From positions 3,348,001 through 3,412,000 of the forward strand of contig CP089275.1 in the NCBI GenBank assembly GCA_023920165.1: a stretch of DNA of 64,000 nucleotides. The letters run 5' to 3'. A program made the position numbers and the translations under genes. This DNA is from Curvularia clavata (lineage: Eukaryota). Below the pieces are notes generated by a model. That model was not told the DNA's origin. It searched no databases and saw only the letters and a program-made list of their open reading frames with translations. Shown here piece after piece: positions 1 through 64,000 of the stretch. How positions within the stretch are numbered: the first letter of the stretch is position 1; the number at the start of each line of letters is the position of its first letter.

Positions 1-1
1 G

Positions 2-922
2 GGCCAGCTTCAGATCGTTTTGAAAAATCCGAACAAAACAGCAGTAAAACTGTTCCTAGTCCCGTACGACGTGTCAGACATGGAGCCGGGTCAGAAAACG
101 TTTGTCCGGCAACGCAGTTACTCAGCTGGACCCATAATAGACATGCCCGCTTCTTCGCGGAAGAACCTTGGTACCGACCGGCCAGAAGCTGCTCTCAGCG
201 GTTCAGATGACCCCAATGATCGCCCCATTCTCCGTTATTTGATTCATCTACATATTTGTTGCCCGTCAAAAGGCCGATACTACCTATACAAGAGCATACG
301 CGTCGTCTTCGCCAACAGAGTGCCCGATGGGAAGGAGAAACTGAGAAATGAGATCCAGCAGCCCGAGCCCAGATATAGTACTTATAAGCCGACGCGTGAC
401 TCCCTAGCGTCACAAAAGACCTCATCTGGCGGGGCTCAGCCCACTAGTGAAGGTGATTTGCGTCGTCGTAGTTCTGGATGGCCACGCCCCTACTCACAAC
501 AAGCGTTCGATCAGCTCGATGGCCTCAGACACCACGCACCGTTACCCCCCATAGCAGTCAAGTTCACTGGTGGTACTACAAACTCGTCTGCGTCGAACAG
601 CTTCAACTCGCCTATGCCAGATTTGCAACCTATACCTTTCAATTTCAGCCGACTAGCTGCTATTGAGTCCCGTCCCGTCTCCCGCGATCACATGGATGTA
701 GACCCGAAGAGTCCGTTCAGAACTCCAGTCACATCCCCAAGACCCGGTGCGAATAGCTTGGCCAGTCAAGTCGACGGTGTATTTGAGAAGCTCAACAAAG
801 GCGATGTTGGTTATGGTGGAAATGCATTCTCTCCTATCAGTAGCCCAAACAGCCCTCCCAGTGCGGGTCTGCTGTCGCAGAAGCTACGTGGTTTGGACGT
901 TGAGCGTAATGAGGAGGGCTGA
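2..922 (+). CDS. 5'-truncated DUF4210/Chromosome_seg (Atos/FAM214-like) protein, C-terminal part
   Basis: The frame is open from the window start: GQLQIVLKNPNKTAVKLFLVPYDVSDM...KTFVRQRSYS...LRYLIHLHICCPSKGRYYLYKSIRVVF. This is the recognisable conserved C-terminal block of the family. TGA at 920-922. Confidence 0.8.
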   Translation, partial: GQLQIVLKNPNKTAVKLFLVPYDVSDMEPGQKTFVRQRSYSAGPIIDMPASSRKNLGTDRPEAALSGSDDPNDRPILRYLIHLHICCPSKGRYYLYKSIRVVFANRVPDGKEKLRNEIQQPEPRYSTYKPTRDSLASQKTSSGGAQPTSEGDLRRRSSGWPRPYSQQAFDQLDGLRHHAPLPPIAVKFTGGTTNSSASNSFNSPMPDLQPIPFNFSRLAAIESRPVSRDHMDVDPKSPFRTPVTSPRPGANSLASQVDGVFEKLNKGDVGYGGNAFSPISSPNSPPSAGLLSQKLRGLDVERNEEG

Positions 923-1408
923 CCGTGTTCTCGGTTGCTCAATGGCAGACGTGCAGTCTGCTTGTTTATTTTTCATTCTGCCTACTACCATTGTTTTATT
1001 CGTCTAATACCCCATTGGTGTTTATACTATGCTGGCGTTGTGGAGTGGTACTCATGCAGAGCAGGCCAATCAGCATTGTTCGCTATGTCTTGTATGTATA
1101 TAGATGATATTAATACTACTCACCTCTTTTCGACCGTATCACACTACCCAGTTCATTGAGTCAGTGCAACCGTTGGTTTCAAGATGGTGTACCTATAGCA
1201 TGTACTCGAGGATGTTAGCGCCGTTATAGGGCTTAGCGTGGATGGCGGGGCCTGCCGTTCGCAAAGAGTGACGTCGGCAATATTAATACATATATGCTCA
1301 TCCAAGCAGGAGCTTCCGGTAGCATTGTCGCACACTCGAATCCTTCAAGCTTGAAGTACCAGCTCTACATAATTTCTTTCGCCTGATATACTCCGTTGTG
1401 CTGTAGCA

Positions 1409-2271
1409 ATGGCGTCCAAACGCGCGGTTCAACTCTTCGGTGCTCGCGCAAATGCATCGGTTGTAGCACGACAGACTCCGCGATTGAGCTCTGACATTGT
1501 ACGAGCATTCAGCCTTGCATCGCGACAACATGATATATGCACTTCACAGAGAGGAGTAGCTGTGGTGGGAGGCGCACCGAGGTTGCACGTGGCACCCGTA
1601 CAGAAGAGGTGGCATTCGCAAAAGCCGGCCAACCTGAACAAAGTCTACCAGTTTGAAGATGTATGTTATTTTTTCCTCTGTTCACTGGAAATGACTAACA
1701 TATAAAGGTCCTACACATTCTCGAACACCCCTCCGACTCTCGTCTTCTCATCGACGTTCGCGAACCCCACGAGTTCGAGGCCAACACTATTCCGACTTCT
1801 ATCAACATCCCTGTCACGTCCCAGCCAGATGCGCTACTACTAAGCGAGGAAGACTTTGAAGATCGCTTTGGATTCCAGAAGCCACCCAAAGCTAAGGAGG
1901 TGGTGTTTTTCTGCAAGGCGGGAGTAAGGAGTTCGGCAGCAGCGGGCATTGCGAGACAAGCAGGGTGAGTTCAATCTTTTGTGGAATGCCGAGTTGACAC
2001 AAAGAGGCATGGAGATGTCACATTCAAGATCGGCACACTAATGGGTAATAGGTATACAAACGTTGGTGAGTACCGTGGCTCATGGCTCGACTGGCAGAAG
2101 CGCGGTGGCCCAGGTACCAAGTCACCACCTAAGCCAGATGGCATGGGAGAACCCAAGGAGCCTACTACGGAAACCAAGCCTACTGCTAGAACAGGTACCA
2201 GCGGAGAGGAGGATATAGGCACTCAAGGACAACCAGTACCACCGGCTGGAGGTTTCACTGGTCGGCAGTAG
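1409..2271 (+). CDS. Mitochondrial rhodanese-domain sulfurtransferase (Rdl2-like), 3 exons
   Basis: Arg/Ser-rich presequence-like N-terminus. Introns 1661-1707 and 1965-2051 (GT..CTAAC/CTAAT..AG). The spliced product contains LIDVREPHEF, the active-site loop VFFCKAGVRS and YRGSWLDW. Confidence 0.88.
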
Positions 2272-2518
2272 AGACTGGTACACTGAGCTAGGCCAATAAG
2301 ATACGATGTGACAGGGACTGCTCGAGAAGTGGACAGAGCGCAGCTTGTAAATACATTGAAAGTTTGGGAGGCGGCATTACACTTAGCAATCTCTTATAGA
2401 TGATCATTTATGGGCATAATACGATAGCTGCCACCATGTTGCACTATCATAGAATCCAATCACTGAGAAGCGAATAGCCTTAGTTACTTGAACCTACTAC
2501 AGTTCAAAGTACAGAACC

Positions 2519-3355
2519 TTACTTGGACTCCTCCTCAAAACACTTCTTATACTCCTCCCACAACTCCTTAACCCCCTTCCCACAGCACTCCTTCCACACC
2601 CTCTCCTCCTCATACTTACACGCCCTCAACGCCCCATTAATCCTCCTCACCACATCCTCGCCATGCTCCTTCTCCAACCACTCCAGAAAATACCCCGTCC
2701 GCTCATACCCTGCATCCCACTCGCAATCAGTCCTCCTCTTCCAATGCGGCGGCGCATACCCCGCCTTCAACCGCACCCAATCCGCAACACCCTCTGTCAA
2801 CCCCGTCGGCGCGGTACCCAGCCCATCACGCTGCCAGCAATGCACCATCTCATGCACTAGCACACCCATAATCTCTTCCTTCTGCCGTGCTGGCGCGACG
2901 GAGGAAATGTACGATGTGTTGAAGTGTATTTCCTTGTGTTCGTCGTCTAGCTCCAGACCCGTCGTGTATGCCACGCCATCCATATCGCGCAGAACAAGTG
3001 TCACGGAACGTGTACCTGGGATGTCGGATTGTGGCATCCCGCGGTACAGGTGGGTGAGCACGGTGTCTACGGCGTGGGAGAGGGCGTCCGAGGCATGGAT
3101 GAGGCGCAGGAAGGCGTGTGCGCCGGCGGAGGACACATCGCGGAGTTCGAGGCGCAGGAGGGGGGTGCGCGCAGGCTTGACTGTGGGTGCAGAGGGAGCG
3201 GGCGCGGGGACGGGCGTGATGTGCAAGGTGGGATTGAAGGGGTGGGTTGGGGGTAATGTGGTGGACTGCGGGGCGGGTGGGTCGGACGTGTCGGTGATGT
3301 TGTTGGCGTTGCTTGCGGAAGACATGATTTGGTATTGTTTGCTGGGTTGAGACAT
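2519..3355 (-). CDS. BSP/PBSP (basic secretory protein family) HExxH metallopeptidase-like protein
   Basis: ORF contains DMDGVAYT, EIMGVLVHEMVHCWQ, LTEGVADWVRLKAG and WDAGYERTGYFLEWLE. The start codon is uncertain (3355 or 3325). Confidence 0.82.
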   Translation of the reverse strand: MSQPSKQYQIMSSASNANNITDTSDPPAPQSTTLPPTHPFNPTLHITPVPAPAPSAPTVKPARTPLLRLELRDVSSAGAHAFLRLIHASDALSHAVDTVLTHLYRGMPQSDIPGTRSVTLVLRDMDGVAYTTGLELDDEHKEIHFNTSYISSVAPARQKEEIMGVLVHEMVHCWQRDGLGTAPTGLTEGVADWVRLKAGYAPPHWKRRTDCEWDAGYERTGYFLEWLEKEHGEDVVRRINGALRACKYEEERVWKECCGKGVKELWEEYKKCFEEESK

Positions 3356-3722
3356 CAGTGGTGTGGGAATGAGATGCGTCTGTTGTTTGGTGGGGATAAG
3401 GACTGGTGACCGGGTCTTAAGGAATGAAGTTATTTGTTGTACTTGTACACCTAAGGGGAAGACAGTAGTAATACGTACGGACTGTATACCGGTACGTGCC
3501 AGGGGTCGCATGCTTCCGAGTCAGATAATGCGGGCAATTAGAAACCTTGTTTTGACGAATGGTGTATCGAGTGTATTCTCCTCTATATGATCTATATCTC
3601 TTCTCATCTTGTGTACGTTTGCTCGTGCCTTGCTGTTGTTCTTGTTGAAACATTTGGTCCTGTGTAAGTCTTCCGTCTATATGACACGTACTACGCCCCC
3701 TCGTTCTATCTACGATATTTCT

Positions 3723-4760
3723 TCACGGACTCTTGAACACCTCAGGGAAGACGTTGCGCAGCTCCTGTAAGCTGCGGATTTGATACTTGCTGGCAGGCTT
3801 TTCGGGAGCCGGGTCGTTCTTGTCCAGAAGGTGTGCTGTTTTCCATCCTCGTTCTTCAGCCGCTTTGCAGTTGATGTACGAGTCATCTAGGCATGGAATT
3901 AGTGGTAAAGTTTGAAGAATCGCACCCTTCTGGGATTAACTCACCAACAAAGTAGCATTTCTCGTTTGACTTGATACCCGCCTCAGCCATGGCCTTGTCA
4001 AACATGTCGGCATGGGGTTTACAAGCGAACTTTTCAGATCCATAATCACAGTACGTGATGCCCTCGAACAGATCGTCGACTTGCAGCAATTTGACAACGC
4101 GCTTGCCATGGTTGATGTACGCGTTTGTGAAGAGCCACAGCCGGACTTTGCTAGTGTCGATGTCTTCAATTAGCTTGCGCAGTTCGAGATCCGGTTTGAT
4201 GACGTCTTCCAGAGGCAGTGCGTCGTCGACTTTGCTGTTGTATTCCAGCGCATCGACTTTGTGATGGCGGACCAGTCCTTCAATAGCAAGGCCATATTCA
4301 CGGTAGTACCGGTAGTGCAGCTCGGTGGCATCCTCTTGTGATAGACTGAGGTGCTCTTGGAAGAATTTATCTACAAGGTTGTTAATTGGGTGTTTGAGAA
4401 AATGCCAGGATATCAGATGGGAACAAGATATTGTATCCGGCTGAATTGTCCAAGTCTGTTAATACAAAGGATGCCTACCTATCAGCTCAGCCATCATGCG
4501 GTGGATTTCGAGACCTAGTCAATTTAGTACAAAATACTGTGATTCGTATAGCATGGACTACGCACTCTTGGGATAGAGCTATGAAATAGTTAGCAGCGTT
4601 CATCAAGTCTTGAGGACAAACTAACACAGTTGTCGATATCAAAAAAGAAGACGGGCTTTTCGTCCTTGTCCGCAAGGGTTGAGTTGTTGGCGGGTGAGTC
4701 ATTTGCAGCTTGTGACCGGTACTTCATGGTCGCCGGTGGTGCAGCTGTGTTGAAGTCCAT
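3723..4760 (-). CDS. SDT1: HAD-superfamily pyrimidine 5'-nucleotidase (Sdt1/Phm8-like), multi-exon
   Basis: Exon 1 ends in KPVFFFDIDNC (HAD motif I). Later exons give YREYGLAIEGLVRHHKVDALEYN, WLFTNAYINHG, CKPHADMF and CYFVDDSYIN. TGA at 3723-3725. Confidence 0.88.
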
Positions 4761-5290
4761 TGTTTAGGCTCAGTTGGTGTTCGATGTTTAGTTTATTAGG
4801 TGGATAGTAGTAGGATCTGCAGTTGTAGAAAAAAATGAAGTTTGGAAGAGTGCCACTAAAGTACGTCAGTTTGCTGTGGGTTTCAAATTCAAGTCGCGAT
4901 GATGGACAGTGGCGTCATACGTTTTTGTAGCGCTGCAAACAAGCAGTATGTAAAAGTGTTTCGAAGAACTTCTGTCGGATCGAACTCGGTGCTATCCTAT
5001 ACAGTCATCGACGGCCAGTACATGCTCGGGCGCCCGCCTGTTTGGGACTAGTGCTGGGGACGGGGTTGGCGCGTGCATGGCTGAAAACCACAACGCGCGC
5101 AACCCCGACTCTCATCATTCCCGACTGGCGTGTCGCTGTTCACTCCCTTTCCCTTCTTCCATCCCCACGCCCAGCTTAGTTGCAGGTGCTGGCTGTATTT
5201 GTATAATCACCAACGCTGCGCTCGCATCTTGGTATTGGTACTGATCTTCTCGCCTATTCCCCTGTTGTAATTGTAGCGCCAACTGCTTCA

Positions 5291-7733
5291 ATGTCGTCAA
5301 CAGCCACAGCGCCGTTGTCGCATCTGAATGGGGCCGGCGCGGTATCTGCAGAGGTGCTTCGCGAGGCCGAATTCCTTCAGAAGATTCTGCAGATACGCGA
5401 CGATGTGTTTGCTAGCAAACACCCGCGCATCCACCTTCCAGCCAAAGTAATAGAACAGGTTGCACCACGTCTCCCCCAAGCTGCCTTGGGCAGACCCACG
5501 ACAAACGGCACATCCATCGGATCCTCGTCTCATCTGCTTCCTCCGCGTCCAGCGTCGTCAGGGCGACCTCCCACGTCTCCAATCCCCCCTACACCCACAC
5601 AGCGACCTTTTCCGAACAAGTCTTCTTCGTCAAGCATCGACCCTGTCTTGCTCACAAAGTCGGAACATTTGGTTAGGGCAGAGCAGCAGCTTAAGCGACA
5701 GCAAATAGAACGCTCTCTCAAGGACCAGTTCGACCGGAAAGGTCGCAACAACGATGCTGATGAGCGAGAAGCTCTCATCGATGTGGAGCAGTGTTTGATC
5801 AAGGCTCATCAACTGGTTCCTCCAATCTCTGGCTTACCCTCTACGGCTAACAACAGTGATGGCGTCGAGTCATTTGACGAGAACTCCTACTACTCTAGCA
5901 AGGCAGACAGTTGGTCTCCAGAACCTGATCCCGCTGACTACAGCCATGCTGCAGCAGCTCCACTGACCCCACAAACACAACAAAATGCCCAGCAAGTGAC
6001 TGTTCACACCCGTCCAGCTGATCCCCCAGTGATTGATCTGGACGAGGAGGCCTATGAGCCGGCTGATGACATAGAAATCTACGAGCCTGAACCAGCACAA
6101 GTGCATGAGGATGGTGATGAGGAAGAGGACTATTCTCCGCCTCCAGCCGACATTGGTCCAAGTGAGCCAGCAAGAGGCCGGGGGCGTAACCGTAACGGTG
6201 GGACAAACGGGTAAGATATTGAAGACTTTCCTTTACAGTTTTATTTCTATTTTTTCTTTAGGGCTTCTACATCATGAGACATATGGATGCCGAGTACTTG
6301 CAAACTGGACTGGAACACTAATCCTCTGTTGCTGACTGCCAAGAAACTTGGGAACCTGGATCTCAACCGGGACATTTTTCTGCATGATGTATGGAGACCT
6401 CATAAATTTTGTCTATGAAGCGTTTATATCAATGTCCCTTTTCTTTTCAAGATTAAGTTGCTAATTTGCGTATAGTTCCTCACGTCGCCAGAGCCCCACC
6501 GGTGCAGTGCCATCTGTACAGAACCCTCGCAAGCGGAGAAGAGAAGAGAGACGAGAGCGCGAGGAGAGGAGACGCCAGCAGGCCAATAAGCAACCACTGC
6601 AGTCTCCCGAACCCTATATCAAGGAAGAGCCGCAATCACCTCCTCCTTTCGGAAGCTACTCAGATCCGCAGCCAAGTAAGCGTCGCGCGCTGCAACCTCA
6701 ACCAGATGAATTAGAGGTTGTATCGGCACAGGCAAGCCCTAGGATGCAGCCTGTCTACTACCGCGATCAGGAACCGCTGATACGTTCTTATCGTGAGTTT
6801 GATGAGCCCTCCTCTCCTACTGTCATACGCACACCACAACGTAGAGTGCAGCGCGACGACCATGATCTTAGGCGGGTTGCGAGTCTACAGTTCGCCCGAC
6901 GACCGTACTCTCCTGGTGGTGGTGGGGAGCTTTATGCAGCGCCAGAGCCCCGTCAGATGCGTGCAGCATCCCATGCCTTTGTCGAGCGCGCCGAAGTGCC
7001 ACCTACGTACCGAGAAGTGTCAGCTCGCCCGTCAGCAGCACCTAGATACATGCGCGAGCGCTCACGGTCCCCTATTCACGAGTATATTGGACATGGTTCA
7101 TCGCCAATGCTCATGGCCCCGCCGCCCCGCCGTATTGTTGTGGACCAGTATGGGAACAAGTACTACGCTGCGCCCGTGGATGCTCGAGAGTCGATGGCAC
7201 CGCCTAGCAGACGCATAGAGGTTGACCCTTACTATGAGCGGGCTGTTACACGGGAGCCGGCGATGCGTGCACCTGGTCGAACAGAGATGTACGAAGAGGA
7301 TGTGATACAGAGAATGCCACCACCACCACCGCGACGCTATGTCGAAGCATCGGAGGCGGAGATGATGGAGAGCCCGTACCGTCAGCGGGAGGCGTCTCGT
7401 CGTCCCGTGGAAGTGGAGTACCGGCCTGCACCTCAATATGAAGAGATGGGCCCCCCACGAGAGTACCCTTCTGCGCGGTCATATAGCATGCGTCCCGAGG
7501 GAGTGCGGAGGGAAATACCCGAGGGCTATGTCCGTCACGAGAGCATTCAGCCATTGGCTGTACGTGCATCGCAGCCCCGCTTCCGCGAGGTCAGCGTGAT
7601 GCAACAAGAGCCGTTTGATGAACGTCGCTATATCAGTGCGCCTCAAAATAGGCGCTATGTCGAAGAAGGGCCCATGGAGGGTGCGGCTGAGCCATATCCT
7701 GGCGAAGCGCGTCACGTGTATGCCCGGTACTAA
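5291..7733 (+). CDS. Uncharacterised Pro/Arg/Glu-rich fungal protein, 2 exons
   Basis: The ORFs at 5291 and 6507 join in frame through intron 6211-6475 (GTAAGA..CTAAT..TAG). Low-complexity sequence with a conserved-looking RRIVVDQYGNKYYA block. Confidence 0.72.
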
Positions 7734-8843
7734 GGTTTGTGATTACACAGTTTTGCGCTTTGGGACTAGTTTCCATGTGTAGGCACTTGTTGAAATCCAC
7801 GTAAGATGAGTGTGTTGGGCACAGGCGAGGACGCAAAAGAAGAAAGCTTAGTTGTAACGCTATGTAATAATGGATAGACGGCATTGATTGCATCGTCAGT
7901 TGGTGACATGATTTGATTGCTTCTCAGGTGCATGTGGGGTGTCGAAGCATGCAAGACAAAGGGTCTTGAGGTGGGAGAGTTTGCAGAGCATTGGTTTGGT
8001 AGCGATCGGACGAGTGTTTCAGGGCAGTAGGGCGCAAGGTGACGCATGGCCGGGTGTAGCAGGCGACTAGAGGAGGCGGATTATACCGTATGAGGCTGGC
8101 GGGCGGGCATCCGTCATGGCACAAGCAGGGGGAGGGGCGCGGACGTAATCGTCGGGACCATGGGAGGCAGCGGGAAGAGAAGGTCGGGTCTGGTCTCTGA
8201 GGTTGTTGATGGCCGGGGAAGCTTGGACAGGCTCTCAGGCCCGTTTGGTCACAGCGAGGCCGGGGGGAGGCCGGCTTTGTTTGGCACGCGAGGAGGGGTG
8301 CGGGCACGCGAGTGGGCAGTCTGCTGCTGTATGACGGAGAGCAGAGGGCGTCAGACTATGGCCTTGTATCTTCTTACCGGGGAAGGCCATGATGGTGTAA
8401 TACGGAGCGCGTCTGAGCGCGGGCTATACTGGTTTGGTGGTAGATGTGCAGGCTCTCGGTCCACCACCACACAGCCCAGCTCAACAAGCAGCCGGCGTCG
8501 ACGACGAGCAGCACACGGCCTGACACGATGGGGGGAAACGAGCAAAAATCAAACAAATTGAATACCCGTGGCGGCCAGGCGCCCAACACAAGACATGTCT
8601 GGCCCTGCCGCCGTATCCGTCTCTGCTGGGCCTCGTCGTGGTGCCCGCTGAGGTTGCTTTTGGCCTTGGAGGCACACTGGGGCCCACCATCGCGAGTGCA
8701 GCCAATCAGCGGCCCCCACCGCCTTGCTCGACGCTCGCTCGCCCGCCAGCTGCTGCGCTCCCCATCTTCCTCGTCCTAACCCTTCCCTTCCTTCTCTCCA
8801 CCACCCTCCGCCCGCCAACACCCAGGGCGAACCCCCGACTACC

Positions 8844-11800
8844 ATGCACAAACTCTCAAACTTCCCGGCCCAGGCCCGGCACGGCTGGGAGAAGATGACC
8901 CCCTCGACCGGCTTCTCCTTCTCGAGATCCAACCACGAAATGCCCGTCACAGCTCCCATCAAGCGGCCCTCGACTGCAACCTCAGCCCCGCCCGTCATAC
9001 CCCCCGGCACACAGGTCAATCTGTCCTTCAACGTGCCCTTTTCCTCCAACCTCGCCGGCCCCGACCCGGACGACATCATGTGGGCCAGCCCGGGGGCAAA
9101 GGCGCGGTGGACTCATCCGGAAGGCACGGCAGAAGGCACGCCCACGCACAAACTGCCCGTACACGCCCAAAACGTCGACAACCTGCGCTCTCTGTGTAGA
9201 GAGGTGAGCGAGCAGACCGACGGACGCGTCTCCGCTGTCGTCACGTCGGCCGAGTCCAAGCCGCTACCCGGCCTGCAGCGGGGCCCGCTGCGGGCGCTCG
9301 TCACCAATGTCTGTCTGTCTGGCGAACTCGAGATTGTCAACTCGATGCGCTGCAGGATTCTCAACTCGACTCCCATTTCTCTGGTACGCTGCCTGTCCGA
9401 GTCGTGACTTTCGGCCCGTTGCTGACATCTTGGCATAGCGATCTTCTTTTGTCGACATTGATTCGCAGCTCATCATAGACCCGCCTACACAGAATGTTAG
9501 AGGCGCCGTGCTGAACCAGCTCGATCTCATTGCAAAAGCCACCAAGGCCGATATCTTTTTGCTTATGCCCAAGCAGCCCGATATTGAGACGGCGAGCTTC
9601 CATGGCAACATCGATACCGGAGCCGACCCGCGCCTTCGCTGTGCCATCTATGGAGATCTCGAGACCATGGAGCATGCAAAGACACGCGTGTTGATCATGA
9701 TCGACCAGATTGTGAGTTTCTGATGCCCCACTGATGTTCACTAGCGCTTCATGCTAACGCCATGCCGTCACAGCTTAAGCGATGTGTTGATACTATGAAG
9801 CTCGAACTAACCATGCATACTCTGATATGCGGACGTGGACGCAAGAACATCAAGATGATTGAGTCGGCTACAGGCACAGCCATTTACTTTCCCCCGCCGT
9901 TCCCGCGCCTGTTCGGCTATACGCCACCAGGCGCCCAACGGCGCCCCGACGATCTAGTCTACATTACGGGAGAGAACTCCGAGAACATATTGCGCGCCAA
10001 GCAACGTCTGCATGACCTGGTCATGTCGACTAAAGTCTTTGTGAAGCCCGTCATGGTCACTGACACCAAGCTCGACGCCATTCTGCTTGAACGTCTGGAC
10101 AAGGTCCGCAAGATCATCGAGAACAATGGCTCCTACATCCTGCTGCCTCCTCTGGGAGTTCAGCGTGGTGTGGTCCGCGTACAGGGTACTGACGTCTTGC
10201 ACGTCGAGCGCACTGTACGTGAGCTCATGCAACTTGTAAGTAGTTTTTTTTATTCGCCGTCAGTTGTCTTATGCACCTACTTACGACCATCAGGCTGGCC
10301 AGTTTTACAGTGCATCGTGGTTCATCACTCACCCTGACCCCACGCAACGCCCTCCTACCCCGGCTGACGTTCGTGCCATGTTGTCCGACATTTGCATCAA
10401 CTCGGGTGCTGAAGTCAGCTTTGAAAAGCTCAACTTCCACATCTATGGATCTGACGATGCCGTGCGAGCTGCCCTCATGGTCATTAGCAACATCCCATTC
10501 GTTAAGAAGTCGCAGTACAACATGAGCGTCAAGATTGAGCTCGCCAACGAGCACAAGGAGTTTGTCAGCGGCAAGAAAAATGGCAAGATCAACAAGATTA
10601 TGAGTCACAGCAGTGTCCAGATTGTGTTCGATGGCTTCAACGAGTACAACTTCTACATTGTAGTCCGCGGCGCCCAGTACGAGGCCACAAAGAATGGTCT
10701 AGACCTTGTAGAGCAGGAGATGCCTGCCTCCATCTCCTTCCACGTCCCTGACCAGTACCACAAGCGCATCATTGGTATCGGCGGTCAGCACATCCAGCGC
10801 ATCATGAAGAAGTACTCCGTCTTCGTCAAGTTCTCCAATGCCATGGACCGTGGTGGATTCGGCAAGGAAGAGGATGATATCAAGGTCGACAACGTCATCT
10901 GCCGTACGCCTGCGCGCAACGCTCAGAACCTAGACCTCGTCAAGCAAGAGATTATGGACATGGTTGAGAAAGCCGATGCCGAGTTCGTCTCAGAGACCAT
11001 TAACATCAATCGCTTGTACCACCGTGAGCTCATTGCTCGCCTGGACAAGATCGACGAGCTGGAGAAGAAGTTCAACTGCAAGATCACCTTCCCCAGCACT
11101 GAAGAAGCCAGCGACATTGTAACTGTGTCTGGCCCTGAGTACCAGGTGCCATTCGCAGTCGATGAGTTTTTGGTAAGCCTTTTCTCCAATCTGCATTATG
11201 AGACATTATCACTAACCAGTTTTAGGGTATGGTACCCGAATCTCACGATCTAGCTTTCCCATCTACCACTGAGCTTAGTGAGCATATCCGCTCCGCCGAA
11301 TTCCAAGCCGAGATCCTTGACAAGCTCAAGACTCAGCATGAGGTTGACGCCCAGCTTCAGCAACCTCAGACCGAAACCATTGATGGCAAAGAGGAGCAGA
11401 TCGAGGCCTTCCATATTGTCTTCACTCGCAACAATGCTGGTGGTCTGAAGGATGCCATTGACTTCTTACTCAACCACCTTGTCATGCACGGACTGGACAC
11501 TAACACAGTTCGTGGCGCCCTGCCGCGTCCCAAGTCTGACTCCTTTGAAGATTCTTTACCCTTCTTCGAGTCGAAGCTTCTTCAGCGTGCTGAGCCTGCT
11601 GTCGACAGCACAGACTCTCCTACTCGCTCCCACTTTGGTGGTGACGACGAGCCTCGTGGCATGTTGGACCGCCTTCGCAAGCCAGGTAGCATGTCGTCTT
11701 TCACGTCCATCTTCAACGGACGCAAGAACACCAACTCACCCGGGTCGCTCTTCAAGCATGCTTCGAGCAACGCTTCCAAGGCATCCCTTGCTAGCCTGGA

Positions 11801-12047
11801 ATCCACGGGTAGCTACCGCAACCCATGGAACGACAGCGGCATTAACCTTGCAGACGATGAGCACCACACCAACGGCTGGCCCATGCCAGCCCCTCGTTTT
11901 GAGTCCAAGTTTCCTTTTGGTTCCTCTTCCGCGGCGTCTGGGGATGTGACACCCCGGTACGATCCGCGGGGCTCCGTGGACAGCGGGCGCCCTAGCACTT
12001 CTCATTCTGCATCTGGATACCCGGCCCCTATTGGGCCTCCTCGTTAA
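8844..12047 (+). CDS. Multi-KH-domain RNA-binding protein, about 5 exons
   Basis: KH GxxG loops HTLICGRGRKNI, KEFVSGKKNGKINKI and HKRIIGIGGQHIQRI across consecutive ORFs joined by short GT-AG introns. Confidence 0.88.
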
Positions 12048-13119
12048 ATGATACACCACCAATCTCGAACCATTTATTTGATACCACTACTGTACCCCCT
12101 CCCGGCCTTTTAACGAAGAATACCCCGCTACGCGTTCATTGTCTCTTGTACGTGTGCGAAACGAGAAAAGAATTATACCCCCAAAACCTTCCGAATTCTA
12201 GGGCGACATCACGTATCAAACCCTAAACCTGGCTGGTTGCTTGTTTGTTTGTTTTTGCTTGTTTTCTTTTTTTACTCTTTTACCTGCTTCGCTGTACGGG
12301 TCTGTCTCTTGCAAATGGCGTTTTGTCTGTTTATTCTGTTTGAAAGTGTTTCTTTTTTTTTCTTTGCGGACTTCGAAATGATTCCCCTCCATCCTCCTAA
12401 CTACTACTCCTTACTACTGCTGGTCGAATCGGCGCAAAGAAAAGAAATATACCAATTTGCTGCTTCCTTGTGGAAAACCCAAAAAAAAACCAATCGGTCC
12501 TCTGCGTCCTCAAAGTGTGATTGTGTGATGATGTGTCTTCAATTGTATGGTGGTGATGCTGAGATCGGAATGGGGGGTATGAGTAGCCTTGTCATCTGAT
12601 AACTTCATTGTTCCACTAAACTGAGACTCTTATCTGTCACTGCTGTCGAGATGCAATCGAACATATTGATCCGGCCGCGAGGGGATAGAAACAGAAGACC
12701 TGAATCGAGACAGATAAGAGACAAAACTTACCATTGTCAAGGGAGGTAGGGAGCGTGGTGAAGCAAGTGGGGAAAGGGAATGCATATGCAGAGGGAGCAG
12801 TGTGTAAATATGCATGTGTGCATTGATTTTTGGATTGAACACTAGTAGTACCTAGTACCACAACTACTGATGCGCAATACAGCCGACGACATGCCAGAGA
12901 GCCGTAGAATGGATACATGCCTCATTGTTAAAGGTAACAGAACTTTTTAGAAAGGACCACAGCGGCTTCCGTTGCTCCCATTCCATCCTGCCACACTGTT
13001 GTTTGCACTTGAAAACTCACACCCCATCGATGCCTCCGTGTTCACAGTTGCAGCCAGGCCTTGTCCAACAGTAGAAAACATTTGCCTTCTTAATCAAAAC
13101 ACACGAAACCATTGCGAAT

Positions 13120-16100
13120 TTACCGCTTGGACTTCTTCTTGGCAGCAACGACCTTGAAGTTCGTGGAGTCCAGAGGCTGCTGCTGTTGCTGCTGCTGCGC
13201 GACGTTGGCGCCACCCTTCTTGGCGACTTCAGACCAGCCACTGCTTGCAGCCTTGTTCTCGGCGGGAGATGACGTATTACGCTCATCAATGATACCCTTG
13301 TCGGCTAGCTTACGGCGACGGAGGAACTCTTCGGCAAAATGACGAGAGTCGAGCGTGCTAGAGGCGGAGTGAACAGACTCTGTAATCAACTCTGCATCAG
13401 CAGGGAAGCTGAGAAGGGATGAGACAAAATCCTCAGCTGTGCAAATGTTAGCAAATGTACTTCTATACAAAAAGATGCAGGCCAGACATACCATTGATGT
13501 TCTTGTTGAGGTCGTGTCGGAGCTCATTGACGGCCCACTTTCGGAACTCTTCCTCAGCGTTGGGCTTTCCAGATGGGGCTCCCACAGTAGTACTACGAGC
13601 GACAGTAGGTTTCTTAGCAAGAGAAGGCACAATGGTAGAACTGGCTGAGCGAACGGTGCCAGGAACAGGTGTTGTCGTGCCACCTGGAGTCTTGACCTTG
13701 CCACTTGCGCCCACCGTGGTCCATGAGCTGCTGCCAGGAGGCCCGGCAGGCCCAGTGGCAAGCGTTGGGGTGCTCTTGCCTGCCAGGTCAGCATATCGCT
13801 TGCCAGCAGACGGCGGTGGAGCAGGTGATCCGAATCCACTGGATGCAGCCGCACTCTGAGCAGCAGCGGCAGCAGCAGCACGTTGCTTTCGAGCTTCCTC
13901 CTCCTTCTGGATCTGTTGGAGCGTCTTCTTTGAACTTGGAGTTGGCTGTGCAGCAACCTTGTTTGCAGTAGGCTTGGTCCACACCGAAGTGTTGGCACTA
14001 GGTGTGACTGGAGAAGCACCGCTGGCCCAAGTCGAGCTGGAGGGCAAACCAGGCTGTACTGCGGGTGACTGGGTTTGAGCTTGAAGTTCTTTCTCGAATG
14101 CTTCACGACGAGCTGCAGCTGCAACAGCTTCCCGCTCTGCTGCTTTCTTCGCCTCCATCTCTTGGATTTCCCTGAGAGAGGGCCCATGGGTCGCGTTGAC
14201 AGGCTCCTTTGCCCATGGTGCGATGGAGATACTGGGAGTGTCTGCGGCTGGGGTTGCTGCGCCTGAACGAGATTCCGCATTGAGGTTCTCTGCAACGATT
14301 GGCTTCCTCTGGGCAGCAGGCGCAGGGAGAGGTGATTGAGACGGCGGTGGTGGGAATGGGAAAATTGCGGGCTCAACCTTGTTCCACGCGGTCGGAGGCT
14401 GAGGTGATTGTTTCGCAGAAGCAGCTTTCTGCACCTGCTCAGTGAGCGATAGTGGCTCTTGAGTGCTTGAGGACGGCTCCTCCTTGTTCTCAGATTGGCT
14501 CTCTTGGCCCTCTGCGCGCTCGGGTGATGTGGGCTCCGACGCTTGCTGCGACTGCTGAGCCGATGAAGATGAGGGCTTTCCGATAACACCCTCTGGTGGA
14601 GGGGCTGCCTTTGACTGTTCCATGTCCGTCTGGACTCGCAATTCATTGAACTCGGCAAAGCGCTCGGCGAAATTACGAGCAGCCTGGGCATCTTCAGCAC
14701 TACCTTGGCGGATCATAGCGTCATGCTCAGCTTGCTCGCGCTTCAGGCGAGCCCGGTCGCCAATCACTGAAGCTACATATTGGGCATGTGCATCGGCGTC
14801 CTGCTGTTGTCCACCGAAGCCAAACTGCGGCTGGTTGTTACGTCCCAGATTAAGACGCTCCATCATAGCAGGCACGTCTTGGTCTCTACGATTGTTCATC
14901 ATGTCCATGCCGGGACCAATGGGACCTAGGCCAGGTACAGGGCCAGGTCCAGACCTGAAGGTACTATCTATGAGCCCAGGCACAGGAGCTCCTGGCGCAG
15001 CTCCTTGAGGAGGTGATGGCTGATATCCACCAGGTGATGTTATGCTGCCGAAGCTTGGTTGGCTGTGTAGGCTGTGTGCACTGGAATGGTGGTTGAGCTG
15101 GTTTGGTAGCACACCCATCTGAACTTGACGGGCAAGGGCCTGTTGCTGCGCAGCTAGGTGTTCCTTTTGACGAGCCATAAGATACTGCTCTTCCTGCTTC
15201 CGGCGTTCAAGCGCATTCTGTTGCTCAGCAGTAAGAGTAGTGCCGAAGCTCGGGAAGCTGTTTGCAAATGGAGGCTGGGCTCCTGGAGCAGCAGCAGCGT
15301 TAGGACCGGCACCAGCCCAGGAGTTGCCTGGCTGAGTTGTAGCAGGACCATGAGGAATGCCAATTTGAGGGACCAAGAAAGGTTCACGAGAGTTGCCGAT
15401 ACGACGGATGAGTTGCGCCAGAGGTTCGTAGTCAGGTTCTTCTGCCTTCTTAACCAGCAGCTCGGGCGAGAAGAATCCAGCCTTGTACCAATCATGCATC
15501 TCGAGACCCGAGAATGGGCCCTGAACATTGCCTGATGGGTCACGATAGATCCACCGCATTCGATCCGGCATGACCATCATGCGCTGCTGCGGCACTGGAG
15601 GCTGACTAGAAGCCGGGCTTCCAACGCCTGGGGTCGAGGGTTGCGCAGTCCTGGTGGGGTTCAACGCAGCCATGGAAAGAGAGGTAGTAGCTATATTCTG
15701 AGGTTGTCCCGTTGAGCTGTGGTCATCATGGTGGGCGTTAGAAAAGTCGTCGAAAAGATTGCGATTGGCGCGGAAGGGACTGTCGGTGTCACGAGTGGGC
15801 ACCTGACCACCAAAGGCGTTTCTTCCAAATGTGCCAGTCATGCTATGTTGGCGATCACCGTGCGAAGAGCCGTCATCAGCGGGTGCTCGATTCGGGTCAT
15901 TAGATCGCATTTGCTCTTGCATGGAAGCTGGGAACAGGGATCCGAGTCTACTGGAACGACCTACTGTTGTGCCATGGGCGTGACCAAACAGCGAGCTGTT
16001 GCCCAAGCCGGCCAGAGAAGGCGACTGGGCTTCACCTACGTTTCCGAAAGCACTTTCGAAACCCCCCAGGCCACCACGTTCGCGGGTTGGGGTACCCAAG

Positions 16101-18054
16101 GTGTGAGATGGCCAAGCCGAAGAGCCTCCCAGGCCAGGCAGACCACCACCAAGCCCAGGCAAGGTCGGAAAGCCTCGATTGGGACCAACGCTCGAGGTTT
16201 GGCTACGATCGCTTGCTGCAGTCTCGAATGGCACTGGCTTCCCAAGACCTCCCAGACCACCAAAGGCATTATGGATGCTTGAGTGGACCGACTGGTCAAT
16301 ATGGAAGCTGCTCATGCCAGGAAAATGGGCGTTTGGGTCGCCGGAGTCGTCCGAGTCGTCATGCTGGTCCCGTGCGTGGTGCGGGCTTTGATATGGATTG
16401 GTATCCGTTGGGCTCATGGGCTCGTTGCCAGCTCCACGAAGGGGCGACTGGTCAGCAAAATTATTCTTGCTATACATGTTATCCGCAGTCATTCCGAATG
16501 CAGATAATCCAGAGTCGTCACGGTGGTCTGGGCGGTGGGGCGTTGCAAAATTACCGAAGCCTTGAGGTCGGGGCGGACTAACATCTTCGCCGCGAAGCGC
16601 AGCACTGCCCGTCGGGTGGTCATGGTCGGGGAAAGGATCTGTGTCGCTGCTCATTGGCCGACTGGTGCGGGCCTCCATCCACGACGCATCAGTTTTTGAC
16701 GGCTCTGCCTCGCTAAGCTTACCCAAGTTGTTCGTGGAAGCTTTATCTTTCGGGCCGTTGCCAAAGTCCTCGACACTGGGTTTACCCATTAGCCCTTTGA
16801 AGCGACTTTCGCCGCGCAAACTCCCGTAGCCAGGCTTCTTATCAGCCTGTGGGTTGGCGAAGCTTCCGAATGCACCAAAACCACCGCCCGCTGTTGCAGA
16901 CCAAGGCGATGCACCAGCACCTGGACTGAATGGAGCCGTAGTACTGCGCTTCGCAGAGCTAAAGGGACCAGCATTCTCGCCGGTGCCCTTCTCCCGATCA
17001 CGGTCTTCACCCGGACGACCCTCTGCGGATTCCTTGTAATCCGTCCGACGACGTACCAGAGCAGGCGGCGGAGTGACAGCACTGCCTTCTTCTCGCGCGA
17101 ATCTTGAGGTGGCGGGGGACGAGGGGAACGGATAGGCTTCGCCTGTGTCGCGACGTCGAGCGCCCGGTCGCGAGGTAGTAGGCGAAGAGAGGCTATAGGG
17201 TGTGCCTGGCCCCTGTGATACAGACGACTTGCGCAGTGAAAGGCCTTCTTTGGGAGTGCCGTCTTTGTTGGTGTTTTGGGTGGGGGGTTTCAGCGGCGAG
17301 TTGACAGACGAAAGGAAGATCTAAGCGAGAGAGCGCACGTTAGCCTCGGTCACTACATGGTGCAATGGGGTTGAGGGCCTACCTCTCTCTCCTCGTCAGT
17401 CATGTCGTTGAGGCTCAGCGGCAATATGCTGCCGTCCTTGTCCCAACACTGGTCGACCCCGCTTGGCGCCTCCCTGCCACCACCATCATCTTTGCGGCCC
17501 CAGGACGCGCTCGAGGCTCCGTTGGTGGCATGAGGCTCCCATACACCCATGTACAAGTCTGACAGTCCATCGTTGAGATCCCCGGCCTGTTGCTGTATCC
17601 GGAACAGCTGCGTCAGTTGATCTCGTGAATACCGGCCCTCGAACGAACTACCGTTGCGACCAGGCTGTGCATGCGGAGGGACATAGACACCGGCATTCGT
17701 TGATGGGTTCTGTGGCGCAGGAGCGTCTCGTGAGACTTGTTGGCTTGTTGAGCCAGAAAGGCTGGTCGCGTGTGAGGGTCGGCGGAATGTTTGCGTGGCA
17801 CCGTTGGTGCGTCGGGCCCTGTGGTCGGCGTGAGTACAAGGCCAATTAAGAGGCGGCATAGTGCAGGGCGAGGACGGGGTGCAAAATTTGTAGCGCCTCG
17901 AAGTCACGGTGCACCGCGCCCAGGGCTAGGAATGATGTATATGCATAAGATGCAAACGAGAACAAGGGCCGACTTACCAGTCGCTGCCCGCTTCTGCGCG
18001 CGTTGAATTGGCAGTGTTCCCCGCAGCTGCCGAAGCAAAAGAAGTAGGAGCCAT
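13120..18054 (-). CDS. GYF-domain protein (Smy2/Syh1/GIGYF-like), multi-exon
   Basis: GYF signature WIYRDPSGNVQGPFSGLEMHDWYKAGFF; N-terminal RYSRDQL motif; C-terminal FAEEFLRRRK. Starts MAPTSFASAA at 18054 with a GTAAGT donor at 17977. Confidence 0.9.
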
Positions 18055-20752
18055 TGTATGGTGGTCAAGACGTGGAGAGGAAGCGTCTATGGAGTCGAGT
18101 TGGGGGCGTGGAGTCGGAGCCAGAAGATTTAGTGTGGGGATGATGCAGGCGACTTGTTGGAGAGCAGGTGCAGTCGAAGCGATGACAGGTGAGCGGCGGT
18201 TCTGATGCGAGGCGAGAAGACGGTATGGAATGGCACGGGTTGTCGTGGCACGGGTTCGGCGTGGGGTGGAGGGGATGCAGTCGTATTGCGGCGACAAAAG
18301 AAGAGCTGTAACGGTTCGGCGAACATTTGAGGTTGGCGGCAGCCGAGAGGAGCGCACGTGACTGCGCCAGTGGGGACAGTGATGTTTTCTGCCTCTCCCC
18401 GCCACTCAACGCGTCAACGCGTCGCGCCACGTCCATTTTTTCTTGCTGCTGGTGCTCGTCATGCAACCAGTCGTCGCTGCTCCCTTGCTGGGCCATGCAT
18501 GTCCTACACGGAAAGCACGCCCGGGCACGCCTTCCCCGTGATATTGCTGTGCAAGGGCGGGCACAATTAACCTTTTGAGCCCCTCCTCGCCTCTGGCCCT
18601 TTATCCAACCCCGCCACTCCCATTCCCTCACTCAACCACCACCTCAAAGGCATTGTGTTTGCTTCTTTCTGTACATACTACGTTTGCTCTGAACTTTCTG
18701 CCACAGCTGAGCGTGCTACCAATGATGGAACCCCTATCCCCTGCCTGTTGACAGTCCTGTTCATTGCCACTGGCTAATGCCACAACTCTCGCCGCCTTCC
18801 AAGATACCTGAGTATGGGGTGCCATATCTGTTTTGTCTGCAGGATATATAGCCACCTTGTCCTGTAGACTTTGGACATCCTGTATGTGGCCCAGAACGAG
18901 CTAAACAGTACCCAGTTTTGATCGGCTTGCCACTAGCTTCAGTAAGCACTCTTTGCTGCTAGTGTAGGCTATGTCAGATGTTTGCATGACCGACAAGAGA
19001 TGTTGGCCGCATCCGCATAGGAGCAGCATGTTTGTGTGACCGACTGCCATGCTACTGACGTTTTGGCCCGCGAATTTAATGGCGTCACACAGTATCAGGT
19101 ATTCCTCCCGGTTTACAAGGCACATGTCATGTCATGCTCTTATACTATCGTCACTCGACTATGGAGCATAAGCATGGCCACTCTGGCGAAGTGAAGACGA
19201 CTGTGTTTGTTGCTGATGCGAACGAGACACAAGGCGGCTACGCCATCGCACCAGTGTTGTTCCACAAGTCTATCATTAGATTGTCAATCACGGAGGGGTA
19301 TCTCCCCAGGGTTTAGCAAGGCTTAAAGACGAACGAAGCTGGCCCGCTACCAAGCCCCCGTCCTCTATACAACGCATGGCGAACGCACGTCCCTGCTTGC
19401 TCGTTTCTCTCAGCTTCATTAGTTGTATGGATGAGTATCGCGCCTTCCAGCCAACAAAGAGTTTCTTCTGGTCACAGTTCGGCGACTGGGTCACTCGTCT
19501 CTCCCAACAACGACGAAGTTTCGTTTCAATAGGCCGGCAGTGCCCATGGAACAACGAACTTTGAAACTCGTGATGCACTTGGGCTGATTGTATTTTAGCC
19601 AAGCTAGGAAATTCCCAACGTTAGGAGAACCAAAGGGTTGTACACTGATAAAGCTAAGAGCAGCCCTGGTACCTGGCTCTGACTGTACAATTGTGTCGGT
19701 AATAGTTAACCTTCTATCCTGCGTCGAAGAGCGCTGAGACTCAACCAGCTCGTCTCGGAACGGACCACATAATTCATCGCACCCGCTATGTGCTTCCTTT
19801 TCCATTATACCTATCATTGCCACCCATCTGCTTCTGAGACCCTCTTCCTGCGCTGCCACGCATCCCTCTTACAACGCAGGGAGTCCCGATCTGTCTTGGC
19901 ACAATCTTCGATTTCTGAATTGTGTCCGAGGCTAGAGGAAAAAAATATCTCTTCACCATACTGCATCAAGTGCTTGGCAAGACAAAGCGGACGTGGACTG
20001 GTCTTGCAGGAGAATGAAGAAGAAAACACCCACTAAACCTAGCGCTGCAAGATGTCCTTGAGCCCGGTTGACTGTGAAGAATGGTGCTAGATCATGCATC
20101 GCTACAGGGTGCTTTGTGCGAGTTTAGGCAAGGCTTCGAGCAGCCCTGACTCAGCCTCCAGTAACAGTAAGCAACGCTAAATCGCTTTCAAAACACAGTG
20201 TCCATCATACACCTCCTTCAGCTAAACTGTCTTGGAGTTCATGCATAATTTGATGAAGCTGACCTGAGCATAGCCTAGATACGTCTAAGCTCAGTATGTA
20301 TGTCAGCCCGCATACACAAGCTTCGGCGCTTAACCAACCAAGCTTTGCCATTGCGCCCGCAAACTACAAGCATCGAGAATCTCAGAGATAAACGTACAGA
20401 TTACGCCTTGACTAGTGTGGACAAGCTCTGGTTGATACTCGCCTGGCCGGCTAATTTCGTGGCGTTGTCTAGACCATTTAGCCATACAGAGCGCTTCTAG
20501 GGTTACACGAGGCCATTTGGTCTCGGAGTATCAGTACAAACATGGCAAGCGACAAGACATGTGTGCTACACTACTGTGGGATTCGTAAAAAAAGACAGAG
20601 AGTCTGGATTCTTGGCTTGTACAACTACCATGCACCATCTTACTGAGGCGTCCACAACCCCATGGGCATAGACCGCGGACAGTATTTGAAGGATATGAGG
20701 CCCCAGAAAGTAGCTGAGGTCTCAGTCAGGGAATCTCAGCGTCTTGATTGTC

Positions 20753-22469
20753 ATGGCAGAAAAGACGGTTCAGGACGCTTATGTTGTTCCCGTCTCGGGC
20801 GACACGTCCATTGACGATGTAGAACCACAGGGCTTTGATGCAGCAGCTACGAAGAAGCTACTTCGGAAGCTTGATTGGCATCTCATTCCTTTCATGTCGC
20901 TTATCTATCTGTGAGTCTAGTATTCTGGTAGCCATGTTCTATCATTTTCTCTCTTCTCATACATCCCTAGGCTCTGCTTCCTCGATCGCACCAACATTGG
21001 AAACGCGCGTCTAGATCACCTCGAACAAGATCTCAAGCTTCATGGTCTCCAGTACAATGACTGTCTTGCCGTTCTGTTTCCCTTTTACATCGCCGCAGAG
21101 ATCCCATCGAACATCATGATGAAGCGCACTCGGCCTTCTATTTGGCTCACATTCATCATGTTCTTCTGGTCATTGGCCATGATTCTGCAAGGCTTTGTTA
21201 AGAACTATTCTGGTCTCATGGCTACACGAACATTCCTCGGTGTCTTTGAAGGGGGACTTTTCCCAGGAGTGAATTATTACATCGCACAGTGGTAAGCAAC
21301 CAGTGAAGCTTTGGATTTGAAGCCCTAGGAAACCACTCTGACTTTACGCTAATCGCGTTAGGTATGTTCGTGACGAATGTGGTTTCCGAATGGCCCTCTT
21401 CTTCTCCGCAGCCACTCTCGCCGGCGCATTCGGCGGAATCCTCGCACGAGGCATTGCAGAGATGTCTGGCGTAGGCGGCAAAGCAGCTTGGGCTTGGATC
21501 TTCATACTCGAGGGGCTTTTGAGTATTCTCGTGTCTATGACAGCATATTGGTGTATCTATGATTACCCAGCCACGTAAGTATCTTCCTTAGAAACGACCT
21601 TATATTTACCCTACTAACCTTTCCAGCGCGCGCTTTCTAACCCCCAAGGAACGAACCGAAGTCCAACGGCGATTGAACGAAGACCACGGCCACCTGTCAA
21701 ATGACTTCGACATGAAGTATGTCTGGCAAGCCATCAAAGACTGGAAAATCTACATCTTCATGCTCATCTGCATGGCCGGCTTCTGCCCCATATATTCATT
21801 TGCCCTCTTCCTCCCTACCATTATTAAAAACATGGGCTACACGGCCAACGAAGCCCAACTCATGAGTGTCCCGCCGTACGTCTGTGCCTGTTTCTTCACC
21901 ATTGCCGCATCATGGTATGCCGACCGCGTCAAGAAACGCGGCGTGTTTCTAATGGGCTTCCAACTCATTGCTATCGCCGGTTTCGCCATGCTCGCTGCCA
22001 CTGGCGCCCCCAGTGTACAGTACGCAGGCACTGTCCTGGCTGCCATCGGAATTTACCCGCAGATCCCTCTCGGCATGGCCTGGAACAGCGGGAACATTGG
22101 AGGCAGCTTAAAGCGAGGTACCGGAATCGCAATGCAGGTCATGGGTGGCAATTGTGGTGGTATTATCGCGTCATATGTGTATGTTACGCGTGACGGGCCT
22201 CGCTTCATCACTGGGCACAGCATCTTGATTGGCTTTGTTAGGTGAGTTCTTCATTATTATCGTTTCTTAGCGCATTGGGCAAAGTGGCTAACGAGCGTTT
22301 TAGCATGGCTTTCTTCCTCACATTCTTCATGTCGACTTGGTTTAGTCGGGAGAATGCACGCCGTGACAAGCTCGCACTCGAGGTCGGCCACCAAGAATTT
22401 ACTGAGGAGCAGAAGGCGCTGGAGAGGGAGCTTGCGGACAATGTGCCTTGGTTCAGATATACTACGTAA
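20753..22469 (+). CDS. MFS transporter, anion:cation symporter (Dal5/Tna1-like) family, 5 exons
   Basis: KKLLRKLDWHLIPFMSLIYL, FLDRTNIGNARL, FEGGLFPGVNYYIAQWY, WIFILEG, NIGGSLKRGTG and a C-terminal FRYTT. Confidence 0.92.
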
Positions 22470-24256
22470 ACTGTTCCTATACAGGTTGTAAAGAGGAGCG
22501 AAAACTTGATTTACGATACCTAGTACTTGGCGCAAGAGCTACACAGGACAACACTGGCTCAGCTCGACATCCAGTTCTTCTTTTTCGCAGATAAACAACA
22601 ATATAAAGATACATGAATACTATCCAAGAAGTTTACATACGCTTTCCTATCCAACTATCTCAGCGATTGACCCACAAGGTCCAACACGTATTTTCCCATG
22701 CCCCTTTCCCCCCGCACTACAATCCCATCACATACATACGTAACCCCCGACCCACCTCCCCCAGTTTTTATTTTCCGTCTCACACGCACCTCACTGCGCC
22801 CTAGTCCCTAGTATATATTTCCCCAGTCCGATCTATGCAATCTGATTACAGAACTGCAAAAGGCCTGTACATACTTCAAAAGAAAGGTATGCTCATTAGG
22901 ATATTGGTGGTCCCTTATGAAACAGCTTACCTGGTACCGTGAATCACCTGAATGCATCATACTGACGTCTTTGAGTCGATGCATTTTCTGGGAGATGCGG
23001 GCGTTCTGCATTGATAAAACATGGTTGTTACGATGCACGAAAGCCGTCATCATCATCGTGTTCGTCCGGAAATTGTAGTCGACGGCGCTCCGGACCTTGC
23101 TGGATACGTATTGTCTACTTTATTGGATCGGTGTTTGTTCAGCACCAGGGCTAACTCGTTTCAAGCATTATAGTAACGATTTTTAGATACCGAATTCTCA
23201 CTGACATATTTGGGATTGCACTAGGCTCGTCCGTATCGTCGTAAAAATATTATTGAGTGGCTGAACCGCAGCAGATTAGTACAAATTTCGTCCGAAAGCC
23301 GAAACACGTTGCAGGATGAGCATCGTGGCTGAAGTACAAGCAAGACGGGTATGAGGGTGAGCGCTGGGAAGCTTCATTTTATCCGCATCATGTGTAACTT
23401 GTTTTGGGATAACAGTGTGAAACCGAGCAGAACTGTGTCTTGGCTGGTCGCTGCCGTCTGACGGATGCAAAGTTTGCTCCCAATACAGTGTAGAGTAAGC
23501 CTGCCCAACGGCGGCGCAAAATGCAGTCAGATTTCGAATTGCTTCCAGGTACGATAGGCTGATGATGACGCGCCTGATTATCCACAATTTCCAACGGCCG
23601 TATAGCGATCAGCGGCGCAATCCAAATATAAACAACCATCCAATCTGACAAGGGACGGCCTGCACCGCCTCGAGCCGGACACGATAGAGCCCCGCCGATG
23701 CCCCCGCCACGCTCGCGCAGGACGCCAAGATGTCCGCAACGGCGTCTGCTCTCGGATACAGAGAGAAAAAAAGCTCCATACTGTGATCAAATCTCCGTAG
23801 CAGCCGCAATGCAAGTGATGGACGGCGGCACACAGGGCGTGATAGGTCTTGGGCTCGCGGCTGCAAGCGCTGATCTCCCGCGCCAGTGTCTCAGCTAACA
23901 ACGTTTCGGCGCGTCGCCATTGGCCCAGGCGTCGATTACGCGGATGTGGCTATGCCGGTTTCATGCCCGAGCCCTTGATACATGATCCTTCTCCCCTATC
24001 CTCCAGCGCGCGCCACATCCACCTCCACCACCACTGCTGCCGCTGCTGCTGCGTCCTATACAGGTCTCCCTCCCCCCTCCGCCCTAAGGATTGCTATTGC
24101 CGGATTTCTTCTTCCTCGACAACATCGGTGCTGCCCACCTCTCCCCCGTGTGCGCCCCAAGCCTGGACTGGATTCCTAACGCAGCCCTCCCGCTGGCCCC
24201 CTTGACTCGCCAAAAATTCCCGCCAGACAGGGTGGCCGCCAGACGCAGCGCCCGCA

Positions 24257-25436
24257 ATGTGGTTCCGCAAGAAGGAAAGCGACATTGAGATGTCGGGCAT
24301 GATGGATCCTTCGCAAACAAAGAAGAAGACCAAGATGCCTTCAGGCCCCCCCGAAGAGACAGAGTACCAAAAGTTCGACTGGAAACGCTTCTTCCTGGCC
24401 CCAAAGTACATACGTAAGTCCAAGTCCAAGTCGTCTCGTCGCCCGCTTCATGCTGACTCGGAAATTAGCATGGCACATTCTCTTTATTATCATCGGCATC
24501 ATTACAGTCATCATCACTATCAAGCACGACCAAGTCGTCGAGGCAAGTTGCTCACCGCATTTCCATCTTGTGTGGAGTCGTTCACGTGACTAACCAATGT
24601 ACAGAAACTACGACCATGGTCGGAAAAGGTACGCGACCTACCAGCCGGATGGTTAATACCCATCGTTATCTTGGTCATCATTTCATTCCCGCCACTTTTT
24701 GGCCATGAGATTATTGCGCTGCTGTGCGGTGTCGTCTATGGACTGTGGATCGGCTTTGCCATTGTCGCAGCGGGCACCTTTATTGGTGAAGGTAAGACTC
24801 TTCAACCGCTCCTGGCTCAACTTCCCATAGCTAATCATCGCAGTCGGTACATGGTACGCGTTCAAATATGCGTTCCGGAAAAAGGCCATCAAACTGGAGC
24901 GCACAAATCTAAACTACGGCGCCATGGCCCGTCTGACACGCGACGGCGGCTTCTTCATTGTCCTAGTCATCCGTCTCTCCGCCATCCCAGCGCATTTCTC
25001 CACGGCCGTCTTTTCCACCTGCGACGTCAAGTTCTGGCATTTCGTCGTCGCCACGTTCTTTTCGCTCCCAAAGCAAATTTTCCTCGTCTACCTGGGTGTT
25101 CTGCTGCTCCAGCAGAGCAACGACGACGTCATTAAGACGGTCATGTTTACCGCGGTTTTCATCATCACTGTTGCTATGGGCATTTGGATCTACCTCAAGA
25201 TGCGCACCATCAAGAAGGTGCTATTGGAAGAGCAGGAAATGAGGAGGGTCAAAAAGGCCGAGGCTGTTGAGCTGGTGCCCAGTGCTGAGAGCTCGTATCA
25301 GAGAAGGTACGACGAGGAGCCATCAGAGTGGGCCCCAATGCAGCCAACGCAGGTCAGCAGACCGTTGGAAAGGAGATATGACGACGATCAGGGAGAGTGG
25401 GCGATGCAGCCAACACAGCCAACGAGAATGGTTTGA
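24257..25436 (+). CDS. SNARE-associated (VTT/DedA, Tvp38-like) membrane protein, 4 exons
   Basis: ISFPPLFGHEIIALLCGVVYGLWIGF and VIRLSAIPAHFSTAVFSTC. One intron uses a GC donor at 24543. Confidence 0.85.
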
Positions 25437-27376
25437 AACCCAGACAAAGAAATTCTCATTCGTGTACCAACTAACTAGTAGGATTTTTAAAGTATTGGTA
25501 ATGGCATAATGACGTTATGACTTTTTGTTCAATTAGAACGTATCACTCTGACAAACAATTCCTCACGCAACCACTGCATGTGAAGTGCGTATACCAACAA
25601 AAAATGGTCCACGCATGTGTCAACAAACGGGTTCAACAAAACCAAAGTCAACAAGGGAAAAAAGGAAAAAAAGGGTCAACAAGCAGCAAACCGCTACGCA
25701 CGAACCCTCCCTCCCTACAGAGACTCTCCCCACTGGCCCCGCTGTTTCTTTTCCCAGACCCACTCAAAATCAAAACATCCACACCTAACGAACTATTTTC
25801 CCAGTTCCCCCCTCTTCTCCGCTTTTACTCCGCGCGTCCTTTCCTCTTCCCCTCACCGTTTCTAAACCACATACGCATAATGGTCGTCACCCGGTGAAAC
25901 GTGTTGGGTCAGAGGAGAAAATTCCCTGGTCCTAGTAGAAGGGGACTCTAGGCCTTTTTCTTCGTCGTTTCGAATGAAAGAGGTATTTGTCACAGATGAC
26001 GTGGGGAATTCCAGGCAGTCAGGCATGCAAGGTACCGGACTGCATCGGGGGGTTGGGAATGCTTGTTTTTACGGAACAGGATTGGGATACTGGCGATGTA
26101 CAATGGCTTGCGAACGGTCAATACAGTTGGTCTGCTGAAGAAATCTAAGAGATTCAGCGATGGTAGTGGATGCTTTAGCGAGTAAGGTCATTGTACCAAT
26201 TTATAGAAACATAAAAGTTGATGTTTGGAATGGAACGTTTCGTAACATCGAGTAGTTATATAAGTTGGGATACATACAAACGTAACAAATATTTTTCCAC
26301 TTTCTTCCACGTGCCCAAATCCACTCGGTAGCTCAAGAAGGAATCGTCAAATTACATACACAATAAGCAGTCTCGGATGTAATGATACTAAACAGTGATC
26401 CATCTCACACTCTTTTTCCAAGATCCCGCCAAAACACTAAACAGTGTATAGAATTCTTCCACACTAACACGCGTAGCCGTTCCCTGCTAGTAATACAAGA
26501 AAACATGCTAGTCTTTTGTACACGGAAATCCGAGTTCACATGCTATCTTTGAAACACCACATTGTCAAAAGCCCACTTTCCATTATCATCTAGACGTCAT
26601 GCAATAACCCTTACTACACTATAACAAATTCAGCCCGCTCCTTAATCTCAGCACCGCCATCGTATCTAGGTCCCGCAGTTTGAAGCATATCTTTGTTAGC
26701 GAGAGCACGCTGGTTGACGAGGCAATGCACATTTTCCCAGTACACTCACTTCTCGCTCTTTCCCTGTCTTGTTCTTCTCCAAAACTAAGCAGTCCTATAT
26801 AAACCCCTCAAACCCTTCAAACACGCTGAAGTAACCTCCTTTCACAGTCCTGCACCAGCCGAACACATTTACCCATTGGAAAGCAGATTGCGTGTATACT
26901 ATAATGCAAATTTCGGGTGCTTCCACAATACTCGTGCTGACCTTCTGAGAGACTTTTGACTGGCGAGGTGACTTCTTTCATGCATATGAAAGAAGGCGAC
27001 ATTGGGGGTGAGCTGTAAAATAAAGTGGCTCAGGTTTCCAGACATCTTTTAAAGAAATCTTGATAGAAATAAGGGTTGGGGTGAAGAGTGTTTCTGTGGG
27101 GGAGAAACAAAAAGGGGGGGGGGTTTGGAGGCGCGAGCAAGTGGGCAATTATACCGACGGCAGCTTGAAGTATTGGCTTTTACGAAGAGTAGCAGAGAAA
27201 GAGTTTACAGTGGGAAGTATGCTAGATTTGTACCTGTATATTTTCTCTTGAAGAGAAAAGGTAACAAGGAGACCACACTGTGGCACATACCTGATGGGAT
27301 GTTCAAGAGAATAAACGAACCATCCACTCATGATAGTTGTATCGCTTCCTGTTTTCTTGCAAATCGCTATATTACC

Positions 27377-28521
27377 CTACGCCTTACCATCATATTTTGG
27401 GTCTCTTGCATTCAACTTTGAATCATACTCAATCTTCACCTCATGCTCGATGCCATCCTCATCCACTATCAAGGCATGATTGGCCTGGATCAGATGCCAC
27501 TCCTTCTCATCAAAAGTTGTCGGCTCGCTCGCAATAATCGTGTGCTTGCCCATTCGTTCAGCCTCTAGTGTGGCTTCTAAATTCTCCAGCTCTTTGCTGT
27601 CCGGGTTGCCTGGGTACTTGGTGTTTAGCGTACGGCCAGCGAATTCAGACCAGTAGAGACTAGGTGGCTGCTGGGTAGCGTGGTTACGGAAACGGATGGC
27701 GACCATTCTCCTACCGTCCGTGGTACAAAAGTTGAGTGAGTTGGGCGTGTTGGCGTCACCGAGTTTAGCATGCTGGAGTTCGAGAATGCGGATGACCGTC
27801 TTTTGCATGGCTTCAAGCATTTTCTTGATGGGATAACACTTCTCCCAGCTCTCTTTGTCTCCGCCGTCGGTCAGGAAGGTCATGTACAGGGCAGCCGCGT
27901 GCTCAGAGTCTGTGCTGCCCATAATATTGCAGTAGGCGTCAAAAGACATGTCGTCGGTCATATCGCGGCGGATGCTGGAAAAGTTGGAAACGACTCCATT
28001 ATGCATGAAGACGTGGCGGCCAAAAACAAAAGGATGGGAATTTACCGGTGTCACAGCGCTACCACTGGAGGCACGGATGTGGGCAAAGACACACTGTGAC
28101 TCAGTGTTTTGGCAAAGTGACTTGAAGTTGAAATCATTGATGGGCGGGGATTGGGACTTGTAGAGGGCTGGACGGGGTCCATCTACATGCTTGATGTACG
28201 AAGAAGTAGCATTGGTGTACCCTGCCCAGGTTTGTCAGTTGAACCTGGGAAGGCGTTCGAAAATGAATTAAGGAAGTCTCTTGGCCACGCAAGCACCTTG
28301 CACTTACACGCAATACCTAAGCCATCCATGTTCAAGAGGGAGTTTCGCATACGCATAAGCTCATCAGGGGCGTCGTGAAGATCCCTATCGTCGTCGTGGG
28401 GAAGAAGCTGGGGCAAATAGTGTTCAGAACATTGCTTGCTAATGCTATTGGCGGGCGTGATGAGGACATCGGATAGGAGGCAAGGCTCCATCGGAGAGAT
28501 GTAGGCGAACCAGCGACACAT
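27377..28521 (-). CDS. Class II glutamine amidotransferase / Ntn-hydrolase (Dug3/EgtC-like), 2 exons
   Basis: N-terminal M-C-R (Cys2 nucleophile), NMDGLGIAWY, FAHIRAS, NSHPFVFG, FMHNG, GSTDSEH and IIASEP. Confidence 0.9.
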
Positions 28522-30864
28522 GATGTTGGTCTTGTTCGAGAGATTGTTTTCTTGTATGTATAGGAAGGAAGGAAGAATGGATTAAGGGCAAGTTATGTTG
28601 ATATAGAGACGTGAATTCTCCCAGAGAAGTACTCGAGGTGGGGAAGAAGGCGAGATGTGTCGCACTGCAGGCTTAAAGAAGCAAATTATCTGACGTGTTC
28701 TCAGCTGTGAGCGATATATGCTGTGGAGGTGGCTGCAGGCAGGTATCACAGGCTAGTAAAACGACTCGGAGATACTTGACGAGACGGGACGCAAGTAATA
28801 GAGAGTATAAGAAGCAGCCACGGTTGTAGATGTGTTGCTGTGGCTATGCTCTGGAAGGCCAAGGCTACCATCGGAATGTGATAAGCATGTCAGATTGCAT
28901 GATTAAGCAAGATGCAAAGAAAAGCACCACGTGGAAGTGCGGGGCCGGCGGGAGCGGGGCATCCCGTCGATAAGAGACATCAATCAACCTGCCTTCTAGC
29001 GCATCATGAAGCAGCAGTATATGCCTGGAGATGCAGCCATACGGATCTCTTTGTGCAATGGGTTGTCGAATCCAAGGCTGTGCGGAACATAGCGGCGGAG
29101 GCACAGAGCACGTGGCCAGCGAATAGTTCCTGAAGCGCCTTAGCCAGCAGGCAAATTCGATGAGGCCCAATGGAGTATGGTAGGCCACAAGAAACCGGTC
29201 TGGTAAATTTAGACGTGTCTGTAGTCCGGCTGGGGCACATTAGTCGTCATGCGAGGGCGACATTTGGGAACGAACTAAATTAGTGCTCATAAGGCGATGA
29301 TTAGTGAGTGAGAACAATCCACAAGTCCAGTGAAGATGTCGGCGACGTAAGTATAGGTGTGAGAGGAGGAGTACCGAATGTACAGTCCATGTGTATTAGA
29401 TGAGTATGGCAAGTCGATGCGGGCCGCCGAGCATGCCCTTGCCCCACATCACGTGATACCCTCTTCACAGGGACCTGTGACGGCAGCCCAGCCTATGCCG
29501 AGGCGGACTGGGGAAAAAAGGCTTGGTAGTCACATGCCGTATGAGCGGCCATGGGACGACTAGCAGGCAAGCGAAGAAACAGCTGAAGCCGTATACTGGC
29601 CGTGCACCCCTTGGCTCGGCACTTCTCAGGCATGATGCCGTCATTTGATAACTGCTTGCCTGGCCTACACCACGCCAATCTCCCAACGATTGGGAGCTGC
29701 GTGCAACTTGATTCAAGCTCGGCACCTTCTTCCTTGCTATCAGCCGAGAGTCGCTCCAGAGGCTTGCATGGTGCGGCTCCGCGTTCCCTCGCCCAGCACA
29801 CGTCGTATCCGACACCCTCATTCTTCCAAAACACGCGAGCGGCTATCAGTCTCTCAGCCGCAGCGATACACACCCCCACTTGCTCTCATCCGACCACACC
29901 CCGAGCCCTGGACCCAAGCAGGCCGTGGTGCGGCGGCGCTGTGCACTCAGAAGTTTGCAGTTCGCCCGGTGCCTACCGACAGGCCGCGATGCATCCTCCA
30001 CTAGCACGCTTCGGAGCGCAGCGAACCCATCCATAGCCCTGTCCGCCATACTGGATTACGTTCCCTTAACAGTCGTCGCGCGGCCGCCGACATGGGTCCT
30101 TGTTGCCGTTCCAGTGCCTGGGCTAGGCGCCGTAACCCTCAGTTACACTGCTCTGGGGCAAAATGTCGCCCACCCCGGATCATCACCACGACGCCCGCTT
30201 CTTCTAGAGCGCTATCTGGCAACCAACGAGGGGCTGGCCATGCGACCTCCACACCACACTACTCGCACCGCACTCTCGACGAGCGGGGTTTTTGGCGTAT
30301 CCAGCGGGCTGGGCTTGACTGCGAAAACTCTGTGCCGCTTGCCGACGACCTTGCCCAGAGCCATGGGTATGCGCACTACGCCCAATATGTCTAGCCTAGG
30401 CCGGAACCCTAGTGCGCCGCTAAGCCGCTTTGGACTCATGGTCGTATCCAGTATCCCAGCCCTCACCACCGCGAGGGATCCACAGGCAAGGCAATTCTGT
30501 GCCGCTCCCACAACTCTGGTCTATAAAGACCCTGCCTTTCACCCTGCGTGTCCCAGTGTGAGTTAAGCGATTTCTCCTCCATCGCCTCTACCCCTCCACT
30601 TTCTGTCCACTGCTCTTCAGTGCGACTCATTTTGTAGCTCTTGCTGCGCCCTCTCCTCCTCCCAACGCGTTTGATAGTTGGCCCTCCTCATCCAGCCTTC
30701 TACTCCAGAGCGACAACTCCCTTACAGCCCAGCCCAGCCCAGCTCAACCCATTTGAGCCCCAGCCCAGCCCATACCTAAGCGACTTTCCATTGCGGCCAA
30801 ATCTACTCCCTAGCGACATTTGCCCTTTCTGCCAAAGCGACAAACCCCCTCTCCCCTTGCAACC

Positions 30865-32629
30865 ATGGTACAAGAGAAAAAGTATTCCGGCGAGTTCATC
30901 CGCGAGTCGGAGCCCAATGACGATATACAACATGGCGAAGTGACCGACAATTCGGATGACTTGCAGCGTCATCTTGGAAACCGTCAAATCCAGCTCATCG
31001 CCATCGGCGGCTCCATAGGTACTGCTCTGTTCGTGTCCATCGGTGGTGCCCTCAACTCGGGTGGCCCTCTCGGTATGCTGCTCGCCTACGCCGGATATTC
31101 CTGCATCATCGCCCTTGTGAACAACGCCATGGCCGAAATGGCAAGCTTTATGCCCGTCTCCGGAGGTTTCATCCGCATGGCTGGACATTGGGTTGACGAG
31201 TCCCTCGGCTTCATGGCCGGCTGGAACTTCTTCTTCTACGAGGCCCTGCTGATTCCGTTTGAGATAACGGCTCTTAACGTTGTGCTAAAATTTTGGAGAG
31301 ATGACATTCCAGTCGCTGCTGTCTGTGCGGCAGTCATCGTTCTCTACGCGTAAGACGGCTCGACTTCAATACATGGAATTTTGACTAACTGCATCATAGT
31401 GCTTGCAATATTCTTGCTGTCAAAGCCTACGGTGAAGCCGAGTTCTGGCTCTCAGGTGGCAGTAAGTGTACTTGTCCTGCTTTGGATGATGAAATAGAGA
31501 ACTGACTCGTCTCGCAGAGGTCTTCCTCATCTTGATCCTCTACGCCTTCACTTTTATTACCATGGTTGGTGGCAACCCTCAGGGCGATGCCTACGGTTTC
31601 CGCTACTGGCGTGACCCGGGCCCAATTCCTGGAGCCACGTCTCTCGCTCGGTTCGAGGGATTCCTTGGTGCTCTGTGGGCTGCCTCCTTCTGTATTGTTG
31701 GTCCCGAGTACATCTCCATGGTATCTGGTGAGGCCAAGCGCCCTCGCGTCTACATTAAGAGCGCCTTCAAGACCGTCTACTTCCGATTCGGCGCCTTCTT
31801 CATTCTCGGTGCTCTCTGCGTCGGTGTTGTCGTCGCCTACAACGACCCTCAGCTCGAGTCTGTGCTCAAGTCTGGTGAGAAGAGTGCTGCTGCCTCTCCC
31901 TACGTTATTGCCATGAGCAACCTCAAGATCAATGGCCTTCCTCACCTTGTCAACGCCCTCTTGATCACGAGTATCTTCTCTGCCGGTAACACATACACCT
32001 ACTGCGCCACCCGTAGCTTATACTCGCTCGCCATCGAGGGCCGCGCCCCCAAGCTTTTCCGCAAGTGCACCAAGAACGGTGTTCCCATCTACTGCTTCCT
32101 CGTCGTCATGATCTTCCCCTTCCTGTCCTTCCTGCAACTCTCGGACAACTCCGCCAAGGTCCTCAAGTGGCTCGTCAACATCATCACTGCCGGTGGTCTT
32201 ATCAACTTCATCGTCATGTGTGGCACTTACCTCGCATTCTACAAGGCATGCAAGGTCCAAGGACTTGACCGTAAGACGCTCCCATACTGCGGTTACTTCC
32301 AGCCTTACGGAACCTGGTTTGCGCTGTGCTTCGAGATCTGCGTTGTTTTCGTCTATGGCTACTCCACATTCTTGCCTGGCGCCTTCACTCTCGAGACCTT
32401 TTTCACCTACTACACCATGGTCATTGTAGCACCAATTCTGTTCATCTTCTGGAAGTTGTTCAAGAGGACCAAGTGGCTAGCACCACACGAGGTTGATCTT
32501 GTTTGGGACGCTCCTCTCATTGACGCCTACGAGGCCTCTTTCATCACACCACCTGTTGGTTTCTGGACAGAGATGCTTCAGCTCGTTGGCCTGAAGCGCA
32601 GCGTTCCAGTTGACAAGCGTGCTGTTTAG
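30865..32629 (+). CDS. Yeast amino acid transporter (YAT/APC) family permease, Agp2-like, 3 exons
   Basis: LGNRQIQLIAIGGSIGTALFV, YGEAEFWLSGGK, GPEYISMVSGEAKRPR and SIFSAGNTYTYCATRSLYSLA; strong C-ending codon bias. Confidence 0.93.
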
Positions 32630-35600
32630 GATGCCTGAAGCGCCAGCTATTTGCATAGGGCACAATGAATGAAGCGCATTTAGTACTGATATGATATTGA
32701 CCTAGATGGTTAGATCGGTCGTTTTCAACAGCCTTTAGGTGCTGGTTACGAGTTCAAATGAATACAGATACCCCTTTGCTTTTGCAGCAGCATCAGCATC
32801 ATACTAGCGACTTGCGATTGATGACCGGCCTCTGCTATTCCCATGCGACAAACAGCGAGGCTGATTTCCAACCGGGACCCAAGCGACACTCTTCCTGTAC
32901 CCAACTGCGGCAAACCAAAGCGACGCTACTATGGCCACACACATACGACACTACCTATGCAGCAATTCGCCATGTGATCCTGACGGCGGTGCATGAGCCT
33001 AGCCGGGCCTAGAGTACGGCATCAATTAGTTTTCACCCCACGACCCATAGACTTTGCCACGCAGCGCCACAACAAGCCGTCACCACTGCTAGAGACTCAA
33101 TCGCGATCTGTGATGCCGCCAGCTTGGGTTTTGACGGCAATGTGTATGCCTGTGCATCGGAAGATCGGAAAGCTCGAAAACGCCAGTCCCATCTGGACAC
33201 GGGCTAATAGAAGGCGTAGAAGCTCATGTAGTGTTGCAGTCAGCCACGCCCCGCTCCGCCACTCGTTCTGCCTCGCCACGACTGCGCAGATTTTCTCACA
33301 AACATTGTTCTTGTGCGACACTCTTCTGGACACCCGTGCGACTATGGACCAGTGATAGTTGGCGCTCGTTATCGCAAGATCGCAAGATCGCCAGAGCATC
33401 GTTATTGGCAAAGGCCGCCTTGGGCGCGCATCGCCCAGGACGCTGTCTCAGGCCATCGTTTTTTCGGGCTCGTTCACAGGCTGGACCGTGCGGTTTCTTG
33501 GACCGATCAAATGCTGATAAGCATCAGTTGGCAACGGGTGGCTGTCCCAGCAAATAGCATTTTGGCCGGCGAGTTTTGGTGTGGACGCTTGGTACCTGCG
33601 CCTCCACACTCTGAGCCCTGCCAAGTCCTGGCCTTGTCCAACCGCGGAGTCGCATAATGTTATCCCTCGTCGCGAACACCAGCAGCGTCAGTGCGCGACA
33701 TATTTCCCGACAGTCCCTCGCTCTTTGCATCCTAATACGACTATTCTGTCCCGGCTCTCCCTCTCTTAACCATGGCTTCCGCTCATCGACGCGCCACAAT
33801 CTCGCCGCCGTGTTGGTTCTCCTGCACCAATCATCCTAGGAAACTCGGACGCGAAAATGTACTATGCTTTGCTAGCAGCTAGCTCTGCCGTCCCTTGCAG
33901 CCCTTTTCTCCGCATTTGATAACGCACTGCGGGTCTGGGATCCGTTCTTTTGTTTTCGACTGTGCGCGATGCATGGTCCGCTATCCGCACACGACTAAGA
34001 ACATGTATATGTCCGAGGAGATCATGATGCTGGGTAGGTTGGTGTCAAACTTTCACCTAAGATGTGTTGTGCGTGTTGCAGGGAAAATCACTAGGATTCA
34101 TGGATGATTCTGCTATACGCCGGCGTAAAGGAGGCTGGTAGCTTGGCGGTTCGACTGTGAAGGTAGGAACCGTGCCGCAGCGTGCCGCGCCGGATGCCAG
34201 GACTGAGAAGGGTAATAGGTGAGTGTGTGGCAGTTTGGCTGACTGATCATGAAATTGCTTTACTGCTTCTACAGCCATCTTTCCGTCGGAAAAGGGGGTT
34301 GTCTGACACCGTTTGCGTGTAATATTGACAACGCCATGCTTAATGATTCTGCACGATCACTCAAAGATGCAAGTGCATCTTATGCTGACTCTGATTACAT
34401 GCAGTTGCATTACTGATTTGTGACTTTATAGACCAGTGTAAATTATCTGTGGTTTTTGCGGGTGTCGGGGAATAGGATGTAGAGCAAGAGTAAGTGAGAC
34501 AGGACAGACAGCCATATTGAAAACCAGTAGACACAGTTATTGAGAACAACCAAAAATATCCATCCTATCAATGTTATCAAATACATTTTGACAAGACTAC
34601 TTGTCTATACACTTTCCAATGCTACTATAGACTCAAACGGCCATCCTCTCGACCACACTATGCGCACATTCACCCCTACCCTCACGCTTCCCATCCATTT
34701 TATTACCATTAAGCCACTTACTGTACAAACACTCTGTCACCTCCGACACATCTCTCTTATCGCCTATCAACCAAACAAAACCCGTAGTTTATCAAACAAA
34801 TAGATACGAGACGAACCGCTCAAACTCAATGCTCCTTTCTTATCAGTTATCTCTTCTCACCTGTTTTTGCCACAAGATAACCACCCAACCCGTAGCCTTC
34901 TTTCGCAACTCCCTGCCTTTAACATTGCCTGTATCCTCACAAACTCCCTAAACCCCCCAAACTCGTCAACCCCACCCGTACATAGTTCGATACTCCATCG
35001 GACCTTCCCTTCCCTTCCCTTTCTTTCCCCACCACACCCCATCCTAACACGCATGTGTATCCACATTTGAAACGGACCGATTACTCATGTATTCTTACCT
35101 CACATCATCCTAAGACGCGGGAACCCCGTTCGTGCATATTGTAGTTAAAGTGGCGCATGGAGTGATGGCCGCGCGATGCAAGTGCTATGTACAGCCATGA
35201 TGAGGGGAGACGGGGGAGAGTACCTGGTTGGGCTGAGCTGGGCTGGGCTGGGCTAAGCTGAGGTGTGTGTGGGTGTGTGGGTGTGGGGAAGGGGGAGTCT
35301 GGTACCCCTTCAGTAATGCATATGCGCGTACGTATAGCGGGTGCTGGAGGATCTGGGGTAGGCAATCGTCTGTGTGAGGAGTTTTTGGGTTGGCAGGCAG
35401 GTTGTTTTAGCTATGTTGGGTTTGGGGATCCGAGGCGGACTGGTGGGCTTTGGTGTGGCGCGGATACAGCTAGGTGGGTGGTAGTGATAGTGCGCATGGA
35501 AGGATGGAAGGACGCAGAGAAACGAGCATGGTCTATGTGACGTGCAGGCCTTTGCGCGGGGGTTCCTATTTTACAGATGGAAAAAGGTGATATTTCGTGA

Positions 35601-35721
35601 CTTGGGTTTAGGCTTAGTATCTCACTTGTGCGTTGTTTTACTCATATAGATTTCAGTGTTTGAATACGTTTTTTTGTTTGGATGTTACACGTCATGCGAA
35701 CACAACATTTGTACGTATGTA

Positions 35722-36318
35722 TCATGAAAGCCCGTATAGCTGCCCCATCGCTTCTTGCATGTCAACATCGTTCTTCGTGATAAGCGGCTTTTCATCTCCA
35801 ATAAATTGTCCGCAAATCTGGTATGCAAAGTGCAATCCCAGCGTTACAAGTAGCAAAGGTATCACGATGCGTCCTAGCAGACGGCCCCAAGAGACTACCT
35901 CTTTTCCTGTTTTGACGCCACTCTGATCTGTCGAACTAGAAGAAAGCGTGCTCTTACCCTCCCTCCCTTCGTCCTTTTCCTCGTCTACTCCGCCCTCCAA
36001 AACCGTCAAGTAGGCCAATCTTCCTAGCCACAAATGCCATCCGAGCAGTACGATAAACGCAAAAGAAGCATTCATCCAGGAGAATTGAGCGTACGGAGAT
36101 TCTGCTCGCCTTCCAAGGATCTCGTACATCTCGTCGAAGCCTTGGACTGCACGGTGTATGGTGAGGGGGATCATAAGCATTGCTGCGGTGATTGCTGCGA
36201 CTTCTAGGCTGTGCATACCGAGACGCTTGAAAAATGTTGATTTCCGCTTGTAAAGATGCCAGTTTCGGATGAAATCGGTTTCCCGAGAGTGCGTTGTGGA
36301 CATCGTAAGAAGCATCAT
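35722..36318 (-). CDS. Hypothetical membrane protein with about 3 hydrophobic segments
   Basis: 198-aa ORF with three hydrophobic stretches. No family recognised; an upstream exon is possible. Confidence 0.45.
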   Translation of the reverse strand: MMLLTMSTTHSRETDFIRNWHLYKRKSTFFKRLGMHSLEVAAITAAMLMIPLTIHRAVQGFDEMYEILGRRAESPYAQFSWMNASFAFIVLLGWHLWLGRLAYLTVLEGGVDEEKDEGREGKSTLSSSSTDQSGVKTGKEVVSWGRLLGRIVIPLLLVTLGLHFAYQICGQFIGDEKPLITKNDVDMQEAMGQLYGLS

Positions 36319-38840
36319 GGTGCGATGTCTAGGATTGAGGATATTTGGTATAAATAGTATCGATAGTGATGATTTAGGTGTAGCAAGCGCCCAGAATAGA
36401 GAGTTGTCTTTGTGGAATCCTGAGCGTAAGTTTGTTGTACTAGGTCGTATCCAGGGTAAACAAGTCGTGTTGGTCAGTGTCGTGATTGTACCTGCTGTTG
36501 CTGCGTCTCATCAGGGCTGACCTTCCTGGATTTCCGGATGCTTCAATGGAGCGCTCTGCTTCTTGGATACAACGAAAAGCTCTCTTCCAGCTCGTCCAGT
36601 GGATCTTTGTTCTTGTATACGTGAGCTGCTGACGCTTTTCTTTTCCGGCTGCTTTGCGCACGTGAGGCAGCCCCCCTTTTGTCAGCACAAAGAACCCGGT
36701 ACTCTATTGCGCAAAAGCAATTCGACCCTGCTGTTCAATTGTCTGTCCTTCTCTTATATTTCTCGTGTTCAGTCTACCGTTCAATTGCGACCACAAGGAA
36801 ACTCCGTCGGCACTTTCTCTCGTGAACTCACTCCTACGAATGTCGCATGTGCCAAGCCCCCGCAATTCCCACACCGCCTAACCCGTTCAATCGACTCTAG
36901 ACCCTTGGTTTCAGCCACGCAACGGACTTCTTTGCATCGGGAAATAGTACAATAGAATGCGAAAGTCCTTGGTCGAGGAAACGAAGCAGAGAAAGGAATT
37001 GTAGTAGAAGTGCCTATCATCACGGGTTTGCACACTTCCGCAGCCCCCCGAGGTTGTAGATGCCCGGCTGTGCCCCGCATTCCACATGCTGAGCGAGTCG
37101 TGTGCCGTGCCACGACAAGCACTGATTGGCCACCACAACTGAGCCCCAGTGTACACAAGCGTCCATGGTAATTAGCAGTGGCACGGAAGTAGTGATGAGA
37201 AAGGAAGGTGAGCATGTAACAGAAATGGTCATCATGACTGTACTGAATGGCAAAGTTGTCGTATCGGTAATTCCGTGGCTTTTACGTCGCGAATGAAGAT
37301 GAACACAATGCGTACAATGAGTCCAGAGATTTCGGCCAAGTGTGTTTGACAGCCTTTATATCAGCTGCTCTGTTCGTTCCATCTCAGTTTTTATGCACCT
37401 GTCAAACCCTTAACAGTAGAAAAGTTTTGCTGGAAAGATTACTTCTTGTTTTCTTTTTTCTTTTTTCCTTTTTGTTTTTGATATCTAGATTGACAAGGTT
37501 TCCAAGATGGTCCAAATGAAGCCTAGGGCGGAGGGAAGAGTTCCTGAGGAGTGAATGACAGATCACTACTTTCAAGACTAAAATGATGATGACCGGGCTA
37601 GGCGCGATAGAGCATCTAGGAATAAACCTAAAGAAGATGACAACTACGGTGACTCTACAAGGTCCTGCACACGAGCCAGAAAAAACAACATTGAGTAACG
37701 TGCCATTCTCGTGGGTATCGTTGCTCGTTCATTCCACCGTATCACACCCTATGTTCTGTGCCACAGTGACGATGCCTTTCGCACTGGTGTCAGAACAAGA
37801 AATTGTCAACTTCTTGAAAGATACACATACCTGGAGCATCAGAGACATCGCATTGTAGCACCAAAAGATACCAGAAGGCCTCGGTAAAAGATGCAATCAC
37901 CTCGCCTGTACGACTGGTTTCTATCCTACATAAACCCTGAACACAATATTGTCCTGAACCAAGGGTTTTCTTGGATTCATTCCGAGCTCGGTTTTGTTAA
38001 TTTACAAAGCTAGATGGTCTTTCTCCTGTTTTTATTTCATGGAATGAGTAAAAGGGCTAATGCAGACGAGGAGAGGATTCCCTTCACTACAAAAGAGTTC
38101 GCACGAAGGACCCTCGCTATCATAACCGAAAAGCCGGTAGTAAAAGCCCTCATATCCATCCAATTTTCAGCAAGCTAGACACAGCAACGCTGCTCAATAT
38201 GGCTATGTAAAGCCTGCTAGTAACGTTAGCAAAAGGTAGCCTTGAAATTGAGGCCTCAGCCGCCACCACTTCGCTGTACACCTCCCACGTAATCATACAT
38301 TGTCATATAGCCCCTATGTTGCTCAGGCTCTCCATCAAAATACCAACACTACTTTAACCTGAACACAGGGAGAAAAACACCGAACCATGCGCTCCACTCC
38401 TCATTCCACAGCAGGTTTCAGATATAAACCATACAAGGCCGAACACAATCAGGGACAGTCGTCATCAGCACTACGGACAGAAAACCACGACGGGTTTCAC
38501 ACAGCGAGGTCTCATGAATCGCTGGCAGGCGTTACGGTCTAGAACGTTTCTTTTTACGTGAGATGCATCGATCTGCCCTGTGACGGCTGGAACGATATCG
38601 CTCTGCCGCGGAAGGGTTGCATGAAGAGCCCTGTATCGCATTGAGCACGTCACATCACCTATGAAAGTCAGAGTCATGTATGGCGCCTTGTGTCAGGACG
38701 AGTAGCGTGGTATGTTCTTAGTAGCTGAAACAATAGATAGACTTTACTGTAAGGCACCAAACACCCGGATAAGGCAATACCGAAAATGGAGGATTTGTAG
38801 TCGACAGGCCAATAGATGGACACGATTTGGCCCTACCCTG

Positions 38841-40029
38841 CTATCTTCGAGATGGCTCGATGAATGTACTGTCTCCTTCGTCATCTAGATCTTCCTCGGA
38901 GGAATCTTCGTCCTCATCGGGAGCCTCATAATCGTCGTCTGCCTCGTCCTCTTCATCTACACGCGGTTCATCCACCGGAGGCACATGCCTCGATCTCAAC
39001 GTGCGGCCACTGCTGTTGGTTTCTGGCTCGAATTTCTTCACCTTGGCCCTTACCCGGCCCTGTCTGCCTCGGCCTTCAAAGTCTAACGTCCACGAGAGCT
39101 CGAGTCCTTGCTTCCTGGTGCCGGCGTTATCGATGATCCAGCTGTATGGCGTCTTTAGCACGATTTTAGCTTGGATGGTAAAGTAACCCCAGCCCGTGGC
39201 CTCGAACTCGTAGGGCGGAGCCCGCAGAATGCGGTGACTGGGTCGGAACGTGGGATGCTGTGATATGTCAGCTTTCTAAGAAAATAGCGAAATAAAGCAG
39301 TAGTCAAAACATGCGTGCATCTTGACCAAGCCACACATTTTGAATCCCCTTTGAGCTCGATGAGAGCCCGACGCAAATTTTGGCCATGTAGCGTTCGCAA
39401 CCGATAGCTTTTACACTCCACCTCTTGACCAAGAAACATCAAAAGTATACAACTAACCAGGTAAATATGCACTTCCTTGATAAGCTCCGGTCTCGACATG
39501 CGAACAAAAAACGTCCAAAGGTGCGCATTTGAGCTACCAGGGTTCCGAATGAGCCTATGCTTGTTCCCTATAAGAATCATGACACCTTCCACTCCGTCTT
39601 GTCCAACGCGAGAGCCCCTATCGACTTCCTCTTCAACCCGCCTCTCCGCATAAGTAACAGGATACTTTGACTCCAACTGTCTCGCCAGAGCCTTGTCAGG
39701 CGAAGCATTGGTATGCGTCCTGCACATTGGACAGTTGGCCTCCAGATCGTAAGAAGGGTCATAATTTGGATCAAAGTCTGTGAGGTGAACGTCTAGACTT
39801 GAGTGTTCGATTTGGTTGGTGGAAGAGGCGTCGGCCCACTGGGCCATGCACGACGCGCATAGTAGATGGTTGCATTGTGTTCTCACAGGCGTGAAGAGGA
39901 GGAGCTGGCAAATCTGCTAGGCGTGAGCAGATTTGCGCGAATGTTTTTGCTGTTGCCGTTGCGGCTCACAGGGCAGAGGTCGTCGTGTGCGACATTCTCT
40001 GGTGTCGTTGTGGGCGCTGCTTGGGCCAT
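38841..40029 (-). CDS. RING finger (C3HC4) + YEATS domain fusion protein, 3 exons
   Basis: Spliced product: CPICQ...CNHLLCASC...CPMC (RING), then GNKH...HLWTFFVR...VHIYL|HPTF...PPYEFEATGWGYF (YEATS), then an acidic tail. The second intron is 39457-39258. Confidence 0.85.
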
Positions 40030-40330
40030 GGTAGCTTGAAAAAGGAGAAAAGGAAGAAGGACGAAGCAGGTGAGGCCATAGCCGGGCCTGGTGTTTTAAG
40101 GACGCCTTATTTCGTAGTGATGGCATTGCGTTGACCGGTCTCGTACCGGCGGGTGTCATGTTGTCATTGGCTGTAATGCTCTTCAGGCACCAGTCTCGCC
40201 CCACAGAACACGGGTAACAGATCTTCATATGCACGTGACAGCGCGCCACTATGAAGTGGCTGGCTCACACAACGGTGGACTCGGTATTTTAAGATATATT
40301 AATCCACTAAACCCGTAACATACGTGTCCA

Positions 40331-41654
40331 TCACCTATAACCGTTGTCGTGGCCCCATGGCATATCATCTGGTCTTAGTCCCATGGCCTCTTTCTGCTCC
40401 ATCTGTCTCTGTAGCTCCGCCTCCCTTTTCACCTGTTGCAGATATCGCAGTCTCTCTTTCCTCGCCTTCTCCTTCAACTCGCCAAAGGGATCAAACCGAT
40501 CGCTCTCTGGGTTCTTGAAAGGATTCTCTCTCCAGCTACCTCGATCCGTCAGCGTCGTGCTCCTTGGCCTGTTGTTGAGCATGTCGTAAGCTTTGTTGCG
40601 TTGGGGGTCTTCAAAAGGGTTCGGAGTTGGAGGCGGAATTTGAGAGTTGTTGCGGGTTGTTGACACAGTTTCTGGACGCGAATAAGGGCCAGGGCCGAAA
40701 AGAGTGTTACTGCGGTTCGTTGAGCGGGTCAGGTGGCCTTCTCCTCCGCCATTACTGGCACCCTGGAGACGCGCGAAGATTGAGGATGCAGTGCCAGTGT
40801 GTGCAGTTTCGGGAGCCCGGGGAGCCTGACCCATGGACGGGTCGAATTTCTCGTCTGGTAGCAGTAGAGGATCCATGTAGCTCCTTGCTTTGCGGCGCCT
40901 GATAAAAATCACCGCGGCAATGAGCAGTGCCAAAGCGCCTACTTAACTGTTAGACACGATCAAAGGTTATGTGAGATTGGAGATGCAACGAACCAAGTAT
41001 ACCCAGCACAATTGCCGCAATCATGGCTTGTTTGGTCATGATCGTTGGCTCTGGTTTGCGCGCCATTTCCGCAGCACCAGTCTCACCCGATAATTCCGCT
41101 TCTGCAGTCGACAAGGGTGGTGGCGGAGGCGGAGGTAGGGACACCGAAACCGTTGGGGAAGCCTGCTTTTGCCTGTCGCTTTGACTCTTGCTTACAGACG
41201 TCGAGGTCATGGCAGGTAGGCTCGTTGTTGTTGTTAGCGTCGTGCCTGTGGTCAAAGGTATGGCTACAAGGGCTGTCGACGAAGTGAATTGAAACGACGG
41301 TAGCGACGTTGACGAGGTACGGCTTTCAGACGACGACGGATATGAAGACGACGACGTCGGTAGAGAGGATGCGCTGGCCGATTCGGGACCCAGAGTTTGA
41401 ACGGGTTGGGATATTGAGCTGCTTTCTGATGGTGATGGTGGCTCTGCCTCGTCGTCAGAATCAGAATCTTCGCTTTCTGATTGCCCGCCAACTGTCGATG
41501 GACTGCTGAATGGCGAGTCTGGGCTCTCAGGCCCTTCCTCCTCCTCTTTCTGCTCTTCAGTAAGGGGCATCGTGGTCGCAGTTCCATCTTGACGTCGTGC
41601 GAGCCTGGGGTAGATTTCGACTGGTGATGGCCGTCGGAGTTGATAGCGAGCCAT
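40331..41654 (-). CDS. Ser/Thr-rich single-pass membrane protein (Mid2/Wsc-like architecture), 2 exons
   Basis: S/T-rich N-terminal region; TM segment AMIAAIVLGILGALALLIAAVIFI spanning an intron, followed by RRRK; cytoplasmic NPF motifs. Confidence 0.7.
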
Positions 41655-42971
41655 TGTAAAAATAATAAACAGGTATTAGATAAAGTTACACACACGCCAA
41701 GAGGCTAATAGCGCAGAGAAAGCAAGAAAATAATAATAATGATTGTCTCCAGGACTATGAACCAAAAAGAATGGATCCGGTCAACGGAGAGGTTGAAAAG
41801 AACGTCTGACTTCTCAATGACAATGTCAACCCACGGCAATCAAGGCGAGGAGAGAGAGAGAGTAAAGCAGTGGAACCTGGAGGCGCCAGGGCTTTGAATG
41901 GAGCATGACGGCTTGGGGGCCGGCTTGTCAGGGTCATTTAGTCTCAGTCGCACAACGTCTCCAGTTGGCGATTGAGTGGATCTGCTTGGCACTGTCTTCA
42001 TCCCCAGCGCTGCTAAGAAAATACGATAGAAACGGTATCTCTTTGATTGGGCTGAGTTGAGTATCCTTGAAACTAAGGCTCAATGACGCCCAGTAACCTG
42101 CAACATTCGATCGACAGGTGAATGTGCGGAATCGTCTAGCTGGGCAATGCTAAGACATGCATCAACTGGGGTCTGAGGCTTGTTTGAGTTCTGTGGTTGG
42201 GCACGGGGAATACTTGAGACGCCTTGGCGGTTTGACCGTTCAATGATGCAGCGCCTTGTGCTTCAGCACCCCCATACACGCGGCGGCATCGCATGGGTTA
42301 CCAGGGCGCCACAGTTGCTGCTGTTGGGACAAGCCATGCGCTAACGCTGTCAGTTCTGTTGACAGAGTGCATGACGCCTCGTGGATCGAGCAGATGGAAG
42401 ATCTATAGAACAGATGCTTGAGCCATGCACTTGGTCTCATTGGCAGAACCCAATCTCAGGATGATTCTGAATAGCTTGTTAGCAATAATCATCAGGATGT
42501 TCCATGCAGACATGTCAGTACGTAGGCGCCTTTGCAGACATTGTGTTACGTCTGTGAAGCTGGGGCAGAAGTGGAGAAAGGAGGCGCCACTGAGAACAGG
42601 TGTGGCGCGAAAACCCCGGATGAGAAGTGGAGCCTCACCGTGGTCAGGCCGGCGGGCCACCAACGTGCCGCATCAACAACGTTCCGCATCCGTACTGATA
42701 TCTCGAATACTGGTGGAACTGTCGCGTGCTCCCTTGTCTTTTGACGCATGAGCCTACCGGTCGTGGGATTTTGGCATTGCTAACAGACAGGACGTTAATC
42801 ACGGGTTTCTGCTTCCCGTATGCACAGTACCCTATGGAGTAAAGCAGCATATAAGGAAGCCACACAATGCAGGAGAAAACAGGATATGTTACAAATTATA
42901 TCATCCGTTTAATTATGAGCACATACTATGGAGTGAAGATTGAAAACTGACGGAAAAAAGATGAGCCAGGT

Positions 42972-45900
42972 CTACGTCGGTAAGGCTCGGTCCATACTTT
43001 GACCTAAACACATCTCATAGTACATCCCTCTCTTCGCAAGCAAGTCTTGGTGGGCTCCACGCTCCACAATACTTCCCTTGGCAAACACAAAGATTGTGTC
43101 TGCATCCTTTATGGTACTGAGACGATGTGCTACTGCAATAGTTGTGCGTCCACTCTGCGCTTCCTCAAGTGCTGATTGGACCACTCGCTCAGACTCGGTG
43201 TCAAGGGCAGATGTGGCTTCGTCAAGCAGTAGCAGGCGTGGCTCCCGTATCAATGCTCGGGCTATTGCAATGCGTTGGCGTTGCCCTCCAGATAATTGCG
43301 TGCCTCTGCTACCACACATGGTTGCGAAACCATTCGGTAGAGATGTGACAAAATCATAGATGTTGGCTTGTTTGGCCACATTCTCAACTTGCGCATCGGT
43401 GACATCAGTCTCCATACCCATGGCTATGTTGTCACGAACCGAGCCTTGGTACAAGACAGGTTCTTGCTGGACTAGCGAAACACTACGACGATATTTGCGG
43501 GGACAGAGATCCGCCAAGGACTGATTGTCGCAAGTTATTCGACCTGTAACTGGATCGTAGAATCTCTCAAGAAGAGATACCATTGTCGATTTCCCACAGC
43601 CGGATGCGCCCACAAGTGCGATGAAGTTGCCCGGCCGTACGTCAATATCGACACCTTCTAGGACTTTGGCATGTGGCCGAGACTCGTACGCAAACGCAAC
43701 ATCTTGCACTTCAATATGCGCAGGACCCTTGTCCTTCTCGTCGTCGGATGGCGGCTTAGAAGCATCCTCCTCCACGGCCGGTGTTAATCGCCTCAACCAG
43801 AACACGTAGTTTGCCGCTGTAGCTGCTTTGGTCAGACTGGTTGTGTATGAGAAGAACCCTGCGGCTGCTTCTCCTGAAAAGATAACTCCGATGAAAACGG
43901 TAAAAAATTGTGTGGTATTGTACTCGCCGGTACTGATGAGGCGACCACCGTACCAAAAGCCCTACATTTTGTTAGTTGCATCTCTCCGGACATTAGCACA
44001 TGAGATGATACATACCAGAGCCATAGCCAGAAACGAAATAGATTGCGACAGTGCGTACCAGAACATGGTCCACACTAGAGCCCGGATGCCGTCTCTTGCG
44101 ACGTGACGCAAACGGTCCTCATATCGTGCAAGAACATGTCGCTCAAGCGCGAGACTCGAAACTGTACGAATGGCGGAGACTGCTTCAGAAGCGAGAGCGG
44201 CGCTACTGGCAAACCGCTTTCCAGTAAGTTCCTCAAGTTTGAATTCAAGCCGAATCCTGAGATAGCCAGCGAGTACGATTGGCGGTAGTGCTAGAGGCAT
44301 AAAAGTCAGCATGGCTTCCTCATTGGATCTGAGAAACCCACCTCCGAAAACGACCACAAGACCCAGCTTCCATCCAATAGCAATAGCAAGAATGGAGCTG
44401 GACACAACATTAACAACATTGATACAGATGAGCATCAAGTTGAAGCCCATGAGCTCGCGTAGGTTGTCGGGATATCCCGAGAGATTTGAAACAAGCGCGC
44501 CACTAGCATTGCTCTGGTCGTCGAAGAAGGCCATGTCTTGCTTGAGGACCAGATCAAATATCTCGCGTCGGTACTTTCTTCCCACGACTTGTGCTACAAT
44601 GTTGCTTGACCAGCCAACAGAAGCGTATACAGCTAGATTGCCAAGAGCAACAATGAAAAACATGAGGGACCAGAAGTCACCCTGGGATACGGCTCGGCCG
44701 GGAGGTAACTCAAAAGCTCTGACAACACGCGAGAAGAGTATAGCTTGGGCAGGGAACGTCGCTCCCCCTGCGAGAACCGCGATTAGTAGAACAAGGAAGC
44801 ATTTCCAAAGCTCACCCTGTTCCCTGAGAATCAGAAAGGTGCACTTCACCAGATTGTAATTGATTCCATCTTTCGTCGACTGTTTTACCTCATGATTCGT
44901 GCCGGATGCTTGGGTCTGCGTACGTACTAAATCAACCCTCTCTGTAGTCTGATCCTGCTTGAACTTTTCTTCATTCTGGGTCTGGCCAAGATCCTGAGCT
45001 CTGACGAGGCGAGTGTACGCCCCATCTCGCGCCAAGAGTTGTTTGTGTGAGCCTTGTTCCACAACAGCACCGCTGGCCATGACAACAATGTTATCCGCAT
45101 TACGGATGGTAGAGAGACGATGTGCGATGACAATTGTAGTACGTCCTTCAGAGACGCGCTCCAAGGCTTGCTGAACGATCTTCTCGGCTTTTGGGTCCAG
45201 GGCGCTGGTGGCCTCGTCTAAGAGCAAAACAGTTGGCTCTGAAACTATACTCCGTGCGATTGCTATCCGTTGCTTTTGACCACCTGAAAGGTTTGCTGCG
45301 CGCTCACCAAGCTGTGTGTCGTAGCCCTGTCGGACGTCAGCGCTGCTCCCTGATGTATAACACACAAAGCCAAGGAACCCACTCTAGGTAGTCGTTCAAT
45401 GAACTCGTCAGCATAAGCATCTTTACAGGCTTTTTTCACCAATTCTCGCTGCTCACTTTCAGGAAGATTGGCTTTTTCGGTGCCGAAAAGGCCGAATGCG
45501 ACATTTTCGTATACTGTTCCAGAGAATAGAACGGGCTCTTGTTGAACCAGACGTATTTTGGTCCGCAGCCATGTGAGGTTGAACTCTCTTATATCTGTAC
45601 CATCCAGAGTAATTATGCCACTAGCCGGATCGTACCAACGTTCGATCAAGCCGATAATAGTGGACTTGCCGCTACCTGAGGCTCCTACGAGAGCAGTGGT
45701 TTTACCAGCGGGTGCTGATACAGTCAGGTTGTTTAGCACCGTGATATCGGGTCTCGCAGGGTAGGCAAAACTGATATCCTTAATCTCGATGACGCCCTTA
45801 CAGATGGCGGGTTTTTTCCCATCCTCGTTCAGTGGATCTATCTCAGATTTGCGATCAATGGTTTTGAACAACTCGTCTGCAGACGAAGATGCCTTCGTCA

Positions 45901-47191
45901 ACGCCAAAATCTGAGGAGCTATTGTCGTCATTGCAGTAGCTGCCACAATCACAGCCAATATGACGGTAAATACGTCCCCTATTGAGATGTCAATGATTTT
46001 CATCGCCAACTGTTAAGACTTTGTTCTCAGTTAAGAAAAAGATCGACATACCACTCTGTTTGATCTCTCCTCTTGCAAACATCCGAATACCTTGCCAGAA
46101 GGCCAATCCATAGCCACAGTAAACGCAGAAGAATTCGGTGGAAAATAAGACAGCATAATTGGGTGATTTCTTCATGCCTACATCCATTGCTTCACCGAGA
46201 ACTTTGTCGTACTTGCGCGATAATAAAGGATGCAGCCAAAAAGCATGAACGGTGCGTATGGTTGAGAAAACTTCTTCTGCAAGCTGTCCGGCTCTTGAAT
46301 AGATTGGTAGCAGCTGGTCCTCGTTCTTAGCATCAATGCCTACGCAGATGCCAACCGCTATCAGGATAGTGGGAACGATGCTAATCGTGATCAAGGCGAG
46401 CTTCCATTGTACGATGAAGGCGATGATGAAAGCTGATACGAATGTAGATACACCCTGAATGGTGAGTGTAAGCTTTTCAGAGATGCCATTGTTGACATTA
46501 TTCCCGTTGCTGGTAGCTTGCGATGTAACAGAAGCAGCCTCATCTGAATCAAAGTAGGCAATGTTCTGCCGAAGAATATGTTTGATGAAGTCTAAGCGCA
46601 AGGCCTTGGTGGTGCGTATGGCGGCTATGGATACGAAAGTCTGGCGACATGAGCATTGGCATATCAAGATACAGGGTTCTCGATGGGGTTTACATACAGA
46701 GTGAATATATACTAAAGCGAATTTTCCAATGAAGAGATACAAAAAGTAGACAGTATACTTGTTCACTTCGGATCGATACTGTGCTGGGGTGATACCACCA
46801 GTAGAAAAGCCGGTAAATGTGGAAACAAATCTAAATTGTCAGCGAAGACCTTGATTCTGCTGCATCACAGGATACTAACTTCCCAAAAACAAGATCCATG
46901 AGCGGAAGTAATGTCCCAGCAGCGATGGCTGCAACAAACGCAATGATATTCAGAGTCCAACCGATGCGATCTGTATACCGAAAGACGCGCTGGAACGGTG
47001 TCAATAGGAATAGGAAATCTAACGTTGGTATTCATAGTCCGCTAACTTACCACATAACCACCCATGCCACCGCTTTTAGGCGCCTGCGATGTAGCATCGC
47101 TATCGTGGTCTGAGAATGTGCTTCCCTTGGCATCTACAGATACTTGTGTCTCAGATTGAAGTGGCTGAGCCTGATGATCTTCAGAAGGCAT
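42972..47191 (-). CDS. Full-length ABCB (MDR/P-glycoprotein-like) ABC transporter, multi-exon
   Basis: Two NBDs: GASGSGKS / [13 protein letters not shown] / [11 protein letters not shown] and GASGCGKS / [13 protein letters not shown] / [23 protein letters not shown] order. Starts MPSEDHQ at 47191. Confidence 0.95.
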
Positions 47192-47293
47192 GATTGCAAA
47201 CAAAGCTGATGCCGTTGAACATCACACCAGCTGGTACAGCTGAACAGTTCTACCGAAGTTGGTCAAGTGTGCGCTTCAAATACTATACAGAGT

Positions 47294-47666
47294 CCGGAGT
47301 CCGTGGATAAGATGTCCGCAGCTAAGAGGCCACGCCGAAAGGGCGCGTTGGAAGACCGAGCGCGGCATCGAGACGACCGTAGGGCGTACGAGTTGAATGC
47401 GAATCATACACCAGACACAGCAGCCTATGGGAAGGAAGAACCATCTTGGCACAGTCACGTGTCCTGTCTATCTTCTGTCGCGTACGCGGGGTGCGGTCCC
47501 ATAACCAACTACAAATAAAGTTCAACCTGTTCCATTCGTGACTTAATGTCCATGTTTCCGGGTTGACACAAGGCTGCCTGCAAGAAATCGATTGCTGCCT
47601 GGTGTTTATGTGATTCTCGTCGACAGTAATGACATAGTTGACGGAGCCCCCTGTGCCCGGAGTCCG
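47294..47666. promoter_or_regulatory. Two copies of CCGGAGTCCG (CGG-N3-CCG) in the ABC/TF bidirectional promoter; putative Zn2Cys6 sites
   Basis: Exact 10-mer at 47294-47303 and 47657-47666. The first copy overlaps TCCGTGGA (47300-47307), a PDRE-like octamer. Confidence 0.45.
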
Positions 47667-47778
47667 AGAAGCCCGAGAAATCCGCAAGCTAACCCCTCGC
47701 ATTACTACAGCCACTCTCGCACTCCACGCGCAGCGACACCGCGGCACCGCGGCACTAATCGAGCCCACAACCGACGCC

Positions 47779-50574
47779 ATGGAAGATGAGGACATGGATG
47801 GGTCCCCCGACGGGGGCTTGTCTAAGCGTGCGGTAAGTACACAGCAGGCAGCCCCTAGAGCTTGGCTCGAGGCTGCTTACAGTGATCCACCCGCTGACGA
47901 TCCACAAAACAGTGTGATAGCTGCCGCACGCGTAAGATACGCTGCGATCGAGCCGTGCCATGTTCGAACTGCAAAGCGAGCAAACTAGGTATGAAACGCT
48001 GGCTTCGCTATGCACATAACAGGCCGTTACTGAGAAGCGCAGCTTGCAAAACAACCGCTCCTCAGCAGAAGGCTCAGCGGCAAAGGGTCCACATCTCTGA
48101 AGAATAGTACGTGTTTCAACAAATTAATTATTCTAATTGGCTGTATTTGCGAAAATCCAGCCATATCCACATGGCTTCGCAAAAGCAAACCATGAAAACC
48201 CAGTCCGGTTCCATTTGGTGGCCAGTTATAAATTACGACCAATGACATGAATGCTGACCTATTACAGCGAGAAGAAAATAGACCGAATTGAAGATCGTCT
48301 AGCAGGAATCGAAACCGTCCTAGCCAATCTTTCGTCAAAACTCGGCAGCATTGACCTTTCCAAAGACATCCATGAATCCAGCAGCCAGTCACGTTCCAGC
48401 CGGGTTGGGCGAAGCCCAGGTAGCGGTTTACAAGAAGCTCCTACCCCTGCACCGTTTGAGGGTGAGAGCTCGATCAATATTCAGTCGGTTTATGCTCGTG
48501 AGATGCTAGCTCAGGTGATTGATAACACACCGTCAATTGGCCAAAATGAAGAAGTCAAGACAGCACTCACAGCACTCTCGGAAATGGTATCACAGCCGAG
48601 CCAGACTTTAGCTCCAAGCAACCGCTTGATCAATCGTTCCCTTTCCGAGGTGGATCCTGCAAGGCTTGAACAGCCTCCATGGACGGAGGTTTGCAAGGCT
48701 TTTGATGCAGCTATGAGTTGAGTTCCAATACACCTCGTTGCTTGCACGCTACTGACTTACCAGGTTATCCTACAATGGCATTTGCCGTCGTGTTTCCGTT
48801 CCTTAAAATGCCAAACCTGAGGGAAATCTTCTACGATGCATACCACAATGCTGGCACATGTACCGCTGCTCGGCGGGTGCTCACTTATGGCATCCTAGAG
48901 AAGATCTTTGACGAATTTATTGCATTCCCCCCTGCGGGTATGGACATAAGCGAATATGCTACCTACACAACCATATGCAAACGGCAGTCAGAGGTAGCAC
49001 TGAGCCAACTCGACCTGTTCATGCCAGCAAGCTATGAGAACATCATGGCCCTGGTACTCGGATCAGCACAGGCAGTCGAGATGTGTAAGCCCTCTCTTTG
49101 CTGGGTCTTGATATCGGCTGCAGCGGGTTTGTGTATAAGCCTAGGATATCATCGCATCAACACCATGATTCACGATACCCCTGAAGAGAAACAGTCGAAG
49201 ATCTACATCTTCTGGATGATATACATGTTCGACAAGACTTTGTCGCTGAGACTGGGTCGATCCAGCATCCTGCAGGACTGGGATATATCCCTGCCCTTCG
49301 TGCACGAGAGTCCCCACGACAAATCAGCGGCCAAACCTACTCAAATGTTGTCCTACTGGGTCAAGGTTGCCAGGATTCAGGGATTGACATATGAGAAACT
49401 CTTCTGTCCCGCCTCCTTCATCAAAACCACCGAGGAGCGTATGGCTACTGCAATGGACCTGATTAATGGCATGAACCAAGCGTGGTATGAACGTGACGAT
49501 GTAAAAGCCTTCACTCGCGCAAAACTAGGCAAAAATGCCAACGGGGTCACGCAACAATCAACTGGAATAGGGCCCAGCCCTAACGATACCCCACTACCGT
49601 CGCAAATAAATGAGTACATACAGCGGTCGCTGAAGGAAAAACCAGAATCCAACCAGTATATTAAGAGTATGTCGCATAATTTGTTTCGGCATGATATGTT
49701 AGGCTAATTCCACCAGATGCATACGACCGCGTTGAAGACATATTCTTTTATTCTGACGTCGTCTCGCACTACTCGACGTGTGCACTCATACAGCGCTCAG
49801 TAAGCCCAGGCAATATGTCCTTCAACAAGGAATGCCTTGAATCATCGCGAGCAGCTCTTGAAGCTCATAAGAGGGCTTGTTTACAGTTTAACAAGAAAGG
49901 TCAAGAGGAACTCTGGTCTGGATATGTACACTGGTCTATCCTACAGGCGCCATTTGTACCGTAAGCTGCTTCACTCACTTTCCTAGACGTTCCGAGCTAA
50001 TTGACGCAGGTTTATTGTCATCTTTTGCAACGCGATCCAACAGGCAGACACATCTGATGTAAGCGCGGACCTCCAGTCACTATCAGAGTTTATCACTAGT
50101 CTCGAGTCCTGTCGCACTATCTCTGAAGGTGCAGACAAGCTTTACAGGATGTGCCATCTCTTCTTGCGGGTCGCAAGGCTTTACGTGATGGCGAAGACAC
50201 AAGATGCTGCTTTGCGATCACAAAACTTTACCCAAAGCACTCAACCCGGGTACTACAGCACTGCAGACGCCGCACAGCTCGACCTCAACGCCATGTCACA
50301 ATTTGATCCATATCTCAATGCACTTGGACTATTACCCAACTCGACCTGGCCAGCGGCTGATTACAACATGAATACCGGTGATCCAGGTGGCATGCAAGCC
50401 TTTCCGCAAGACCAAGCAACCGGCAACAATGCGAGTATAAGTCAAATGGACGTTGGATTCGGACCATCAGGTGTTAATCACAACGCTATGCAGGACTGGT
50501 TCTCTGGCTCTATATACCTAATGAACCTGATGGAGCCGGGAGACGATCTGCAGATGCCGGACCTGAATTTGTAA
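47779..50574 (+). CDS. Zn(II)2Cys6 transcription factor with fungal-specific TF (MHR) domain, multi-exon
   Basis: Spliced CDSCRTRKIRCDRAVPCSNCKASKLAC cluster; IFWMIYMFDKTLSLRLGRSS middle-homology motif; acidic/hydrophobic C-terminus. Confidence 0.92.
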
Positions 50575-51268
50575 GAAGATCAATTCAACGAAGAATCGGG
50601 CATGTCGATGCCTCCGGCGTCTCGAGGCAAGTCGATGATGATTTAACGAAGTGTTTTTAAATAGCGTGTTTCCTGATGAGAGCTATACCATGGATGATAT
50701 ATCAATACCCAGCTTTCAGTTTCCGCTTCTGAAGACGCCTTGTGTCCTGTGAGATCAATTCGCTACTGCTCTTCTTAGCAACATCACTGTCCAGTTCGGA
50801 CACTTACGGCGTTACTTTTACTGCATGCATCCGGAGTCGAGTTGTCACTTAATCTACTGACGCATCCGCCAGGCTGTCACACTCCCCCATACACCACAAT
50901 AAATAGCTTCCCATCACCGCACAATAGCCTGACTGTAAATGCCGATAAACCTTCTACCAAATACTACAAATACCACGGAGAAACCAGTCAAGCTGAAATA
51001 TCGATCAACAGCTCCATTCATTTCTATATATTAACCTTGCTACAGCCCATCCACAAAGGTACGATCGCCTTTGGTAAAAAAACACAATATCAAAATAAGA
51101 AAACTCCAATCCTGTACAAGCCATCACCCAGTTACTGTCTTGTTGAGAATAGTGCTGACACTCAAGTAGCTTTGTTGACGATATGCCGTATGGAGATTAT
51201 CCCACTGAACGAATCCTCCATTACAGCTACCACTTGAGTGTCGGGTATCATGAGACCAACGAGGGGGC

Positions 51269-52355
51269 TTAGTTGCCAGCCTTCTTGCCCTTGCCCTTAC
51301 CCTTGGCGCCATTCTGGTGGTGGGGGTCACGGGCTTCGACTTCGACGTCACGGGCGTTCTTCTTGCCTTTGCCCTTACCCTTAGCACCGTTCTGGTGGTG
51401 GGGGTCACGGGCTTCGACTTCGACGTCACGGGCATTCTTCTTGCCCTTGCCCTTACCCTTAGCACCGTTCTGGTGGTGAGGGTCGCGAGCGACAAGGTCC
51501 TCCTCGTCCTCATCCTCAGCCTCGACGTCGCGAGCGTTCTTCTTGCCCTTACCCTTGCCCTTGGCGCCGTTCTGGTGGTGAGGATCGCGAGCTACGAGGT
51601 CATCCTCCTCGTCTTCGTCCTCGACGTCGCGGGCGTTCTTCTTGCCTTTGCCCTTGCCCTTGGCGCCATTCTGGTGGTGGGGGTCGCGAGCTACGAGGTC
51701 CTCCTCGTCCTCATCCTCATCTTCAGCCTCGACGTCACGGGCATTCTTCTTGCCCTTACCCTTGCCCTTGGCGCCGTTCTGGTGGTGAGGGTCGCGAGCT
51801 ACGAGGTCATCCTCCTCGTCCTCGTCCTCGACATCGCGGGCGTTCTTCTTGCCCTTGCCCTTGCCCTTAGCACCGTTTTGGTGGTGGGGGTCACGGGCTT
51901 CGACTTCGACATCGCGGGCATTCTTCTTGCCTTTGCCCTTACCCTTAGCACCGTTCTGGTGGTGAGGGTCGCGAGCTACGAGGTCATCCTCCTCGTCCTC
52001 GTCCTCGACATCGCGGGCGTTCTTCTTGCCCTTGCCCTTGCCCTTGGCGCCATTCTGGTGGTGAGGGTCACGGGCTTCAATGACGACATCGCGGGCGTTC
52101 TTCTTGCCCTTGCCCTTACCCTTAGCACCGTTCTGGTGGTGGCGAGCTTCAAGGTCACGAGCTGAAAGAGCGGCAACGAGGTTGGATGCTTCTTCGTGCT
52201 ACAAGAGTGTAAGTCAGTGCTACAGAGAAGAGATCATAAGATGAACATACAGGCATACGGGCCTCAACGGCGTTATCAACAACTTGCTTATTAGGAACAA
52301 CATAAGCTGAGGCAGTGGCACCGAGGGCCAACAAAGTGATGGTGGAGAAACGCAT
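51269..52355 (-). CDS. Secreted 10x tandem-repeat peptide precursor (KEP / dikaritin-type RiPP precursor candidate), 344 aa, 2 exons
   Basis: Exon 1 52355-52251 encodes the signal peptide MRFSTITLLALGATASA. Intron 52250-52199 (GTATGT..CTGAC..TAG). Exon 2 52198-51269 is open for 310 codons and carries 10 copies of HHQNGAKGKGKGKK between acidic spacers ending in AR. Confidence 0.92.
51272..52141 (-). repeat. Coding tandem array of 10 cores with 78-108 bp period
   Basis: The (c/t)tggtggtg landmark recurs at about 51314, 51392, 51470, 51572, 51671, 51779, 51878, 51956, 52055 and 52133. All spacings are multiples of 3. Confidence 0.95.
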
Positions 52356-52508
52356 TTTGAATGTGTTGATTAAATGTTCGAAATTGAATGGATTGAACGA
52401 GAGGATCTGCCTGCAGAGACGAAAAGAGATGGACTGAAGGAGCAAGTTGTGAGAAGGAATGAGCACGTTCAACGTTGATGCCCTTCTCACCTTGGATGTC
52501 GAATTAAC

Positions 52509-52514
52509 TTTATA
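52509..52514 (-). promoter_or_regulatory. TATA box of the repeat-precursor gene
   Basis: TATAAA on the minus strand about 155 bp upstream of the ATG, followed by a CT-rich leader and a CAAAATG start context. Confidence 0.55.
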
Positions 52515-53625
52515 GTTTCGACCTCCGTGCCATGTGTAGCCTTACACTGACTTATGCATGGATATCTCTGAGACGCCTTGCATTGCCAGCGGAATTGAAT
52601 ACGGAAGGTCGGGCCTGCCTCAGCCACGTGTAGTCTAGCAAGACATCATGGATCGCAGGGCCTGGAATAGCGGGTAGTCAAACGTACGGAGTTGTGACAG
52701 GGTGTTATCTCCACCAATAATGTCGTCCAAGGAGTACAAGCACTGCGAAAGCTTGGTGCCTCCCATGTGATTGGAACCGAGTCAATGCTTGACAGACAGC
52801 ACGGTCTAACCTAGATCGTGGTCTTGGGAACGAATCATGAAAATGTCGATATGTTACCATGACAGCAATCTACGGAGATTCTGTGGGGTTCAGACAGGCG
52901 TCTTGACAGGGTCCCAATCTAGCCGCGGCGACACGCGCAGAACTCCGCGTCATTTAGAAGGGTCGGCATTCCCAAGCACACTTTCGGTATCGATCCGTTG
53001 ATGGTATGCAGCACGGTTGTTCCAAGTGTGTGTCAAGTCGAACCGACAGCTACATGTTTTGCCTAGCGGCGCCAAGCTGAAACCATGGTGTGGAATATGA
53101 ACAACGATTCTTGGCTAAGCGACTATCTTGAAACCCAAGCGAAGACTCAGCCAACGGGAGGGCTGAGACCATCCGCTGTCCCTGTCTCAAGAATGCTTGG
53201 TAAAAGCTTGATTGCTGTTTGACATCGCATTGCAAGGCTGCGCGCAGGCTATTGTTGCCTGGGGATGAAAAGTTGGGCTTGACTGGCTGTGGCGAAGCCG
53301 TCACAACGGACCTGTTTCATCCACTCCGCGCTCCTGCGTCAGTTGGAGTTCTGGCTGCGATCTTGACGTCGTTGCATTGACGGTTGGGGTTTCACGACGA
53401 GGAGGCACACTGTAAAGCACTATCTCCCCTACGTACCTTTTCCATTCGTCACATTTACATTTTTTTTTGTCTTTGTCAATTCGCTGAGCCGGTACTCTCT
53501 CTTTCCATCGCAGGTCGACCTACGTAATTTTTGTTTCTTCTTCCCACCTCCACATTATCTGTTTTCATTTACACATTTCTGCCTCGGGTTGACCATTCAC
53601 TTTGCTGTTGCCGACCGGATTCACC

Positions 53626-54600
53626 ATGGAGAAATACACAGATACCAGCTCACAAGATGTCGACTCGGAAAATGCGTCCCTTATGAACAACCAGACTCAA
53701 AAAGACGAAACTTCAAAACGACGACAAAGCTTTGTCTACCTCACACTCTTCAACCTCTTTCTCTTCACACTGTCCATGCTCTCGATGATATGTGCGGTGA
53801 TGTCGCAACGGGATTCATCAGGCAATGCGGCCGCTAAACTCATGGACCAATTCGATATTTTCTGTATGGCAACCCGTGTCTTCCTACGACAAGACTCGCG
53901 AAAAGAAGGAACAAACTAACAATTCCACAGCACCCGCAATGCATGAAATCGAATACAGCCACACCAAATTCTCTTTCGCCAACCCCCTCAACTCCTCCAA
54001 ATATGTCGGTACCAGCGAAGAGGTCGACAACGCCTGGTGGGACATTGCCTTCCGTAAGTCCCTCCTCACCCCCTTTCCTTCCCGCATTCTAATCTCACAC
54101 ACGAACTATAGTCCCCGACCAAATGGTCTCCAAAGCCGACTTCCCCAAGCTGCGCAAGCCCGCCGACGCACTTCAAGTCACGGACCCCAAGACAGGCGAG
54201 ACAGGATACCGTGTCGGCCTCGAAGTCTTCCATCAACTCCATTGCCTCAATCTCCTCCGCATGTCAACATATCCCGAGCACTATACCAAGGTCTGGTGGA
54301 GCGATACCGCGGATGAGTCGGCCAAGGTGCGCGCGCATTTGGGTAAGTTAGCCCCTTTTCCTTCTACCCCTTCTTCTCTCCAACTTCCATGGAAAACAAG
54401 GTAGCTAATGCAAAACAGACCACTGCATCGAGATCCTACGTGTAAACCTCATGTGTCTCTCTGACGTCAACGTCTTCACCTTCCATCCAATTGAAGGCCA
54501 AGGCTACTGGCCCGACTACGATAGCCACCACGTGTGCAGGAATTTCGATCGCATCAAAGATTGGGCGAAGGAGCATGCGATGCCCGCGGCGGATGTTTGA
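53626..54600 (+). CDS. DUF3328 / UstYa-family oxidase (fungal RiPP tailoring enzyme), 257 aa, 4 exons
   Basis: Exons 53626-53863, 53931-54053, 54112-54342 and 54419-54600 total 774 nt. N-terminal TM helix, VDNAW, EVFHQLHCLNLLR, HLDHCIEILRVNLMCLSD and HVCRNFDRIKDWA. Both HxxHC motifs are present. Confidence 0.95.
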
Positions 54601-54989
54601 GTGGTAGTTACCGTTCGAGAAAAAGAAAAGCGGACGAGCGTGTATAGAGGTTCTTATATAGTTGTATCATTAGATAAGCCCGTATAGACTATGGGGCAAA
54701 TTTTTGTAAATGAAAGATTTTGTGGAGACTTTTTATTTTTACTTTTATTTTGGACGCATGATTGTTGGTTTCTTTGTGCTATTGTGTTTTCGAAGTACGC
54801 TGTCCTGACATGAGATCTGGAATACCTTAATCATTGCAATGAGACAGTCAAGATTGTTTTGAGGTACATATGATAAACCCCAGGTCATTTCCTTTGGTTA
54901 TTTATTTTAGTGAGTTGAGGGCGGTCTACTTCCCCCCTTTTTTTTAAGATACTTTTAATTCTATTTACTACAAGCGAACCTGTAGTACC

Positions 54990-55027
54990 AAAAAAAGAAA
55001 AGAAAAGAAAGAAAGAAAGAAAGAAAA
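54990..55027 (+). repeat. (GAAA/GAAAA)n purine microsatellite
   Basis: aaaaaagaaaagaaaagaaagaaagaaagaaagaaaa within an AT-rich intergenic region. Confidence 0.8.
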
Positions 55028-55538
55028 TGCTTACAGAAGTCAGATTCGACTACAAAATCATTTCCTTTTTAATTTTCAATACATAGTAAGCTGAGAACGA
55101 CTTGCCTTTTTTTGGAAAAATAAAATAAACACAAGTGCTGATACGCACACGAACTAAAGGTAAAAGAGTACATAATATCAAGATAAAAAATTGGCATCAT
55201 GTCACAAGAAAGACAATAGGCAAGTTCTGATGCAACGTTCATCTTATATTGTACACATTGCGGATCGTCGTGATATCCTCATGATGTCACATATGATACA
55301 TGCGCGCTGCTCTTGAGCGCAGTCGTCCGTCCTAGTAGTGACGTGTCGTGGGCTAGATGCATCCATCATACCCAAACTTCCTAGCCCAGAGTCATTTCTG
55401 GATTCTTCTTCCACCCGCTTGTTTTCCACCTCCCACCCCACTGGATTTCCTATAAGCGAGGAGTATACCATCCAGCAATGCGATGGATGCCCAAAGAAAA
55501 TTTCTTACAACTCCAGAGTGTGGTTCGTGCGCTGTTTC

Positions 55539-56777
55539 TTATACAATAACTTCACCACAGTCGATATAGTTCGGCCGCCATTTGCTGGTGTCCAGTTCGC
55601 CCTCTGTGCTGCTGGGCACTGTGACCTCGACAGGCTTGTACAAATACCATGCTTTCAATGCTGCTGCCGCTGCTCTTGTCCTCGCCTCATCCAATGAACT
55701 GCCTGCTCCCTCACCCAGCTTGTCCTTTCCACTGTACACACCTACAACAAACACAGGATGTCTGCTTAGACGTCCAGTCTCAGAGATGAGTCGTGCGATC
55801 GGTGGCTCAAACCCTTCTCGTGCACATAGCGTTGAAAGATCCCGGGTTGGTGTGCGGAAGTCAAAAAGCGAGCTGATGTCGAGATGCCTGCTGAGGAAAT
55901 GGTCGCGGAAAAAGCGCTTGACGAGGGGAGAGCCTAGGTGTTGGTGGAGTGCGCCGAAGAGGGCCCGGACGAACGATTGTGCGGCCTCCTCCATCGGCAC
56001 GCCTGTCTTCTGAAGGGCATGTGGGCTGGGTGCGGCATTATCCGAGCCAAATTCGTCTGTCTTCATAATTTTGTGTGTTGTGGTGACGTTCCAGCTCCAT
56101 GGTGCCTGTCGTCTCAGAGCAGCTGGGATATCATCTCCGGATCTTATTCGCTTGAACTGTAGCAGGCCGGGGTCTACCTCACCACCGGGTTCGGCCGCCG
56201 CTTCGATACCCCATTCACGTGCTACGGTTGCTAGTGCCTTGGGGCCAATATAGGCTTCGACTGCAGCAAAAACAACAGCCATTGGCAGCCGTGGGTAGTT
56301 GCACAGGATCCATTCGGATGTATAGTAGCCAAGTAGATGGCGTCCGAGTATCGACAGTGAGGCATTGTTGAAAGCGGGATTGGGGTCTGCGGATGGATGT
56401 ACGAGGGTTCGGGCGAGAGCCTGAAGGGGAAATCGGGGTGGTAGTGATAATCGACTCCGGAGGGCGTGGAGTTTTATCGAGCGCTCGGCGGCGTGTGGGT
56501 GTGGGGAGGGCAGGCTCTCAAGTGGGAGAGGGTGCGAGCCAGCGGGCCGTGAGTGGTTTGCTGATGATGATGCGCCAGAATTTGCTGCAATCTCTATTTC
56601 CAGATCGCCATCATGTGGTATAGCGACTGTTGACTGGAGGCGTGCGTGTATGCGGTGGCTATGTGGTGCAATTGCTCGGGGAGCATTCTTCGCCGCGGCA
56701 TATGGGCAAGAGGGACGGCGTGGCAATGGCTGGGCCAGCAATTGCGAGGCACATCTTGATATGGGTATGCGCTTCAT
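55539..56777 (-). CDS. MRPL3: Mitochondrial ribosomal protein mL44 (RNase III-like + dsRBD)
   Basis: Presequence MKRIPISR; NASLSILGRHLLGYY..YPRLP; PTRDLSTLCAREGFEPPIARLISETGRLSRHPVFVVGVYSGKDKLGEGAGSSLDEAR. Confidence 0.92.
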   Translation of the reverse strand: MKRIPISRCASQLLAQPLPRRPSCPYAAAKNAPRAIAPHSHRIHARLQSTVAIPHDGDLEIEIAANSGASSSANHSRPAGSHPLPLESLPSPHPHAAERSIKLHALRSRLSLPPRFPLQALARTLVHPSADPNPAFNNASLSILGRHLLGYYTSEWILCNYPRLPMAVVFAAVEAYIGPKALATVAREWGIEAAAEPGGEVDPGLLQFKRIRSGDDIPAALRRQAPWSWNVTTTHKIMKTDEFGSDNAAPSPHALQKTGVPMEEAAQSFVRALFGALHQHLGSPLVKRFFRDHFLSRHLDISSLFDFRTPTRDLSTLCAREGFEPPIARLISETGRLSRHPVFVVGVYSGKDKLGEGAGSSLDEARTRAAAAALKAWYLYKPVEVTVPSSTEGELDTSKWRPNYIDCGEVIV

Positions 56778-57001
56778 GAAGAAGACTGCACAGAAACAGC
56801 GGGAGAGGAGGGCAGCAAGGCGGAGTCGACGGCAGCAGCAATTGGGCGCTCGTGTGGTCTCTTGTCGAGTGATGATGGCCACCAAAGAATTTCCGCCAAG
56901 ACTGCGCGGTCCGTGCTAGCCCTACTACGCATGCGACAACGACCTCACCCAGCTCCGACGACAGCAGAACCCCCACGAAGACCCGCATACTCACAACCAC
57001 A

Positions 57002-57394
57002 ATGGGCGGCGGAGGAAAGATCCCGTATGGACTCCCCAGGACGCCAATTGCACGCAGCACCGACACTAAACATGGAATAGATACCCCAAGCACGTCTGGT
57101 CGCCGGCCGGTGGTTGGTACGCCCAACCCGCCAACTGGAAAGCCAATACAGCCGTCGTAGGCCTCGCCCTCGGCAGTATCGTCGGCATGGTCTGGATGCT
57201 CAGCGCAAACCGTGAATACCGTGATAAGATGCCCGAGCGCCACCGCTTCTTCCCCAGCCGATAGTACGATCCGCGTTCCCCTCCACTCGGTACAATGCAA
57301 CCCAAGCTAACCACTGCACAGCTGGAGCAAGCAAATCAGGGAGCACGAGCGGAAACAAGACCAGAGTTTGATTGAGAAGACGCTGGATAACTAG
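57002..57394 (+). CDS. Small single-TM mitochondrial complex I accessory subunit-like protein (NUUM/KFYI-type), 92 aa, 3 exons
   Basis: Exons 57002-57024, 57081-57263 and 57322-57394 give MGGGGKIPYPKHVWSPAGGWYAQPANWKANTAVVGLALGSIVGMVWMLSA...FFPSRYWSKQ. Canonical introns. The family assignment is from memory of the YPKxVWSPxGGW motif. Confidence 0.75.
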
Positions 57395-57437
57395 GGGAGT
57401 GGTATCAGGATTGGGGAAACACTGCGGCGACGACAGG

Positions 57438-58602
57438 CTATGGCTGTATATAACTAGCCAGCCGCTGCTTGAAATCTGAAAGCCTATTTTCGACAAAAAC
57501 ACCGTTCCATGTCTCTCCGGAGTCCGAATGAGAGAGCACAGGCATGCCGACTTGTTCAATGGCAAAGCTGGCTGATATTGACCCCCACATTGCACCCTCT
57601 TCTATATTGTCCATGAATAAGCCGTGTTTTCCACGCACGAGGCCAACCGCAAGCCCGCCCAAGAAGCTGTTGCCTCCACCCGTGGGATCAACCACCTTGT
57701 CCGCTGATTGGTGATAGGCAGGCATCCATTTGCGTTCGCCTCTGCGCGCCACGAGGCAGCCGTCTTTTCCACACCGGACCACAACCCCACCATTCCCGTC
57801 TGGTCCAATTCCACTGCTTAGCCATTGACTACTCAGCTCTTCAATCGCGCGAAAATCGACTCGATCTGGCCCGTCTGTGCTCTTGCCGAAGAAGCCGCCA
57901 AGTTCACCATGGTTAGGACTGATGATGTCAATGTACTTGAGTGCTTTCCGGCAATTGTCCAGTTCTTCAGGAGTGCATAGATCGGGGACCGGCTCCCATA
58001 TGAACATGGGGCGAGGGGCCTCAGTTGAATTGTCCTGCTGCTCGCGGAGAGCAACGATGTTTTCGACCAGATCAATGCAACGTAGAGGTGAGCAAATCAA
58101 GTGGAAAGACTTGGACCATAGCAAAGGTGTGCCTATGAGTGCTTTGTGGTCCAATCGCAGTTTTGGCGTCATGTATCGGAAGGCTGCACAGGTTGAAATC
58201 AGAATCCGATGTGCAATACAGTAGCTGATACGTACCTCGATGCTCATTTTCTCCCTCATAACCATTCCATCCCCGCGTCGTCAGCCGATCGGACGTCTCA
58301 CGCATGAGCACGCCAGTGTTCCACTGGGCAATGTACTCGCGCAACTCATAAGGAAAATCTGACCCGCAGTCTACGATCCAGCCCACTCCTTTGGACTGTG
58401 GCGGGGGAGAGAAGATGCGTGCGCCCAAAGCGGAATATGTTCCTGCTCCGCCGACGATATCCTTGACTGGGGGCTTTGGTGGAGGAAATTCAATCTCGTC
58501 TTGCATGATTCAGTGCATTGCCAGATGGCATATTCTTAAGCACATACCAATGATGAACATTCCAAGAGTACAAAAGTCGATCTTCTGGTCTTGTTCCGCC
58601 AT
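57438..58602 (-). CDS. PfkB/ribokinase-family protein (Mak32-like), 3 exons
   Basis: DFCTLGMFIIDEI, GGAGTYSALGAR, IWEPVP, ISPNHGEL and the PfkB signature VVDPTGGGNSFLGGLAVGL. Confidence 0.88.
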
Positions 58603-58992
58603 GTCGAAATTAGCGGCGATGTTTTGTGTATGTTCTGTAGTAGTTCTAGATGGTAGTCTGCCGCTGACGTGCATTCGCCGGACAGACCGCGCTTGGCTGC
58701 AGACGGCTAGCGCAACGTGGGCAGCCGGCCATGCGCCGCCTATGCGCCTTGAACAAACGGACCTTGTATCTTCAATTGCAGAGTATTGTAATCCTTTGCC
58801 GAGCAGCTCTATTTCCCAGTTTCTAGGCACTGGTGCTGTCTGGCCATAGCCAATTGTTTCTCCTCAGCCATTCAAAACGTCGCACGGGCTCCAGCGTGCC
58901 GTCTGTGACTTGCGACCCCCCTTGCCAGCGCCCAAGGTAGCAGACCGAGCAGACGTACCTTCCCTACAAACGCACCAACGCGCCTTCCCCGC

Positions 58993-60890
58993 ATGGCTAA
59001 CAACATGAACAACCTGACGACGCTGATCAAGCGGTGAGTTCCTGTTGCCTTTGCTCTCCAGCCCTTCACTCCCTGCTGCCACCATCCTCCCATCGAACCA
59101 CTAGGCAACATCTCCCCCGCCTTGCCCTATAACCACTTCAGACCATGGCCGAGGGGCCTCACCCGCAACATGTCCTCGGCTCATCTGGACAGATCCGTGT
59201 CATAGCAGACAACGTACTGACATCGATGATCCACAGGCTCGAAGCAGCCACCTCGCGTCTCGAAGATATTGCCAGCTCAGTCCTCCCAAACAGCAATGAT
59301 GGACTCGGTAGCGCCAACGGAGCTTCGACAAGTGCCGCTGCTGGCGTAACACAATCAAATGCCAATGCCAGTACCCCCACACTAGTTCCTGAGGCGGCAG
59401 CGCTGCCCCCAGCAATCGAGGCCTTCGATGAGCTAGTCAACTCGGAATTGAAGAACTGGCTAGAGCTGAGTGGAAAGCTGGGAAGCGTCATCGAAGGGCA
59501 ATCCAAGGCTGTTGAGGGAGCTTTTGCTGCCGAGCGCCAGTTCCTCTTCATCGCCAACAAGGCCAAGAAGCCCGACGACCGCACCCTGATGGAGCTTCTG
59601 AAGGACCTCCAGGCAAACATGGAGAAGACGGACGAGTTCAGGCAGAGCAACCGAGACCCGGCTTTGAAGGACCCCCTTTCCATGGTTGCTGATGGTGTGG
59701 GATCTCTCGGCTGGGTTACCATTGGCAAGGGCGGAGGCACCAAGCCCTACGAGCATATTAACGAGCTGTTTGGCGGGGCTCAGATGTATGGCAACAAGGT
59801 GCTTAAGGAGTACCGTGACAAGTAGGACCTTCTCTGATCTGAACTTGGTTTGAGACTAACGTATCCAGGCCCGAAGGCGAATTGCATGTCAAGTGGGTTC
59901 AAGCTTACTACAAGCTCTTCAAGGCCCTGTCCGAGTACGCAAAGAAGCACCACACCACCGGCGTAGCCTGGAACAACGATGGCATCGACGCCAAGGAAGC
60001 CGCAAAGCAAGTCGCTGGTGGATCTAGCATACCTGCACCACCCGCTCCTCCAGCGGGAGGCGTCCCACCACCGCCTGGCCCTCCCCCACCACCAGGCCCA
60101 CCACCACCGCCTGGCGCGGCTCCCGCAGCTAAGAAAGCTGCTCCTGATATGAATGCAGTTTTTGGTGAGCTCAACAAGGGCTCAGATGTAACCAAGGGAC
60201 TCCGGAAGGTCGATCCAAGCCAAATGACGCATAAGAACCCGTCATTGCGAGCAGGCTCGGCTGTGCCTGAACGCAGCGATAGTACTGGCAGCTTGGGCAG
60301 GAGCAAGAGCCCTGCACCACCCAAGGCGAAGAAACCGGAGAGTATGCGAACAAAGAAGCCCCCTAAGAAGGAGCTGGATGGAAACAAGTGGATAATAGTA
60401 AGTCTTGTCCTAGATTTGCAAACGAAAAACATCAGATTTACGTGCTAACTTATCGCAGGACAACTTTGACTCGCCAAGCGAGATTATTGAAATCGACGCT
60501 GAGATCAACCACTCTATCCTTATTTCACGCTGCAAGAACACAACCATCCGCGTCAACGGCAAGGCCAATGCGCTTTCTCTCGACAACTCATCACGCACAT
60601 CCCTCATCATCGACTCAATGGTCAGCTCCATTGATGTCATCAAGTGCCCCAACTTTGCACTCCAAGTCATTGGAACCCTGCCTACCATTCTGCTAGACCA
60701 GGTGGATGGCGCTACCGTCTACCTGTCCAAGGAGTCACTATCAACCGAGGTCTTCACCAGCAAGTGCAGCAGCGTAAACATCAACCTGCCCACTGAAGAC
60801 GACTACGCAGAAAACCCGCTACCCGAACAGATCAGGAGCTATGTCAAGGACGGCAAGCTTGTGAGCGAAATTGTGGAGCATGCAGGTTAA
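58993..60890 (+). CDS. SRV2: Adenylyl cyclase-associated protein (CAP/Srv2), 4 exons
   Basis: LTTLIKR|LEAATSRLEDIA (RLE motif), poly-Pro region, VTKGLRKVDPSQMTHKNPSLR and a C-terminal CARP domain ending EIVEHAG. Confidence 0.95.
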
Positions 60891-61830
60891 ATAGGAGATG
60901 GCTATGTCTTGACTGACTGTTTGCGGACGATTTGGATACGAAAATCTTGACTTACTGGATCTTGAAGTATAAGGCTTCTTTTGATAGAAACCGAGTCCCT
61001 CACTTCAATCACGAAGTCTTGTTGCATCGTTTGCGTTGTGTAGCATACAGGATTTCTCCATAGAACCTATCTTCATCCTCAAAGCAATCGTACTTTGTGC
61101 TGACTACACCGTCTTTCTAGTAGTTTGTCCATTGCCGTGAAAACACTCACTGTCTACCCATTGTTCGTTGATGCTAGTTTTTCTTTATTTCTTGTTTCTG
61201 TGAGATGCAGTCAGAGAAGAGCCACTGTAGCTATCAAGACTCGAGTTATACCACAAGTTGAACCATGCAATAATTCGCACAAGAAAAAGGGAAGCTTTCA
61301 TTCTTTCTGTCTATATTCATGAAAAACAAACGCTCGCGTTGCTAGTGCATGCTAGAGGAAGGAAGGAAAAGCATAGAGAAGGGCAGTGCAGTGCAGGGCA
61401 AAAGGGTAAAGGGTATCAAATGGAGGATGGAATGAAAATGTATTCGTAAGACGATGAAAACAAAAAGTCATCGAGAAAAGAAGCAAAAAAAATGCTATGG
61501 TATGAAAGAGAATCAAATCTCAATGTACGTAACGTAACGCTGCAACAACAGAAAGGAAGAAAGATCATCGCACATAAAACTTGCTTGCACTTCGCTGCGT
61601 TGAATTACGTCTCGATACCGTCGTCCCGGCCCCGCTCCATCCAAACTCTCTGCAAGAGTAGTGTTTCACACACACCCCTCCACATCGGCACTTTTGCCAG
61701 CCGACAAAGATGTCATACATGTTTCGCCAAGTATCACCTTGGGGTTTGTACATGTATATGTTTGACGTTACTGTTTCTCACTTCAGAACTTTTGTAATGC
61801 TGTGGCGCAGCTGTCGCATAGGAAAGCCTT

Positions 61831-63783
61831 TCACCAGCCACCGGCAGGCTCTATCCTGCGTGTCTGTGTCTGGAAATAGCCATCAAACACGCTTAGTTCG
61901 GGTTTACGTGGCGCAGGAACGCTGTGCTCCGAGATATCGACGAGCGTTGCCGTTGATGTGCCGTTGGTGAGACCGAGGGAAGCAGCAGCTTGTCCGCTGA
62001 AGCCTCCGCCATCTAAGCTTCGCCGCCGACCCCCTCCTGTAACTTTGCCACTGTTCAAGCTAGCGAGGACGAAGCTCATCTTGATCCTCTCTTTCGGTCG
62101 TGGAAAGATCATCTTCTCGATGATGCTGAGCCATTCCGCTTCCGCTTTCAGCTGCCTCTGTTTTCTGCCTGATCCAATGAGACCGGTTCTGAGGCTTGAA
62201 GTTGTGGTTGCGTGCAACCGGTTCCGCCAGCTTGCCACTCGGTCGAGGTGTGCATGGAAAGACGTGTCCTGTGTTGAAGCAGCTCTGTGCAGCGCAAAGG
62301 CCGTCAGCGATTGGCCGTGCGCTACCGTCATCATTGTTAGAAAAACGCATCCTAGCGAGAAGACATCTGCCATCCTCTTGCCACGTGAGTGTGAGTGGAT
62401 AGCTTCTGGTGCAGCATAGACATAGGACTGGTCCTGCATAATGGTGTTCAACTGGTCTATACGCAGCGTGTCTACCATTGTCGGACTGAACGTGTCAACA
62501 CTCTGACCAATATCGAAAGGTGCAAAAAAGACACGTGCTCCATCAATCAAGATCTTGCGCGGTCGGATGTTTCGATGGCAGATGGACTGCGAATGCAGAT
62601 ACTCAAGTGCCGATGACAAATCTTGCATCCAGTCCACAAGCAGTTTTGAGCGATTCGGGTCGGTTCCGGGAAGTGCCAGGAAATCGTCCAGACTATACTG
62701 TGCCCTTTCGGTCAAAATTCCCACGTGATTTGGCTGTGCATATGAACAAAGCAACTTGGCAATGTTTTTATGTTCGTACTGTCTGAACTTGATGATTTGC
62801 TCAAGCAGTGCAACTTTTTGCGCAGGACGAGCGGTAACAAACCGTTTTCGTACCAAGACACGGTCGTCGCTGGTACCAAGCATCCGAATTCGATCCACAC
62901 TCTTTTCAGAGTTGCGCGATGACCGGACTAGACTGAGGTGCTGCAATGGAAGCGTTTCTCTGGCAGTGAAATCGACGTGACCTCCGTTCAATGGCAGTTC
63001 CTTGGATGTAGCACGCCATTGCTCCTCGACAACCTTTCGCGCGTTCGCTACGATACCTTGTAAACGATCCTCAGGGAATGGCAGACTCTCGTCCCTAAGG
63101 TCGAAAAAAGAAGCCTGTCGCCACGACGCTACGTCATCGCATACGAACAACAGTATTGCAAGCCTGGGGTTCGACAGTGTCCACTGCCAAATCTTCTTCA
63201 CAAGCGCAGCATCCCAACCCTGTTTCCGAACAAGTTCATAAAACCATCCAGAGAGCGACTGGCCTTGAGACGACAAAATCGATGTATTGATGAACCCATT
63301 TACCAAGGGGACTAGTGGAGGGGCGGGCTGGCGGTAGGGATTCGGCGAGCCAGGGTACTCGCCGCTTCTGAATGACTCTCCAGATGCCGAGGGAGGCGGA
63401 GATAGCGGCGCAAACCCTGCTACCGCGTTGATAATCCGTATTGGTTGGGGGGCGAGGGGTGTTGTGGATCGGCTGTATTGCGGAGTACGATCTGGGCTGC
63501 TGCTTTTGGGCGACGAGGAATCTGTGGATTTGTTCGAGTAAGTCGAAGCTGGGCTGGTCATGACATTGGACCATGGGTTGTTATTCATTTTTGTAGGCGT
63601 CGTACTCCGGCTTGTGCAAGACGAAACAGAGGATGTCGCTGGAGACGAAACATCGCGACTGTTGTACCATGGCTGGTCGTTTTGGAGGTTAACCATGGAA
63701 ATGGTATGCTGCAGCCCATGCTGTGGTTTGGGATACTCCATTGCTGGCGTACGCCATGGAGAATTCGAGGCGTGCTGCATCAT
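61831..63783 (-). CDS. Protein kinase-fold protein, probable pseudokinase
   Basis: Kinase subdomains HKNIAKLLCSY, ALEYLHSQSICHRNIRPRKILID, YAAPEAI and ADVFSLGCVF. HRD is replaced by HRN and there is no DFG. Confidence 0.8.
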   Translation of the reverse strand: MMQHASNSPWRTPAMEYPKPQHGLQHTISMVNLQNDQPWYNSRDVSSPATSSVSSCTSRSTTPTKMNNNPWSNVMTSPASTYSNKSTDSSSPKSSSPDRTPQYSRSTTPLAPQPIRIINAVAGFAPLSPPPSASGESFRSGEYPGSPNPYRQPAPPLVPLVNGFINTSILSSQGQSLSGWFYELVRKQGWDAALVKKIWQWTLSNPRLAILLFVCDDVASWRQASFFDLRDESLPFPEDRLQGIVANARKVVEEQWRATSKELPLNGGHVDFTARETLPLQHLSLVRSSRNSEKSVDRIRMLGTSDDRVLVRKRFVTARPAQKVALLEQIIKFRQYEHKNIAKLLCSYAQPNHVGILTERAQYSLDDFLALPGTDPNRSKLLVDWMQDLSSALEYLHSQSICHRNIRPRKILIDGARVFFAPFDIGQSVDTFSPTMVDTLRIDQLNTIMQDQSYVYAAPEAIHSHSRGKRMADVFSLGCVFLTMMTVAHGQSLTAFALHRAASTQDTSFHAHLDRVASWRNRLHATTTSSLRTGLIGSGRKQRQLKAEAEWLSIIEKMIFPRPKERIKMSFVLASLNSGKVTGGGRRRSLDGGGFSGQAAASLGLTNGTSTATLVDISEHSVPAPRKPELSVFDGYFQTQTRRIEPAGGW

Positions 63784-64000
63784 TATAGAAATAGAATTCA
63801 GATATGATGGAGTTGGGCGAATGACGCGTAGGGTTATCGTCGGCGGATCTTGATATAACCGGCGGTGGCCGTGGGTGTCAAAGTGTCAAACCTGACGTGG
63901 ACGATACGATATAAGAATGCAAAAGCAAATAACAACAAGCAGCACGAGAGTGTGAGGGGGAGGGGGTGAGAGAATGGGTTGAAGAGAGCTTGGGTCCAGG

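Follow-up and report, generated by a model that had tools for sequence, protein, structure and literature searches.

A candidate two-gene module in Curvularia clavata: a di-histidine repeat precursor gene head-to-head with a UstYa/DUF3328 gene

Introduction

The closest described relatives of the locus reported here come from a computational survey of fungal KEPs (Umemura 2020, Fungal Biol Biotechnol 7:11, PMC7329392), whose rule calls for at least three tandem repeats of 8-100 aa between KR, KK, RK or RR sites. One of its groups, type 15, carrying the label G-8 and the description 'di-histidine', holds 49 proteins from 18 genera, with entries from Bipolaris and Sporothrix; a DUF3328 gene lies within 15 genes in 45 of the 49 and in none of the other four, as against 22% of all KEPs and 0 of 203 annotated as alpha-mating factors, and HH content across KEPs overall is similar with and without DUF3328 (5.7% versus 3.9%; PMC7329392). 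The survey counts 9399 DUF3328 genes in 1461 strains, and a column in its Table S2 marks some type 15 members as having been picked up by Le Marquer 2019 as well (PMC7329392). It contains no Curvularia genome and offers accessions and a logo only, with no processing grammar, product or partner-enzyme orthology (PMC7329392).

Repeat precursors of two better-known kinds also bear comparison. In the dikaritins (asperipin-2a, ustiloxin/phomopsin), an ER-targeted multi-core precursor is encoded beside UstYa/DUF3328, and short, Tyr-containing, KR-flanked cores become ether-bridged macrocycles; for asperipin-2a, one such enzyme suffices (PMC7329392). That DUF3328/UstYa proteins are copper-dependent oxidases, able to hydroxylate, halogenate or cyclise peptides, is a recent finding (PMC12435403), and CctR, the DUF3328 hydroxylase of cyclochlorotine, is a copper- and O2-dependent, disulfide-linked dimer (PMC12435403). 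Yeast alpha-factor and other pheromone KEPs, processed by Kex2, Ste13 and Kex1, combine a signal peptide, identical tandem peptides, spacers that end in Arg with X-Pro after them, and an acidic pro-region, all without a neighbouring DUF3328 gene.

Here we describe a locus that shares features with each of these systems, in a 64-kb window (the whole stretch of DNA analysed) of the Curvularia clavata genome. We favour, with a probability of roughly 0.55, the reading that it is a conserved Pezizomycotina two-gene module consisting of a His-His KEP (type 15 / G-8) and its cognate membrane-anchored UstYa, the peptide being both cut and modified.

Results

The precursor gene has two exons:

52251..52355, minus strand: precursor exon 1, 35 codons, with the ATG at 52355-52353, the putative signal peptide MRFSTITLLALGATASA and the start of the pro-region
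52199..52250, minus strand: precursor intron, 52 nt, GTATGT...TAG, phase 0, with a CTGAC branch-like site
51269..52198, minus strand: precursor exon 2, 309 codons and a stop codon, with the remaining leader and ten repeat units

Spliced, these give a 344-aa protein whose translation contains HHQNGAKGKGKGKK exactly ten times. In four of four runs, from four studies, RNA contigs carry the splice joint 52198/52251, which reads CT..AC on the plus strand (X1, X5, X9 and X15, the shorter side in X15 being only 29 nt). The first-pass annotation had described a 344-aa precursor with ten identical cores and an intron separating the ATG from the repeat exon, and on both points it was right. The N-terminus, MRFSTITLLALGATASA followed by Y, has an n-h-c shape with an ASA-then-Y end when read by eye, and looks like a signal peptide; it is 89% identical to that of the Bipolaris maydis protein P0019 over the matched stretch, and the leader can be aligned with those of relatives from both fungal classes in which we found them (below).

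Each of the ten units is laid out as [LIV]x-A-R / (DP) / HHQNGAKGKGKGKK-NAR / acidic spacer, with HH present in all ten, and TRF reports periods of 78/99/177/207 for the array. KK occurs ten times between residues 67 and 340 and marks off repeats of about 24-34 aa, and it is through these sites that the precursor falls under the KEP rule of Umemura. The ten 42-nt DNA copies of the core differ at seven sites, all seven synonymous, whereas only 24 of the 126 possible single substitutions are synonymous (chance about 1e-5 under a naive model, by hand arithmetic); the core is therefore conserved more than chance would have it, and is under purifying selection. The core contains no Tyr, Trp or Phe, residues used by characterised UstYa cyclases, and the whole precursor has one Tyr and one Phe, both N-terminal. 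This composition sets the core apart from those of characterised dikaritins, as had been claimed from the sequence at first pass, and is an observation that speaks against the reading we favour, as do the similar HH content of KEPs with and without DUF3328 and the four type 15 members that lack such a gene within 15 genes (PMC7329392).

Two other readings draw on the same properties. In the first, the precursor would resemble alpha-factor in being a polyprotein, and its ten cationic His-His peptides would be released linear and unmodified, to act as antimicrobials, metal binders or signals, with UstYa co-inherited for another cause, such as shared regulation or a different substrate. We consider this unlikely on balance, though the lack of an aromatic residue in the core is in its favour, as is the charge balance of the mature precursor protein (K+R 72 versus D+E 73), which resembles that of cationic-peptide precursors. 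It is quite improbable, in our estimate, that the protein remains uncut and acts whole, as a secreted, disordered acidic/basic repeat protein that might coat the cell wall or surface, soak up metal or work as an effector; its very low complexity, its blocks of opposite charge and its net charge near zero would suit such a role, no cleavage product has been observed so far, and a scan of all 344 residues for KR, RR and RK found zero of each.

The family to which the precursor belongs bears on both readings. Since K/G words saturate the index of a word-indexed protein search (two weak matches to the repeat exon among 8000 scored candidates), relatives came only from a full HMMER scan with the precursor, which returned secreted repeat proteins of the same unit grammar from Dothideomycetes and Sordariomycetes, in the genera Sporothrix, Gaeumannomyces, Cytospora, Microdochium, Colletotrichum, Bipolaris and Mytilinidion. 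By phmmer, the precursor matches P0013 at E = 3.5e-7 and P0019 of B. maydis at E = 5.9e-6. The shared grammar runs [LIV]-x-[AT]-R / (X-Pro)0-2 / His-His-x-Gly, a basic tail and R / acidic spacer. Counted over 70 HH units in 14 sequences, Arg stands directly before (X-Pro)n-HH in every unit, with n = 1 in 62, n = 2 in four and n = 0 in four, so that the spacing from Arg to HH is always 0, 2 or 4 residues, all of them X-Pro dipeptides; L, I or V occurs three residues ahead of this Arg in 58 of 70, and Gly at +3 in 56 of 70. The unit ends in Arg followed by an acidic spacer in 57 of 70, the other 13 comprising eight last or truncated units and five in which X-Pro-HH comes straight after the Arg.

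This grammar fits the expanded Kex2 motif, with Arg at P1 and an aliphatic residue at P4 (PMC8528282), together with the X-Pro/X-Ala signature of Ste13 (PMC6339444). That the boundary Arg keeps its [LIV]-x-[AT]-R context across the 70 units argues against a protein that acts uncut, as do the canonical KR sites at several boundaries of the relative on metagenome contig L001; the 0-, 2- or 4-residue X-Pro spacing would be hard to explain without exopeptidase trimming. A separate observation concerns the cleavage sites of the window precursor: five residues are quoted as alternatives at P2 for Kex2, and the Ala that occupies this position here is none of them (PMC8528282); this, with the lack of KR or RR, speaks against the favoured reading. 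The combination of Kex2 and X-Pro is also the signature of unmodified secreted peptides; the Ste13 element is described as typical of pheromone-like peptides of that kind and absent from known cyclic-peptide precursors (PMC6339444), a further point against the favoured reading. A metagenome relative, P0001, has the same spacer grammar around an amphipathic, AMP-like core without HH, which likewise suits ten linear, unmodified peptides.

Facing the precursor gene is a UstYa/DUF3328 gene of four exons:

53626-53863, plus strand: UstYa exon 1, disordered N-terminus and predicted single transmembrane helix
53931-54053, plus strand: UstYa exon 2, PF11807 positions 52-88
54112-54342, plus strand: UstYa exon 3, first HxxHC motif, HQLHC at residues 161-165
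54419-54600, plus strand: UstYa exon 4, HLDHC at residues 196-200, conserved Cys210 and Cys237, stop codon

The spliced gene encodes an intact protein of 257 aa, identical letter for letter to the database protein P0032, and the exons match Pfam PF11807 colinearly (profile 3-39, 52-88, 97-165 and 168-220; E = 0.23, 7e-4, 1e-16 and 2.5e-18); the gathering cut-off of 25 bits is exceeded by exons 3 and 4 (61.8 and 67.2 bits), and exons 1 and 2, each alone, fall under it. The intact 257-aa UstYa with HQLHC and HLDHC that had been called from the letters is thus confirmed by both the profile and the database model. In an alignment of 43 sequences, H161, C165, H199 and C200 show either no variation or conservation of at least 90%, and Cys210 and Cys237 are conserved. 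In the AF2 model, residues 21-62 form one long helix and the HxxHC motifs lie on helices 158-172 and 190-209; with the hydrophobic stretch FVYLTLFNLFLFTLSMLSMICAV near the N-terminus, the model agrees with a predicted single N-terminal transmembrane helix and a lumenal catalytic domain. There is no solved structural relative: Foldseek with the AF2 model against the PDB gave 0 matches at E <= 0.001, and a profile search of PDB sequences with UstYa gave 0. A complex prediction for the lumenal domain (64-257) with one 41-residue unit scored 0.00 and, run without controls, bears neither way.

The overall architecture is that of CctR, with which the window UstYa shares a disordered N-terminus, a single transmembrane helix, a lumenal helical domain, HxxHC(x)nHxxHC on two helices and conserved C-terminal cysteines (PMC12435403). 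By homology, then, the neighbouring UstYa may be a binuclear-copper, O2-dependent homodimer. Its UniRef name, 'cyclochlorotine biosynthesis protein O', is given by similarity; CctR acts on a non-ribosomal cyclic peptide in an NRPS cluster, whereas the partner here is a ribosomal repeat precursor, and none of the 18 flanking frames scanned with Pfam (39155-63885) is NRPS-like.

The two genes diverge from a shared promoter region:

52356..53625, no strand: divergent intergenic region, 1270 bp from ATG to ATG, head-to-head

The length agrees with the 1270-bp divergent region reported at first pass. RNA contigs from X1 and X5 cover this region, record 3 of X1 running continuously over 52251-53863. 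In record 17 of X9, UstYa exon 1 ends at 53863 and a piece at 54112-54341 follows, the gap in record coordinates being 123 nt, the length of exon 2. Both the precursor and UstYa genes are thus expressed as spliced RNA. X15 has no cover on the UstYa gene, and X9 and X15 have none on the intergenic region; contigs show neither absence nor expression rank, so they carry no conclusion on co-expression. Genes for a Zn2Cys6 transcription factor and an ABC transporter adjoin the pair, and both are expressed. As cluster members they find no support, both being absent from the flanks on contigs L001 and L002. The pair is not accompanied by any conserved gene for a tyrosinase, methyltransferase or reductase, and neither the precursor nor the UstYa gene has a second copy elsewhere in the 64-kb window.

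Adjacency of the two genes recurs in other genomes. Precursor and UstYa carry consecutive accessions in EMD62335/EMD62336, EUC46312/EUC46313, EMD85980/EMD85981, ENI01984/ENI01985, KZL67495/KZL67496 (CI238_01079/01078) and OHW91178/OHW91179, and consecutive locus tags in GGTG_01713/GGTG_01712, adjacency in these named genomes being a matter of consecutive numbers rather than of reading the DNA. They represent Bipolaris (three species), Colletotrichum and Gaeumannomyces, at least five named species in the orders Pleosporales, Glomerellales and Magnaporthales, and their other neighbours differ. The partner proteins are mutual search matches with the window UstYa at 39-40% identity, the sense in which we speak of one lineage; against PF11807, the adjacent homologues reach 176 bits (P0185) and 171 bits (P0230). 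Metagenome contig L001 has the same head-to-head pair, with a UstYa 71-77% identical and a gap from 5120 to 6249, and none of the window's other genes. A further contig, L002, holds a precursor homologue and ends at that gene's 5' side, short of where a head-to-head partner would lie; on the 3' side, 10 kb of flank carry no gene for UstYa, a transcription factor or an ABC protein. The check proposed at first pass, whether HH-repeat genes adjoin this DUF3328 lineage elsewhere, thus found the pairing in Bipolaris, Colletotrichum, Gaeumannomyces and L001.

Mere coincidence, arising from the abundance of DUF3328 genes in Pezizomycotina, would be another account of the adjacency, and a single locus in the window, with thousands of such genes catalogued (PMC7329392), might have left room for it. 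The same UstYa lineage as the immediate neighbour in the named species and on L001, amid differing other genes, points instead to a conserved link, and we regard chance, already disfavoured, as highly improbable. Conservation of the pairing across two fungal classes further argues for a functional two-gene module. It also tells against linear peptides with an incidental UstYa, since the same lineage adjoins the precursor in three orders despite differing neighbours; the type 15 count of neighbouring DUF3328 genes, set against that for all KEPs, and the absence of DUF3328 beside alpha-mating-factor KEPs, point the same way (PMC7329392).

As to novelty, Colletotrichum incanum KZL67495.1 and OHW91178.1 (= P0013, which the window precursor matches) appear in Table S2 under KEP type 15, with a DUF3328 gene near by (PMC7329392), and the close relative P0019 adjoins the same UstYa. 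We place the precursor in type 15 by this relatedness and by its HH motif; the window gene itself is unlisted, the survey having no Curvularia genome. Searches for the core and motif strings in papers and in the Umemura and Le Marquer supplements gave no relevant match, Table S2 consisting of accessions only, and we found no literature on a mass, cleavage product or modification for any His-His family member. The precursor is thus an unlisted member of a family known from computation, whose chemistry is uncharacterised. The first-pass proposal of a new RiPP system holds insofar as a real, expressed precursor has a conserved UstYa pairing; the word 'new' has to go, at least for the family, which is already type 15 / G-8 (PMC7329392).

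Discussion

Set beside the known systems, the locus combines elements seen apart elsewhere. Like type 15 members it has a secreted tandem-repeat precursor, an HH motif and a nearby DUF3328 gene, as far as the survey describes them (PMC7329392). The dikaritin analogy drawn at first pass survives in the repeat precursor with its clustered UstYa and fails in the cleavage sites, there being no KR or RR and an X-Pro signature; the cores, too, differ from those of dikaritins, having no aromatic residue and a long Lys/Gly-rich cargo. Pheromone KEPs share the signal peptide, tandem identity, spacers and acidic pro-region, whereas here HH heads a polycationic cargo.

Under the two-gene reading that we favour, the precursor would enter the ER through its signal peptide, its acidic spacers neutralising it during transit, and the oxidase would act in the Golgi/endosomal lumen on all ten units, at their invariant His-His-x-Gly head. 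Cleavage by a Kex2-type protease would follow the Arg in [LIV]-x-[AT]-R and the Arg at the end of the tail (KK-N-A-R here), a Ste13-type dipeptidyl aminopeptidase would take off the X-Pro dipeptide, and C-terminal basic residues may be trimmed. The output would be ten copies of a secreted polycationic peptide of about 14-17 residues with a (modified) His-His N-terminus. Most likely, Kex2- and Ste13-type enzymes cleave the precursor into cationic peptides that have His-His at the N-terminus. We infer both the action of UstYa and its kind: it probably modifies the His-His peptides. As to biological role, a histatin-like antimicrobial or a copper-binding peptide would be our guess.

A bolder proposal, which we regard as doubtful enough to hold only tentatively, is that His-His KEPs constitute an undescribed class of fungal RiPP, in which a binuclear-copper UstYa oxidises or cross-links His or adjacent residues rather than Tyr, Kex2 and then Ste13 trimming frees the modified His-His as the N-terminus, and the product, a polycationic peptide whose head binds copper, serves as a chalkophore-like or histatin-like secreted agent. 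To our knowledge, the ribosomal substrates of UstYa enzymes that have been characterised are all short cores that contain Tyr.

The His-His KEP family, catalogued since 2020 and chemically untouched, spans at least two classes of Ascomycota and includes cereal pathogens (Bipolaris, Gaeumannomyces, Colletotrichum). With exact gene models, expression of both genes, and predicted cleavage points and peptides for mass spectrometry, it can now be tested as a two-gene system. Should the oxidase act on His, this would be new enzymology; should it not, the conserved linkage would need another explanation. If the bolder proposal is right, dikaritin-type chemistry would for the first time be known from a non-aromatic core, and no earlier pathway would have paired Ste13 trimming with UstYa modification.

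Gene models and transcription

Contigs assembled from four public RNA runs (X1, X5, X9 and X15), each from a different study, were mapped to 42500-58500; because they skip GT..AG or CT..AC introns along the whole stretch, they must derive from RNA.

Features of the precursor and oxidase genes
52251-52355, minus strand: precursor exon 1, ATG at 52355; 35 codons, encoding MRFSTITLLALGATASA followed by YVVPNKQVVDNAVEARMP
52199-52250, minus strand: precursor intron, 52 nt, GTATGT...CTGAC...TAG, phase 0
51269-52198, minus strand: precursor exon 2, 309 codons
53626-53863, 53931-54053, 54112-54342 and 54419-54600, plus strand: oxidase exons; 257 aa, HQLHC and HLDHC motifs

The precursor joint 52198/52251 occurs in all four runs (with a shorter side of only 29 nt in X15), X9 record 17 comprises 53478-53863 and 54112-54341 with a record gap of 123 positions matching the length of oxidase exon 2, and X1 record 3 spans 52251-53863 without a break, with enough length for the remaining spliced oxidase exons. 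These contigs, which cannot rank expression, show that transcription and splicing of both genes agree with the models, and the 344-aa, intron-containing precursor with ten identical cores proposed in the first-pass annotation is borne out. The divergent region 52356-53625 is fully covered by the spliced X1 contig (record 3), at low depth in X5, and is uncovered in X9 and X15; this RNA may be a long oxidase 5' UTR or antisense or upstream transcription. Contigs of X1, X5 and X9 leave the repeat array for unlike sequence at 51357, 51550, 51671, 51828 and 52005, and X9 lacks 6 nt at 51708; such differences could stem from alleles of unequal length or from paralogous repeat genes at other places in those genomes.

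The oxidase ATG lies 1270 bp from the precursor, head-to-head, and the oxidase exons are colinear with Pfam PF11807 (UstYa); the spliced model is identical to P0032, a database entry labelled uncharacterised protein of Curvularia clavata. The earlier description of an intact, divergent DUF3328 gene stands. Searches of two protein collections did not retrieve the precursor (51269-52355), for which public annotation is probably missing or wrongly modelled. An AF2 model of the oxidase (43 orthologues; mean pLDDT 76, pTM 0.61) begins with a disordered N-terminus, continues in a long helix (21-62) and bears the two HxxHC motifs on helices at 158-172 and 190-209, an architecture that matches the one reported for CctR. 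Structure and profile searches of the PDB found no solved relative. According to its report, CctR is a membrane-anchored, disulfide-linked homodimer of the Golgi/endosome lumen whose binuclear copper centre sits at HxxHC(x)nHxxHC; the enzyme depends on O2 and an electron donor, and AprY, a cyclase, and ApnU, a halogenase, are cited there as copper-dependent too (PMC12435403). An A/G-rich microsatellite (aaag/aaaag units, 54984-55034), skipped as a repeat in contig mapping, lies downstream of the oxidase gene.

Repeat units and predicted processing

The core HHQNGAKGKGKGKK occurs exactly ten times in the precursor, in an array with TRF periods of 78, 99, 177 and 207. Its 42-nt coding sequence exists in seven DNA versions whose seven variable sites are all synonymous, against 24 synonymous among 126 possible single changes; selection, and not just recent duplication, keeps the peptides identical.

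A word-indexed protein search was dominated by K/G words; relatives were taken from HMMER run in full over 1.84 billion representatives, with 29 matches at E <= 0.001. Among the 16 inspected, 11 were plainly of the same kind as the precursor, seven of them from named species (Sporothrix stenoceras, Gaeumannomyces tritici, Cytospora mali, Microdochium bolleyi, Colletotrichum incanum, Bipolaris maydis and Mytilinidion resinicola), and a metagenome scan added two precursor loci, on contigs L001 and L002. Across 70 His-His units from 14 sequences, Arg stands directly before (X-Pro)n-His-His in every case (n = 1 in 62, n = 2 in 4, n = 0 in 4), with L, I or V three residues ahead of that Arg in 58 units and Gly at +3 in 56. 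The basic tail varies from unit to unit, in sequence as in length (9-39 residues from His-His to the closing Arg, median 15), and the closing Arg is followed by an acidic spacer in 57/70; of the other 13 units, eight are terminal or truncated and five place Arg directly before the next X-Pro-His-His. Since the leaders, from signal peptide to first unit, also align across fungal classes, the family is homologous, not a set of low-complexity look-alikes.

Within the pro-region (52199-52355; compared with precursor leaders P0004-P0022), an Arg followed by an Ala-rich hydrophobic stretch, NLVAALSAR in the window and ALVALAAPALAFP in Sordariomycetes, is alignable between classes and could be a recognition (leader) element. 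A 312-aa metagenome protein, P0001, is a secreted repeat protein with the same spacer grammar (…DLVAR-DP-core-SRD-acidic…) around an amphipathic, AMP-like core, SIFGKIFGAVKGIF, that lacks His-His; the processing grammar thus seems common to precursors with other cargo.

The precursor contains ten KK and no KR, RR or RK. An expanded Kex2 motif, P1 Arg with an aliphatic P4, has been described (PMC8528282), some unit boundaries of the L001 precursor are canonical KR, and the Arg-to-His-His distance is always 0, 2 or 4 residues, built of X-Pro dipeptides, a substrate removed by Ste13-type dipeptidyl aminopeptidase (PMC6339444). From these boundaries and this spacing we predict that a Kex2-type protease would cut after the boundary Arg and a Ste13-type aminopeptidase would take off X-Pro, leaving mature peptides that start with His-His: in the window HHQNGAKGKGKGKK, possibly extended by N-A-(R). 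The mature precursor is charge-balanced (K+R 72 vs D+E 73), as an uncut polyampholyte protein might be; beside the regular unit boundaries, we consider that explanation unlikely.

Conservation of the gene pair

Oxidase exon 3 found orthologue-like matches all across Pleosporales, usually a single one in each species (62-100% identity), followed by Pseudogymnoascus, Colletotrichum and others (about 46-56%); in the reverse direction, the C. incanum enzyme again retrieved that Bipolaris cluster, together with a wide range of Sordariomycetes. Orthology here means mutual search matches, without a paralogue-rooted tree. In named genomes, adjacency was read from consecutive accession or locus-tag numbering.

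Consecutively numbered precursor / enzyme pairs
Bipolaris: EMD62335 / EMD62336; EUC46312 / EUC46313; EMD85980 / EMD85981; ENI01984 / ENI01985
Colletotrichum: KZL67495 / KZL67496 (CI238_01079 / 01078); OHW91178 / OHW91179
Gaeumannomyces: GGTG_01713 / GGTG_01712

Identity to the window's oxidase is 39-40% for the enzymes of Colletotrichum and Gaeumannomyces. On L001, a UstYa homologue (minus strand 5120-4283; 71-77% identity, PF11807 140 bits) lies head-to-head with the precursor at 6249-6762 in the contig DNA, and the window's other genes are all missing there. This L001 pair and the consecutive numbering indicate that precursor and oxidase form the conserved unit, and that the precursor is accompanied by one and the same UstYa lineage in two classes; that the two genes are neighbours by chance is accordingly very improbable.

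Convergent to the precursor is a Zn2Cys6 (PF00172) and Fungal_trans transcription factor gene (47898-51344, plus strand), whose X5 contig extends to about 51344 and overlaps the precursor 3' end (stop codon 51269-51271); X1 alone has an extra 56-nt GT..AG joint, 51113/51170, in its 3' UTR. Beyond it lies an expressed gene for a full-size ABC (ABCB-type) transporter (42907-47300, minus strand), whose five CT..AC introns are borne out by an RNA contig of roughly 4.1 kb in X1 and X5. Module membership is supported for neither: both are absent from L001 and from the 10-kb 3' flank of L002.

Discussion

The RiPP-locus interpretation of the first-pass annotation is supported in part: the precursor/oxidase pair is conserved, and the claim of novelty is not supported. 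Umemura (2020) mined 1461 genomes for Kex2-processed repeat proteins (KEPs) with KR/KK/RK/RR sites and noted a di-histidine type 15 (G-8) of 49 KEPs from 48 strains and 18 genera, including Bipolaris, Colletotrichum, Sporothrix and Pyricularia, with DUF3328 within 15 genes of 45 and absent in 4 (PMC7329392). Its Table S2 gives as type 15 with DUF3328 in the vicinity KZL67495.1 and OHW91178.1 (C. incanum; P0013), EMD85980.1 (B. maydis C5), EUC46312.1 (B. oryzae), EMD62335.1 (B. sorokiniana) and EUN22868.1 (B. victoriae), and EJT81738.1 (P0005) as type 0 with DUF3328 nearby (PMC7329392). Genera in our enzyme searches overlap those of G-8. The survey included no Curvularia genome (PMC7329392); the type is already known computationally and the window precursor itself is unlisted there, which justifies the earlier doubt about KEP surveys.

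We put at roughly 55% the probability that the locus is a two-gene RiPP-like module, in which the oxidase would act on the His-His-x-Gly head alongside alpha-factor-type proteolysis. It is favoured by the tight linkage of the two genes and its ancient origin, by the selection that acts on the peptide, and by the lumenal position of the oxidase in the Kex2 compartment. Against it, the core has no aromatic residue and the precursor no KR, a Ste13 signature is otherwise typical of unmodified peptides (PMC6339444), overall His-His content is reported to differ little between KEPs that have DUF3328 and those that lack it (PMC7329392), and our literature search found no published chemistry for His-His precursors. 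Linear, unmodified cationic peptides beside a linked but unrelated oxidase are a possible, if rather doubtful, alternative.

The locus is a new member, from Curvularia, of a computationally known, chemically uncharacterised kind, to which we add gene models that are exact and backed by RNA, a unit grammar, a predicted His-His N-terminus and one UstYa lineage that appears to accompany the precursor in two classes.

What the first reader, a model, noticed from the sequence alone, without database searches (positions are those of the whole stretch)
51272..52141. Core has no Tyr/Phe/Trp, implying different DUF3328 chemistry (His-, Asn- or Lys-directed)
Seen: the core contains only H, Q, N, G, A and K, and the single Tyr and Phe of the precursor lie in the N-terminal leader. 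Established: several characterised UstYa-type enzymes form ether crosslinks at aromatic residues, and others halogenate, hydroxylate or desaturate. Inference: any modification here must target something else, most plausibly the His-His pair (crosslink or hydroxylation). No tyrosinase, methyltransferase or dedicated peptidase is encoded nearby.
Basis: partly seen in the sequence, partly recalled or inferred. Interest (0 to 1): 0.78.

Follow-up and report, generated by a model that had tools for sequence, protein, structure and literature searches.

The report
Fungal histidine-pair peptide with copper enzyme
This fungus makes ten copies of a short, positively charged secreted peptide that begins with two histidines, next to a copper-type tailoring enzyme; the gene pair is already catalogued in many moulds, but its product appears uncharacterised, and the histidine pair is the only part shared by all the relatives examined.

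Summary
Observation confirmed: a 344-aa secreted precursor (minus strand, two exons) holds ten identical HHQNGAKGKGKGKK cores without Tyr/Phe/Trp, 1.27 kb head-to-head with one intact DUF3328/UstYa gene; no tyrosinase or methyltransferase was found in the window. It is not an orphan. Orthologous enzymes sit beside Umemura-2020 KEP type 15 (G-8), already noted as di-histidine and DUF3328-linked. Of 30 metagenome loci with enough upstream DNA, 23 carry a divergent precursor, always His-His-led. In 67 precursors, 353 of 366 His-His pairs directly follow a Kex2/Ste13-type site, so His1 becomes the free N-terminus. Asn4 is unique to this locus and the Lys tail varies, so fixed Asn- or Lys-directed chemistry is unlikely. 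Types G-8, G-3 and a third His-His type share one enzyme clade (SH-aLRT 93). Best reading (0.45): copper/O2 oxidation at the His-His end, plausibly His1 to the beta-carbon of residue 3, as in ustiloxin Y-X-I-G. Against it: a conserved Didymosphaeriaceae-type subclade has lost two of four copper histidines yet keeps its precursor, which supports a linear copper-binding peptide (0.25) or substrate-supplied ligands. No product is shown. Known family, open chemistry.

The parts
52251..52355 (-). Precursor exon 1: signal peptide (about residues 1-17) and start of the pro-region (Tyr18-Val-Val-Pro)
   Evidence: near-identical leader in Bipolaris maydis ENI01984.1 = P0130; an RNA contig piece ends exactly at 52251
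52199..52250 (-). 52-nt GT..AG intron of the precursor
   Evidence: only acceptor of 8 tried that gives the full 344-aa frame with all ten cores; donor matches the end of X7 record 21 (the joint row itself was not displayed)
51269..52198 (-). Precursor exon 2: ten units of xxxR|(DP)-core-NAR separated by acidic spacers, ending core-AGN-stop
51281..52141 (-). Ten identical cores HHQNGAKGKGKGKK; nine preceded by xxAR-DP, the first by LEAR alone
   Evidence: synonymous-only variation; single locus in the genome
52356..53625 (.). 1.27-kb divergent intergenic region shared by precursor and enzyme
   Evidence: gene models; same head-to-head layout in 23 of 30 loci with at least 2.5 kb upstream
53626..54600 (+). 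DUF3328/UstYa gene, 257 aa, exons 53626-53863, 53931-54053, 54112-54342, 54419-54600; one N-terminal membrane helix (about residues 39-59)
   Evidence: an RNA contig piece ends exactly at 53863
54231..54245 (+). First HxxHC copper motif (residues 161-165), intact
54336..54426 (+). Second HxxHC copper motif (residues 196-200), intact, split by intron 3

Best explanation
A two-gene fungal RiPP cassette. Shown: a signal-peptide precursor with ten His-His-led basic cores and a membrane-anchored DUF3328 with both HxxHC motifs, transcribed head-to-head. Inferred from family knowledge: in the secretory pathway the housekeeping kexin cuts after the xxxR sites and a Ste13-type dipeptidyl peptidase removes Asp-Pro, so that His1 is the free N-terminus. 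Inferred, untested: the copper/O2-dependent DUF3328 oxidises the His-His end. My split of the 0.45: ring closure from the His1 imidazole to the beta-carbon of residue 3 (H-H-X-G read like ustiloxin's Y-X-I-G; here Gln3) about 0.18; beta-hydroxylation or desaturation of a His about 0.15; His1-His2 link about 0.12. The product is a secreted cationic peptide with a constrained, probably metal-binding head. Single-copy conservation across several ascomycete classes suggests a general signalling or metal-handling role rather than a host-specific toxin.
For: Loci were selected by the enzyme, not the peptide. Of 30 with at least 2.5 kb upstream, 22 have a multi-copy and 1 a single-copy precursor, all His-His-led, and none has another repeat type (near-duplicates included, about 18 distinct with and 5 without). 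353 of 366 His-His pairs in 67 precursors follow Arg plus 0-5 X-Pro/X-Ala dipeptides; P4 is Leu/Val/Ile in 260 of 355 units, matching the extended Kex2 motif (PMC8528282) and the Ste13 rule (PMC6339444). The genome has one kexin P-domain and two DPP-IV genes. Position 3 is T/K/Q/R/A in 355 of 355 units, never Gly or Pro, and position 4 is Gly in 119, like the Y-X-I-X cores of ustiloxin. The His-His-linked enzymes form one clade against 12 other DUF3328s (SH-aLRT 93). All six motif residues are intact here and in 40 of 49 aligned orthologs. DUF3328 enzymes are copper/O2 C(sp3)-H oxidases that need these motifs (PMC12435403), and a single DUF3328 without tyrosinase suffices for epichloecyclins, probably by C-N bonding (PMC10540207).
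Against: No product or activity is shown, and no DUF3328 acting on His turned up in the library searches. Orthologs from Bimuria, Paraconiothyrium, Paraphaeosphaeria and Didymosphaeria, 84-95% identical to each other, carry Gln at His164 and (where the model is readable) Tyr at His196. L013 has both changes in one uninterrupted ORF beside an intact precursor with 8 His-His units, and the P. sporulosa enzyme adjoins a type-15 precursor. Alanine mutants of these motifs abolish CctR activity. Seven of 30 loci (5 distinct) have the enzyme and no adjacent precursor; four of these five nest inside the clade. The 'never Gly at 3' pattern rests on few independent lineages (231 of 355 units are Thr, nearly all from one type). 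His-His invariance among the database proteins is circular, because they were found by similarity to His-His queries. The clade support is not starred and the rows were picked by similarity to this enzyme.
Confidence: 0.45

Rival explanations
1. The peptide is secreted linear and unmodified. Processing exposes an N-terminal His-His that binds Cu(II) as an Xaa-His site, and the basic tail binds walls, membranes or polyanions. The DUF3328 partner loads or buffers copper, or binds the precursor, without covalent chemistry.
For: Precise exposure of His1. Xaa-His peptides bind Cu(II) through amine, amide and imidazole, and the yeast alpha-factor is cited as an example (PMC7503498 passages). Ste13 signatures are reported as absent from known cyclic-peptide precursors and typical of linear pheromone-like ones (PMC6339444). 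The partner stays strongly conserved after losing two of four copper histidines, and other Pleosporales lineages lost a different pair (P0076, P0080, P0082, P0083).
Against: Linear pheromone precursors are almost never DUF3328-linked, whereas G-8 is in 45 of 49 and G-3 in 57 of 64 cases. Most orthologs, including this one, keep the full catalytic motif (73 of the 111 complete and intact; 18 more truncated). G-3 loci add a second DUF3328, as multi-step oxidative clusters do. No non-catalytic role for a DUF3328 was found in the papers read.
Confidence: 0.25
2. His-His is an anchor, not the target: it docks on, or completes, the enzyme's copper site, and the oxidation falls on a neighbour (beta-hydroxylation of residue 3) or on the tail (Lys or Asn hydroxylation, or C-terminal Gly oxidation after a cut at Lys-Lys).
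For: Repeated loss of enzyme histidines in the clade whose substrate offers two. CctR hydroxylates an aliphatic beta-carbon. The last unit here ends G-K-K-A-G-N, so Lys-Lys could be a second cut site.
Against: Tails share no fixed residue: Asn4 in 1 of 67, Lys register variable, some cores Lys-free. A G-K-K end is not general among relatives. Whether histidine loss is commoner in this clade than in other DUF3328s was not tested.
Confidence: 0.15
3. The enzyme's substrate is aromatic after all: the single Tyr-Val-Val-Pro at the start of the pro-region, the Trp/Phe-containing acidic spacers of many relatives, or a precursor or metabolite encoded elsewhere.
For: Tyr-Val follows the signal peptide in 9 of 9 Pleosporales-type leaders and resembles the phomopsin-type core YVIP. 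Many relatives have conserved Trp/Phe spacers. Enzymes without an adjacent precursor exist, and the genome has about ten other DUF3328 loci, one with a Tyr-containing repeat precursor.
Against: The Tyr is single-copy, and in other lineages is Phe, His or absent. This precursor and at least 8 other enzyme-linked ones (L032, L034, L042, L047, L057, L079, L051, L026) have no Tyr, Trp or Phe from the first His-His on (L051 and L026 read only in part). No tyrosinase in the window.
Confidence: 0.1

Closest known systems
KEP type 15 / G-8 of Umemura 2020 (PMC7329392)
   Same: Orthologous enzymes EMD85981.1, EOA86240.1, EMD62336.1, EUC46313.1, OAL47548.1 and OAG06061.1 have accession numbers next to type-15 precursors in 6 of 6 genomes where a type-15 neighbour was looked up; di-histidine motif; DUF3328-linked in 45 of 49; same genera.
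   Different: Core H-H-Q-N-G instead of the usual H-H-x-G; spacers without the His-Trp element of many Pleosporales relatives. The paper gives no product, chemistry or function; its logo figure could not be seen.
KEP type 6 / G-3 of Umemura 2020
   Same: His-His after Kex2/Ste13 sites, basic tail, divergent DUF3328 of the same clade.
   Different: Conserved HHTEAQIAAK core; 5 distinct loci carry a second DUF3328; classed as a separate type in the paper.
Dikaritins: ustiloxin, phomopsin, asperipin-2a, epichloecyclin, victorin
   Same: Signal peptide, multi-core Kex2-processed precursor, clustered DUF3328; asperipin-2a and epichloecyclin need only one DUF3328.
   Different: All are closed through Tyr, or Phe for victorin; several need tyrosinase, methyltransferase or cluster peptidases; their precursors lack Ste13 signatures.
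CctR, ApnU, AprY (copper-dependent DUF3328 enzymes)
   Same: Single membrane helix, luminal helical domain, HxxHC(x)nHxxHC.
   Different: Substrates are a non-ribosomal peptide, a polyketide (ApnU substrate recalled) and a Tyr core; ApnU and AprY seen only as summarised in PMC12435403.
Alpha-factor-type linear KEP peptides and Xaa-His copper binders; noursin
   Same: Kex2 + Ste13 processing; His at position 2. Noursin shows that a His side-chain crosslink can give a copper-binding RiPP (abstract).
   Different: Pheromone genes lack DUF3328 neighbours. Noursin is a bacterial lanthipeptide made by non-oxidative addition.

Membership tests
DUF3328/UstYa (PF11807) | Pfam match above the curated cut-off | tested here: met
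   exons 3 and 4: 61.8 and 67.2 bits, cut-off 25
DUF3328/UstYa (PF11807) | Two HxxHC motifs and one N-terminal membrane helix | tested here: met
   H161/H164/C165 and H196/H199/C200; hydrophobic peak at 39-59; model pLDDT 80.7
DUF3328/UstYa (PF11807) | Copper- and O2-dependent activity as a dimer | not testable with these tools
   needs biochemistry; no solved relative by sequence or fold
KEP (Kex2-processed repeat protein) | Signal peptide plus repeated units between kexin sites | tested here: met
   hydrophobic N-terminus read by eye (no signal-peptide predictor run); ten units; sites are monobasic xxAR (extended motif) and Lys-Lys, not KR
KEP type 15 / G-8 | Homology to the type's members and di-histidine repeat | tested here: met
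   indirect: orthologous enzyme beside type-15 accessions in 6 genomes; B. maydis ENI01984.1 (beside the enzyme ENI01985.1) has a near-identical leader and H-H-Q-G core. The type-15 sequences themselves were not retrieved
Dikaritin | Clustered DUF3328 gene | tested here: met
   1.27 kb head-to-head; conserved in 23 of 30 loci
Dikaritin | Tyr (or Phe) in the core that forms the aryl-ether or aryl-amine ring | tested here: not met
   no Tyr/Phe/Trp in the core; not filed as a classical dikaritin
Dikaritin | Cyclic, modified product | not testable with these tools
   no compound data
Alpha-pheromone-type linear KEP | Ste13 X-Pro/X-Ala dipeptides after the kexin site | tested here: met
   Asp-Pro before 9 of 10 cores; 273 of 366 His-His pairs in relatives have 1-5 dipeptides and 80 follow Arg directly
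Alpha-pheromone-type linear KEP | Pheromone motif (WxW, or Cys pair) and no DUF3328 neighbour | tested here: not met
   no Trp or Cys, no Pfam hit, DUF3328 adjacent

The most novel reading that the evidence does not exclude
One ancient DUF3328 clade, spread over several ascomycete classes, installs a histidine-based ring or oxidation on N-terminal His-His peptides, a first for fungal RiPPs. The substrate's own His-His supplies copper ligands, which is why whole lineages of the enzyme could lose two of their four histidines and stay conserved. G-3, G-8 and the H-H-K-G-A-G type are then one class of secreted, metal-binding cyclic peptides.
Probability: 0.2. Interest if true: 0.85.

Novelty: new member of a known kind. 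Interest (0 to 1): 0.55.

Why it matters
Every ribosomal DUF3328 product in the papers read closes through Tyr or Phe, yet a third of DUF3328-linked repeats have no Tyr. This two-gene cassette with ten identical cores and an intact enzyme is about the simplest system in which to ask what these enzymes do without Tyr. The family occurs in many crop pathogens, endophytes and lichens, mostly at about one copy per genome, so whatever the peptide does is general fungal biology. The natural His-lacking orthologs give a ready control for catalysis versus copper handling.

Tried and rejected
Direct homolog search with the precursor gave only two unrelated low-complexity hits; the exhaustive search gave 29, of which 11 were taken as His-His precursors. 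ESM Atlas: one uninformative hit at 0.75. PDB by sequence: none; by fold: none at E 0.001 or better. Motif searches in Umemura's and Le Marquer's supplements: none, since no sequences were held as text; one Le Marquer file was not searched and one Umemura file is not held. Full-text searches for the core motifs: one irrelevant paper with two of six short motifs, 0 papers for six 6-mers. The AprY paper is not held. Earlier scan findings: none. Rejected: the 282-aa plus-strand ORF 51317-52165 is the antisense shadow of the repeat. Rejected as cluster members: the Zn2Cys6-type factor and the ABC transporter upstream; they stay near the pair only in Pleosporales-type loci, no more often than the housekeeping MRPL44 (factor in 6, ABC in 2, MRPL44 in 6 of 78 loci, many of them short), and no tailoring enzyme recurs across the family in the 105 of 166 ORFs scanned from 15 loci. 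Whether precursor-less enzymes have a precursor elsewhere on their contigs could not be searched. His196 calls from tblastn across the intron are unreliable and were not counted, except L013. The careful tree did not finish; only quick trees were used. RNA contigs cannot rank expression or give strand. No complex prediction was run: an enzyme-substrate pair is outside what that tool tests well.

Full report
1. What is there. The window is fungal, with spliced genes. The finding covers exon 2 of a minus-strand gene of 344 codons: a hydrophobic signal, a short pro-region, then ten identical cores HHQNGAKGKGKGKK, each followed by Asn-Ala-Arg (the last by Ala-Gly-Asn-stop) and an acidic spacer. 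Nine cores are preceded by xxAR-Asp-Pro, the first by LEAR alone. Phe3 and Tyr18 are the only Phe/Tyr; there is no Trp or Cys. The cores are under selection as peptide: 7 distinct DNA versions differ only at third-codon positions. They occur nowhere else in the genome. Head-to-head, 1.27 kb away, lies a four-exon, 257-codon gene whose exons 3 and 4 match UstYa/PF11807. Database protein P0003, labelled Curvularia clavata by its source, is identical to my model. It has one membrane helix and both HxxHC motifs. In run X7, which shows spliced joints of neighbouring genes that the DNA run X1 lacks, one contig piece runs from 52251 to 53863, ending exactly at the predicted first donors of both genes; the joint rows were among those not displayed. 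No tyrosinase, methyltransferase or second DUF3328 was found in 80 of 97 ORFs of at least 90 codons, and the genome-wide UstYa search puts the nearest other copy about 1 Mb away.

2. It is a catalogued family. Umemura 2020 (PMC7329392; I read the abstract, sections 6, 7 and 9, and rows of Table S2; figures and one supplement were not visible) reports that 65.6% of repeats in DUF3328-linked precursors contain Tyr, and that two abundant types, G-3 and G-8, carry di-histidine motifs instead. G-8 (type 15) has 49 members, 45 with a DUF3328 neighbour, in the genera where this enzyme's orthologs occur. Orthologs EMD85981.1, EOA86240.1, EMD62336.1, EUC46313.1, OAL47548.1 and OAG06061.1 have accession numbers adjacent to type-15 precursors. 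B. maydis ENI01984.1, beside the enzyme ENI01985.1, has nearly the same leader as this precursor and an H-H-Q-G core. For Pseudogymnoascus F-4514 no type-15 row was listed. So the locus is the local ortholog of G-8. Nine library searches turned up no product, chemistry or function for it; most subscription papers and preprint supplements are outside that library.

3. What the relatives conserve. I fetched 78 metagenome loci by the enzyme alone. Thirty have at least 2.5 kb upstream. A motif-blind repeat count found multi-copy precursors on the opposite strand in 22, all His-His-led; L060 has a single-copy one; 7 (L036/L037/L044, which give one enzyme sequence, plus L038, L039, L040, L073) have none. 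Near-duplicates inflate these counts: about 18 distinct loci with, 5 without. Pooling the window, 19 locus precursors and 47 database proteins (67 rows; the database ones were found by similarity to His-His queries, so for them invariance is circular), 353 of 366 His-His pairs directly follow Arg plus 0-5 X-Pro/X-Ala dipeptides, with Leu/Val/Ile at P4 in 260 of 355 units. That is the extended Kex2 site (PMC8528282, passages) and the Ste13 rule (PMC6339444, passages and sections 10, 11, 17; PMC9769878, passages), and the genome has a kexin and two DPP-IV genes. Processing therefore exposes His1 as the free N-terminus (inference). Beyond His-His nothing is fixed: position 3 is T, K, Q, R or A, never Gly or Pro; position 4 is mostly Glu or Gly, and Asn only here; tails are Lys/Gly/Ala-rich in shifting register, and P0118 has Lys-free cores. 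The HHTEAQ precursors are Umemura's type 6, G-3 (4 of 6 accessions looked up were in the table, all type 6). The enzymes beside G-8, G-3 and a third H-H-K-G-A-G type form one clade against 12 other DUF3328s, with SH-aLRT 93, not starred, on 130 columns (wider tree). G-3 loci and the third type each add a second, unrelated DUF3328.

4. How it most likely works. DUF3328 proteins are luminal, dimeric, binuclear copper enzymes that use O2 to activate C(sp3)-H bonds, and alanine mutants of the motifs are dead (PMC12435403, whole text). Known ribosomal products join a Tyr or Phe ring to another residue (PMC9233826, passages); epichloecyclins use one DUF3328, no clustered tyrosinase, and probably a C-N bond (PMC10540207, passages). 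With His-His the only shared element, I put 0.45 on oxidation at that end. The parallel between H-H-X-G and the ustiloxin-type Y-X-I-X cores, with a beta-carbon always present at position 3, makes a His1-to-residue-3 ring my single best guess (about 0.18). This is inference from pattern only.

5. What speaks against it. Nine of 49 aligned orthologs lack at least one motif residue. In Bimuria, Paraconiothyrium, Paraphaeosphaeria and Didymosphaeria, His164 is Gln and His196 is Tyr (not readable in the P. sporulosa model), yet the proteins are 84-95% identical to one another and about 60% to this enzyme. L013 shows both changes in one uninterrupted ORF beside an intact His-His precursor, and the P. 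sporulosa gene adjoins a type-15 precursor. Pleomassaria, Amniculicola, Lophiotrema and Byssothecium lost His164 and His199. So the partnership survives without a canonical two-copper site. Either the partner can be non-catalytic and the peptide is a linear Xaa-His copper binder (PMC7503498, passages), which also fits the pheromone-like Ste13 signature (0.25), or the substrate's His-His stands in for the lost ligands (part of the 0.15 rival and of the novel case). I did not test whether such loss is commoner here than in other DUF3328 clades. An aromatic substrate elsewhere, such as the single Tyr-Val-Val-Pro after the signal peptide or the Trp/Phe spacers of relatives, remains possible (0.10).

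6. Verdict. The locus is a new member of a family catalogued in 2020, with unknown product. What this work adds is the N-terminal placement of His-His, the union of three precursor types under one enzyme clade, and the histidine-lacking orthologs. Interest 0.55. Other papers consulted without bearing on the result: PMC7099791 and PMC12048977 (passages); PMC10206099 (abstract). Class-level taxonomy of the genera, background residue frequencies and the ApnU substrate are recalled, not from calls.

Noticed in passing
window 50574-51344 (+): RNA contigs of the upstream Zn2Cys6-type factor run about 770 bases past its stop, with a plus-strand GT..AG intron at 51114-51169 in run X7, into the 3' end of the precursor gene: convergent overlap that could couple or repress expression. 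Contigs can merge overlapping transcripts.
   Followed up: no
L013:10373-10795; P0068, P0072, P0077, P0078, P0079; P0076, P0080, P0082, P0083: Conserved DUF3328 orthologs lacking two of the four copper histidines, in at least two different patterns.
   Followed up: partly
L026/L027, L042, L047, L052, L055 (1-2 kb downstream of the enzyme): G-3-type loci carry a second, distantly related DUF3328.
   Followed up: partly
L060, L062, L069 (also L064, L065 for the second enzyme): H-H-K-G-A-G loci with 1-2 cores carry a convergent second DUF3328 and an M28 peptidase that looks like a glutaminyl cyclase (recalled resemblance, not tested).
   Followed up: no
P0166-P0198; L002, L006, L009, L012, L015, L018: Many precursors release a second, acidic peptide with conserved Trp/Phe (G-3) or His-Trp (Pleosporales); it is absent from this window's precursor.
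   Followed up: partly
L080/L081 = G000:C2:292238-298430: Another DUF3328 pair in this genome flanks a Tyr-containing, Lys-Arg-separated repeat precursor: a classical dikaritin-like locus.
   Followed up: no
P0196: A G-3 precursor in which three of five units start Tyr-His instead of His-His, along with other decay; possibly a degenerating copy.
   Followed up: no
L036/L037/L044, L038, L039, L040: Intact enzymes of the clade with no adjacent precursor; L039 holds two copies of the motif-bearing exon about 2.9 kb apart.
   Followed up: partly
window 48927, 53460, 54938: Single-base indels between the window and public runs (48927 and 54938 in DNA run X1; 53460 in X7 and X11); 48927 lies in the transcription-factor exon.
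   Followed up: no
window 42972-47200 (-) and about 47800-50574 (+): Spliced, expressed ABC-B transporter and Zn2Cys6-type factor in divergent arrangement; linked to the cassette only in Pleosporales-type loci.
   Followed up: partly
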